Shown here: in pieces, positions 1 to 46,344 of the stretch
How the letters are laid out: every line of letters starts with the position of its first letter
How positions within the stretch are numbered: position 1 is the first letter of the stretch
IMG/VR virus record: IMGVR_UViG_3300031520_000006
Coordinates: 1-46,344 of that record
Length of the DNA: 46,344 nucleotides
DNA from: a virus
Lineage: Duplodnaviria > Caudoviricetes
Strand: one strand, 5' to 3'
The notes under the pieces: generated by a model
Databases searched by the model: none
What the model saw: only the letters and a program-made list of their open reading frames with translations
Told to the model about the DNA's origin: nothing
Program-made: the position numbers and the translations under genes

Positions 1-223
1 AACGACTGGGCATTCCTCTCTCAGGCACAAGTCTCCCCTTCTCCAACACAGGTGCGACCTTCTTTTCCCTCCCAAGAATAGCCACTCCGTATAAATCTAG
101 TACACATGTCCACTCATGTAGTGTATATAGGCGGAAAAAGCACAACCATTGTCACTGGGATAGAACACTGAGACATAAGGAAACGATTCTCTGTTGACAT
201 ATCCTGGCGGCTATCTGTTCTTC

Positions 224-463
224 TCATTTTGTCAACGTCCACTCAATGTCATCGAAACGCACCTCTGGGAGTCCTTGATCTTTACGTAGCTTATTGAGAC
301 CGAGCCATGCCTGAGTAGCAGCCTGTCTTGAGACGGGTACGCCACGCTCAATTCTGCTAATGGTTGGCTGGGTAAGCCGCGCTGCATCTGCCAGTTCTTT
401 CTGCTCAATGCCAAGCTCTAGCCGCAGGACAAGCATGTGTAATTTCTCGGTCATAGTGCTCAT
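224..463 (-). CDS. XRE/Cro-like HTH transcriptional regulator
   Basis: LRLELGIEQKELADAARLTQPTISRIERG is a canonical XRE HTH. The start is trimmed from the track ORF (ATG options 472/463/454). Confidence 0.8.
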   Translation of the reverse strand: MSTMTEKLHMLVLRLELGIEQKELADAARLTQPTISRIERGVPVSRQAATQAWLGLNKLRKDQGLPEVRFDDIEWTLTK

Positions 464-756
464 ATCTACCATCTTTACCTTGTGTAAATATATTGTATAC
501 CTAGTATATACAGCATAATGCTGCAAATTACAAGTGGTTTTGCCACCAAAACAAAATGGACCAACCAAAACTGGCTGATCCACTTTGCGGATACGTCTAT
601 GATCGAGATTGTAGTCGAGGGATAGGGTCATGAAAAACTACCTGTATGATAGCAGCTTTGTCAATTTACGCTCATCATTATACTGTATGGTAGATAGCGT
701 GCAGGTCTCATGCAAAGTGTTCGGTATTTCTTGAGGATGATAGTAGGAGTGGCGGA

Positions 757-1095
757 ATGCAACTGCATACATTGGACGAGACCTGTGCGCTCTTGCACAT
801 TGACCAGGTGACGCTGCGCCGTTGGATGTGCAGAGCGAACATCTCTCCAGGCGTTGATCCATCAGATCGCCGCCGCCGCCATCTCGATGATGCGCAACTT
901 GTGCAACTCGCGGAGGCACATCATCGCGTGATCGTGTGGCTGCCTGCGCCTGGTCAAGTGGAACTGGTGGAGCAGATCGCCGGATTGAGGAAGCGTATCG
1001 AGGTCCTGGAGACAATTCTCGTGGCAGATCGGGATGGGGATGATCTGCCTGGATTGCTGCGACTGGGGAGAGAGAAGCCACCTAGCGGTTGCTAG
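757..1095 (+). CDS. MerR/excisionase-like HTH DNA-binding protein
   Basis: TLDETCALLHIDQVTLRRW motif, AGGAG RBS upstream, divergent from the Cro-like gene. Confidence 0.7.
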   Translation: MQLHTLDETCALLHIDQVTLRRWMCRANISPGVDPSDRRRRHLDDAQLVQLAEAHHRVIVWLPAPGQVELVEQIAGLRKRIEVLETILVADRDGDDLPGLLRLGREKPPSGC

Positions 1096-1143
1096 CTGGC
1101 TTTTGTGTTCTCTGTTAATGCGAAAGGATTAAGCAAATGAGAC

Positions 1144-1641
1144 TCAGTTCTCATATCCATGCTCGATTCGCTGCCGCATGATCGAGATCCGTTTCTCAAG
1201 CCATCCTGTGACTTGCCCTTGTGCCTGTGCCTGTGCCAAGCGATGCTCAAGTCGTGGCATCTCCTGTCTATACCGCTCAAGGCGTTGAGCACGCTCATAG
1301 TGCTTCATTTTCTCCTTGAAGCTGCGACGTAAGTCGCTCGCCGCTTCCGCGCCAAATCGTCGTGTAATTTCCTGCCAGAGCCAGGTGGTTGGAGGCTCTG
1401 TCCCTTTCCGGTCACGCGCTTCTTGTTCGACCATGCGCCAATCGAGTCTGGTGTAGTAATACCCTCCGCCGAGGCGACTGTAGGCGATTGGTGCCTGAAA
1501 ATGATCCTTGAGATATTGAATATCCTGATACACCGACCGTTGGCTAATTCCAAACGTCTCCATGAAATTCTGGACGGATGGATACGTGCCACTCCGAATC
1601 ATCGCATCTATGCGCAAGAAGCGCTCTTCAGGCTTCTTCAT
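1144..1641 (-). CDS. winged-HTH (HTH_11, YafY/PafB-type N-terminus) protein without a WYL domain
   Basis: ERFLRIDAMIR..FGISQRSVYQDIQYLKD..PIAYSRLGGGYYY; AGGAG RBS before ATG at 1641. Confidence 0.7.
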   Translation of the reverse strand: MKKPEERFLRIDAMIRSGTYPSVQNFMETFGISQRSVYQDIQYLKDHFQAPIAYSRLGGGYYYTRLDWRMVEQEARDRKGTEPPTTWLWQEITRRFGAEAASDLRRSFKEKMKHYERAQRLERYRQEMPRLEHRLAQAQAQGQVTGWLEKRISIMRQRIEHGYEN

Positions 1642-1993
1642 AATTTCGCATCTCCTGCTCCTCTGCGTCACGCTCTCGACGCACGGCAGCATACAATTGG
1701 TTGGCGATGGTTTTCACTGTATCAGCAAGGAGTGCATCAGTGGAGCGTAGCTGTTCGGCCTGCTGATCGAGCCAGGCGATGACGCTAGCTCGTTCCTCAT
1801 CAGCAAGCAGCACCGTTGCCAGTTCTCCGCTATCAATCGCCATGAGCATCTCGGCGGCATTGCCCTCGCCCGTGGTCGGTCCTCTCTCGCTTGTGTAGCC
1901 ATGAGAGGCAGCGATCGTGTTCAATCGCTGCCTCATGGCATTTACCTCTTCCTGGCTCATGCCTTTGAAATAGAGGCCAAATGTCGCTGACAT
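1628..1993 (-). CDS. hypothetical protein
   Basis: 121-aa ORF tightly packed in the operon with an RBS. Confidence 0.7.
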   Translation of the reverse strand: MSATFGLYFKGMSQEEVNAMRQRLNTIAASHGYTSERGPTTGEGNAAEMLMAIDSGELATVLLADEERASVIAWLDQQAEQLRSTDALLADTVKTIANQLYAAVRRERDAEEQEMRNYEEA

Positions 1994-1996
1994 CCT

Positions 1997-2509
1997 CTAC
2001 TCCTCTTCATACAGGCTACGTAACTCTTCCTCTGCCTCATCCCGTGTGTCAAACGGACCCTGATCGTCGCCTTCAAATCCATTGCCTTTGTAGATGCCTT
2101 GAAGACAGCCGTACCATCCGTCCTCTTGCCGCCACGTGACCATCTGAGTGCCATCAGTCGTACCATCCCACGGATTCGTTTGCCCTTTTGGTGTCTGTCC
2201 AGAGAGGGTCACAACAGTCGTTGTTTCCTGTTTGAGTTGCTCTTTGATATCCTCAAGAGCGTCCTCGTAACTTCGGAAAAGCTGGTAGTCAACAGGCGAC
2301 TTATCCTCACCGTCATACTGCACACCATAATGTGTGGCAAGCACACGGTAATCTTCATGGTTTGAGCTGTCGAGGTACGCACGCTCTGTGTCAGGCCATA
2401 CATGCACCGCCTCAGTAATACCCAGGTTTTGCATTCGCTCGGCGAGACGCTCTCGCGCTAGCATATCAATATCGTTGGCATCCATCTGTTCTTTGTTCTT
2501 GAGTTCCAT
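1997..2509 (-). CDS. acidic hypothetical protein
   Basis: 170-aa ORF, AAGGAG RBS, first gene after a strong promoter. Confidence 0.75.
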   Translation of the reverse strand: MELKNKEQMDANDIDMLARERLAERMQNLGITEAVHVWPDTERAYLDSSNHEDYRVLATHYGVQYDGEDKSPVDYQLFRSYEDALEDIKEQLKQETTTVVTLSGQTPKGQTNPWDGTTDGTQMVTWRQEDGWYGCLQGIYKGNGFEGDDQGPFDTRDEAEEELRSLYEEE

Positions 2510-2552
2510 TGTCTTGTCTCCTTTTTTAGGCTCCGTGACTGTTCACATTGCC

Positions 2553-2599
2553 ATCTCATTTCTAGCTAGAATTATCTCATTTCTAGCTAGAAATGTCAA
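2553..2599 (-). promoter_or_regulatory. sigma70 promoter with tandem palindromic operators
   Basis: TTGACA-N17-GATAAT on the minus strand. A perfect 18-bp palindrome CATTTCTAGCTAGAAATG (2578-2595) lies between the -35 and -10, with a near copy at 2557-2573 (21-bp period). Confidence 0.85.
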
Positions 2600-2708
2600 G
2601 AGGTTTGTGAGGCAATTTTTCGAGGCGAAGAAAACTCAAGAGATGCTGGCGATTAGGGACAGAGCCGCCGCCTGGGGATGGCTAGGCGTCTTCTCTATTG
2701 GCCTCAAT

Positions 2709-3389
2709 TTAATGAGAGTAGAGCGGCCTCATCACGCCGCCATGATATGAGCAAGCGCCGCGTTCCCCTCCTGACTGGCTGTAGGCCCCGTCCACGCACT
2801 CCACTACATAGCCATCTCCGGGGTCGTCAGGCTCCACAAAGCTGGCGATGCATGCAAAATAGTTGCAAAAGCCCGATGGCGGATTGTAGATCAAGCCTCC
2901 TGGATTGAAGTCGTAGTGCCACGGGTTCCCGTTCACGCCCGTTGGAGGTGGCTGTGTTGGAGGCGGTGCTGGTGGCTGTGTTGGAGGCGGTGGTGCTTGA
3001 GTTGGAGTCGGTGGCTGCGTCGGTGCCGGTGGCTGGGTTGGGGCTTGTGTCGGTTGAGGCTTTGCGGTTGGTGCCTTTGTCGGCATCGGGCTTGGTGTCG
3101 CGGTGGCGACCTGTGCAACCTGCGTTGGGGTTGTGGTCGGTACAGGTGCCACAGGTTTCGGTGGCGCGGTTGATGCGATAGCCATGCTGCTACATATGCA
3201 AAGCGAGAGGAGCAATAGCAGGCTGCCACATCCTATGCCCCACTGCGTCCTCTTTCGAGCGGATCGGTAGCGTCGCCACAATGATTGTTTAGGTGGTGGC
3301 GGTGGCACTGGCGGATAGCCCTGTGGAACCGTTGGCCCCTGGGCCGTAGGCTGCTGATAGAAGTTGTTCGGGTTCGGTTGTTGATACAC
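2709..3389 (-). CDS. Pro/Thr-rich membrane-anchored surface protein with DUF3761-like C-terminus
   Basis: Hydrophobic TM segment, PTQPP linker, and CVDGAYSQSGGERGACSYHGGV motif; GTG start after AGGGGG. Confidence 0.75.
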   Translation of the reverse strand: MYQQPNPNNFYQQPTAQGPTVPQGYPPVPPPPPKQSLWRRYRSARKRTQWGIGCGSLLLLLSLCICSSMAIASTAPPKPVAPVPTTTPTQVAQVATATPSPMPTKAPTAKPQPTQAPTQPPAPTQPPTPTQAPPPPTQPPAPPPTQPPPTGVNGNPWHYDFNPGGLIYNPPSGFCNYFACIASFVEPDDPGDGYVVECVDGAYSQSGGERGACSYHGGVMRPLYSH

Positions 3390-3491
3390 GATTCCCCCTA
3401 TTTTGCTATAGTTCTCATCATTTGAGAACAAACGCGTCTAGTGTAGCATGACGAACAGATTATGTCATGAGACATATGTTCGAGAATATGC

Positions 3492-3532
3492 AAAGAGGCC
3501 CTCGCCTACCATCCCATAGGCGGGGCCTCTTT
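3492..3532. terminator. bidirectional intrinsic terminator
   Basis: AAAGAGGCCCTCGCCTA...TAGGCGGGGCCTCTTT inverted repeat. Confidence 0.7.
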
Positions 3533-3647
3533 GTGTGTATCAACGGAATCTAGTATAGCATATAATCCTCTTCGTTATCGACGCCATAGCGTCAAAGCTA
3601 CCTTTCATCGTGGCAGCAAGCCTTTCGACTTGCGGCCACTTGTGTAG

Positions 3648-3770
3648 CTACTTCGACTTGCTTTTACGCTGTAATGTGCGCTTGCATCCAGCACACACTT
3701 CTATACGCCATCCTTTATAGATGATGCTGTAGAGCTTCTTGTGCTCCTCTTTACATGCACCGCATTTCAT
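3648..3770 (-). CDS. 40-aa zinc-ribbon peptide (below the ORF-track cut-off)
   Basis: MKCGACKEEHKKLYSIIYKGWRIEVCAGCKRTLQRKSKSK with two CxxC motifs and a strong AGGAGG RBS. Confidence 0.7.
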   Translation of the reverse strand: MKCGACKEEHKKLYSIIYKGWRIEVCAGCKRTLQRKSKSK

Positions 3771-3817
3771 ATCTCTGTCCTCCTGGTGGGCACCCTCGCG
3801 GATACCCACCTTTCCAA

Positions 3818-4531
3818 CTAGCGAACCGTCGCCGTCCGCTGTTTCGACTGCCGGTACTCTGTGGTCAGTTGCTGGATCAGCTTCTTCGCGTCCAGATTGC
3901 TCAAGTCCTGTGTATCTGGCTCAGCCTTACCAAGATACTGGCACAGCTTGCCGATGCTCTCGATCTGCTGCGAGGTAGCAGGTGGCTCCTCGCGTCCTTC
4001 CTCAAACGCAGGCTCTAATGCAGCGGGTGGCTCCTGGCTCTTAGGTGCTGGAGGTGTCGGGATCGCAGTGGCTACGGGTGTTCTGCTCACTGGTGCATCT
4101 GCCAACCGCTCGCCTTCTGCGAATTCCTCATCAGTGAATTGGGTGCCATATCCTAATGTAGCCAGTGCTCGACCTATCGCGCCCGTTTCGCTTTTCTCTA
4201 CGTAGTCGGGAAAGTGTGCGGCCTTCTCGACTTTAGTTCCAGTGCCTCTACCTCCTGTACCGTTATTGACGACTGCCTTATAGCGCGCATAGCCATTGGC
4301 ACGCTTGACGACTTTTTCAGAACGGCGCTTTTCGGCGTTCCATATGAATACCTCGGCCTCCGTCTCGCGGTCGAGGTCAACAAGTTTTTCCTCGGTGTCG
4401 ATGGTGCCGTTCGGGCACTCTTCGCGGAACCAGACCAGACGCCATTGCACAGGCAGATAGTCGGCCTCGCCTTTGCTATTCCTGATTTTGATAAGATGTT
4501 CATGCGGGTTGAATTTCTTCTGATCGCTCAT
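3818..4531 (-). CDS. putative Rad52/Sak-like single-strand annealing protein
   Basis: DYLPVQWRLVWFR...EKSETGAIGRALATLGYG resembles phage Rad52-fold recombinases; GGAG RBS. Confidence 0.6.
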   Translation of the reverse strand: MSDQKKFNPHEHLIKIRNSKGEADYLPVQWRLVWFREECPNGTIDTEEKLVDLDRETEAEVFIWNAEKRRSEKVVKRANGYARYKAVVNNGTGGRGTGTKVEKAAHFPDYVEKSETGAIGRALATLGYGTQFTDEEFAEGERLADAPVSRTPVATAIPTPPAPKSQEPPAALEPAFEEGREEPPATSQQIESIGKLCQYLGKAEPDTQDLSNLDAKKLIQQLTTEYRQSKQRTATVR

Positions 4532-4575
4532 GGTCGTAATCTCCAGGAGGCTTATGCAGCCTCCTGGCTCCTTTC

Positions 4576-4836
4576 TTATTTCGCTTTTCTTCGCCATTTT
4601 GTTTCGTAGGCATGAATGTAGGAGAGGACAAACATCTCAATGAGCCTTTCATCCTCGGCAACAACGGGGCTGCCTTCCTCGGCTCGAATCTGAATATAGA
4701 GTGTCGCGTGTTTGGCGAGGGCCTCACGGTCCGAAATCTGTCTATCGCTGATCTGGACCGTGATTTCCGCTAAGCGCATAGCTCTGCGCATGATCTCGAT
4801 GTTGTCAGTGATGTACTGCTTGTCCATATCGTCCAT
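4576..4836 (-). CDS. hypothetical protein
   Basis: 86-aa ORF in the operon. Confidence 0.6.
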   Translation of the reverse strand: MDDMDKQYITDNIEIMRRAMRLAEITVQISDRQISDREALAKHATLYIQIRAEEGSPVVAEDERLIEMFVLSYIHAYETKWRRKAK

Positions 4837-4871
4837 CCAGGCGCGAGATCATCGCGCCTGGCTCCTTTCAT

Positions 4872-5432
4872 TTAGAACTGATTTTCTTGGGTACCGTGTA
4901 TCTCATCAAGCAGCTTCTTGAGTCGAGTCGCGGCTACCTGGAGATAGCAGTAGGTGTAAGTCCTGGCGTAGAGCTTGGTGTATGCCGCAAGGTCATCTGT
5001 GAAGTGGAGGTGTGCCCGCTCCTCGAACTCCACAAACGAGCGCGCCCAGTCGGCGATTTCGTCGCAATTGCTGTTGCAATCCTGCATCCAACTGTCGTCG
5101 AGCTTAGCTTGCTCTGCGGCGTGTGCCATGATCTTGCAGCGATTGGAGATAGGATATTCAACCTGTGGCTCTGGCTTCGGAAAAACTGCGTCACGCGAGA
5201 GGATCACGAGCGCGTTGGCGTCTGCCTCGGTGCGTGCCATGATCGCGCAGCTCTCGCCGCTCCATTCGATAATGACGCGATTCTGTTCAACGTCGCTCAG
5301 GTCACAATCCGCGATGGCGGTGAGCATCGTTGAATAACCGGCTGCGTTCTGGTGCTTTTCCAGGACGTAGAACGCGTTCGGGTCGATGCTGGCGACGAAC
5401 TCGCCGATGGTCTGAAGGCCGTTTGTCTTCAT
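4872..5432 (-). CDS. hypothetical protein
   Basis: 186-aa ORF with GAAAGGA RBS. Confidence 0.7.
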   Translation of the reverse strand: MKTNGLQTIGEFVASIDPNAFYVLEKHQNAAGYSTMLTAIADCDLSDVEQNRVIIEWSGESCAIMARTEADANALVILSRDAVFPKPEPQVEYPISNRCKIMAHAAEQAKLDDSWMQDCNSNCDEIADWARSFVEFEERAHLHFTDDLAAYTKLYARTYTYCYLQVAATRLKKLLDEIHGTQENQF

Positions 5433-5480
5433 GATATACTTCCTTTCGAGAGTTGTAGTAGGCCGCTGTTAAACTTGCCT

Positions 5481-5560
5481 CTATAATTATGACGTACAAA
5501 CTTCAATACAGTAACACTAAAATGTTACTGATTTTGATGTTGGTACGTCGTCTTTTATAG
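5481..5560. promoter_or_regulatory. back-to-back TGTTAC-N16/17-CGTC promoters (ECF-sigma-like)
   Basis: Minus-strand copy at 5481-5516 and plus-strand copy at 5523-5560; the same motif occurs at 7517-7554 and 8537-8574. Confidence 0.6.
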
Positions 5561-5589
5561 AAAGAAGATTGTTTATAGGAGTAATAGGG

Positions 5590-5925
5590 ATGCTAGCAAT
5601 CATGAAAGCGCATGAAAAGAAGTACAAGGACGGTGACGAGCTCTCGGCATCTCAGGCCGCCGAGGTGATCGGCGAGAATAGCGGTCGTGTCGTTGATCCA
5701 GTGAACGTGGCACGTCTTGTCAAACAAGGCCGTATACCTGGTGCGCGTAAGGTTGGCCGTTTCTATGTCTATCCATATGAGTCGGTGCGGAATGTGGTGG
5801 TCGGCGAGCTGCCCACCGGACCAAAGCCAAAACCTGAAGACCAGCTCGCCGAGAGGTCGCTATACATCCGAGAATATAAGCGGCGCAAGGCTGTGGAAAA
5901 GAAAAGAAAAGGCCAGGGGTCGTAG
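5590..5925 (+). CDS. HTH_17/excisionase-like DNA-binding protein
   Basis: LSASQAAEVIG...VARLVKQGRIPGARKVGRFY motif. Confidence 0.75.
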   Translation: MLAIMKAHEKKYKDGDELSASQAAEVIGENSGRVVDPVNVARLVKQGRIPGARKVGRFYVYPYESVRNVVVGELPTGPKPKPEDQLAERSLYIREYKRRKAVEKKRKGQGS

Positions 5926-5945
5926 CCCCTGGCCTTTTGCCTTTT
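5906..5945. terminator. bidirectional terminator between convergent genes
   Basis: AAAAGGCCAGGGG-TCGTAG-CCCCTGGCCTTTT. Confidence 0.8.
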
Positions 5946-6138
5946 AAAACGGAAGATCGTCGCAGAACTTGAGGAATTGCTCTATCTCGATGCGTATCTG
6001 CTCCTCTTGCTCTGGTGTGAGAGGCAGCGCCTCTGGCTCATCTCCTTCCTCCTCCTCGGACCAGTCAGGCTCCTGCGCGTCATAGGCTGCCTGTGCCTGG
6101 TGGAATGATTGCTCTTGCTCATAGCTGAAATCGTACAT
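5944..6138 (-). CDS. small acidic protein ending in SSB-like tail DDLPF
   Basis: 64 aa, very E/D-rich, AGGAGG RBS. Confidence 0.75.
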   Translation of the reverse strand: MYDFSYEQEQSFHQAQAAYDAQEPDWSEEEEGDEPEALPLTPEQEEQIRIEIEQFLKFCDDLPF

Positions 6139-6196
6139 AGTATCCTCCTGCTTGTGTAATTTACGGTAGGAGCATTGTGCTCCTACCGGCTATACA

Positions 6197-6439
6197 TTAG
6201 TTGTAGATGCCTTGCTCCTGCTCGGCGATCATGCGTTGTTCGAGCTGTAGACTGCGATACTCTATATCCGATGGATCGACGCAGAAATAATCGCAATGGC
6301 AATTGTGGCAAATATGCGCCTGTGGCTGAATGCGGTCGTAGATGTCTGAGCGCATATAGAAGCGTTCTGCGCATTCCTCGCATGTGAGCTGCACGAGCAT
6401 GTACCCAGGTGACACTTGTGTAATTTTCTTCTGGCTCAT
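6197..6439 (-). CDS. small Cys-rich (zinc-binding) protein
   Basis: CEEC...CHNC motifs; AGGAGG RBS. Confidence 0.7.
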   Translation of the reverse strand: MSQKKITQVSPGYMLVQLTCEECAERFYMRSDIYDRIQPQAHICHNCHCDYFCVDPSDIEYRSLQLEQRMIAEQEQGIYN

Positions 6440-6478
6440 AATTTCCTCCTGGTGGGGGATTGCTCCCCCACGCTCGTG

Positions 6479-7180
6479 CTAGTGCATGATTGAAAATGGA
6501 CGATTGCCATTAAGTGGCAACGCCAGCGGATCGTACTTCTTTGGCTCTGGCTTTGCTTTGAATGCAGAGGCGACGATCTGCCGCTTTGCCAGATACTTGT
6601 CAAGCGCCTCGCCGTGTTTGCACAGGCGATCATTGCCGCACGTGCAGCCAGCCGCGAACTCCTCGCGGATGATAGGCAAGCGGTAGCCGTCCAGCTCGCA
6701 CGCTATGAGCTTGTCGCCTTTGATGATCTCGGTAATCTTTGGCTCCTCGGCGATGGTAGCCGGTGCCCCCTTAGCCGATGATCGACGCGACATCATCGGC
6801 GCGTCGATCACGATGCTCTCAGCCTTGATCTGGATCGTCTGCGATGCTGCGAGCTGCGCGACCTGGCTGCGCAATTCAGCGAGCTGCTGCTCCATCTCCA
6901 GCAGGCGAGCCTTGAGTGTTGCTTCCTCGGCAACTTGTGTAGCCTCCTTTTGTAGCTTTGCATCTCGCATAGCCTCGATCTCGGCGAGCACACGGCGTAC
7001 ATGCTTGCATTCTGGATTCTTGTTGTAACGTGTGTCTGGACAAGAGCAGATCCAACGGCCATTAACCAGGCGCAGGTAGTAGGTGACGCTTGCATCTGAG
7101 TCGCTCTTGATCTTCCAGGTGCGCTCCAGCTCTGGCTTGTTGGTGGCGATGCGTGGAGTCTTGATCTCTGACGTATTCAT
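6479..7180 (-). CDS. SWIM zinc-finger protein (two SWIM-like motifs with coiled coil)
   Basis: WICSCPD..ECKHV and GCTCG..LCKHG. Confidence 0.75.
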   Translation of the reverse strand: MNTSEIKTPRIATNKPELERTWKIKSDSDASVTYYLRLVNGRWICSCPDTRYNKNPECKHVRRVLAEIEAMRDAKLQKEATQVAEEATLKARLLEMEQQLAELRSQVAQLAASQTIQIKAESIVIDAPMMSRRSSAKGAPATIAEEPKITEIIKGDKLIACELDGYRLPIIREEFAAGCTCGNDRLCKHGEALDKYLAKRQIVASAFKAKPEPKKYDPLALPLNGNRPFSIMH

Positions 7181-7264
7181 TGCTATAATCCTTTCGTGTC
7201 CAACTGCTAATTTTTTAGTGGTATCGGTCGCGCTCTATTGGCGTAGAGCGCGACCGTTTTTTTA
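7161..7264 (+). ncRNA. putative antisense sRNA unit (promoter plus terminator)
   Basis: TTGATC-N17-TATAAT (7161-7189, TG-extended), followed by hairpin CGGTCGCGCTCTA/TAGAGCGCGACCG and a T run. Confidence 0.55.
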
Positions 7265-7468
7265 GAGACCGAGATAGCGAGCGTAAACGCGTTCGATGAT
7301 CTTGGATTTATCCTCCTCAACGCCATCCTCGTTGACGTAAGTGATGGCTGCATCCTCGATATGCTCCTCGTCGAGAAGATATTCGTTGATGTGGACAGCC
7401 TTGAAAACGCTGGTGACTTTTGCCTCTGCGACAACATCGCCTTGCGCGTAGCCTTTGACGTAGAACAT
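7262..7468 (-). CDS. hypothetical protein
   Basis: 68 aa, AGGAGG RBS, downstream of the 7517-7554 promoter. Confidence 0.7.
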   Translation of the reverse strand: MFYVKGYAQGDVVAEAKVTSVFKAVHINEYLLDEEHIEDAAITYVNEDGVEEDKSKIIERVYARYLGL

Positions 7469-7516
7469 TGAGTGTTCCTCCTGGTGTACTCCGGCGCAAG
7501 CACTGTACTTGCTCCT

Positions 7517-7554
7517 CTATATATTACGACGTAACAACGTATCAAAAGTAACAT
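7517..7554 (-). promoter_or_regulatory. TGTTAC-N16-CGTC promoter (near-identical to 8537-8574)
   Basis: Direct repeat ATGTTACTTTTG.TACGTTG.TACGTC.TAATATATAG, 1020 bp from the other copy. Confidence 0.65.
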
Positions 7555-7656
7555 AGAATATCCATATGTTTTGGCCTGAGAAGCCAACTCACACGATATC
7601 CACTTGTGCAACAGCCAGCTCTGCGAGACAACACCAGCTTGTGCAACAAACACCAC

Positions 7657-7683
7657 AAAAAGAAGGCCCGCACCAGGCGAGCC
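7657..7683 (-). terminator. A-free intrinsic terminator of the SLOG gene
   Basis: Minus strand GGCTCGC-CTGGT-GCGGGCC-TTCTTTTT; the stem uses a G-U pair. Confidence 0.6.
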
Positions 7684-7703
7684 AAACGAGAGAGAAGCGG
7701 CGA

Positions 7704-8468
7704 CTAGAAGAGACCGAGCTGGGCGAGCGCACCAGGGGCGGGGGGCGGGGAAACAACGAACACAGGCACGCCAGCAGCACGCGCAAGAGAGACCGCCGAC
7801 GCGGTGCCAGCCGAAACGCCGTCCCAAAAGGCCACAACGACAGAGCAGGAGCGAACAAGCGCGCGATTGCGAACGACGCCAGCCAAGCGACCCAGCGCGG
7901 AACCCCAGGCCGCCGGAAACACCGAAACCGACAAGCCGCGAGCAGAAGCAGCACCCTCGGCGACGCGATCCACGCCGCAAGCCCCACCCGACACCACCAC
8001 CACGCCAGCAGGCAGAGCGGCGACAAACGAGCGGACCAGGCCAAGCGCGGAGAACGAGCGCGAGCCGACCACGCCGACCCGGACCGCCGCGCCAACAGGC
8101 GACGACGCGACAGCCGCACCGACCGCCGAGAGCGACGGCTCCAGAGCAGCGGGCGGGGGAGGCGAGGGGGGAGAGAGCCAGACCGCGACGCAAGGGGAGC
8201 CAGCGCCGGGAACGAAGACCGCCAGAGAAGGGCAGACGCAGCCAGCACCACCAGCCGCGCCGCAGCCGCAGGGCCAGGCCGAGACGCGAGCCGGAAGCGC
8301 GAGCAGAGCAGCCGGAGCCGACGCCACAAACGCCGCGACAGGGACAGGAGCGCCGACGCCACAAACGCGAGAAGCGAACGGCACCACACGAGGCGAGACA
8401 AGAGAGGCAGGCAAGGACGCCAGCACGCCAGAGAGAGAAGCAGGAGCCGAAACAACAGAAGCAACCAC
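7704..8468 (-). CDS. adenine-depleted SLOG-family (DprA/YspA/DUF2493-like) protein with C-terminal beta-clamp motif
   Basis: VGVVGSR, SGGACGVD, FPAAW..G..AG..RN and VVAFWDG.S.GT motifs; ends in QLGLF; GTG start with GGGGGT SD. Confidence 0.8.
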   Translation of the reverse strand: MVASVVSAPASLSGVLASLPASLVSPRVVPFASRVCGVGAPVPVAAFVASAPAALLALPARVSAWPCGCGAAGGAGCVCPSLAVFVPGAGSPCVAVWLSPPSPPPPAALEPSLSAVGAAVASSPVGAAVRVGVVGSRSFSALGLVRSFVAALPAGVVVVSGGACGVDRVAEGAASARGLSVSVFPAAWGSALGRLAGVVRNRALVRSCSVVVAFWDGVSAGTASAVSLARAAGVPVFVVSPPPAPGALAQLGLF

Positions 8469-8536
8469 GAGACACCCCCGAACCCGCCGAAGCGGAGAAC
8501 GCCCACGCCCGCGAGCGGGGCCAACAAAAGAACCTT

Positions 8537-8574
8537 CTATATATTAAGACGTAGCAACGTAACAAAAGTAACAT
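8537..8574 (-). promoter_or_regulatory. TGTTAC-N16-CGTC promoter driving the A-free transcript
   Basis: The main A/T-containing island inside the skewed region; matches 7517-7554. Confidence 0.65.
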
Positions 8575-8833
8575 GCAAAAAAGGGCAAAAAACGAGGCCA
8601 GAAGCGGGACGAGCGGGAAAACGAGAGCTCGACGCAAACAGGAACAGAGGGCACAAAGAGCGAGCTGGGCGACGGCGAACGAGGGGACAAACGGGCCGAT
8701 CACCACCCAGGGCGCGAACGAGCAAAAGGCCCCACCGGCACCACGCCCAGCAACACACAAGGCCCCACCGCACCCAGAAAGCAACCGCCGGCCCGGACGC
8801 GGCAGGCCCCCACACACAGAGCACCACACACAC
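8537..8833 (-). CDS. possible second A-poor small protein
   Basis: GAGGTG RBS followed by GTG. The frame is uncertain because stop codons are nearly impossible in A-free sequence. Confidence 0.3.
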   Translation of the reverse strand: MCVVLCVWGPAASGPAVAFWVRWGLVCCWAWCRWGLLLVRALGGDRPVCPLVRRRPARSLCPLFLFASSSRFPARPASGLVFCPFLHVTFVTLLRLNI

Positions 8834-9034
8834 ACACCGTCACCTCGTGGACGTCGAACCAGGGTAGCCCCGCGCAAAAAGGCCACAAGCAGAACGCACC
8901 ACAGCCACGCAAGGCCGAAAACGCGGCGCTGTAACCGTTGAGGAACGCTGTAACGTCCATTCGCCGCGTTTTCGCCCGTTAGGGTTTAGCCTTGCGTGGC
9001 TGTGGTACGATTCTGCATGGCCTTTTTGCTGCGA

Positions 9035-9529
9035 GTGGAACCGTGGAGGTGCGTCAGCCTTGTTACAATCCCACCAGAGGAAGGTGGACAGGGTGGACGC
9101 GCCTCGTGGATACCGGGGTAGGTCAAGCTCGATCCGTGTGGAACCGTGGAGGTGCGCTAGCCTTGTTCTATTCCTCTTGTGGGGACGCGTCAGCTAAGAA
9201 TATCGCGGTAGCGTGCCTTACCCCCGGTAGGGTGTCGCGCCCTACCTCGTTCTCAAAGGGGCGCGACGAGTAGCTCTCTGTCCCTCTCTGCTGCCTTGTC
9301 TGCATCCGAGGCGAATGCCACATGGGTATCATCGGCTCATGGTCCGCGAAAGCGATATCCGAGCACAGGCGGGCGAGAGCAACGCAGGTGGCTGGGTATG
9401 GGTTGTAGGGGCGTTGCGTACCGCCTGTGCGCTCGTGGATACCCCCACCGTGGATGTAATACGCTGTTGCCCTCATGTCCATATGTGGGTATGCGCCAGC
9501 TAAGATAGTCGCGGCAGCGTGCCTTGCCC
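9035..9529. repeat. two pairs of 37-bp imperfect direct repeats in non-coding DNA
   Basis: 9035-9071/9138-9174 (GTGGAACCGTGGAGGTGCG..AGCCTTGTT) and 9187-9223/9493-9529 (GCG.CAGCTAAGA...TCGCGG.AGCGTGCCTT.CCC). Confidence 0.8.
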
Positions 9530-9599
9530 ACGGCAGTGCTACTTTCAACAGCAGCCGCAGCATTCCTTATTTCTATCAATAATCCCGCCGCAGCGGATG

Positions 9600-9788
9600 C
9601 CTTCTCATCTTTCCGAGAGATGCAGTGATGCCATCGCTGAGCAGAGATACTCGGACGGCTCTATAAGCGGCTTGAAGTCGCAATTCTCAAAAAATCTCAC
9701 CCTTTTTACACTCAAATAAGACCTCTAAAACAAGGCTCTCGGAAACCCTTGTATGAAGTGGCTTCCCATGCTATACTATGAGGACAGC
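9600..9788 (+). promoter_or_regulatory. CRISPR leader with sigma70 promoter
   Basis: AT-rich stretch; TTGTAT(9749)-N17-TATACT(9772) with TG extension just before repeat 1. Confidence 0.8.
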
Positions 9789-10553
9789 GTCGGAAGGCTT
9801 GCTCACCCGTTCGCGGGATTGAAACTTCACGTTCGATGAGACGCGCAGCCAACTGGTACGAGTCGGAAGGCTTGCTCACCCGTTCGCGGGATTGAAACTT
9901 TAGGACAGCTTACATCGTGTCAGCACGGTAGACTTGTCGGAAGGCTTGCTCACCCGTTCGCGGGATTGAAACCTGTTTCGTTGTGCGACTCTTCCATTGA
10001 TAATCTCCGTCGGAAGGCTTGCTCACCCGTTCGCGGGATTGAAACTGGGGTACGACAGTGTTAGCGGACGTGAAACAAAGTCGGAAGGCTTGCTCACCCG
10101 TTCGCGGGATTGAAACAGCATATGATCAGTTGGGAGGAGACCTTCTAAAGAGTCGGAAGGCTTGCTCACCCGTTCGCGGGATTGAAACTGCGCTGATAGA
10201 GAGCGACAATGATCTGGATTGCTTGTCGGAAGGACTCTTGACCCGCTTGCGGGATTGAAACGTTCGTGAGGGCGAATACCCGTTCAAGGGGTGCATCGTC
10301 GGAAGGATGGCTCGCCCGTTCGCGGGATTGAAACATTGCATTGTAGTACTGGCTCATCGTCTCTTGGTGCGGTCGGAAGGATGGCTCGCCCGTTCGCGGG
10401 ATTGAAACATAGTACGCGCAATCTGTTCCCACTCAAGGCGTCGGGTCGGAAGGCTTGCTCACCCGTTCGCGGGATTGAAACGGATTAAGCGCGATGAGAT
10501 CTTCGGGAATGTCGAAGTCGGAAGGATGGCTCACCCATTCGCGGGATTGAAAT
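9789..10553 (+). CRISPR. CRISPR array, 11 repeats (37 bp) and 10 spacers (34-37 bp), no cas genes
   Basis: Consensus GTCGGAAGGCTTGCTCACCCGTTCGCGGGATTGAAAC at 9789, 9862, 9936, 10009, 10080, 10152, 10225v, 10298v, 10372v, 10445, 10517v (v = variant); CCCG/CGGG hairpin and ATTGAAAC 3' handle. Confidence 0.98.
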
Positions 10554-10563
10554 CCAAGAATCA

Positions 10564-10608
10564 AAAAAGCGGCGGCGATGCTTCTCCATCGCCGCCGCAC
10601 AGCTCTTT
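10564..10608. terminator. terminator shared by the array and the convergent peptide gene
   Basis: AAAAAAGCGGCGGCGATG-CTTCTC-CATCGCCGCCGC. Confidence 0.8.
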
Positions 10609-10745
10609 TACGGTTCCTCCTTCTGCTTTTCTAGCTCTTTAAGCTTGTTGCTGTGATCTGTACCTCTCTCTTTGATAAGCAGTACGATAATTTGCACCGC
10701 TAATGCTGCGAGTGCAATGAATACCATTACCCATTCTGGTGTCAT
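10608..10745 (-). CDS. 45-aa single-TM peptide, type I toxin/holin-like
   Basis: MTPEWVMVFIALAALAVQIIVLLIKER plus a charged tail; AGGGGG RBS. Confidence 0.6.
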   Translation of the reverse strand: MTPEWVMVFIALAALAVQIIVLLIKERGTDHSNKLKELEKQKEEP

Positions 10746-11166
10746 ACGTCCCCCTAATTCTTCTGAGGACGGACATATTAGAGATTTGTAATCTGCGTTA
10801 ACAGAGTTTTGTTCTACATTTGCTCGTTGTGCTCTTGTATATGATATAACATATTGTAGGGCATCTACACATCGCACGTCCGTCCTTGACTGATGGCGCG
10901 AACAGAGGGCAGCGTGTTGAACTGGAGAGACATTGTGAGAGATGGACTCGAGTTCATAGCGCTGCTCATCTGCCGAGGAGAAAAGTTCTCTCTGCTTATA
11001 AACATACATGAATATGCGGAGAAATGAGGACAATTTGTCTCTTCTTTTTGCAGATACTCGCTGCTGATTTATGGGATGTAGCGACGCATTTTGAGGCAGT
11101 TATCTCACAATATTTGTAGAGGTGCATTTCAACTCTTTGAGATGTGCAATCCCCTCAGCAATCAAA

Positions 11167-11399
11167 AAGGCGACAGACCACTTGTGATCGTGCGTCGCCT
11201 TCTTCCGTGGCAGCCTGCGCAGGCACCCACGGTCAATTTCATCAACTAGTTCATAGTTTCAGTATAATCGCCTGGTCAACACAAGACGATCTGGCAATCA
11301 CCAGATCGTCTTGTGCCTCACATACATCTCGAGGAAAATCCATTACTAGTATACTGGCACAACAAAAGACGACTCAGTTGTATCCTCTGAGTCGTCTTT
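11167..11399. terminator. three tandem related hairpins
   Basis: 11167-11201, 11280-11315 (15-bp stem) and 11365-11399; the stems share AAG(A/G)CGA...TCG(T/C)CTT. Confidence 0.7.
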
Positions 11400-11440
11400 C
11401 GCACCTTCAGGAGAAAATCTAGGGTGCTCTCTCCTAGATA

Positions 11441-11833
11441 TTATACTCGCTGCGGCCAATGCCAGGTGCCAGGCTCACGCGTCTCGCTATGATGCACGCG
11501 CTCCGCATGGTAGACGCCATTGTGATACGGCGTGCCATCATGCCGCCCATCAGTCTTGACGAGGAGATTCACGATATTGGAATCCGCTCCGAACTTGTCA
11601 TCAGGCAAGCGCACAATATCCGCTGGTCGGTCCTCGCCTTTTCTCGGACCATCGGGCAAGACAAAGTGGACGACGCGCCCAACGCTCGGTTTTTGCTGCG
11701 TCGGTGGTGGTGCTGTTGCTGTGTGTGCCGTGTGCTCAGTTGGTGGCTCCTGGTGAGTGGCAGGAGCACTCTCCTGGAATGCTGGATGTTTGGCAGGATC
11801 ATGATGCTTTTTGGTGGCTATAGGTTCGCTCAT
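11441..11833 (-). CDS. conserved phage protein (PSVGRVVHF...WHWP type)
   Basis: KPSVGRVVHFV..RPADIV..VNLLV..EPGTWHWP pattern; GGAGG RBS. Confidence 0.7.
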   Translation of the reverse strand: MSEPIATKKHHDPAKHPAFQESAPATHQEPPTEHTAHTATAPPPTQQKPSVGRVVHFVLPDGPRKGEDRPADIVRLPDDKFGADSNIVNLLVKTDGRHDGTPYHNGVYHAERVHHSETREPGTWHWPQRV

Positions 11834-11901
11834 GTGATACTTCCTCCACATAAAATACTAGATGGTAACTGCAAATGGTTCTACCATCATTATAATTGTG
11901 C

Positions 11902-13371
11902 CTAATAACGACTCTCACCGCTATATAACCGTCGTGGCCTAATCACCTTCGACTCCTGCGCAGGCTGCGTGACACTGTTCAATGCCTCTGTGAGTAATCC
12001 TATGCTGAGCAAGAAGTCATCATGACCATCTCCAGGATTGACTCCCATATTCATGATGCCTTCGCCGGGGATGGTGTACCTCGCTAACTTGAGTTGCTTC
12101 CACGCCTCGTCATAGATCGCGCCTGGTGCTGCGTCTTGCTGGTACATCTTGAGCCTACCGCCATTGACCAGGCCAAGCAGTTGAAATGTGATTTTACTCT
12201 TGCTGGTGCGCGAGAACTTAAACGCTGTCACGCGCTCGTCCGTGAATTTCTCGATCAAGAGCGAGGCCATCGTATCACCGAGGCCAGTCGCGTCGATGGT
12301 GATGTGGCGCAAGTTCCACTGGTTGATAATCTCCACGATAGCCGCGTACTGGTCCAGGTATTTCATCCCTGTAAACCAAACGTGCTGGACGACCTCTATG
12401 GCTGGCAACAGCAGCTCGTTGTACTTCACGCGCCCTATGCTGATGATGGTGCTATCCCGTTTGCTCTGCGACTTGGATTCTTCCCCTGGTTTCGGGCGTT
12501 GCTCTCCACCCATGTCAATGCCAGCGATATAGAGATCATCCTCACCTGGCTCGTTCAGCCAGTGATGTGCGCCTTTCAAGAGATGCCTTTGTATCTCATT
12601 GAAGAGGAAACCAGCGCCCGATATCGGGAGCAATCGGAATTGTGTTCTAATGCTGACGCTCTCTTCGCCAAGCCGCTTCATCTCGCCTTCAACGAACTTC
12701 TTGTATTTCTTGTTGATCGCCGCAAGCACCATCCAGTCGAACTCAAAGTGCCTCTGGATACCATCCAGTTCCTCAAGCTCTCGGTTATGCGCGCTCTGCA
12801 TCGCCAGTAAGGTGTCGTCAGACCAGGCAGTGCCATACATTACTGTGGTGGCGTTGGTGGTCGAGGCCATAGGCTTCAGATCAACATTGTACTTATCAGA
12901 AGCCACGTCCTGAGCTTCATCCACTTCTAACAGCAATGAGGCAGTAGCTCCGACTATCGAGGACTCTGGACCAGCCGAGAACAACATAATGCGTGGTCCT
13001 ACCTGATCGTTCACAAACTCTCTCGATGGGGCAAGTCCGATGATATAGCCGAACGATTTCCAAATGCGATCCCGCGTCAAGTTACTTTCGAGCATGCTGA
13101 GAAGCCTCAAGCGGCTATTCACCACCTGCGGCTTGTATGTTGGGGCTGCCTTGACGATGGTGCCGCTCTCCATGCAGAACAAGAGGTAGGCTTCGAGCAC
13201 TGCGCTGAGTTGGTTCTTGCCCATCTGCCGGGCGAACATCACGGTAAAGGTGCGCCCAGCTTCCTCGATGATGCTTTGTAAGATGGCATCGCCGACGATC
13301 TCTTGATAGGGATAGAGCGGCTTCTTGAGAATCTCACGAGCAAACCAGCCTATGCGCTTTGGTGGCTCCAT
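11902..13371 (-). CDS. terL: terminase large subunit
   Basis: Walker A ARQMGKN, Walker B LLEVDEAQ, nuclease motifs IAGID, IDATGLG and HDD. Confidence 0.9.
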   Translation of the reverse strand: MEPPKRIGWFAREILKKPLYPYQEIVGDAILQSIIEEAGRTFTVMFARQMGKNQLSAVLEAYLLFCMESGTIVKAAPTYKPQVVNSRLRLLSMLESNLTRDRIWKSFGYIIGLAPSREFVNDQVGPRIMLFSAGPESSIVGATASLLLEVDEAQDVASDKYNVDLKPMASTTNATTVMYGTAWSDDTLLAMQSAHNRELEELDGIQRHFEFDWMVLAAINKKYKKFVEGEMKRLGEESVSIRTQFRLLPISGAGFLFNEIQRHLLKGAHHWLNEPGEDDLYIAGIDMGGEQRPKPGEESKSQSKRDSTIISIGRVKYNELLLPAIEVVQHVWFTGMKYLDQYAAIVEIINQWNLRHITIDATGLGDTMASLLIEKFTDERVTAFKFSRTSKSKITFQLLGLVNGGRLKMYQQDAAPGAIYDEAWKQLKLARYTIPGEGIMNMGVNPGDGHDDFLLSIGLLTEALNSVTQPAQESKVIRPRRLYSGESRY

Positions 13372-13387
13372 AGATCACGCTCACAAT

Positions 13388-13828
13388 CTACGCCTCAATC
13401 AATGCTATATGAACTTCGTAGCTGCAAGCGGGACTCCCTCCCACAGCGAGGCTCACAATTTGCGAGTGGAGGTCTACTATCGTCTCTGCATAGGAATCAA
13501 AATGCACTGCCACGGCTGTACCACTGAGTGGATCAGTAAAGGTGATGGTGGTGCCAGTCGAGTTGTTGTAGCTCGCTCTGAGAGCATCGCGGTACTGCTG
13601 GCCGCTCGTTCCGGTAGGTGTACCATCGTATTTCAAGAGGTCGTTGACGCACAGGATGACCATGAGCCATTCGCGCTTCCCTGGCCCCAGGTCAACGTAT
13701 GCCTCTCCACCATCGGCGCGAATGGTCGCCTTGCGCACACGCGGCTGCTTCATGATATACGAGCCTGGCTTGATGAAGTAGCCTGTTCCATCCAGAATAA
13801 TCTCGGCGTCAACGCCTATGCTAGCCAC
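13388..13828 (-). CDS. putative virion structural protein
   Basis: 146-aa beta-rich ORF in the late operon. Confidence 0.6.
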   Translation of the reverse strand: MASIGVDAEIILDGTGYFIKPGSYIMKQPRVRKATIRADGGEAYVDLGPGKREWLMVILCVNDLLKYDGTPTGTSGQQYRDALRASYNNSTGTTITFTDPLSGTAVAVHFDSYAETIVDLHSQIVSLAVGGSPACSYEVHIALIEA

Positions 13829-14156
13829 TGTGTGACTCCTCCTGGATGCGCTCGGTCACGGTCTCGCCGTTGATCTCATCTTGAATGCTAATCAGATCAG
13901 CCTCGATGTTGATGAGGATCTTCTTGCGCTTCATGGCATTGATGATGATATTCAAGACCAGGTTGAGCCGCAGATTCTCTTTTTCCAGGCTATCGAGCCG
14001 GTGCGTCAGAGAGGCCAGTTCGCTATTGAGGGCATTGATGACGCGCTCCTGGATCTCGTTTGCTGTACGCGTGAAGCCATGCTTGAACGCGAGGATGCTA
14101 CCCAGTATGACAGCAAGTGAGATGACCAGGTTGAAGATGCTCAGAAGGTTATACAT
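13821..14156 (-). CDS. TM plus coiled-coil protein (holin/spanin-like)
   Basis: N-terminal hydrophobic helix followed by heptad repeats. Confidence 0.55.
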   Translation of the reverse strand: MYNLLSIFNLVISLAVILGSILAFKHGFTRTANEIQERVINALNSELASLTHRLDSLEKENLRLNLVLNIIINAMKRKKILINIEADLISIQDEINGETVTERIQEESHSG

Positions 14157-14175
14157 AGTTTCTCCTCACGATGGT

Positions 14176-15348
14176 CTACAGTCTGTTCCACCTGTAGGGA
14201 ATGTCGCCCCATCTCACACGAGCCGATGAAGCAAAGTCGCGCTGCTGTTTGATCTCCAGCAATCTCGTCTCAAACTGCTGCATCTTCGCGGCTGTAGCTG
14301 CTGCCCACGCGAGCGGTATCTTGGTATCGTCAACGCGATCTCTGAGGCCGCCATCCTGGAAGTCAAAGTTATCGTTCGTCGGGATGCTGTAGGCTTCCAT
14401 GCAGTAGGCCGTGGCTCCAAGCGCAATGATGTCTCTGTGAATCTCCGGGATCGTCGAGCCGTTCGCGTCAAGCTGGTGCTTCGTCGCGTAGAACACGCGC
14501 ATGATGAGCGTGCTGTCCTTTGGTAATTCTGCTGTGGAGAGCTGGAGCGTAAACGCTGGCTCTATCGTTCCTGTCGGCCCCGCGCTCGGACCAATGGCTC
14601 CATTGATGCCCATGTTGCCCCCTGCCGCAAGTGCTGCTGTTGAGTCGAACAAATTCGAGAACTCGTTGAATGATCTCTCAATCGGCGGCCAGAACATCAC
14701 GCCACTGGTGTTTACCTTTGGCGGCTGCGGCATGCCTGTGAGCGTGTTGTCGGCTGCGCTATCCGTGTAGCTCGTGGTTGTGTTGTCGGGGATCGTCGCC
14801 AGGTAATACAGGATCGAGCCATTGAGAAGTGAGCGATAGATGTTTCTGCCGATGACCTGGTTCGTGGCGATGCCAGGAATGGCTGGCTGTGCTGGCGAGG
14901 TCGGGATGTTGGTAAGTTGCACCTTGCCGTTTACGCTGGTCGTTGTGACTGTGCTTCCCGGCGATGGTGTTGTTTCTCCGCCCTGACTCAAACAGGACAC
15001 AGCATACTGATAGATGCCTGCTCCTAATCCTGAGCCTGCAATGGCTGTGAGCGTTGGCCCACTCGTCGGTGGGAGAAACTGGCTGCCATAGACCTGTAAT
15101 GGGTACAGAATGCGCTCGATCCAGAACACCGGATAGTTGGCATTAAAGCTGCTCGGATAGGGATAGGTGCGTTGGTAAGGCTGCGTGCTCATATCGACCT
15201 GGGCGATGTTGGGATAGTACGCACTGTAGCGATCAACGGCCTTATCAATGCCTCGATCAATGTCGGCGAGTTGCCAACGCTGTGTCGCGCTGGCAGGATC
15301 AAAGAGGTCGAGGCGTACCGCTGCCTCAATATCGGATAAAATCATCAC
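14176..15348 (-). CDS. virion protein, head-tail adaptor-like with inserted beta-sandwich domain
   Basis: Adaptor-like termini (LSDIEAAVR..W; TIPEIHRDIIALGA) flank YQYAVS..GGET..S/RNIYRS..TTSYTD. Confidence 0.55.
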   Translation of the reverse strand: MMILSDIEAAVRLDLFDPASATQRWQLADIDRGIDKAVDRYSAYYPNIAQVDMSTQPYQRTYPYPSSFNANYPVFWIERILYPLQVYGSQFLPPTSGPTLTAIAGSGLGAGIYQYAVSCLSQGGETTPSPGSTVTTTSVNGKVQLTNIPTSPAQPAIPGIATNQVIGRNIYRSLLNGSILYYLATIPDNTTTSYTDSAADNTLTGMPQPPKVNTSGVMFWPPIERSFNEFSNLFDSTAALAAGGNMGINGAIGPSAGPTGTIEPAFTLQLSTAELPKDSTLIMRVFYATKHQLDANGSTIPEIHRDIIALGATAYCMEAYSIPTNDNFDFQDGGLRDRVDDTKIPLAWAAATAAKMQQFETRLLEIKQQRDFASSARVRWGDIPYRWNRL

Positions 15349-15797
15349 TTTCTCCCTGCACTTTTGACGATGAACGTATCCTTTCGCCTGGGGATACGGA
15401 AGGTTTCTCCTTGCGGTGGTGTTCCTGTCGTCTCGCCTCGATCACTGCCTTCGCCCTCGATGGGGATCGAGTCATCCAGGTAGATCGGCTCGTCGTCGTT
15501 GCCATCGCGTAGTATGCATGAGCAGTTCGGATGTGCTGGTGGCGCATTATGGCCGCTTGGGAACAGATCTCCTAAGCGAATCTCTCCCGCGTCCGCGTTC
15601 ATCAAGCACACCGGGCAGGGATGCTCGCCAATGATGCTCCAATAGACTGTCGAGGTGCCAGAATAGTCGTACGCATCGCCTTGTGGGTCGTCGCTGCGGT
15701 CGATGTCCTGATTGCGGTCCAGGTATTTGCCTCGTGACAAGGCCGCTTCAAAGACGCGCAGAGCTTGACTGATCTCTTCTCTCTCCTGCTCGCACAT
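15345..15797 (-). CDS. MuF-like minor head protein (short)
   Basis: CPVC..NA...G.I...FPSG...PPAHPNCSC motif. Confidence 0.7.
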   Translation of the reverse strand: MCEQEREEISQALRVFEAALSRGKYLDRNQDIDRSDDPQGDAYDYSGTSTVYWSIIGEHPCPVCLMNADAGEIRLGDLFPSGHNAPPAHPNCSCILRDGNDDEPIYLDDSIPIEGEGSDRGETTGTPPQGETFRIPRRKDTFIVKSAGRK

Positions 15798-15801
15798 AAT
15801 C

Positions 15802-16167
15802 TTACGCGGCTTTCGCTGCGGATGCTACTGGCGCAACTGGCGAAGGCCCTGCATCCTTTGTATCCTGCTTGAGCGCGTACACAGCGGCCTCAATCGCTAC
15901 ATCAATGAGTGTAGGTGAGATCGTGATATGCATGGCCTTCAAGATGTCTAAAATACGATTCTCGGCGATGGTCTTCTTGTCTGTGCCTGCTGCTGGTCCA
16001 TAGACTTGCTCAACAGCGTTGACCACTGATTGAGCAACCTGTGTGACAATAGCGTGCTGGTTCTCTGGCAATCTCGCAAGGATGTACTTGCAGAGGATGA
16101 CCAGGTAGCCAACGATGGCGGGTACAAGCACTGGGATGAGATCGAGAATGATGGCCTGAATGTCCAT
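15802..16167 (-). CDS. phage holin, LL-H family
   Basis: N-terminal TM and VNAVEQ..G..KK..A...IEAAV pattern; adjacent to the peptidase. Confidence 0.8.
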   Translation of the reverse strand: MDIQAIILDLIPVLVPAIVGYLVILCKYILARLPENQHAIVTQVAQSVVNAVEQVYGPAAGTDKKTIAENRILDILKAMHITISPTLIDVAIEAAVYALKQDTKDAGPSPVAPVASAAKAA

Positions 16168-16205
16168 AGGAATAGCCTCCTTGTGAAGTGTAAAGTGAGA
16201 GGGTG

Positions 16206-17162
16206 CTAGTGGCGGTTGATGGCAGTGCTGAGATCGTTGAGAGCGTGCTGCATCTCCTGCGCAGCCGTGGTCAATTCGTCGTGGATCGCTGGCGGTAGGA
16301 GTGGATTCTGCTCATGAGCCTGTACCAGTTTGCGCAGCGCCATGATCTCCTGACCTGTATACATCTTGAAGATGCCGCGTTTAGGCGTCCACTCCCAGGT
16401 CGTCATTTCACATATTTGCTGTGTACCTGGCTCGATGTTGGGATTGCCGAACTCCATTTGATCGCATGGATGCTCGTTTTCAAGGGGCAAGTCCGCGAGA
16501 TCATAGAATGGCTCATTGAGCACAGCCTTACGGAAGCCCTTGGTGAAGTATTTGCCATTGGGCGCTGTGAGCTTATCAGCCTTTTCATCGTCGTGCCAAC
16601 CTGCCGCGACAAGTCGTTCTAAAGTGGTCATAGGTGGGGGTGTCTCCTTCTGTGGTGCTGGATTGTCGTGCAGAGGCCCAAGCGTCCAGACTTCGCCATA
16701 CTCAAAGAGCGCGGCCCATTCATCATCTGAATGCACTGCATCATGCGCGCCGAATGGATCGCGCATGGTGAGCGTTCCTGGACCATCCTTATCACAGGCG
16801 TAGCACACCACGACATGACTCCATCCAAGCGATGCAGCCACATACGGATCTGGCTCGGTGATGATGGTTGGTCTGCCCAGTGCGAGCTGCTCCCGAATGA
16901 TCTTGACCAGGCTGTTACCGTCGCCCTTCGTGTTAAACAACTTCACGCCCTGCGCTGCGCAGTAATCGACATAGCGATCTGCGGCGGTCACGCCTTTGTA
17001 GTCCCGGCCATACACAGCATCTTTGACCATACCTCCGGTGTATTTCTTGCCGTTGAGGTATTGCAGTGCGTCGGCGATGGTTGTTGGGACGCAATCATAG
17101 AGATAGTTGGGATCGCCATCGGTCAGTTGATTGTTGTTGGGGAAGTCTTTGAGGATAATCAT
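16206..17162 (-). CDS. C39-like cysteine peptidase, probable endolysin
   Basis: NQ..DCVPT (Cys), SHVVVC (His), MRDP (Asp); next to the holin. Confidence 0.7.
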   Translation of the reverse strand: MIILKDFPNNNQLTDGDPNYLYDCVPTTIADALQYLNGKKYTGGMVKDAVYGRDYKGVTAADRYVDYCAAQGVKLFNTKGDGNSLVKIIREQLALGRPTIITEPDPYVAASLGWSHVVVCYACDKDGPGTLTMRDPFGAHDAVHSDDEWAALFEYGEVWTLGPLHDNPAPQKETPPPMTTLERLVAAGWHDDEKADKLTAPNGKYFTKGFRKAVLNEPFYDLADLPLENEHPCDQMEFGNPNIEPGTQQICEMTTWEWTPKRGIFKMYTGQEIMALRKLVQAHEQNPLLPPAIHDELTTAAQEMQHALNDLSTAINRH

Positions 17163-17284
17163 GAGGTGCCTCTTTTGTGGGGATAGTATGGGGAAGAGTG
17201 AGAGGATCGGGGAACGCTTCACCCTGGTAGAAAAGCCATGAAAGAAAAGAGAAGCGTCGCCCTGATTACAGTATAAGGATGAGC

Positions 17285-19351
17285 CTATGCACCTTCGAGC
17301 GTCAGCGACATATCATAGTCCGCCTTCTGCGGGTCATACGTCGCCTTTGTGCCGATGATGCGAACGGTGCCGCTCTGCCCTGAGCCAGTAGGAGGATTGC
17401 TATCCGTGAGCGTCACGACATCAATTAACTGCAAGGCTGGATTGAGCGGCACCGTCACGACATGGCCGACCTGGGCGCGCTGCTCCTCGGCCAACAGAAA
17501 TTGTGCCTTGAGCGAGCACTGTGCCGTGGTGGTCAGCTTCTGATCCGTGTGGTGCAGCATCCGCTCGATGCCGACAACCGTGATATTGGGGTCGTCATAC
17601 GCCTCGGCTGTCGTCAAAGCTCCCAGTTGTCCTCCAACTGGTGGCTTGCCGCTCACGATAACGTGATTCGCGCGCAGATCGTCGGTGCCAAAGGCGATCA
17701 GTTCAACCTCTGGCTGATAGGCCCACACAGATGCTGCTCCACTGTTGCGCTCGATGACCTGGAGCGTCTCAGCCTGGTCGAGAAAATAGACCAGGCCGTA
17801 GATCGTACACAACTCATCGAGCGCCTGCCGATACTTCTGCGCGGCGTGCAGCGTAAAGGTCGGGATGACCTGGCTCATCTGCGTGGTGGCTGGCAAGACC
17901 ACTGAGAACAATCCTCCGCGTGCGGCCATCTCTGTCACCAGCCATGCAACGGTCTGATTGGTGTAGGTGATCTGGAAGCGTGACTCCAGGTCGAGATTAC
18001 GGCTCACATCATGGGCAATGATGCGTATCCTGTTCTCGTGTGGGCTTCTCTCAAAGAGGATTTGCTGCACGTGGTAGCGTCCGGTGGCAACGACTTCCTT
18101 TGTGGTTGGTGGGCTGCCAGTCAAGTAGCCTTCTGACAGTACAAGTGTCGTATTTGGCCCTATTGGTGCCGCTCCGCTGCCTGTATTGACCAGGCTGCTG
18201 TAGACACCCTTGTTGTTATCAAGCAGCACATCCAACCGCGATGGCCTGCCTTCGTGCTCTGTGCGCGTATAGGACAGGATAGCGGCACTGAGATCCGCAT
18301 ATTGATTCGCGTTGGCCTGGCTGAACATCGGCGCGCTGAACGTCTGTGCTTTCGCGGTGATATAGTATCTCGCCCCTGCTGGCCCTGTATTCGGTGCTGG
18401 CAGCGCGAGAAAGTTCGCGCCATAGTTGCAGCCAGTCATGGCGTGCAAGATCAATCCATTCGACCAGTGTGTGAGGTCCGCTGATTGTCGAATCCGCGGG
18501 TAGCTGTACACCGAGCCGGTAATCAAACCGCTATCCTGCTCCACACTGACCAATGAAATCAGCCCTGTTGAGGTATCGTAGGAGAGATGTGGCGCAATGC
18601 GAGCAATGGCGGTGCTTGTACCCCTGGCGACATCTGGCCCCGTTGCCCACACATTCGAGGTCGGGTTATAGGTGCAACTCTTCAGGCTGTAGCCATCGCT
18701 ATACACAATCGTATAGATGCCGCTTGGCCCTGGACTGCCGTACCACGCATCGAGGCCCGCGCCTCCCGCGATGGTTGGCAGTGTCCACGTCTTGATCGTG
18801 GACCATCCAGTTGTATAGAGCGATGCGCCAATGGCCTCGCCGCCACTGATGTCGTAGATGAAGAACACGTCATTATTGCCGCAACTGCCGATGCCCTTGA
18901 TGAGTGCGCCCCCTGGTGGGCTGAGGATGACACCCTGCAACCACGTCACGCCATTGTCATTGCTATACCAGTTGTAGAGCGCGTTGCCGCCTGTACCCTG
19001 CTGCACGAATATCCTCACTGTCGAGCCATTGACGCTGATCGCGCAGCCGCCATCCTGGAACATGGTGCCGTTGGTGCCTGGCAAGTTGGTCCAGTTGAGC
19101 CACTGGCTCGCGTTCGTCGGGTCGGTGATTCTCTGGTAGGACGCAGTGCTGTTGAATCCGTTGCGCGTCACCATCGCGCGCACGATGCTCCTATCCGGGG
19201 CAATCACGGCGTCATTGTAGGCATCGGGATTGTTCGGAGACTGATACAAGCTAAAGTGCGCTATGTGGTCCTCAGCCGTCAGTGATACGGCTGGCCTGCG
19301 AGTGTTGGCGTTGAGCGCAGTCGTGAGGGTGCTGCTGAGGGTTCGTGCCAT
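17285..19351 (-). CDS. large tail/baseplate-hub-like protein
   Basis: About 688 aa; N-terminal propeller-like (SNDNGVTW Asp-box) region and C-terminal hub-like NPALQLIDVV region. Confidence 0.6.
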   Translation of the reverse strand: MARTLSSTLTTALNANTRRPAVSLTAEDHIAHFSLYQSPNNPDAYNDAVIAPDRSIVRAMVTRNGFNSTASYQRITDPTNASQWLNWTNLPGTNGTMFQDGGCAISVNGSTVRIFVQQGTGGNALYNWYSNDNGVTWLQGVILSPPGGALIKGIGSCGNNDVFFIYDISGGEAIGASLYTTGWSTIKTWTLPTIAGGAGLDAWYGSPGPSGIYTIVYSDGYSLKSCTYNPTSNVWATGPDVARGTSTAIARIAPHLSYDTSTGLISLVSVEQDSGLITGSVYSYPRIRQSADLTHWSNGLILHAMTGCNYGANFLALPAPNTGPAGARYYITAKAQTFSAPMFSQANANQYADLSAAILSYTRTEHEGRPSRLDVLLDNNKGVYSSLVNTGSGAAPIGPNTTLVLSEGYLTGSPPTTKEVVATGRYHVQQILFERSPHENRIRIIAHDVSRNLDLESRFQITYTNQTVAWLVTEMAARGGLFSVVLPATTQMSQVIPTFTLHAAQKYRQALDELCTIYGLVYFLDQAETLQVIERNSGAASVWAYQPEVELIAFGTDDLRANHVIVSGKPPVGGQLGALTTAEAYDDPNITVVGIERMLHHTDQKLTTTAQCSLKAQFLLAEEQRAQVGHVVTVPLNPALQLIDVVTLTDSNPPTGSGQSGTVRIIGTKATYDPQKADYDMSLTLEGA

Positions 19352-19691
19352 ATCTGTCAATCAATCCTATGAGGTCTGCTAGTCGGAATGGTTTTTGAAG
19401 CCTACGGATGCCTGTGATCGCTCTTGTGCGCTCAGCAATTTCTGAGCTTGAGAGAGCGGATATCACGATAGCTTGGATGTCATTCCTGAATATTCTTGCT
19501 CGTTCGATAACCTGCTCTCCAGGAAGCTGACCAGGAATGCAGAGATCAACAATGATGAGGTCGAAGGAAGCTATGTCACGGATGAGTTCTGCCGCGTCGT
19601 TGTAGCTCCTTGGCTGATGTCCCTCCAACTCTACAGCGAGGCAGAGAATGTCGCGGATGTCCTGGTTGTCGTCGAGAATACCTATCTTCAT
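19272..19691 (-). CDS. stand-alone response-regulator receiver (CheY-like)
   Basis: ILDDN acidic pocket, IIVD phospho-acceptor, ISA and KPF. Confidence 0.85.
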   Translation of the reverse strand: MKIGILDDNQDIRDILCLAVELEGHQPRSYNDAAELIRDIASFDLIIVDLCIPGQLPGEQVIERARIFRNDIQAIVISALSSSEIAERTRAITGIRRLQKPFRLADLIGLIDRYGTNPQQHPHDCAQRQHSQASRITDG

Positions 19692-19755
19692 GTGAACGCC
19701 TTCTTTCTCCACTATCATAGTAGAGATGTAGCATACCTCGTAGATAGGCTATTGT

Positions 19756-20064
19756 CTACTCATCTCCATCTACACTTGTAATGCTCGCTAGACTGTTTGC
19801 TATTTCTCCGCGCATCTGCCGCTGGATGGATGCGAGAATGATGTTGGTGGTGGAGTTCGGCATCCCTGCCTCGCATGTCTGTCGAATCATGAGCATGCGC
19901 CCCTGCTGGCTCATGAGCTTCACAGCCGCGTCCAGTCGCTCCTTTGGACTCATATCCGCGATAGAGAAGTCCGCAAGCAACTCATCGACGAGGCTCTCGA
20001 TGCGCTCGATCTGGCGATTGGCTCGGATAAGTGTATCGTTGTTTTCCTTCTGTTGCTCTGCCAT
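19756..20064 (-). CDS. helical hypothetical protein (small terminase candidate)
   Basis: 102-aa helical ORF with AGGAG RBS; the function is a guess. Confidence 0.55.
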   Translation of the reverse strand: MAEQQKENNDTLIRANRQIERIESLVDELLADFSIADMSPKERLDAAVKLMSQQGRMLMIRQTCEAGMPNSTTNIILASIQRQMRGEIANSLASITSVDGDE

Positions 20065-20077
20065 ACGTTGCTCCTGT

Positions 20078-20662
20078 TCAGATCACATATCCATATGTGT
20101 TCAATGTGACGTTGCAGGTCCCAGCGTTGGCCTGCACGTCGATCTGGCCGTTCGCATCGACCGGAAGCACTCCATTGCCGTTGACGGATTGGCTGGCAGC
20201 CTGCGTATTGCCGATGGTCACATAGTTGCCTATGCTGCCGCCATGCGGAGCCATATTGACATAGGCCCCTACAACTGTGCTTCCGTAAAACGCTTTGAAT
20301 AGCACTCCAAGCGCCCCTACAGGAATGCCAGAGCTCCCACCCGCTAGTGAGAAGGTCTGCGTCACTCCTGCTGCAATCGCCACATTGCTGAACTGCTGGT
20401 AGCCGGGGACGATTACGGTGCGACCTGGCGGCTGACTTGGCGCATTGCCGTAGATGGCGAGAATGCATCCGTCACTGAGATTTTGTTCATCGAAGAGAAG
20501 CAGAGCGCACAAGGCACCAGGCTGCGCGGACGTACCGTCGGCCTGCGTGGTGATCGGCACGCCCTGAAGCTGTGTACTGGTGGCCTCCAGGATGAGGACA
20601 TCAGCGGTGTAGGAGGCCGGGTAGAACTTCATGATGAGAGCTCTTTTGATGACCTGTGCCAT
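20078..20662 (-). CDS. putative tail/baseplate spike-like protein
   Basis: N-terminal OB-like segment (YTADV..GVPI..PGALC) and IPVGA.GV..GYV C-terminus. Confidence 0.55.
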   Translation of the reverse strand: MAQVIKRALIMKFYPASYTADVLILEATSTQLQGVPITTQADGTSAQPGALCALLLFDEQNLSDGCILAIYGNAPSQPPGRTVIVPGYQQFSNVAIAAGVTQTFSLAGGSSGIPVGALGVLFKAFYGSTVVGAYVNMAPHGGSIGNYVTIGNTQAASQSVNGNGVLPVDANGQIDVQANAGTCNVTLNTYGYVI

Positions 20663-20689
20663 TGTGCGCTCCTCTCTCGTCTCGCTCAG

Positions 20690-20980
20690 CTAGGCGTCGT
20701 TGCTGGCGCTGCCAGGATTGGCGATAATGTCGCCTGCGCCCTGCGCGTGGAAGCTAGCAGCCGTGTAGCTGGTGCCGAGCAGCGCGTTCAGGTTGGTGGC
20801 GATGACCGCGAAGGTCTGCGTGGCCGAGGGATCGACGCGGCAGAAGGTGCCATCCAGTGGCAGGTTGCCATCGGCTGCGAGCTGCACAATGGCGAGCGTG
20901 CGTGGGTTGAGGTAGCTGCCAATAGGGGCAACCTGGCCGCCGTTGTAGCGGCCATAGGTCAGTTCTAGTAAATCAAGCAT
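20690..20980 (-). CDS. putative virion protein
   Basis: 96-aa ORF with GAAAGGA RBS. Confidence 0.65.
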   Translation of the reverse strand: MLDLLELTYGRYNGGQVAPIGSYLNPRTLAIVQLAADGNLPLDGTFCRVDPSATQTFAVIATNLNALLGTSYTAASFHAQGAGDIIANPGSASNDA

Positions 20981-21024
20981 GATGCTGCTGATTCCTTTCT
21001 TTGGGTAATGAATACAGATTAGGA

Positions 21025-21080
21025 GTCTTCCTTTCCGACCTGCTGACTGTGTAGAACGATAGTTCGTTGCAGGTCGGGAT
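21025..21080. repeat. structured ~57-bp element, copy 1 (copy 2 at 31680-31738)
   Basis: TCTTCCTTTCCGACCTGCTGACTGTGTAGAACGATAGTTCGTTGCAGGTCGGGAT. Confidence 0.75.
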
Positions 21081-21595
21081 TAGGAGTAACTGATCGTGAC
21101 GCCTGGGTTGGCAGCGTTGCCAGCGACGGTGATGCCATTGGCAGCGGGCATACTGAAGTCGTACACCGAGCCGACTGCGGCGTTGGCTGGAATGACACCG
21201 ATGATTGTGCCGCTTCCGGTGGTGGCGTTGTCGTAGATGAGCATGGCGTTGGTGCCGACAGCCGTGACGAGCACGCGTGCCAGGCGAGCCGCCGATGCTT
21301 TCACAACAGTGTTCGCCGCGGCACCAGCCGCGATAGCTGTTTTGGTTGCGCCTCCTGTTGAGACGAGCAGGCAGAGTGCGGCATCAACCTGTGCCTTGAA
21401 GGAGTTGGAGCTATCGGCAATGTTCACACTTCCGATGAGGTTAAATCCGGTGGGGATCGCGCTCGTCACGGTGATGCTGCCGCTATCGACGACCACATGC
21501 CCGACAATGCGCCCTGCTCGATCACTGATATCAATGATGCTGCCACTGTTTGGCGCGGCAGAGACCAGCAGATTCCCGTTCTGGTCAAAAAACAT
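21080..21595 (-). CDS. putative capsid decoration/virion protein
   Basis: Ala/Gly/Thr-rich beta protein directly after the capsid gene. Confidence 0.6.
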   Translation of the reverse strand: MFFDQNGNLLVSAAPNSGSIIDISDRAGRIVGHVVVDSGSITVTSAIPTGFNLIGSVNIADSSNSFKAQVDAALCLLVSTGGATKTAIAAGAAANTVVKASAARLARVLVTAVGTNAMLIYDNATTGSGTIIGVIPANAAVGSVYDFSMPAANGITVAGNAANPGVTISYS

Positions 21596-21671
21596 CTGTG
21601 TATCTCCTGACTAAGCAGGCGCATACCATAGATGTGATACGCCTGCTTGCTACCTGATAGAGCTTCAGGAG

Positions 21672-23759
21672 TTAGATGCCGCGATAGAGGCCGCGATAAT
21701 CGACGACTGCTCCACCGTATTCGTGCCTGATTTTATACGAAATTGCATCTTGCGTGAAGTTGAGGCCAAAGAGCGGCTGATCCTGGATGAACAGCGCGGG
21801 ATTGACCTGCCCACCGACAAACCCGATCTCAATAGTGTCGATCTCTCTTGGGTCTCCAATGAGGAACCACTGCGTTGCGCTCGACAACTGTGGGCTGATG
21901 ATCGGCATGAGGTAGCCGAGCATCGGGTTGATGTCGTTGTTGTTGTTGCCTGGCACGCCAGCCGACTTCGTGACAACCATGCTCTGCCATTCCAGTTCGG
22001 GTGGCACTACGAGGAACCGTGGACGCAAGCCGATGCGCTTGCCAGCGTAGTTGGTCTGCTCGCGCATGGCGGTGATACCGCTCTGCATCGCTGCTGTGGC
22101 GAGTGCTGCTGCTCCAAGGTTGTTATGAGCACCGCCTATGGTGAATAGAGGATTCCCATCGTAGATGTTGGGATTCGCGGACAAGAAGCCATACACGAAC
22201 TCAGCCAGTGTATAGGCTGCGGCAACTGCCAACTTGGTCGGGATCTGCTTGATCGCCTGGAGATCGTCGTTGATGATCGTCTCGCGTGAGACCGTGACCA
22301 GGTTGCCGCGCTTCTGTGGCACATAGGTGGCCGCGCTATCTGTCAGCGTGACTGCTGAGTATGCGGTATCCTCAGCGACGATTGGCAAGCTGCCAAATGC
22401 TCCGAAGCGAACTCTCGATTGCTGTTTGAAGTCGCGCACCGGACTGATCGTACAAAATTTCTGCCATTCCGCAGGCCACGCCTGATAGTCTTTCAACAGG
22501 CGCTTATTCATGGATGTGCCGAGCAAGTACGAGAAACTGGCTGTGGTGGTATCAGCTTCGGAGATGCGCCCGATGGGTGCGCTCTCATTCACGCGAATGT
22601 TCCCAAGGCTGGTTCTGTCAGTGATGCCGCCCATGAGTGAGGCATCGCCCGTTACGCGTGCATACGCCTCACGAATGCTGCTAAATGGATTGATGTTGCC
22701 GAGCTTCGTGGTGTCAATATCCAAATCGAACATTCTATCAAACGCGGCCTGCACCTTCTCAGCCTCGCTAATCATACCTGTGACCTGGCTCTTATCGTAG
22801 CCGTTTCCACGAACTAAACCATCTCTGGTCAATTGCGCCATCATGTTGATCGAGGCGGTCATGTCGGCCTCAAGCTCCGCATCCTCAAAGACGCGTCCAG
22901 CGAATTTCGCTTTGATGTTGGCCTTGACCGCATCGGGCAGAATGCTCTCCTGTAAGCGGCGCTCCAGTGAGAGAGAGGCGCGCTCAAGTCGAAGTTGCGC
23001 GAACATGCGCTCACCTTCCAGGCGCTGCTGCTCTAGCAATTGCTGCTGCTCCAGGATCTGGCTTGTGGTTGGTGCTGTAGGAGTGCTGGTGGTACTTTCT
23101 TGAATTGCGGTTGAGGCTGTAGTGTTGGAGGCTTGCGCCTGCTCTGCCTCGTTGGGGGTAGTTTTCGTCTTATCAGGCATTGGGGGTTGTTCTCCTTGTT
23201 GTGGAAGATTTGTTGACACATCTTCATCTTCAGACATGTCGTGGAGGATTCGGCGGAATGCTCCACCCGCCGAAGGTCGTGTAACCACGTCACACGAGAG
23301 GAGGGAAACGACGTTGTTGACCTGCTTGGCCTTTGTGTTCTGGTCATGAGACCATTGGCCGAGGATATCAACGGAGAGGCCAATCAGTTCAGGTCGTCCG
23401 ACCTGTGATGCCTCTTGTATGAGAGACCAGAGCCATGATGCAGCCTCAAAGATGTGCAGCGTGGCGTCTACGCGCCCATTCCCATCAGGAATGAATTGCG
23501 CATCTTTGTAGAACCCTACTATGTCCCTTACCGACCTATTGATGCTGTCAGCCGATGAACGTGCGTGATCGGCGTAGGCGTGCGCGCCTTCCATCATGGT
23601 AGCGATGGATTGCAGCGCGGCCTGGTCGTAACTGTAGCCATTCTTGGATGTGCCACCTTGAATGATCGTGGCGCGTACCTCGTGGCCTGCCTGGTCAAGC
23701 GTCTGACCTTCGATGATGTGGCCCTCAATGTGGAGTTGAGTTTCTTGCATCTTGGTCAT
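21672..23759 (-). CDS. major capsid protein fused to prohead protease/scaffold (Mu gpT-like capsid)
   Basis: N-terminal protease-like motifs (GTSKNG.SY, ADH, GLS, SCDVVTRPSAGG), a Q/T-rich linker, and capsid motifs SRETIINDDL, LVVPPELE and KIRHEYGGAVVDYRG. Confidence 0.85.
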   Translation of the reverse strand: MTKMQETQLHIEGHIIEGQTLDQAGHEVRATIIQGGTSKNGYSYDQAALQSIATMMEGAHAYADHARSSADSINRSVRDIVGFYKDAQFIPDGNGRVDATLHIFEAASWLWSLIQEASQVGRPELIGLSVDILGQWSHDQNTKAKQVNNVVSLLSCDVVTRPSAGGAFRRILHDMSEDEDVSTNLPQQGEQPPMPDKTKTTPNEAEQAQASNTTASTAIQESTTSTPTAPTTSQILEQQQLLEQQRLEGERMFAQLRLERASLSLERRLQESILPDAVKANIKAKFAGRVFEDAELEADMTASINMMAQLTRDGLVRGNGYDKSQVTGMISEAEKVQAAFDRMFDLDIDTTKLGNINPFSSIREAYARVTGDASLMGGITDRTSLGNIRVNESAPIGRISEADTTTASFSYLLGTSMNKRLLKDYQAWPAEWQKFCTISPVRDFKQQSRVRFGAFGSLPIVAEDTAYSAVTLTDSAATYVPQKRGNLVTVSRETIINDDLQAIKQIPTKLAVAAAYTLAEFVYGFLSANPNIYDGNPLFTIGGAHNNLGAAALATAAMQSGITAMREQTNYAGKRIGLRPRFLVVPPELEWQSMVVTKSAGVPGNNNNDINPMLGYLMPIISPQLSSATQWFLIGDPREIDTIEIGFVGGQVNPALFIQDQPLFGLNFTQDAISYKIRHEYGGAVVDYRGLYRGI

Positions 23760-23760
23760 G

Positions 23761-24516
23761 CTACTTTTCCTCGTCGCGCAATCCATCCATCATCATCGTC
23801 ATGTGACGGCTGCGCGTATTGTTGTAGCCGCGCTGATCCATCTGGACTTCGGGATAGTCCTTATCCTTGATGAGCTGCGCGGTCTGTGAGCCATCCATCA
23901 CATTGAGCGCCGACGTGTCGAGGTCTCCTGGTCGTGTGCTCATGTGGACCTCTTGCGTCAGATCGGGATGTTGCAGATCGGGAACCATCGGGTCAGGCTG
24001 CGTCACATCATTGAGCATCATGTCGAGTCCATATGGATGATCGAATGCAACCAGTGGATCGGGACTCATGCCGACGGATGGCTGCATAATATCGAGGCCG
24101 TGAGGATGGCGATATTCCGACAGGTCCGGGGTCATCGGGTCAGCGTTCCATTCGGGGAGCTGGTCAATGCCTGGGCCAGTGAGGTCTCGCCCTGCCTGTA
24201 GTCCTGGCACCATCATATCAGGCACGCCATAATCCGGGAGATGTACCTGGCTGGATGTGCTCGGCATTGCGACTACATCCGGGGCTGGTACGCCATCGAC
24301 GCCTGCCAGGTTGAGGTCAGGGATGATGTTGCCAGGATCGACGCCTCCTAGATCGGGGCTTCCTGAAAGCGTGGGCCAGGTAATGGGGGGTTTAGGTGGT
24401 GTGGGCATCCACTCGATGCTGCTTCCTGACGCGACATCAGGCATCCACCCATCGATGCCTGCCAGGTTGAGGTCAGGCATCTTGCCACCAGGTGGCATAG
24501 GGTAATCTGGATTCAT
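23761..24516 (-). CDS. Pro/Asp/Met-rich repetitive protein
   Basis: Repeats PDLNLAG(I/V)DG, HP.GLD.M and DPM.PDL. Confidence 0.7.
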   Translation of the reverse strand: MNPDYPMPPGGKMPDLNLAGIDGWMPDVASGSSIEWMPTPPKPPITWPTLSGSPDLGGVDPGNIIPDLNLAGVDGVPAPDVVAMPSTSSQVHLPDYGVPDMMVPGLQAGRDLTGPGIDQLPEWNADPMTPDLSEYRHPHGLDIMQPSVGMSPDPLVAFDHPYGLDMMLNDVTQPDPMVPDLQHPDLTQEVHMSTRPGDLDTSALNVMDGSQTAQLIKDKDYPEVQMDQRGYNNTRSRHMTMMMDGLRDEEK

Positions 24517-24896
24517 CGTAATCTCCTTAACTGAGCTTCTATATGCGTCCCGCCCGGCACAATGCCAGCAGGAACCGCTTCGATGACTTCATACTTCTTC
24601 GCCGACTGAACGGCTGCGGCGGTTGCGGTGGTCGTGTCGGCGATGTAGACCACGCCTGTAAAGTTGGTGCCAAGTGGCGCGAGCAGCACCATATCGGCCC
24701 GGAGTCGTGGAGCGCCTCCTGACGGGTCGGGTATCTGTGGCTCGACGACTGCCTGTGGTCGAAAGATGACCGAGATCGCGGTATAGCTGTATGCCCCTGC
24801 ATTCTGGTAGACAAACACCACCGTCTTCTGCCTTCCAGCGAACGTCTTTGGCACAAGAGCCTGAATGTGCGCGATCTTGCGACTATCAAGTGGCAT
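24513..24896 (-). CDS. putative head-closure protein
   Basis: 127-aa ORF ending YEVIEAVP.G...THIEAQLRR, located in the head region. Confidence 0.5.
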   Translation of the reverse strand: MPLDSRKIAHIQALVPKTFAGRQKTVVFVYQNAGAYSYTAISVIFRPQAVVEPQIPDPSGGAPRLRADMVLLAPLGTNFTGVVYIADTTTATAAAVQSAKKYEVIEAVPAGIVPGGTHIEAQLRRLR

Positions 24897-24907
24897 GGAA
24901 TGATCTC

Positions 24908-25225
24908 CTAGAATGGCTGCTGTTCGATGCGTGGATCTTTGTGGAATTTGATATGCTTGACATGTGGCTTATGGACCCGTGGATGCGTACTGTGGTGGCT
25001 GTGGTGGCTGCGAGCCGCGTGATGGCCCGCGTGCCGTGGATGGCTGCTGTGATGTGCGCGACTGTGATGCGACGCGACTCCTGCGAAGCGAGAGCCTCCT
25101 GAGCCGCCGCCAAATGGATTGGCAATACCGGAGCTGCCGCCTGTGCCGAATGGATCAGTAATGCCGTAGTAGCTCGTGACCGCATCGGACTGTGGCAGGT
25201 AATCAACAATTGGGTACTGGCTCAT
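24908..25225 (-). CDS. Gly/His-rich small protein
   Basis: ATGA overlap with the portal gene; basic His-rich C-terminus. Confidence 0.6.
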   Translation of the reverse strand: MSQYPIVDYLPQSDAVTSYYGITDPFGTGGSSGIANPFGGGSGGSRFAGVASHHSRAHHSSHPRHAGHHAARSHHSHHSTHPRVHKPHVKHIKFHKDPRIEQQPF

Positions 25226-26601
25226 GGTGGTGCCTCCTTTGCCTGTGGTTGCGTCTTGATCTTCTCAAGTTCCTCGTGAATGTTCACTTCCTCGTTGAAG
25301 CTCTTGAAGAGCAGACGCATCGCGGTCTCGTCGCTGATCCATCCTTGCGACTTCGCGGTAGTAAGCGCACCAGCGATGTAGTTAAGCGCTTGCCCAATCA
25401 TGCCCACGTCGTCCGGGTCGAACTCTGGAAACACGATCTCATACGAGGTATTGATGCGTGGACCAATTTTACCGACCTTGCGGGCCTCCTCGATGACTCT
25501 ATCGAGAATGGCACTCAGCAAATAGCGCATCACCTTCTGCCGACGCTGAAATTTCAACATGGTAGGAAGCCCCATTTCGGCAGCCGTCGCGCGGTTGCCA
25601 TTGGCACCATCGCTCAAGAAGTGCTCTGGTATGGTTGCACCCATTGCCACCATCAGCTTGATCGCCCTGCCGTCTTCGCTAGCGTCGCTGCTATTGATCT
25701 TAGGCTCAACGGCGGTCCAGGTCTCGGCGTCGTTGTGGATGATGATGCTGCCTGGTTCTGGTGGCGACGAGTAATCCATCTGTTTGGCGTTGATGGTTTT
25801 GCGGTCTGCGCCCTTGAGCGTCACGTCCCATAAGAATGCGCCCTTATACTTATTGATTCTGACTCTATCCGTCAACCAGTCCTTATAGCGACGTAACCAA
25901 GGCAGGAGGGTAGCCAGGTCACTCTTGCCACGTTTGGCGTTTGACACTTTATTGATCGCGAACTGTATGACCTCTGTGCCAGCGTCGAACCAGTCGCCTT
26001 GCGTGTCTTGCGTGCGATTGGGGTCGAATGCCGCGGGATCGTCAGCAGTGGCAGACATGACTTGACCAATTGGGCGACGGTGGTAGCGCAGATGATTCTC
26101 GACATCCTCAGGATCGGTCTCGATCTCGTCTATCAAGGATGGGTCGATCTGGCGAATGACCACGGAGCCATCATACTTGTTGATGAAAAAGTGTATGAAC
26201 TGCTCACCATAGAGCGCCAGTTCGTTGCAGATGAGGTACACGCGCTCGTCCATGTGATTTTTCGGGTCGTGCCAGAATGCGTCCAGGAGTGCCTGCACGC
26301 GTGGATTGGCCGCGGAAATAGTGAGGCCCTTGCCAAGCACGAAGCTGGTGGTCATTTCAACAATAGAGAAGGCGATAGGATTGGCGTTATATGCCTCGTA
26401 ACAGGCATTGTGAATCTCTAAATAGGTGCTAGGAATTAAATCTTTTTGGTAGAAATTGTCCGATAAGCGCCGCCAGTAATAGTCTTCCTCGCCGCCCGTG
26501 GCGATGCGCCCCCACAACTGATCTTCCTGGCTGGGAGTGCCAGAGAAGGCAGTGGGGTTGATCTGCTCGGTGATGCGCTTCTCCTTGCTACGTGGTGCCA
26601 T
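25222..26601 (-). CDS. portal protein
   Basis: YNANPIA..IVE..TSFVLGKG, LYGE.F, RGKSDL and GNRATA motifs; size and position fit. Confidence 0.85.
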   Translation of the reverse strand: MAPRSKEKRITEQINPTAFSGTPSQEDQLWGRIATGGEEDYYWRRLSDNFYQKDLIPSTYLEIHNACYEAYNANPIAFSIVEMTTSFVLGKGLTISAANPRVQALLDAFWHDPKNHMDERVYLICNELALYGEQFIHFFINKYDGSVVIRQIDPSLIDEIETDPEDVENHLRYHRRPIGQVMSATADDPAAFDPNRTQDTQGDWFDAGTEVIQFAINKVSNAKRGKSDLATLLPWLRRYKDWLTDRVRINKYKGAFLWDVTLKGADRKTINAKQMDYSSPPEPGSIIIHNDAETWTAVEPKINSSDASEDGRAIKLMVAMGATIPEHFLSDGANGNRATAAEMGLPTMLKFQRRQKVMRYLLSAILDRVIEEARKVGKIGPRINTSYEIVFPEFDPDDVGMIGQALNYIAGALTTAKSQGWISDETAMRLLFKSFNEEVNIHEELEKIKTQPQAKEAPP

Positions 26602-27107
26602 TATGCTCTTTGCTCCTCTCGCTTCGATGCTTCCATGCTCAACCATTTTGTCAGCGCATGACTCACTGCATTGGTTCCTGGAAAAATATCATCAAGTGTA
26701 TCGCCCAGCTCGAGATGAAGGACATCGAAGAGCCAGAAACAGAAGGCTTCAGGCTTTGCCCCTGACAATCCACGCCTGAGCGTAATATTGACGCTGCACC
26801 AGTCGCGTATCGTCTTCTGCTGCCGTGTGCGTTTACGGCCTCCATAGAACAGTACAGGTTCCCATGCGTATGCAGGATTGACGCCTGGCTTAAATGAGCA
26901 GAATGGTTTGACCCATGCTCCTATACGTGTCCCCTGCGGACACCACTGCAAGAGGACAGGTAAGCTCACCGATGTACAGGAAAGCGCCCAACCATCAGGA
27001 TAGTCGCTTACCAGTCTAGTGAGAAGCTCCTCGTGGTCAACCTCTTCTCGCCCGTAATGTTTACGCGCCTGACCTATATATGGTGGGTCTGCATAGGCAA
27101 ACTTCAT
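26601..27107 (-). CDS. small amino-DNA methyltransferase (N6A/N4C)
   Basis: YADPPY catalytic motif, KP...W and DIFPGT SAM-binding-like motif. Confidence 0.75.
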   Translation of the reverse strand: MKFAYADPPYIGQARKHYGREEVDHEELLTRLVSDYPDGWALSCTSVSLPVLLQWCPQGTRIGAWVKPFCSFKPGVNPAYAWEPVLFYGGRKRTRQQKTIRDWCSVNITLRRGLSGAKPEAFCFWLFDVLHLELGDTLDDIFPGTNAVSHALTKWLSMEASKREEQRA

Positions 27108-28139
27108 CTACTCTTCGCTCTCCTCAGGAGTGGTGATACCGTACATACTTTCTAGCTTTGTCCCATGTTTGTTTGTCGAACTCTTAAAGTGATCTAAGTA
27201 CCTGCCCGTATCGGTGCCGGTGCTGTGGCCCAGCTTCTCTTTGATCTCCGACACCTTTGCGCCTGCCTCCTCCATGTTCACCGCGAACGTGTGGCGCAAT
27301 AAGTGAAACTTGCTAGAGCCGCAGCGCTTTTTGCAGATGCCCTCTAACGCCTTCACACCGATGGGTTGCCCCTTTGTGCCATTGCGAGAAAGTGAGATCC
27401 AGAGCGGCGCTTGATGGGGCAAGATGCCTAGTTCTGAGCCGTACAGGGCTTGGAGGTAGTCTAGTAGAGCTGCCGAGGTTCCACCCTCTAAGACGTTGCT
27501 CGCCGACTTGCCTCCTTTGAGCCGGGGAAAGAACACTGTCACCCGCTCGCCCTGTCTGTTGGTGGCTGCCTTAATGGTGAGATGTCCATAATGGATACCG
27601 GCTATCTCCTGCGCACGTCGCCCAGTCTGGAGCGCTATCGAGAGAAGGGCATAATCGCGTTTGCCAACTAATGTTTTGCGATTGATCTTTTTCAGTACCG
27701 CTTCGACTTCTTTGGCCTCTAATGCCTCGGCACTGGCATACTCCTGCACTGTTGCGCGTTCAACCATTTCAATCGGGTTCTCACCTGGTAGCATCCGGTG
27801 CTTGTGTGCATAGGTATAGAAGCTGCTGATAGTCGCTAACCGCTGGTTATAGGTATTCTCTTTGACATCACCTTCGCGGCTCGCGCCTGGTGATCGCCTC
27901 GCGGCCCAACCTTGTGCGACGAGACTAATCTGCACCGGGTCTCGGTCGAGGTCTAAGCCAAAGCTTTGAAGCGTTACCCGAAAACTATCAAAGGTATCCT
28001 CGTATGCCTTGCGGGTCTTCTCAGATTTGGACTTGCGAAACTTCGCATCTAACCAGGCTGCCCGTATCTGGTCGATGCTGTAATTGTCTCCCTGATAGAG
28101 TTGTAGATCGTGCCCAAAACCCTCATTTTCCATTGCCAT
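27108..28139 (-). CDS. tyrosine recombinase, XerC/D-like
   Basis: RDYA..TGRR, LKGGK, HLLRH, LGH and RY catalytic set; no obvious arm-binding domain. Confidence 0.92.
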   Translation of the reverse strand: MAMENEGFGHDLQLYQGDNYSIDQIRAAWLDAKFRKSKSEKTRKAYEDTFDSFRVTLQSFGLDLDRDPVQISLVAQGWAARRSPGASREGDVKENTYNQRLATISSFYTYAHKHRMLPGENPIEMVERATVQEYASAEALEAKEVEAVLKKINRKTLVGKRDYALLSIALQTGRRAQEIAGIHYGHLTIKAATNRQGERVTVFFPRLKGGKSASNVLEGGTSAALLDYLQALYGSELGILPHQAPLWISLSRNGTKGQPIGVKALEGICKKRCGSSKFHLLRHTFAVNMEEAGAKVSEIKEKLGHSTGTDTGRYLDHFKSSTNKHGTKLESMYGITTPEESEE

Positions 28140-28160
28140 ACTCCCCCTCAAAATGATGCC

Positions 28161-28231
28161 AGAACTAACACATATATACGTGAACTAATGCATGTTAGTT
28201 CACCTATAGCGTACTTTCTGAGGGGTGTCAA
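28161..28231 (-). promoter_or_regulatory. recombinase promoter with palindromic site (candidate recombination/operator site)
   Basis: TTGACA-N17-TATAGG; GTGAACTAA-TGCATG-TTAGTTCAC (28180-28203) plus a third GAACTAA at 28162. Confidence 0.7.
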
Positions 28232-28248
28232 TCATCGTGAACATGGTC

Positions 28249-28605
28249 CTATTGATGGGGTTCGTGAAACACCAACTGCACTCCTGAATACCAGCAATCC
28301 TTACAGATCGCCGTCACGTTTCCTGTGCGTTGTCCCTGGTCCATCTCGTTCATTTCGTATGCATCGGCGTTATCGCAATACTCACAGTTCCTATCGGGAT
28401 TATCAAGCCACTCAACAACAGCATTGCCGTTATAGCAGTGGATCGCCTCAAGCACCTTCATGCTAGGATACTGTCCGGTGGTGCCATACTTAGGCCAGTA
28501 AACGGAGCATAGTCCACCAGGTATATGTTCAACGCCATTGAGGATGACACCAGTTCCTGAGATGCCTGTAACGTCCTGGCTCCTGTTCAATACAAATCTA
28601 CGCAT
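28249..28605 (-). CDS. conserved phage hypothetical protein
   Basis: RRFVLNR..DVTGISGTGV..GV pattern and C-terminal CxxC pair. Confidence 0.65.
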   Translation of the reverse strand: MRRFVLNRSQDVTGISGTGVILNGVEHIPGGLCSVYWPKYGTTGQYPSMKVLEAIHCYNGNAVVEWLDNPDRNCEYCDNADAYEMNEMDQGQRTGNVTAICKDCWYSGVQLVFHEPHQ

Positions 28606-28622
28606 GGTTGTTTCCTTACTTA

Positions 28623-28961
28623 CTACTTTACGAGAACCTGCCACACACCGAGATCAAACACCATGAGGCCATTGGGCAGTTGCGCATTCACGAAGAGATG
28701 ATAGTTGCCGGAGGTTGCGACATCGGCTGCCGCTAACTGGTACTGGATGGATGCGGGCGCATAGCCTGATGTGGCCGCAGGTTGGAGGTTTGCGAACGTG
28801 CCCGCACCTGCTGTATCCACTCCACTATCACTATTATGAACAGTCAGCGAAAAGTTCGCGGTGGTGAGTCCTGCTATGTTGAACTGTCCGCTATCGGGCA
28901 CCAGTTGTATCGTGAGGACTGGCGCGAGCTGTCCCACGTACCACGGTGTTATTGCCATCAA
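28623..28961 (-). CDS. BppU-N-like/Ig-like tail accessory protein
   Basis: IQYQLAAADVATSGNY motif. Confidence 0.55.
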   Translation of the reverse strand: MMAITPWYVGQLAPVLTIQLVPDSGQFNIAGLTTANFSLTVHNSDSGVDTAGAGTFANLQPAATSGYAPASIQYQLAAADVATSGNYHLFVNAQLPNGLMVFDLGVWQVLVK

Positions 28962-29209
28962 TGCCCCCTTCCTGCTGCTATTCCATCTCTCGTGTTGGCC
29001 TGCACACGTCCATCCCTTGCTGTTGCTCTGACCACTCCATCCCTTGCATACGCCCGCGCACGTCCATCTCTAGCGGTGGCTCGTGCTACTCCATCTCTGG
29101 CGAATGCCTGAACAAGAATCGCCTCACTGCTTGGTGTTGGTGCTGGTGGCGGCGTTGTGTTGAGAATGAGCGTGCTGCCGAATGCTCGTACGACGTAGGT
29201 TATACTCAT
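28958..29209 (-). CDS. small protein with 9-aa (A/T)RDG repeats
   Basis: ARDGVARAT-ARDGRARAY-ARDGVVRAT-ARDGRVQAN-TRDG; ATGA overlaps at both ends. Confidence 0.65.
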   Translation of the reverse strand: MSITYVVRAFGSTLILNTTPPPAPTPSSEAILVQAFARDGVARATARDGRARAYARDGVVRATARDGRVQANTRDGIAAGRGH

Positions 29210-30705
29210 CGGCATGGGTACCAAAGATTTGTTGCGGAGTCCCAAACGAAGTCGCGTGCTGCCGTCGCGGGGATCACGTCGCTAGCTCCATCGGCCACAT
29301 TGCTGCCTGTTGCTGCGAAGGTGACAGTAAACGCGCTCTCGTTGATGACCGTGACTTGATACGTCGTATTGCCTGGTACGAACGAGGGTGCTTGCAAAAG
29401 AATGCCAGTCACGTTGGCTGCTGCTGTAACACGCGCCACGCGCACGCCATTGGTGTAGATCGTGCCGCCTGTAGCAAGCGTTGCCACATTGCTCATGCCG
29501 ACGGTCTGTGCTCCAAAGAGTTGCAGCAGTGGACCGCCGATACAGAATAAGCCCTGCGTCTGTGGCGTATAGTCCGAAGCCAGTCCATTTTGAGGAATGA
29601 TGTAGACGCTGTTGTAGGTCTGTGGATTGCCGGTATAGACCTTGCCCGCGGTCTGATACGTTGGCGAGATGATGATATTGTTGCCACCATCAGCCGCGAA
29701 CCAGACGGTGCCGTTGGCTCCCTGGCACTGTGAGAACAGCACGGAGATATTGTTGCCGCCGCTGTACTGTGCCCCTGTTAAGACCTGACCTTCAAATGTC
29801 GCATCCGCGGCCTGTTGACCAAGTTTCAGTCCGGAGGCGGTAAGCGTGCCTGCTGCATAGATGTCGCCGCTCTTGATGACGTTCTGCCCGGCCAGCATCA
29901 CGACCTGGCATACCAGGCTGCCCTCACCCTCGAAATTGACGAACTGACAGAGCGACGCTTCGATGAGCCATGCCAGTGCAGTGCTGCCTTGTGGCCCCCA
30001 GCCGTGCGTTGTCGCACCTTGCAGCCCTGTCGCATTCGGCCCGACGTGGAAGGAATGGCTCGTATTCTGATAGGAGATGATAGCATCCCACTGGCTGTCA
30101 TGCGGGCCTGCCATTCGTATGCCTGCGCCCCCGCAGCCATGCACCTTGATATCACTCCACACGGCTTCCATAGAGTCCTGGCCGGGCGAATTGCTGCCAC
30201 CATTCCAGTCGCTATAAATGCCATCGGAATAGCAGTTATAGATTCTCAGGTTTTGCAGCAGGTAGCCATAGCCATAGACACGTATACCGTAGCTGGCCGC
30301 TGTTTGATTGGCCTTGTTGCCATCAATGCTGAGATTGCTGATAGACCAGTTATAGTTGCCTCCAACTAAGCCAGTCCCGTAGGCCGCCGCGATATTCACC
30401 ATCTGGCCTGTATAGCCGTTGACGGTGCCATAAAAGCAGTCCTGGTTGGCTCCATTCTTGAGTTGGAGGATGGTCGCGCTATAACCTGAGCCGAGAATGT
30501 GGACCTTGTTATACACAGGAAGACCGGAATGAATGAAGGTGCCTGGCCCAAGAAATACGACTCCCCCGCCATTTGCGTTCGCCGCTGCCTGTGCCGCCCG
30601 AATCGCGGTTGTACTATCTATGCCTGTGCCATTGTCAGGTTGTGCTCCATAGTCCGCGGCGTTCACAAAAATGGGCGCACGCATCTGCGCAACGTTGACT
30701 GGCAT
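29206..30705 (-). CDS. tail fibre/tailspike with pectate-lyase-like beta-helix
   Basis: VNAADYGA..D...DST.AI.AA..GGGVVFLGPGTF and NLSIDGNKANQ motifs. Confidence 0.85.
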   Translation of the reverse strand: MPVNVAQMRAPIFVNAADYGAQPDNGTGIDSTTAIRAAQAAANANGGGVVFLGPGTFIHSGLPVYNKVHILGSGYSATILQLKNGANQDCFYGTVNGYTGQMVNIAAAYGTGLVGGNYNWSISNLSIDGNKANQTAASYGIRVYGYGYLLQNLRIYNCYSDGIYSDWNGGSNSPGQDSMEAVWSDIKVHGCGGAGIRMAGPHDSQWDAIISYQNTSHSFHVGPNATGLQGATTHGWGPQGSTALAWLIEASLCQFVNFEGEGSLVCQVVMLAGQNVIKSGDIYAAGTLTASGLKLGQQAADATFEGQVLTGAQYSGGNNISVLFSQCQGANGTVWFAADGGNNIIISPTYQTAGKVYTGNPQTYNSVYIIPQNGLASDYTPQTQGLFCIGGPLLQLFGAQTVGMSNVATLATGGTIYTNGVRVARVTAAANVTGILLQAPSFVPGNTTYQVTVINESAFTVTFAATGSNVADGASDVIPATAARDFVWDSATNLWYPCR

Positions 30706-31172
30706 TAGATCGCGCCTCCGACCAGAATGTAATTCGTGCTGGGCGCGACGGCGTTGATCGGTGTCGCGGCGACTGTATAGAGATGCAGCGACGAGCATTG
30801 CTTGGGGAAGGAATAGATCCCTGCCCCCGGTGGCAACTGAAACACCTTTGAGCCTGCGACCGTTGTGGAGGTATCGAAGCTATACCAGAGCATGCCTGAT
30901 GAATAATTGACCAGCGTTTCGCGCTGTGAGCCATTGGTGAAGGTGATGACAGTATCAGCTCCCGCGTTCGTGTTGGCGGGAATGGAGGTGATCGCAGCAT
31001 AGCCAGCCGTCTCGATATCGCCCGTATACAGTCCCAAAAATGGCACGCTGTTGGCATCAGTGCCGCGTTGAAACCCCTGTGTCGCCTCAAGTCCCACGTT
31101 GGGAACCAGGCCGCTTCCGACCGGAATGCCGTTGACATCAGTTGGCGATGCATAGCTATAGGTTCCTGGCAT
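30705..31172 (-). CDS. putative virion protein
   Basis: 155 aa, TAATG overlap with the fibre gene. Confidence 0.65.
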   Translation of the reverse strand: MPGTYSYASPTDVNGIPVGSGLVPNVGLEATQGFQRGTDANSVPFLGLYTGDIETAGYAAITSIPANTNAGADTVITFTNGSQRETLVNYSSGMLWYSFDTSTTVAGSKVFQLPPGAGIYSFPKQCSSLHLYTVAATPINAVAPSTNYILVGGAI

Positions 31173-31175
31173 TGC

Positions 31176-31409
31176 TTAGGCTGCTCTCTTCATAGTGGCC
31201 TTACATTGGCAGCGAGAGTGGCTACTTCCCAGGAAGGCTCGTCTGCATCGTCCACATCGAGCAAGTGATTGCACCATGAGGTACATCTTGAGTGAGTGAG
31301 GCATGCGGTTGCCGCGCCTGAACGAGCGTTCCGCACTGCGGCGCTGCGCACGATTGGGGCCTGGTTCTGATTTCTTCTTCTCCAGATCAGGGGTCTCAGT
31401 GGGTATCAT
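31176..31409 (-). CDS. small basic Cys-containing protein
   Basis: NRAQRR motif, CGRC...CQC; first ORF of the late operon. Confidence 0.5.
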   Translation of the reverse strand: MIPTETPDLEKKKSEPGPNRAQRRSAERSFRRGNRMPHSLKMYLMVQSLARCGRCRRAFLGSSHSRCQCKATMKRAA

Positions 31410-31679
31410 ACGTTATTTCACCTACGCAAAAATAAGGGGCGAGTTATCGGCAAGGTGCGCGAACTGTGGGGGTATGGTCAGCGAGCCTTGCGCGATAAGC
31501 TCGTGTCAGTGGATGATGGGAGCCTGCTACTATAGCTCGAAGGGTAGCGGAAGTATTCCTCTTGTCTCCTGTGGGGAATAGCCTCAAATGAGGGACTGCG
31601 GTAGTGCCAGGCGACACGCAAATCTACCTATATCTAGTATAACAGATACACAATAATCTCTGCGTAGAGGATCAACAGA

Positions 31680-31738
31680 ATCTTCCTTTCCGAACTGCTG
31701 ACCGAAGGTAGAACGCTAGTTCGTTGCAGATCGGAATA
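31680..31738. repeat. structured ~57-bp element, copy 2
   Basis: TCTTCCTTTCCGAACTGCTGACCGAAGGTAGAACGCTAGTTCGTTGCAGATCGGAAT. Confidence 0.75.
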
Positions 31739-31772
31739 CGGAGTGGTGGATAGATGTGTAAAGCTGTTCTTT

Positions 31773-32783
31773 CTACTCTGTGAAGAACTCATTGAGTACG
31801 TCAATGATGAAAAGCTTCAATTTATTAAACCGATCAGCTAATTCTTCCGTCGCCTCGACCTGCAAATTCTCGCCGTAGACGAAGGCCACCTGAACTGTGC
31901 CATCTGGATTATACCTAATATTAGGCAATGCAAACTCAACATATTCTTGATGAGCAAGTCTATTTCTTTCGGTAGGTTTGCCCTGACCTACAAGTTGCGT
32001 ATTGAGATAGGTGCGGTGTCGGTTTATCACCTCGATAAGATGTTGAGCACGTTTGCCATCTCTGTGCTTTTTTTCCAAATGCTCTATAAACTTGTAGAGA
32101 TTCGGATCGTTATTTTTGATTTGAAAATAATACTTGAGAAAGTAGGTCAAGCGATCCAACGTTGCACGACTGAGCAATACAAACCCTTCGTACTCAGCAT
32201 TTAATACACCTGGTCCTACACCAAAAACTCCACTACGAGATGGTTTTACATCACCTACTATAGCAGTACCATGTATTTTCACCTCATTTGCTAAAAGCAA
32301 GAACTGTCGTAAAAAGTACAGTGAACTCCGTAATCCCTCTTGAACCCCCATCATAAGAAGGTTATAAAAGTAGTCATTATTGTTAAAAGGTTCGTCTCGA
32401 TGCTGCACTTCATAAAAAGGACTCCTCACATCCTTATCTGCATATATGCGCCCTACCATCGAGAATACTTCTTCAATATCATCAGGGAGCTTTACCGTGA
32501 GTAAGGAATGCAGTGCTCGTGATGCTGGATGATCTGACATTCGTAAGCTTTCCCCATACCATCTCAATCTTTCCGGTACTGCTTCATTGGTAGGTTCCCA
32601 CTGTCCAGGTTGAGTACCGCGTCGGTAGACAGGAGCAGTAGCAGCATAAAAAGTTGAGCCATTTGCATCAAAGGTATTGAGTTGCACTTCTGTCGGAGAG
32701 ATACGATTTACGACAAAGTAGAGTTGAAATGAGCCGTCAGTCTGATGCAGACGAACGGCATCACCCACTGCAATCTCTCGCAT
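31773..32783 (-). CDS. HEPN (Cthe_2314-like) protein with N-terminal beta domain
   Basis: RATLDRLTYFL helix and RNRLAH (RxxxxH) motif; AT-richer than the core genes. Confidence 0.7.
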   Translation of the reverse strand: MREIAVGDAVRLHQTDGSFQLYFVVNRISPTEVQLNTFDANGSTFYAATAPVYRRGTQPGQWEPTNEAVPERLRWYGESLRMSDHPASRALHSLLTVKLPDDIEEVFSMVGRIYADKDVRSPFYEVQHRDEPFNNNDYFYNLLMMGVQEGLRSSLYFLRQFLLLANEVKIHGTAIVGDVKPSRSGVFGVGPGVLNAEYEGFVLLSRATLDRLTYFLKYYFQIKNNDPNLYKFIEHLEKKHRDGKRAQHLIEVINRHRTYLNTQLVGQGKPTERNRLAHQEYVEFALPNIRYNPDGTVQVAFVYGENLQVEATEELADRFNKLKLFIIDVLNEFFTE

Positions 32784-32988
32784 CAGTAAGTCCTTTCTCA
32801 TCTCCGCAATGGAACAAAATTTCTTACCCAATTATACCATGTCTCTCAAGTTCTAACTGACTGCTCTTCATGTGATCCACCAGCTAAGTTCGCCACTTGG
32901 GTGAGGTTATGCGTCAGTAAGAACCAAAGGTTTGCCGCTTCTCACTACTAGAGGTAAAGATAGCGAACGTGTCATATAACGCAAGTAA

Positions 32989-33951
32989 TTAGGGGTGTAT
33001 TGCTCTGTTGGGCATAATTACATCCTGGTATCCTTTAGCTGTTTTCAGTTGTTCGTCAGTAACTCCAGTTCCGGTGAGGTTAGCTCCGCTAATATTGGCA
33101 TATCTTAGGTAAGTTTTGTGAAGATTGGCTCCCATGAGATTGGCTCCCATGAGATCGGCTCCCGTGAAATTAGCCTCGGTAAGGTTGGCTCCACTAAGAT
33201 TGGCTATGTTTAGGTCTGCCTTGATAAGGTAACTTCCCGTGAGGTTAGCTCCACTAAGATTGGCCCTGGTGAGATCAACTCCGTCGAGGTTGGCTTTGCT
33301 GATTTCAGCTTTGCTGAGATTAATGCTACTGAGGTAAGCTCGGCTAAGATCGGCTTCTGCCAAATCAACAATACACTTGTCTTTATCTAGGAGACTGGAC
33401 TCATACAGAAATTGAAGAATACTTCTTTTCTGCACGCTATTTAAGCGAGGAAGTACCGTTAACGTGCGTGCTCGTGCGATCTTGCGTATCTCATCATCCT
33501 TTGCGGACTTACGCAATTTTTTCTCAAGGAGCAGTTCCGACATTTTATCTATGTACTCTTGTAATACCGCTGCTCCCTGGTTATACTCAGCTATTTCTCG
33601 CTCGACCTTGGCGCGTTGTTGTGCGCTTCTTTCCTCATTCTTAGCCCGTTGTTGTGCGCTTCTTTCCTCTCTATTCTTTTGGATTTGATTAAGCCAAAAT
33701 CCGCCAATGGCGAGCAAAATAGGAACTAGAAGAAGTTGCATCCAATCCCAAAGGGTTTTTGCTCGTTGGAAGTTGTTATCTTTAGTCGGAGGAATATATG
33801 AGCCAAACCCTGTCCAATCCCAATTAAAAAAGTAGCCAGCGATAGCGGCCACAAGTAGTACAATCCCTAACAAGCCTGCTCCAATGATGACAACTAACCT
33901 CAGCGGACGTTGTTGTATTTTCTGCCGCCATGAGCGAAACCTTACTTTCAT
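32989..33951 (-). CDS. membrane-anchored pentapeptide-repeat protein
   Basis: Two TM segments, KTLWDWMQLL, and tandem A(N/D)LxG repeats. Confidence 0.9.
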   Translation of the reverse strand: MKVRFRSWRQKIQQRPLRLVVIIGAGLLGIVLLVAAIAGYFFNWDWTGFGSYIPPTKDNNFQRAKTLWDWMQLLLVPILLAIGGFWLNQIQKNREERSAQQRAKNEERSAQQRAKVEREIAEYNQGAAVLQEYIDKMSELLLEKKLRKSAKDDEIRKIARARTLTVLPRLNSVQKRSILQFLYESSLLDKDKCIVDLAEADLSRAYLSSINLSKAEISKANLDGVDLTRANLSGANLTGSYLIKADLNIANLSGANLTEANFTGADLMGANLMGANLHKTYLRYANISGANLTGTGVTDEQLKTAKGYQDVIMPNRAIHP

Positions 33952-34051
33952 CACATCACCTCTCTTCCTAGGTACTGTTTGCCACAAAAAAATAGTCCCT
34001 CATCCCTATGTAAGGCCATTCTTACACAGAGATGAAGGACCATCCTCTACC

Positions 34052-34885
34052 TCAAGAAGTTATTACTGGAGGAGCCGACAATTTCGGACCTTGTTTCTTC
34101 TGAGCATTCAGTTCTTTCAGGTCAAGAGGTGGTTCCCCAGGGATCTCTTCTGTTGCCACATGAATCCATTGGTGTTGAAGAGTGTAATGAAAAATGCTTA
34201 TGTGCTTCTTGCTGAAAAGATCATGATATGTAATGTTCAGACATGCGATACGATACACCCATGGATTTGTTGGTGAGTCTAGTGATCTATCGTAGAGTGG
34301 GTGCTTTCCATCAACAGAGTCACCATGGACTAATTGTAGCTCTGATGAGTGAGCAAGAAGTATATCGATTGTACCCTTTTCCTCAATAGGGCCATTATCC
34401 CATGAAACAAACTGACTCTGGCATGTATCTTCATAGCCATAGAGGATAGCATGGACATTAAACGCCGGACCATTTCCCATGTTATGCACATTGATTCTTA
34501 TTTCGTGCTGCCAACTCCAATCAACCCTGCCGTCTGAGGCGTAGAGGGTTTCATCTGGCTGCCCTGTTTCCAGAGAAAAATTTGTTACCGCATTTCCACA
34601 AACCTCTTTCCTGGGAACCATAATGGGGCGACTTTGGTGTTGACGCTCTTCTGTAGCGAGGCGACGACTTTCCTCGATCTGCTTGCGAACTTGAAGGTCA
34701 CTCGCTTCTAGTTGTTCCTTCAGTTGCTTATTGCTTGCGTCTATTTGGTCTTTTACCTGCCTATCACTTGACTGAATCTGTCTGTTATTGGCGCGTAGAG
34801 AAGCAATTACCGCCCATATCGCCACACCTGCTACAAGGAGTTGCGCTATGACGTTTCCAATACCAATCCAATCAGTTGTGTTCAT
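34052..34885 (-). CDS. membrane-anchored hypothetical protein
   Basis: N-terminal TM, coiled coil and N.GNGPAFNV motif. Confidence 0.75.
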   Translation of the reverse strand: MNTTDWIGIGNVIAQLLVAGVAIWAVIASLRANNRQIQSSDRQVKDQIDASNKQLKEQLEASDLQVRKQIEESRRLATEERQHQSRPIMVPRKEVCGNAVTNFSLETGQPDETLYASDGRVDWSWQHEIRINVHNMGNGPAFNVHAILYGYEDTCQSQFVSWDNGPIEEKGTIDILLAHSSELQLVHGDSVDGKHPLYDRSLDSPTNPWVYRIACLNITYHDLFSKKHISIFHYTLQHQWIHVATEEIPGEPPLDLKELNAQKKQGPKLSAPPVITS

Positions 34886-35056
34886 TGCTATTCCTTTTCA
34901 GTCTCACGCTTCACGTTCGTCTCATCGGATACTACTATACGGCATACCTCGTGTGCTTTAAGAACATACGGATTTCCCTTACCTTGTATTACGTGATACA
35001 TATTGATATATAACGATATATAAGGATACATCCCAAAATGGCTACTTCTCCCTTAA

Positions 35057-35365
35057 TCACAACACTACGCACTCCAACCCTGACCGCTTCAGCCTCTTCA
35101 TCCAGCGATCCACCTGTTTCCGCGCCTCAACACGCATCGCTCGCTGAAAGATATAACATGGCTGCCCGACTTCACGCAGCAGCTCCTCGGCACACAGCGG
35201 CTCAACAATGAACCTGACAAGAACGATATTCCCGCGAATAAGCACCTCGGCCTTCACAACGCAGGGATTGTACTCCATGCACTCCTCAACGCACGTATGC
35301 GGGTCCTGCCCATCCCACATCTCATGCTTGATAGCAAGTCGGGCCGCCTCATCTGCTCGTATCAT
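35057..35365 (-). CDS. hypothetical protein
   Basis: 102 aa, AGGGGG RBS, upstream TGgTATACT. Confidence 0.6.
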   Translation of the reverse strand: MIRADEAARLAIKHEMWDGQDPHTCVEECMEYNPCVVKAEVLIRGNIVLVRFIVEPLCAEELLREVGQPCYIFQRAMRVEARKQVDRWMKRLKRSGLECVVL

Positions 35366-35472
35366 GGTTCTCTACCCCCTATTTGAGATAGTCGTCAGTA
35401 TACCATGCTCACAGCAGAGTAGCATTATGCTTATAGCGCGTGAAGCAAGCGTAGAAGATATGCTAAGCGTTG

Positions 35473-35994
35473 TTACTCGCTCTTGAACTCTCCCTCAATG
35501 ATGCTGCCAGTCCCGATCTGCTTTCTCTGCCGAGGTAGACTTTCTAGCCCTGGAAGAAATGGCGGCATGACACCCGTTTTATAATGTTCCTCCAATTGTG
35601 GCTCCAGCCATTGCTTCACCGTTTGATTATTCGCCATGACGGTGTACGGCATCAGTTCGTCTTCAATGGTGACGATCCCGGACTGGACCGCCTCTAACTT
35701 CGACTTAATCAGCATCACGAGCGCACGCCACAATCGTTTGACTTCCTGCTCTTGCGCTTGTTCTTGCTGTGCCACTGTACGAACTCCCCCGTTTTTCATC
35801 CGCTTGAAGTTCTCTGGAGGTGGATGCTCAATCTCGATGCGGTATCGCCGCTTCTTGATCTCAAAGGCGACCGCTTCTCTACTGCCCTGCATCCCGTACA
35901 TAAAGCCAGTTGCATGGTATCGCTTCAGAGTCTTCTCAATCTCCTCACGAGATCGAGCAACACTTACGTTTGTCCCTTCCGCATATTTTGCCAT
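35473..35994 (-). CDS. conserved phage hypothetical protein
   Basis: YAEGTNVSVARSREEIE..WRAL..IKSKLEAV.SGI pattern. Confidence 0.75.
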   Translation of the reverse strand: MAKYAEGTNVSVARSREEIEKTLKRYHATGFMYGMQGSREAVAFEIKKRRYRIEIEHPPPENFKRMKNGGVRTVAQQEQAQEQEVKRLWRALVMLIKSKLEAVQSGIVTIEDELMPYTVMANNQTVKQWLEPQLEEHYKTGVMPPFLPGLESLPRQRKQIGTGSIIEGEFKSE

Positions 35995-36066
35995 TGCCCC
36001 TACCCTCTTTCGTTCGTTGCGCCGACATGGGCGAGATACTCACCTCGCCCACGTGGGCGAGCTGCT

Positions 36067-36240
36067 CTACACCTGCTGATGATCCTGCTTCTTGTCGGCC
36101 GCCACAATCGCGTTGATCGTCGTCCCGCACTCCGAGCACTTGCCACGCATCGCGGGCTTGCCGTTCTTCATGGTGACGCGCTGAGCATCCTTCATAGGCT
36201 TCTTGGTTTTGCATTTCACACAATAGTACAGGTTTTCCAT
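36067..36240 (-). CDS. DUF5679-like zinc-ribbon protein (57 aa, not in the ORF track)
   Basis: MENLYYCVKCKTKKPMKDAQRVTMKNGKPAMRGKCSECGT; AAGGAAG RBS. Confidence 0.8.
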   Translation of the reverse strand: MENLYYCVKCKTKKPMKDAQRVTMKNGKPAMRGKCSECGTTINAIVAADKKQDHQQV

Positions 36241-36257
36241 AATTGTTGCTTCCTTTC

Positions 36258-36602
36258 TTACTTCCCATCATTCGTGATGGGTCTATCATCCATAATCCGT
36301 ACCAGGTGCCCTTCACACCTTCCATGATTGCACTCCCGATAGATCAGGTTGACAACCCGCAGCGTCGAGGTGTCGAGCATCGTCACAATCCAGAGCGTGA
36401 TGATCTCCGCCTCATCCTCTGGATTGAAGACATGCAGGCTGAACGTCGAGCTGACACGCAGCAGCTCACCGGATTCCCGCTTGAGCATCTCCCGCATCGC
36501 AAGGTCCGAGAAATACGCCGATCTCTTCAGGTAGTGCCGCGCCTCAATGCTCTCCACAACTTGAAGCGCCTGGTCCAGCACATCGCCCATATCACCGTTC
36601 AT
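36258..36602 (-). CDS. hypothetical protein
   Basis: ATGA overlap with the exonuclease gene. Confidence 0.65.
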   Translation of the reverse strand: MNGDMGDVLDQALQVVESIEARHYLKRSAYFSDLAMREMLKRESGELLRVSSTFSLHVFNPEDEAEIITLWIVTMLDTSTLRVVNLIYRECNHGRCEGHLVRIMDDRPITNDGK

Positions 36603-37228
36603 AGAAACGTCGGTCCTTTCTCCATGTCCAGGATTTCTATTCCCCTGCTCGGTTGTACTGGCAGCTCCACCGGAGGATGCTTTGCGGCGAGGGCCTTGAT
36701 TAAATTGTACGCAGCTTGCGCATCAGCGAGCGCTCTGTGTGCCTGTCCTATCTCAACGCCCTGCTGACGACACGCCTCAGTCAATCGCTGCCATTTGCTG
36801 CCTCGTCCGCTGTGGTGGATGGCGTAGCTCTCCATCAAGCACTGCCAACGATACTGCGGCAGCGTGATGCCATAGAGGATTGCGGTCATCACCATGCACT
36901 GACTGTCAAACTTCGCGTTGTAGGTGATGATCCGTCGGCATGGCTCAAGGATATCCTTGATGCGCGGCCACACGTCGGCGAACGTCGGGCTGGCCCACAC
37001 GTCGGCGTCTGTGATGCCGTGGATCTCCGTTGCTCGCTCCGGTATCGGGTTCTTCGGTTTGATGAGCTGGTCCATCACAACCTTCCCCGTGTGGTCAATG
37101 ATGGCAAGGTCCACGATCTCGCCGGGTATGCCAGTGGTCTCGGTATCAAGCACGACCCAGCCGTCGAGCTGCATGGTTTTGGCCGCCCATGTGGGCAGAT
37201 CCGTGGTAACAAATGTGTTGACTTGCAT
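36599..37228 (-). CDS. DEDDh 3'-5' exonuclease (DnaQ-like)
   Basis: LDTETTG, YNAKFD and HRALAD motifs. Confidence 0.92.
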   Translation of the reverse strand: MQVNTFVTTDLPTWAAKTMQLDGWVVLDTETTGIPGEIVDLAIIDHTGKVVMDQLIKPKNPIPERATEIHGITDADVWASPTFADVWPRIKDILEPCRRIITYNAKFDSQCMVMTAILYGITLPQYRWQCLMESYAIHHSGRGSKWQRLTEACRQQGVEIGQAHRALADAQAAYNLIKALAAKHPPVELPVQPSRGIEILDMEKGPTFL

Positions 37229-37280
37229 AGTAGTCTCCTCTACTTTTTATCAAATAGGTTGTTCAGTAGAAATATGGTAG

Positions 37281-38462
37281 TTATCTCTCCGCTCCTTCTC
37301 TCTTTGCGATGTCATATTCAACCAGGTACTCCAGCGTCTCCAGGAAATAGGGCATGCTGTTGCGATGCATGCCGTCTTTCGTGAGCTTGGTCACATTCCC
37401 CTTTTTGGTTCGTGTCCTGGCGTCAAATAAAGCATCAATGAAATCCTTCTTGCTCATGCCTGAGCGACGTGCAACCTCGGCCACGCGTGCAACCCTTGTG
37501 ACTGATGATGCGGGTGCCTCATCGTGGAATTCTCTGGAAAAATCAGTGATGAACGTGGTCATACTCGGTGGGAGCTGTGGCCGCTCGTCTTTGAGTTCTC
37601 TGGTAATGCGCTCCCTCGCCAGCCGCTTGCTTGTTCTAGCTTGCTCGGTTGCTTCGGGCGGCACTTCCTCAAACCGTGGGTTTCGATTATTTCGATTTCG
37701 ATTCGTATCTTGGCTACTGCTCTCGTTCGGAGTCGATTCGTGTTCACCCTCACCATCAAGAGATGCGTTAGCATCTCCGTACCTTTCGCTATAGTGCTCA
37801 CTTGCTCCTGAGTGATTCGTATAGCCAAGCGAGCGTTCCTTATTGGAGTTCGAAAGATTCGAAGAATCGAATTCTATAGTCTTTTTAGATTCGTCTTCAT
37901 TGTGCGAATCCAGATTCGCGGGGTCCGTGAATCCAGATTCGCGGGGTCCGTGAATCTGGATTCGCTGCGTAGAAAGATTCGCGGGGGGTACAGAGTACAC
38001 TATCTCCTCTTTTGGCTCTGTGCGTTCGTTCTGCCAGTTGATCTCCAGGTCTTCAAGTGCTCTGAGCAGCCGTGTAAAGTCGTACTCATTGGTCGTCTGC
38101 CCTCGTTGATTGAACCGAGCAACGCTCTCCAGGAGCGACGGCCTGACGACTTCACCGCTTGCCTCGTCGATGATCTTCTGCTCGATCTTGCGCAAGTTCA
38201 CCTGGATGCACCGTCGTCCCCTGTTCATTCTGGCTGCTATTGTCGTGATTGCAGGGTATGGATAGTGCTCCCACCAGGACATCCAGATGTGACAAATAAT
38301 GTTGAACTGCGTGGGGTTGAGCAGAAGTTCGGCCTGATATTTCATCAGCAGGTTGGGGATACAGGTGTACCCCCCATTGAGCACGGTTGCACCGAACCTG
38401 CGTAGAAGCGTGGCCTGATGAGTCTCTTGTGGTGAGGACTGCGCCTCTTGTGCCTTACTCAT
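37281..38462 (-). CDS. replication initiator (N-terminal wHTH)
   Basis: GYTCIPNLL..YPAITTIAARM..Q.TNEYDF pattern; internal iterons. Confidence 0.75.
   Translation of the reverse strand: MSKAQEAQSSPQETHQATLLRRFGATVLNGGYTCIPNLLMKYQAELLLNPTQFNIICHIWMSWWEHYPYPAITTIAARMNRGRRCIQVNLRKIEQKIIDEASGEVVRPSLLESVARFNQRGQTTNEYDFTRLLRALEDLEINWQNERTEPKEEIVYSVPPANLSTQRIQIHGPRESGFTDPANLDSHNEDESKKTIEFDSSNLSNSNKERSLGYTNHSGASEHYSERYGDANASLDGEGEHESTPNESSSQDTNRNRNNRNPRFEEVPPEATEQARTSKRLARERITRELKDERPQLPPSMTTFITDFSREFHDEAPASSVTRVARVAEVARRSGMSKKDFIDALFDARTRTKKGNVTKLTKDGMHRNSMPYFLETLEYLVEYDIAKREGAER
37856..37986. repeat. iteron cluster (putative replication origin) inside the initiator gene
   Basis: GAATCCAGATTCGCGGGGTCCGT x2 (37906-37951), GAATCTGGATTCGC, AAGATTCGCGGGG and further GATTCG copies beside an AT-rich patch. 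Confidence 0.8.
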
Positions 38463-38500
38463 GGCGAGCCTCTTGGAGAACAGGATGAGTAAGGGGTGCA

Positions 38501-38635
38501 TTGACGTTCTTATCTACAGGTGTTATTCTATTCATGGCGGTGTTACCTGTGAAGCGTCACAGGCGGCGACTAGAGCCAGCTTAGGGGGATATGCAGACTG
38601 GAAACTTCACATCCCTTCGCTGGCTCGATTCATTT
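38501..38635 (+). ncRNA. putative countertranscript antisense to the initiator leader
   Basis: TTGACG-N17-TATTCT; hairpins CCTGTGA/TCACAGG and GAGCCAGC/GCTGGCTC. Confidence 0.5.
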
Positions 38636-38710
38636 CAAATAATCTTCGTGCTCTACGTTCCAGTCCATTGCCGCACTACGATCTTCATCCTCTGGATTGT
38701 TCTGTGCTGG

Positions 38711-39274
38711 TTATCCTTCCACTCCTATTGGATAGGCGATGTTGTCGCGCTCATCAGGTTGAGGCTCCGCATACTTCGCACGCAGCCGCTCCTCGTTGCA
38801 GCGCTCACAGATCGGTAGGACGACATAGCCGTTTGTCCTGTTGATATCCTCCGTGATGTGGACCAGGGTAGCCATATTGCTACAGTCCTGCCGTTTGCCC
38901 TCCTGATCGAATGGTCCAAAGGCGCACACCAGATCAGGCTGACGCAACTGCATCGGTGTGCTGTTCAGCAGCAGCGTCTCCTCGATGTTGGCCTCCTGCC
39001 TCGACAGTGCCGCCTGAGCCTCCATCATGCCTGCCCACGCCAGGTCAGGCTCCACGCTGCCATGCCAGGCTCGCCAGTAAGCCGCGCCACTGATGCGGTA
39101 GATCGTGCCGGATGGCCTGGCTTCAAGTGCAACCTCCTGCTGTGTGACTTCCAGGATGACGGTCTGCTCAGCCTGGTCGAGGTTGTCGAGGAGCTGCGCG
39201 ACATATAAGGATGTGCCTTGCTGGATGAGCTTGATATGCGTGCTGTCAGTCGTGGTGACAAATTTGATGTTCAT
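38711..39274 (-). CDS. hypothetical protein with C-terminal Cys4 module
   Basis: C..CSN..YVVLPICERCNEERL. Confidence 0.7.
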   Translation of the reverse strand: MNIKFVTTTDSTHIKLIQQGTSLYVAQLLDNLDQAEQTVILEVTQQEVALEARPSGTIYRISGAAYWRAWHGSVEPDLAWAGMMEAQAALSRQEANIEETLLLNSTPMQLRQPDLVCAFGPFDQEGKRQDCSNMATLVHITEDINRTNGYVVLPICERCNEERLRAKYAEPQPDERDNIAYPIGVEG

Positions 39275-39768
39275 GAGTATTGCTGCTCCTTTGCTTTGAG
39301 AGAGGCGTTGTACTTCTTGAGTCGTTCAATGTTGCAGTCCGTACATATGGGCACCATCACATAGGCACCCTCGCGCCTAGAAAGTCCGGTGATAAGTGCG
39401 GCGTCGGTCGTGTTTGGACATTCGTCCTTATAGCCGCAATAGCTCCCCGACTGAATAGAGATAATGCGAGCACCTTCAAGCAGCCTATCCTCGCTGGCAT
39501 CCTCATACTCTCGGCGATACGCGATCTGTGCGAGCAATGCCCCTGCAACCGTTTCGTTTGCTACATCGTCGCGCTTTGCTTTCCAATAATCCTCTGTCTT
39601 GATTGAGCCAACAATGCCGCCATTGCCACGCGCGAGGATGACGCGCTCATGTGTGACGCCGCATACTGTCACCGGATCGCCGTCGTGATAGATGCCCTTG
39701 TCGTCATAGGTCAAGGTGATCTGGTCACCAGTCATGTCTTTGCGCCCTGTGATGGTCCCTCTGTTCAC
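39271..39768 (-). CDS. hypothetical protein with the same Cys4 module
   Basis: C..CPN..YVMVPICTDCNIERL. Confidence 0.7.
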   Translation of the reverse strand: MNRGTITGRKDMTGDQITLTYDDKGIYHDGDPVTVCGVTHERVILARGNGGIVGSIKTEDYWKAKRDDVANETVAGALLAQIAYRREYEDASEDRLLEGARIISIQSGSYCGYKDECPNTTDAALITGLSRREGAYVMVPICTDCNIERLKKYNASLKAKEQQYS

Positions 39769-40244
39769 AATCCAAAATCCTTTCTGACAGCGCCTTCAAG
39801 CGCATCAATCAGTGTGATAATCTCGTCCTCTAAAAGTTGGTCTTGCTCGTAAGCATCATCCGTCGACGTATGCGTCCCACGCGCAGCTCGTCTATCGAGA
39901 TAGTCCCGCTCACGTCGTTGCTTCGCCAGGAGCCTGGCTCTGATATCTGCGATCATTGCCAACGCCTCCTCTGGTGACATGTCCTCAATTGGCTTCTTCG
40001 GCGCTTTCGGAGGCACATATACCGGAACCATGCGCGATGGTGAGCCTCGTGGTGCTGGCGCTGACCTCGCCTGCCGAGGCTGTTTCACTGGTGCTGGTGC
40101 GCTCAGATTGACGGTCGTGCCTGTCCTGCACACAGCACACCGAGAGCGTTGTGTTGGCTGAGCGTGTAGGTAGCACACTCGCGCTCCGCATTTCTTGCAG
40201 GTGCCTCGACATGGCGAGCCGCACACCGCGCACGTCGCCGCCAT
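39765..40244 (-). CDS. zinc-finger protein
   Basis: CAVC..C..CKKC..C..H..CAVC N-terminus. Confidence 0.7.
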   Translation of the reverse strand: MAATCAVCGSPCRGTCKKCGARVCYLHAQPTQRSRCAVCRTGTTVNLSAPAPVKQPRQARSAPAPRGSPSRMVPVYVPPKAPKKPIEDMSPEEALAMIADIRARLLAKQRRERDYLDRRAARGTHTSTDDAYEQDQLLEDEIITLIDALEGAVRKDFGL

Positions 40245-40245
40245 G

Positions 40246-40539
40246 CTACTCGTCTCCTGTTTCGCTCAGATCGGCCACAACCACATCGCCATGAATGATT
40301 GTTCTGGCATGATTGGGCCTATGCTTATGCAGCAAATCGGTTGCAGCCTGATTCAGTGGCTTGCCTTTGATGAGGCTCTCATCGTCGAAGAACATGAAGA
40401 GTCCACCTTCTGATCTTCTCGTGAGTGTGAGACCTCCGAGGAAACCTCCTACCATGTTGTGCAACTCAATATTCGTGAACTCACCTCGCTCTGGATGGAC
40501 CTCCTGCTCGGTTCCATCTGCTTTGATCCACCGTGCCAT
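40246..40539 (-). CDS. DUF3846-like protein
   Basis: VGG.....FDDE....KPLN..AT...IHGDVVV pattern. Confidence 0.65.
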   Translation of the reverse strand: MARWIKADGTEQEVHPERGEFTNIELHNMVGGFLGGLTLTRRSEGGLFMFFDDESLIKGKPLNQAATDLLHKHRPNHARTIIHGDVVVADLSETGDE

Positions 40540-40596
40540 ACTATTGCTCCGCCTTCTGTGTAGTCCTTATGACTATAGGAATTACTGTAGCTGTGC

Positions 40597-40824
40597 TCAT
40601 GCTTCTGACTCCTTGACTGGCAGCAACACCCAGGTATGCGCCCAGGCATTCGCCATCTTTTGGATTTCCCACCCAGGAGTCGTCGCCTCGACCTGCTTTC
40701 TGATGAGGTCGAACTCCTGCTGGTATCGCTGGTCTGCTCCCGCGATCATGGCCTGGAAGCTCGATTTCTGCCTATCCAGTTCTGCGAGGCGTAGGAGCGC
40801 CTGGCGGATATGTTCAAGCGTCAT
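40597..40824 (-). CDS. hypothetical protein
   Basis: 75 aa, AGGAGG RBS. Confidence 0.6.
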   Translation of the reverse strand: MTLEHIRQALLRLAELDRQKSSFQAMIAGADQRYQQEFDLIRKQVEATTPGWEIQKMANAWAHTWVLLPVKESEA

Positions 40825-40942
40825 GCCTCGGCCTCCTGTTCATCCTCATCAGCCGTGAACGCAGTTTTCAGATCCTCTTCTGACATCAGGTCCGGGTCCT
40901 CGATGCCATCTCTTATGGACTGCATCAAGGCGTCGTAGTAAT

Positions 40943-41917
40943 TCATGCTGGCACTTCCTCTCGCGGTACGGTCTCCTCGCCGAGACCCTTCAAGAAGTCG
41001 TAGGCTGATTGGCGTCGTACTCTTGCGCGTTCCGCAAGTCCTGCGCCAGTCAACCGTTCCTGGTTGGCTACCATCTCGCTGTACGCTTGCTCTAATCTGA
41101 TTCGTGATTCTGTTTCATTGGTTATTGGGATACTGAGTGCTTTGAATTGACCATTGGTTCCCAATTGCTCAGTTGTGCTTTCTGTGAGTTCCGTGGAGGT
41201 ATCTTCTGAGATATTCACTACAGTTCCGCGCAGTTCCTGAGCCACTTGAAGGGCATCGACAACGCGCTGCTCTATTGCCTCAAACCGCTTCACCATCAGC
41301 GCATCCAGGTCATTTTTCACCTGGTCCAGTTGCTCTTGTGAGATACCTGGCTTCTCATCGGGAACTTTGGGAACTCCATCATCCTGGCCGCTAAAACTGA
41401 TGTTTTTCGTGCGGCACATGACCACGTAGCCAACGGCGACGAGGGAGCGTAATGCCGACATCATGTAGGGGAGCCAGGCCAGTGATGAGGTGATCTGTGT
41501 TTCGCCGATGCCGATGCTGTGTGCTATGAGTTGGAGGAAGAGCATCGTCATGCCCACCAGGGCCAGGAGCAATGCAAGTATGCCATAAATCCAGACCTTT
41601 GCCTTATCCTTGCCTCGTATGCTCTGGAAGGCATACACGAGCGTGACGCCTGCCGAGGTTTCTATTGCTATAGCCTGTGTCCACGACCAGGTGAGTGCGA
41701 GCGTGGGATTATCGCGCATCACTTGGCCGTCACTCAAGAAGTCGGCCGCCGAGACGACCAAGCCAGCCGCAAGCAGTGGTTCGCTGGTCTTGGCGACGAA
41801 CTTAAAGAGAAAATCTATGCTCTCGTCGTACCAGCCGAGCGAAACAAAGCTGCGCCAGATGTTTGCAGCTCGCTGCCACTTGCTGAGAGACGTTGGTTGC
41901 TCCTGTACTACTGCCAT
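40943..41917 (-). CDS. 4-TM membrane protein with C-terminal HTH (Spd-like architecture)
   Basis: Four hydrophobic segments, a coiled coil and LTGAGLAERARVRRQSA HTH. Confidence 0.7.
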   Translation of the reverse strand: MAVVQEQPTSLSKWQRAANIWRSFVSLGWYDESIDFLFKFVAKTSEPLLAAGLVVSAADFLSDGQVMRDNPTLALTWSWTQAIAIETSAGVTLVYAFQSIRGKDKAKVWIYGILALLLALVGMTMLFLQLIAHSIGIGETQITSSLAWLPYMMSALRSLVAVGYVVMCRTKNISFSGQDDGVPKVPDEKPGISQEQLDQVKNDLDALMVKRFEAIEQRVVDALQVAQELRGTVVNISEDTSTELTESTTEQLGTNGQFKALSIPITNETESRIRLEQAYSEMVANQERLTGAGLAERARVRRQSAYDFLKGLGEETVPREEVPA

Positions 41918-41937
41918 GGAATCTATCCTTTCATAAG

Positions 41938-42032
41938 GCGTCTGATCGTCTGTCTGTCTGACTGTCTAGCCCTGTCTACAGGCCATGCGTGTGCTTACTG
42001 GAGGCTGCGTCCGACAGCAGACGACAGACGAC
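41938..42032. repeat. cluster of short (C/T)GTCT(G/A) direct and inverted repeats
   Basis: CGTCTGATCGTCTGTCTGTCTGACTGTCTAGCCCTGTCTA...CAGCAGACGACAGACGA. Confidence 0.75.
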
Positions 42033-43534
42033 TATGCCTCTATCAATCTGCGCTCTTTTAACTGCTTTATGTAGGTCCCTGCTGTATCTTTGCCCACACC
42101 CAACTGCCTGCCCAACTCTCGATAGCTCATACCTGGCTCGTAGAGTTCTAATGCTCGTTGCAGTTCTATCGGTAACTTCGTAGTAAAGCTGCCGGTTGCA
42201 TATGTTGGTGCTGGTGTTTCTGGAATGCTTGGAACGGGAAGCCTGGGCTCGGTATGAGGCAAGTGCTGTTTCTGCGCCAGGTATCGACGCATATTCGCTA
42301 GCCCTGGCGTGTGCGCTCCATGTGGAGAGTTGCGCTTCCGTATCTGATGCACGCCTCGCACTCCTGGCCCAATCACAACCGCCTCTCCGCGTCCTAGTGC
42401 CATTGCCACATCGCGGCCTATGCCCTGCTCCGCATACCGTGCGAGCGAAGGCCCCTCGTTCTGTTTCATATAGAATTTCCAGTTGGCGGCCATCGCACGT
42501 TTATCGAGGTCGGCGATCATCTGGCTGGCGAAGATGAAGCCAATGCCATACTTGCGGCCACGTCGTACCACCAGGTCGAAGAATGCGTTTTGCAACCTGG
42601 CTAAAAGCGTGATCCCTTCCTCATCCTTCTCTTTCGTGAGCATGCTTTCATTCTCGCGCTGCGGCAGCCACACATGCGCCTCGTCAAGAATAGCCGCACA
42701 CGGAATGCGCTCCTCCTGTGGCCGCTCCTCTTGCCACTCATGCATGCCGTGAATGATCTCGATCATCACCAGCGCGGCGGTATTGATGGTGCCATACGAT
42801 TGCAGGTTGAGCACCACCTGTAGCCCATCGTCGAGGATCATGTGCCCGAATGCACGCGCGTTCTCTGGTGTCACACTGCTAGCATGAGCGATATATGGCC
42901 TTCTCAGGTACCGCTTATCACACAGCGGCTCATATTCTCCCTCGGTGTCACAGAGCAAAAAGGGTATTTCTAGCTTCCCCAGTTCCTCGCCGATGACCGC
43001 AACGGTATTGCTTTTGCCTGCATCAGGAATACCAAAGATCGACACACGGCCAGAGAGCATCGCGTCCGCATGCGGGAAGAGCGTCTGCGATAAAAACAGA
43101 TGGTCTCTATATACGTGAGGGTTGTATATCTCTGGCATCGAGAGCGTTGTAAGTTCCTCTGTCTTGCTCTCCTCCTCATCATTCACAGCCTGTCTATCCT
43201 CCTCAACTGACTCACTCCCGATACCCTCATCCAGCGGACCCAGTAACGCGCCCCAGTTGGCCGAACGTATTCGGTCCATCATCGGCAGATGGGGCATATG
43301 GCCGTTTGCCTTTTGCTGCTCAAGCACATGCTTCCCAACCAGTCCAACAGCACCCACGCCAACAGCACCCACAACCATGCCAGTAAAGCCCAGGTGCAGT
43401 AGCTCCGCTGCCCCTGCGAGAAATGGCAGTCCTACAAAACCCGCTGCGATCCCTATTTGCGTGCTTGTACTCATATCCATGAGGCCACCACTATCCTCTT
43501 GTAGCTCCTGGTTTGTGGTTTTCTCTTCTCTCAT
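42032..43534 (-). CDS. HerA/FtsK-superfamily ATPase with N-terminal TMs and C-terminal wHTH
   Basis: GIPDAGKS, ILDEAH, RGRKYG and ASQ motifs; SYRELGRQLGVGKDTA HTH. Confidence 0.85.
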   Translation of the reverse strand: MREEKTTNQELQEDSGGLMDMSTSTQIGIAAGFVGLPFLAGAAELLHLGFTGMVVGAVGVGAVGLVGKHVLEQQKANGHMPHLPMMDRIRSANWGALLGPLDEGIGSESVEEDRQAVNDEEESKTEELTTLSMPEIYNPHVYRDHLFLSQTLFPHADAMLSGRVSIFGIPDAGKSNTVAVIGEELGKLEIPFLLCDTEGEYEPLCDKRYLRRPYIAHASSVTPENARAFGHMILDDGLQVVLNLQSYGTINTAALVMIEIIHGMHEWQEERPQEERIPCAAILDEAHVWLPQRENESMLTKEKDEEGITLLARLQNAFFDLVVRRGRKYGIGFIFASQMIADLDKRAMAANWKFYMKQNEGPSLARYAEQGIGRDVAMALGRGEAVVIGPGVRGVHQIRKRNSPHGAHTPGLANMRRYLAQKQHLPHTEPRLPVPSIPETPAPTYATGSFTTKLPIELQRALELYEPGMSYRELGRQLGVGKDTAGTYIKQLKERRLIEA

Positions 43535-43543
43535 GACTCTCCT

Positions 43544-44110
43544 CTATGCGCTGGCCGTTGGTCGAAACACGACGGCTAAGACTTTCTCCAATCGAGAGAA
43601 GCCACGAATACCTAAGAAGATGCTACCTGCACTCATAGCCGCTATGTAACACAGCGAAACGAGCCAGCCAGCATTGCCCCAATTGAAAATCCACAGGAAC
43701 GCGCCGCCTATGTTTGTGTTGGTGGCGACGCTGTACCAGAGGTCGGTCACAACCTCCAGAATAAAAAATCCCCAGATGATGAGCCGATGCAGCAATTTAT
43801 TGTGGATCGGGCTTCCTGGCAGTGCTGCGCCCCAATAGATGATTTGGGTGATGAACGCAACCGTCCAGGCAATACGGTTGTATTTATCCATATTGCTGTT
43901 GAGGAAGTTGAGTAATTCCTGAGCGCTGATATGCGACGGAACGATGGTGCCGCCTTGCAGAATGCCTACAATGCTGTCGTGCGTCGTTATAAGCTGCTGG
44001 AATGAGCAGTAGACCCATGCTCCAATCTCAGCAAGTGCGTACAGGCCAACCGCAAGTGTGAGCCGCTCGCCAGGACGCCCTGCTGTCGCTGTTGTTGTTG
44101 TTCCACGCAT
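43544..44110 (-). CDS. multi-pass membrane protein
   Basis: About four hydrophobic helices. Confidence 0.75.
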   Translation of the reverse strand: MRGTTTTATAGRPGERLTLAVGLYALAEIGAWVYCSFQQLITTHDSIVGILQGGTIVPSHISAQELLNFLNSNMDKYNRIAWTVAFITQIIYWGAALPGSPIHNKLLHRLIIWGFFILEVVTDLWYSVATNTNIGGAFLWIFNWGNAGWLVSLCYIAAMSAGSIFLGIRGFSRLEKVLAVVFRPTASA

Positions 44111-44112
44111 GG

Positions 44113-44436
44113 CTACACCTCCTCCGAGCGGATGTACACGCTGTAATCTTCTACAAGGTCTTCATCTCGCAAAATGGCGAGAAAGAGCGGATTGATCTCA
44201 CACTCTTCCCATTCCAGGATGATGTAGCCGAGTCCAGCTTTGGATGAGATGCCGCTATCGACCAGGATCACCTCGTCTCGGCCTTCAAACCAGCTCTCGA
44301 TTTTTTTGATGAACCATTCTCGCTGCGCTACGGGAACCGTGAAATGCACGCCTTGCAACATGCCTGGCTCCAATATGCGTTCAGTCTCTGTTGGCAGAAC
44401 CTCAGAACCGAATGAATAAGGTATCAATTCTGTCAT
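44113..44436 (-). CDS. hypothetical protein
   Basis: 107 aa, AAGGAG RBS. Confidence 0.7.
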   Translation of the reverse strand: MTELIPYSFGSEVLPTETERILEPGMLQGVHFTVPVAQREWFIKKIESWFEGRDEVILVDSGISSKAGLGYIILEWEECEINPLFLAILRDEDLVEDYSVYIRSEEV

Positions 44437-44599
44437 GTACTTTCTCCTTGCTGGCCGGGTTTGCTATAATCGCGCTTACCAGCCAGCGCGTCCGTTTAAC
44501 TACTTCGCGTTGGTGAGCTCCGCCACGCTGGTCCTAACAGCGTGGCGGAGCGGCTGTACTCCTTGAAAGTCCTACTCAATTCCCTTCCACTTGCTAAAT

Positions 44600-44825
44600 A
44601 GATGCGTATGTATGTATCATCAGGGCGCGTGGCACACGGGGATCGCTTCCCCTGGCGTCGAGAACCCTGTGGTGTATGTGTGCCTTGTGCATTTCGCATT
44701 AAATGGGTCGCAGACTGCGCTAAACCTAATAATGAGCTGGACACCCGTAAGGGAAAATCTTCGCCTATATATGGTCCGCTGTCCGCACAGCGTCGCCACG
44801 CAATTCTATTTGTCGAGAAAGAATA
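44600..44825 (+). ncRNA. candidate bridge RNA of the IS110 element
   Basis: Non-coding left end with stems enclosing large loops (GGCACAC...GTGTGCC); IS110 elements are known to encode bridge RNAs in this position. Confidence 0.5.
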
Positions 44826-44828
44826 GGT

Positions 44829-46220
44829 ATGAATGATTTCTACGAGATACTGTATGTCGGTATTGATATTGGCAAAGCTCGCCATGTGGCAGGCTTTGTC
44901 TCGGACGCACTCTTCTCGCGATACCGCCGCTTCGAGCGGTGTCCCGTCCTCAGCTTTGAGCAATCGCGAGCAGGATTTGAGCGACTGCTGGCTGCCATCG
45001 AGACCTATGGTCCGCTTGATCGCTGCGCCGTGGTCATGGAGCACACAGGCCATTACCATAGACTGGTTGAGCAATACCTGCTTGAGCACAACATCGCCCT
45101 GTACGAAATTCATGCGCAAAAGCGTGAACACCGTGACAAGACCGATAAGCGCGACGCGCTCTCGCTGGCGAACCACCTGTATAACCAGCTTGCAAAGGGT
45201 GTCCAATTCTCTGAAACCATCAAGCTTGCTCGTCGTGTGCTGCCGCCAACGGAAACCGCGACGTACCTTCGCAGCCTCGTGAAGCATCGCGAGGTCCTCT
45301 CGCGCGAGATCACACAACGCAAAAACAACTTGATCGCGATCTGCGATGAGGTGTTTCCTGAGCTGACCCACATCATCAAAGACACCAATGGTGCCACAGC
45401 ACTCAACATTCGAGAGAAGTTCCCAACGGCGGCTTCCATTGCGGCGGCCTCTCTCGACGAGTTGCGAACATGCCGCATCAATTACCGTCCAACTGATAGG
45501 CAGTTTGAGGAACTGCACGACCTGGCGACACAGAGCATTGGAACCCGTGATCCAGGCCGCATCAAGAGTCTGACGATGCAGCAAAAGCACTTGATCAAAG
45601 AGCTCAGACTGCTCCAACAGCATACTGAAGAGATTGATGGAGAGATCACTACTGCGCTGAAGAATTCGCGTGAAGGGCAGATACTTGACAGCCTGCCAAT
45701 CTTTGGACCTGTGCAATCGGCCACGCTGATCGCCAGCATTGGCAACATTCACAATTTCTCGCGACAATCGGAACTCAAGTCCTACTGTGGCTGGTCTCCG
45801 ACCACTGTGCAGACCGGCACCAGTGTGGACCAGGTGAAACTCACTAAAGGCGGCAATCCTGTACTCAAACGCATGATATACCTGGTCACGATGAGCGCCA
45901 TAAAGCTTGATACCGAATGGCGCGATCTGTATAACCGATTGGTCCCAATAAAGTGCAATTACGATACGCGCACGAAGGCTTTTCGTGGTAGAATGAAGGT
46001 AGTTGGTCGGGTTGCAGGGCAAATTATTTCTTTGGTCTACACTCTGCTCAAAAAGGATGCCGACATTTTGGCAAGCCTTGCTGAGGGAGAGGAGCCACCG
46101 CCACCGATGCTCTATGATCGCGCACTGCATCACGCACATCGACATGGCAGCTACCGACGTGCTGACAGCGTGCCACTTGGCAGCCCGATTGCTCTTACGG
46201 AGTTTCTCCATAATGAGTAA
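44829..46220 (+). CDS. IS110-family transposase/recombinase
   Basis: GIDIGK, MEHTG.Y and KTDKRDA (DEDD RuvC-like); C-terminal SYCGWSP...QTG..KGGN. Confidence 0.95.
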   Translation: MNDFYEILYVGIDIGKARHVAGFVSDALFSRYRRFERCPVLSFEQSRAGFERLLAAIETYGPLDRCAVVMEHTGHYHRLVEQYLLEHNIALYEIHAQKREHRDKTDKRDALSLANHLYNQLAKGVQFSETIKLARRVLPPTETATYLRSLVKHREVLSREITQRKNNLIAICDEVFPELTHIIKDTNGATALNIREKFPTAASIAAASLDELRTCRINYRPTDRQFEELHDLATQSIGTRDPGRIKSLTMQQKHLIKELRLLQQHTEEIDGEITTALKNSREGQILDSLPIFGPVQSATLIASIGNIHNFSRQSELKSYCGWSPTTVQTGTSVDQVKLTKGGNPVLKRMIYLVTMSAIKLDTEWRDLYNRLVPIKCNYDTRTKAFRGRMKVVGRVAGQIISLVYTLLKKDADILASLAEGEEPPPPMLYDRALHHAHRHGSYRRADSVPLGSPIALTEFLHNE

Positions 46221-46344
46221 TGCGGGTGTAAAGGACCGGGGATGCTTCTGGAAACCCAATACAAGCCATGCGCGCCAGGTATGCTGCCACAACATACATA
46301 CGCAGCATATGCTGTTAAACCAATTGACATAAGGCGCAAAGGTG

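Follow-up and report, generated by a model that had tools for sequence, protein, structure and literature searches.

Ribonucleases of the MazF type cut RNA at ACA or UA and those of the Csx1 type at A; in phages T7 and T5 the pre-early region is a first-made unit that precedes the early genes. CmdT targets GA in mRNA and modifies the A at N6, by which translation is blocked (PMC11618068, accessible part); DarT2 modifies thymidine in single-stranded DNA during anti-phage defence and needs TNTC or TCTN (PMC12945103, accessible part). ShosA is described as an antitoxin acting through DNA binding and repair (PMC11961720 and PMC12961424, both in part), and viral SLOG proteins were proposed to counter or process ADP-ribose derivatives (PMC9503650, in part); the accessible portion of PMC11833690 contains no mention of SLOG. 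For plasmid leading regions an altered composition was reported, with GC richness and palindrome depletion (bioRxiv 10.1101/2025.04.03.647016, in part). No published description of adenine-free genes in phages or plasmids was found in the literature covered, subscription journals and supplements lying mostly outside that coverage.

The DNA analysed (below, the window) was the whole IMG/VR record IMGVR_UViG_3300031520_000006, 46,344 nt, a 46.3-kb temperate tailed phage of soil or rock with terminase, portal, capsid, tail, holin and integrase genes; its terminase is 58–67% identical to genes of Ktedonobacteria, which suggests this class as host. One of its genes has a message strand almost without A, and the depletion is real and conserved. 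The CDS (8468→7704, minus strand, 765 nt, 254 aa) contains 9 A in all; avoidable A, calculated from the phage's own codon usage and the protein sequence: 0 observed, 70.7 expected (log10 P = −39.5); expectation for T-free runs of at least 394 nt in the phage genome: ~10^−48. On recount, the T's of the plus strand fell at exactly the nine positions given in the initial annotation, and its T-free run of 394 nt (8141–8534) was reproduced without change. All 9 A's of the CDS sit where the residue or the stop codon demands A; the absence of K, I, Y, H and internal M from the protein, the GTG start, the Shine–Dalgarno sequence GGGGGT (8479–8474) and a G-U pair in the terminator (one, in the stem 7683–7665) were likewise found as annotated. 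The read support, questioned at that stage, was checked on an independently assembled Logan contig of run X1, which spans 6400–9818 at a flat depth of 29.9 with zero differences from the window; X1 is the sole run holding the region and possibly the source sample, and is therefore not an independent sample. This matching contig, together with four other loci showing the purge, rules out an assembly artefact. A second, more abundant contig of the same run (record 2, 17,918 nt) has short pieces of the early gene and the promoter motif in common with the window and, judged by these, would be a related phage.

The limits first given to the island (7643..8534) were too narrow. The minus strand is A-poor also over ~8930–8576 (9 A in 355 nt, 1.5–2.8%), and the purge spans ~8930→7643, a unit of ~1.3 kb that includes ~350 nt of non-coding DNA; nor is the loss of A confined between promoter and terminator, since the purge crosses both. 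A content of the minus strand: P1, 26.8% (41 nt); leader, 0%; CDS, 1.2%; stop codon to 7643, 0%; beyond, 23–28%; early genes after P2, 27.8%.

Elements follow each other on the minus strand in the order terminase, CRISPR array, hairpin, A-free non-coding DNA, P1, leader, gene, terminator, P2 and early genes; the supposed place of the gene at the head of the early region is thus borne out, as it precedes the early operon. At its upstream edge the island has a long imperfect inverted repeat (8870..9035; fold z = −11.2; stability reached by 0 of 200 shuffles) that had been overlooked. Its inner arm, within the island, is stripped of A, and the arms differ at A's only; the outer arm carries on the T-free strand an extended −10-like element with a putative promoter role. 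In L001 a different hairpin is found at the same place (z = −7.4). Just right of the hairpin axis the plus strand is A-poor too (8955–9060, 10%); two direct-repeat pairs (9032/9135 and 9178/9484, within 9032–9536) lie between hairpin and array, and the array (9789–10553) consists of 11 repeats of 37 nt and 10 spacers, with no cas gene among the ORFs scanned.

The purged upstream region (8576..8930, minus strand) is apparently non-coding: codon-signal z 0.2–0.3 vs. 3.3–5.9 in true CDS parts; a 45-codon frame within it (8835–8700) gave no codon signal. It is followed by P1 (8535..8575, minus strand), a promoter-like repeat that is 92% identical to P2 and the sole element inside the purged block to keep its A's (11 of 41). 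In L001, L012, L018, L019 and L058 the P1 motif is found ahead of the SLOG gene, the early operon or both; it was not scored as a canonical sigma-70 promoter, and a promoter role is suggested by its position. The 5′ leader (8469..8534, minus strand) has 0 A in 66 nt, and L001 has a similar one. Downstream of the CDS (7704..8468) are an A-free intrinsic terminator (7655..7683, minus strand), an 11-nt motif in two copies at the downstream edge of the purge (7603..7648, minus strand), with a related motif at the island edge in L001, L018 and L019, and P2 (7516..7556, minus strand), placed before early genes of normal composition (a 68-aa ORF and a SWIM-finger gene). The structure of the mRNA was ordinary (−396.9 vs. 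−391.3 ± 10.1, 15 shuffles). Boundaries of the purge: in L019 and L022, a sharp end at the stop codon; in the window, a start directly after P1; in the window, L001 and L018, an overrun of the terminator by 14–120 nt; in the window, L001 and L019, an extension of 55–517 nt beyond P1 on its upstream side; in L018, A is regained in the leader and the first 22 codons.

Relatives were collected in homologue scans of DNA giving 8 loci (one A-free, L001), 8 loci (one of them L001 again) and 7 loci (the window itself, the three A-free loci L018, L019 and L022, and three normal ones). Conservation of the A-depletion in homologues was thereby established at four other loci; avoidable A, observed/expected: L001, 3/53.9; L018, 16/77.8; L022, 2/43.3; L019, 2/39.4 and 0/38.1. 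The element-like contig L058 has a partial loss (27 vs. 39.8 expected). Scanning of 169 Ktedonobacteria genomes gave five matches, L058 and four chromosomal Dictyobacter genes, one in Dictyobacter kobayashii and three with the same gene context. Avoidable A in the four chromosomal orthologues was normal: 45/36.9, 39/40.2, 46/38.1 and 30/37.3. They retain the N-terminal helix and the QxxLF tail, and their SLOG motifs are decayed; they are a domesticated phage gene that has regained adenine and kept the clamp motif. Since A is normal in these copies, a force acting on the mobile copies maintains the purge, its action being limited to the time in which the gene is mobile or retains its function. 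The chromosomal orthologues (L056, L059, L060 and L061) adjoin an AI-2E-type membrane gene.

A common layout (promoter motif, SLOG gene, terminator, promoter copy, SWIM-type early gene) was found in L001, L018, L019 and L058, and the three phage records have one island each, always at the same position. One of the three, the close relative L012, has no more than A-poor remnants at the island place, and its SLOG gene, of normal A content, lies 2 kb away. At the protein level, 27 of 160 homologues have fewer than 20% A-requiring residues and 133 are ordinary, the 160 being the best matches of 26,443 at E up to 0.001, a biased set, as the profile was built from A-poor sequences. The L012 gene and the 133 ordinary homologues mean that the SLOG fold has no need of the purge; a further 20 Chloroflexota SLOG loci were of normal composition. 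No A- or T-free window was present at 32 terminase loci (6 viral, 26 genomic), and no island was found in cultured plasmids or phages; a degenerate motif scan of viral contigs, scans with P0012 and the SWIM protein, and the first genome scan gave no matches. Terminase genes 50–72% identical to the phage's occur without an island in many Ktedonobacteria genomes (L030–L044, L054); they are possibly domesticated prophages or transfer agents. Two perfect palindromes, which we take to be parS-like, flank the A-free gene of L018 (1866 and 2976), and a phage-plasmid is therefore suggested. Opposite the island position, L093 (2157–3221) and L085 (675–1688) carry a DSGAY-motif gene with no Pfam match, presumably TGT/DpdA-like; this slot, occupied by C5 and N6 methylases in L001 and by the CRISPR array in the window, is a variable DNA-protection slot.

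The SLOG identity of the protein was upheld: Pfam LDcluster4, 29.9 bits (cut-off 26.3), YAcAr and DprA models matching below cut-off; SLOG (DprA-like Rossmann) domain, aa 128–241 (7746..8087, minus strand), AlphaFold pLDDT >90; nearest solved folds, ShosA 8zva, Z 13.8 (rmsd 3.6, 124 aligned), and DprA 3maj, Z 13.1 (rmsd 2.4, 115 aligned); nearest viral models, small YAcAr/DUF2493 proteins. The initial annotation missed a conserved N-terminal domain with four cysteines (aa 1–100; 8169..8468, minus strand; codon signal z 5.9), predicted to bind metal. All 8 sequences aligned, among them two near-duplicates, have C67, C69, C77 and C79, and L019 encodes this domain in an ORF of its own, complete with SD and stop, from which residues 1–100 are judged to be a second, real domain. 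Its model has pLDDT 68, and the best structural match reached Z 4.0, with no SAM domain among the matches; no Atlas match, no stand-alone homologue at 72–231 aa and no fold match above Z 4.0 were obtained, a missing match that does not demonstrate a new fold. The C-terminal QLGLF (7707..7721, minus strand), passed over as incidental, fits the clamp-binding consensus QxxLF (PMC12309361, accessible part), and a QxxLF tail occurs in 17 of 30 low-A homologues (two near-duplicates) vs. 5 of 132 others; it is a predicted docking motif for the beta-clamp (DnaN), and this match would be why the CDS keeps the A of its Gln.

The character of the force was assessed in six A-free reading frames at their fourfold sites: A preceded by C, 12 vs. 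148 expected; by T, 0 vs. 24.6 (262 sites); by G, 0 vs. 33.2 (197 sites). The residual A's thus all follow C (12 of 12, P ~0.02), a weak hint towards RNA enzymes directed at GA or UA. At fourfold sites giving an isolated template T, 3 A were observed vs. 92.8 expected. As A is lost across contexts, a single motif-specific enzyme is a strained explanation and avoidance of UV dimers is ruled out, sites without a template dipyrimidine being purged (3 vs. 92.8) and AA being enriched among the residual A's. A codon or tRNA cause alone is ruled out by the purged non-coding DNA (codon-signal z of the upstream A-free stretches: window, 319 nt, 0.2; L001, 400 nt, 1.2; L022, 215 nt, −0.3); loss of tRNA-Lys, suggested earlier, is for the same reason insufficient. 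A phage-made modified thymine, by analogy with Z-phages, found no modification gene among the 48 ORFs scanned, unannotated ORFs remaining.

Tentatively, the gene is best read as a self-protecting antidote message immune to adenine-directed cutting or modification of RNA. It would be a first-expressed counter-defence gene whose RNA survives host enzymes acting at adenines; early transcription would start at P1 and possibly, for a longer RNA, at the hairpin as well. Varied A-containing targets of RNases and ADP-ribosylation (GA for CmdT, ACA/UA for MazF-type and A for Csx1-type enzymes) may sum to selection against A in all contexts. That the coding strand dropped A and not T would be due to the codons left: without A the residues V, L, F, W and C are still encoded, whereas without T there would be no hydrophobic core. 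The SLOG/DprA-fold product, predicted to dock on the replication clamp, may protect or repair phage DNA at forks or remove ADP-ribose-type products.

The purge starting right after P1 in the window and ending at the stop codon in L019 and L022 is as expected if expression is selected. CmdT provides a precedent for attack on mRNA directed at adenine (PMC11618068). Type III Cas10 was above cut-off in 50 of 169 Ktedonobacteria genomes, which is permissive evidence only (this tally and that of DarT below include the unpublished genomes G117, G081 and G125). Several observations count against the RNA-level reading: the upstream purge would need an upstream transcript, and the promoter-like arm on the island side is without its −10 A's; enzymes known to act at A recognise particular motifs, whereas CA, TA and GA have alike been lost; among the A's that are left, GA is the most frequent context (30 of 78); the clamp motif indicates DNA, not RNA; the 7-A run tolerated by the L001 CDS is a would-be target of A-run RNases; and the normal-A SLOG gene of L012 and the ordinary homologues show a fold independent of the purge.

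The main rival, which we regard as possible but unlikely, places the attack on thymine of the template: a T-free template would stay readable under DarT2-type ADP-ribosylation of single-stranded DNA or under uracil incorporation and excision, and the clamp-docked SLOG protein would be an antidote at the fork. The clamp motif and the purge of the non-coding flank both fit this better than the RNA-level reading; ShosA, the closest solved fold, is by the accessible accounts a DNA-binding/repair antitoxin, and DarT was found in 37 of 169 Ktedonobacteria genomes, so that with Cas10 and DarT this class has both kinds of pressure. The need of DarT2 for TNTC or TCTN, as given in the available part of its source, is at odds with the purge of isolated-T sites; the 7-A run of L001 is T7 on the template, which counts against template-T damage; and, the opposite strand being T-rich, replication would still be blocked. 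Of the causes listed in the initial annotation, A-specific attack on RNA and DarT-type template modification are thus kept as candidates. RNA-level and template-T readings follow one logic, deletion of the attacked base, and the two taken jointly are on balance slightly favoured.

That the T-free strand, as single-stranded DNA, folds its hairpin into an Frpo-like promoter and templates ATP/dATP-free RNA or a first DNA strand under adenine-nucleotide depletion is an improbable reading. Both the window and L001 do have a strong hairpin at the edge of the island, and in each the arm with the better −10 would be non-template if the T-free strand folded; the DprA-like fold and the clamp motif suit handling of single-stranded DNA, and HerA/FtsK-like and membrane genes are present in the phage. 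On the other hand, the 48 ORFs scanned include no relaxase or rolling-circle Rep, the outer arms have possible ordinary uses (a methylase operon in L001, the CRISPR array in the window), the window hairpin is more stable on the A-free strand (−74.5 vs. −68.4 kcal/mol), and a hairpin of this length could be demonstrated in neither L018 nor L019. ATP depletion, one of the causes first proposed, is unlikely on general grounds, because translation needs ATP and low ATP would stop it before transcription. The HerA/FtsK-like ATPase lies with membrane-protein genes at 40943–44436, a group also present in G525 and resembling, if the label is apt, a mycelial DNA-spreading module within a tailed phage.

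More doubtful is the proposal that the first-entering DNA is invisible to m6A-based restriction, A on one strand only leaving no two-strand (type I, palindromic) or head-to-head (type III) targets. The phage is indeed under heavy restriction pressure (6-bp palindromes outside the island: 276 observed vs. 641 expected), A..T pairs at type I spacing number 25/kb vs. 372/kb (a drop that follows directly from the purge), the L001 island is flanked by C5 and N6 methylases, the chromosomal copies regain A, and DprA of H. pylori is reported to shield DNA from restriction (PMC3597690, in part). Avoidance of palindromes, as put forward in the initial annotation, is nevertheless weak as a cause: their 6-bp density is 5.6/kb in the island vs. 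6.3/kb elsewhere, and GC-only restriction sites are 1.6–4 times denser there, among them sites that the genome avoids (CCGG, 6.4 vs. 1.5/kb; GGCC, 11.2 vs. 3.6; GGNCC, 8.0 vs. 2.3). The island carries two 6-bp palindromes missing from the remainder of the genome, and residual A's in 4-bp palindromes are near chance (19 vs. 24.6); staged entry and a known genome end would moreover be needed, and the phage records are linear or provirus without end repeats. Over the whole genome, 15 of the 64 6-bp palindromes are absent outside island and array. A small protein with a DPPY motif and no family match (26601–27107) is presumably adenine-methylase-like; at 44496–46295 a long minus-strand ORF gives the impression of an antisense shadow of a plus-strand insertion-sequence transposase.

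Least probable is mutational loss, in which RNA was repeatedly copied back by an adenine-mutagenic (DGR-like) reverse transcriptase and purifying selection spared the essential A's: strand-specific, context-free loss of sense-strand A is predicted by it and the hairpin arms differ at A's only, but a template repeat of the gene is missing from the window, the purged block encloses P1 and sequence upstream of it, islands are single in each genome and constant in position, and a phage-borne enzyme is excluded or weakened by the finding of PF00078 in 0 of 3 phage records, action in trans being possible.

The island is real, conserved and unaccounted for by known systems; the present analysis adds chromosomal orthologues as controls, the clamp motif, a second A-free domain, the purge of non-coding DNA and the tests of sequence context. 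We lean towards the view that phages keep a three-letter (C, G, U) first message and a protein built of ~ten kinds of amino acid, an antidote untouchable by every defence that acts on RNA adenine or template thymine; evasion would here, somewhat more probably than otherwise, consist in removal of a base from the alphabet and not of a motif from the sequence. Avoidance of motifs by invaders is known; a working gene stripped of an entire base on one strand would take evasion to a new level and, if true, implies strong host pressure on adenine in RNA or thymine in DNA. The locus also offers natural folded proteins of a reduced amino-acid alphabet, with orthologues of normal composition as controls, and a design rule for messages resisting A-directed toxins. 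Comparison of the native with a synonymously A-restored allele would name the responsible defence in one step.

In comparison with known systems, DGR variable regions share strand-specific adenine loss with the island, which differs in comprising a whole 1.3-kb unit with non-coding DNA, without template repeat or reverse transcriptase. ShosA/PsyrA DprA-like antitoxins and DprA are the best solved-structure matches (Z 13.8 and 13.1), and 19 and 23 of 30 family members gave weak PADLOC matches; the window protein is half their size, phage-borne and without an adjacent toxin, no PRTase/RecQ toxin gene (ShosTA/PsyrTA) standing beside it (neighbours: hairpin and CRISPR array, 68-aa ORF and SWIM gene), and at 23.5 bits against a cut-off of 191.15 for the DprA equivalog TIGR00732 it is not DprA proper. 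Small viral SLOGs (YAcAr/DUF2493, LDcluster4; PHROG 289) have the same fold and the motifs GSR, G.D, RN and WDG.S.GT in common with it, and a counter-defence role like that suggested here was proposed for them (PMC9503650, in part); the A-free message, the composition of ten residue types, the four-cysteine N-domain and the QxxLF tail set the window gene apart from most homologues. As to Frpo-type promoters, stable hairpins were found (window, L001), and no relaxase or single-stranded stage among the 48 ORFs scanned; the ends of the phage records were classed linear or provirus, without end repeats. One-strand loss of a whole base is not among the traits given for plasmid leading regions in the accessible part of bioRxiv 10.1101/2025.04.03.647016, where the word adenine does not occur. 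With the pre-early regions of T7/T5 and the leading regions of conjugative plasmids with Frpo promoters the window shares an altered composition, a separate first unit placed before the early genes and having its own putative promoter and a terminator, a hairpin and a putative counter-defence cargo.
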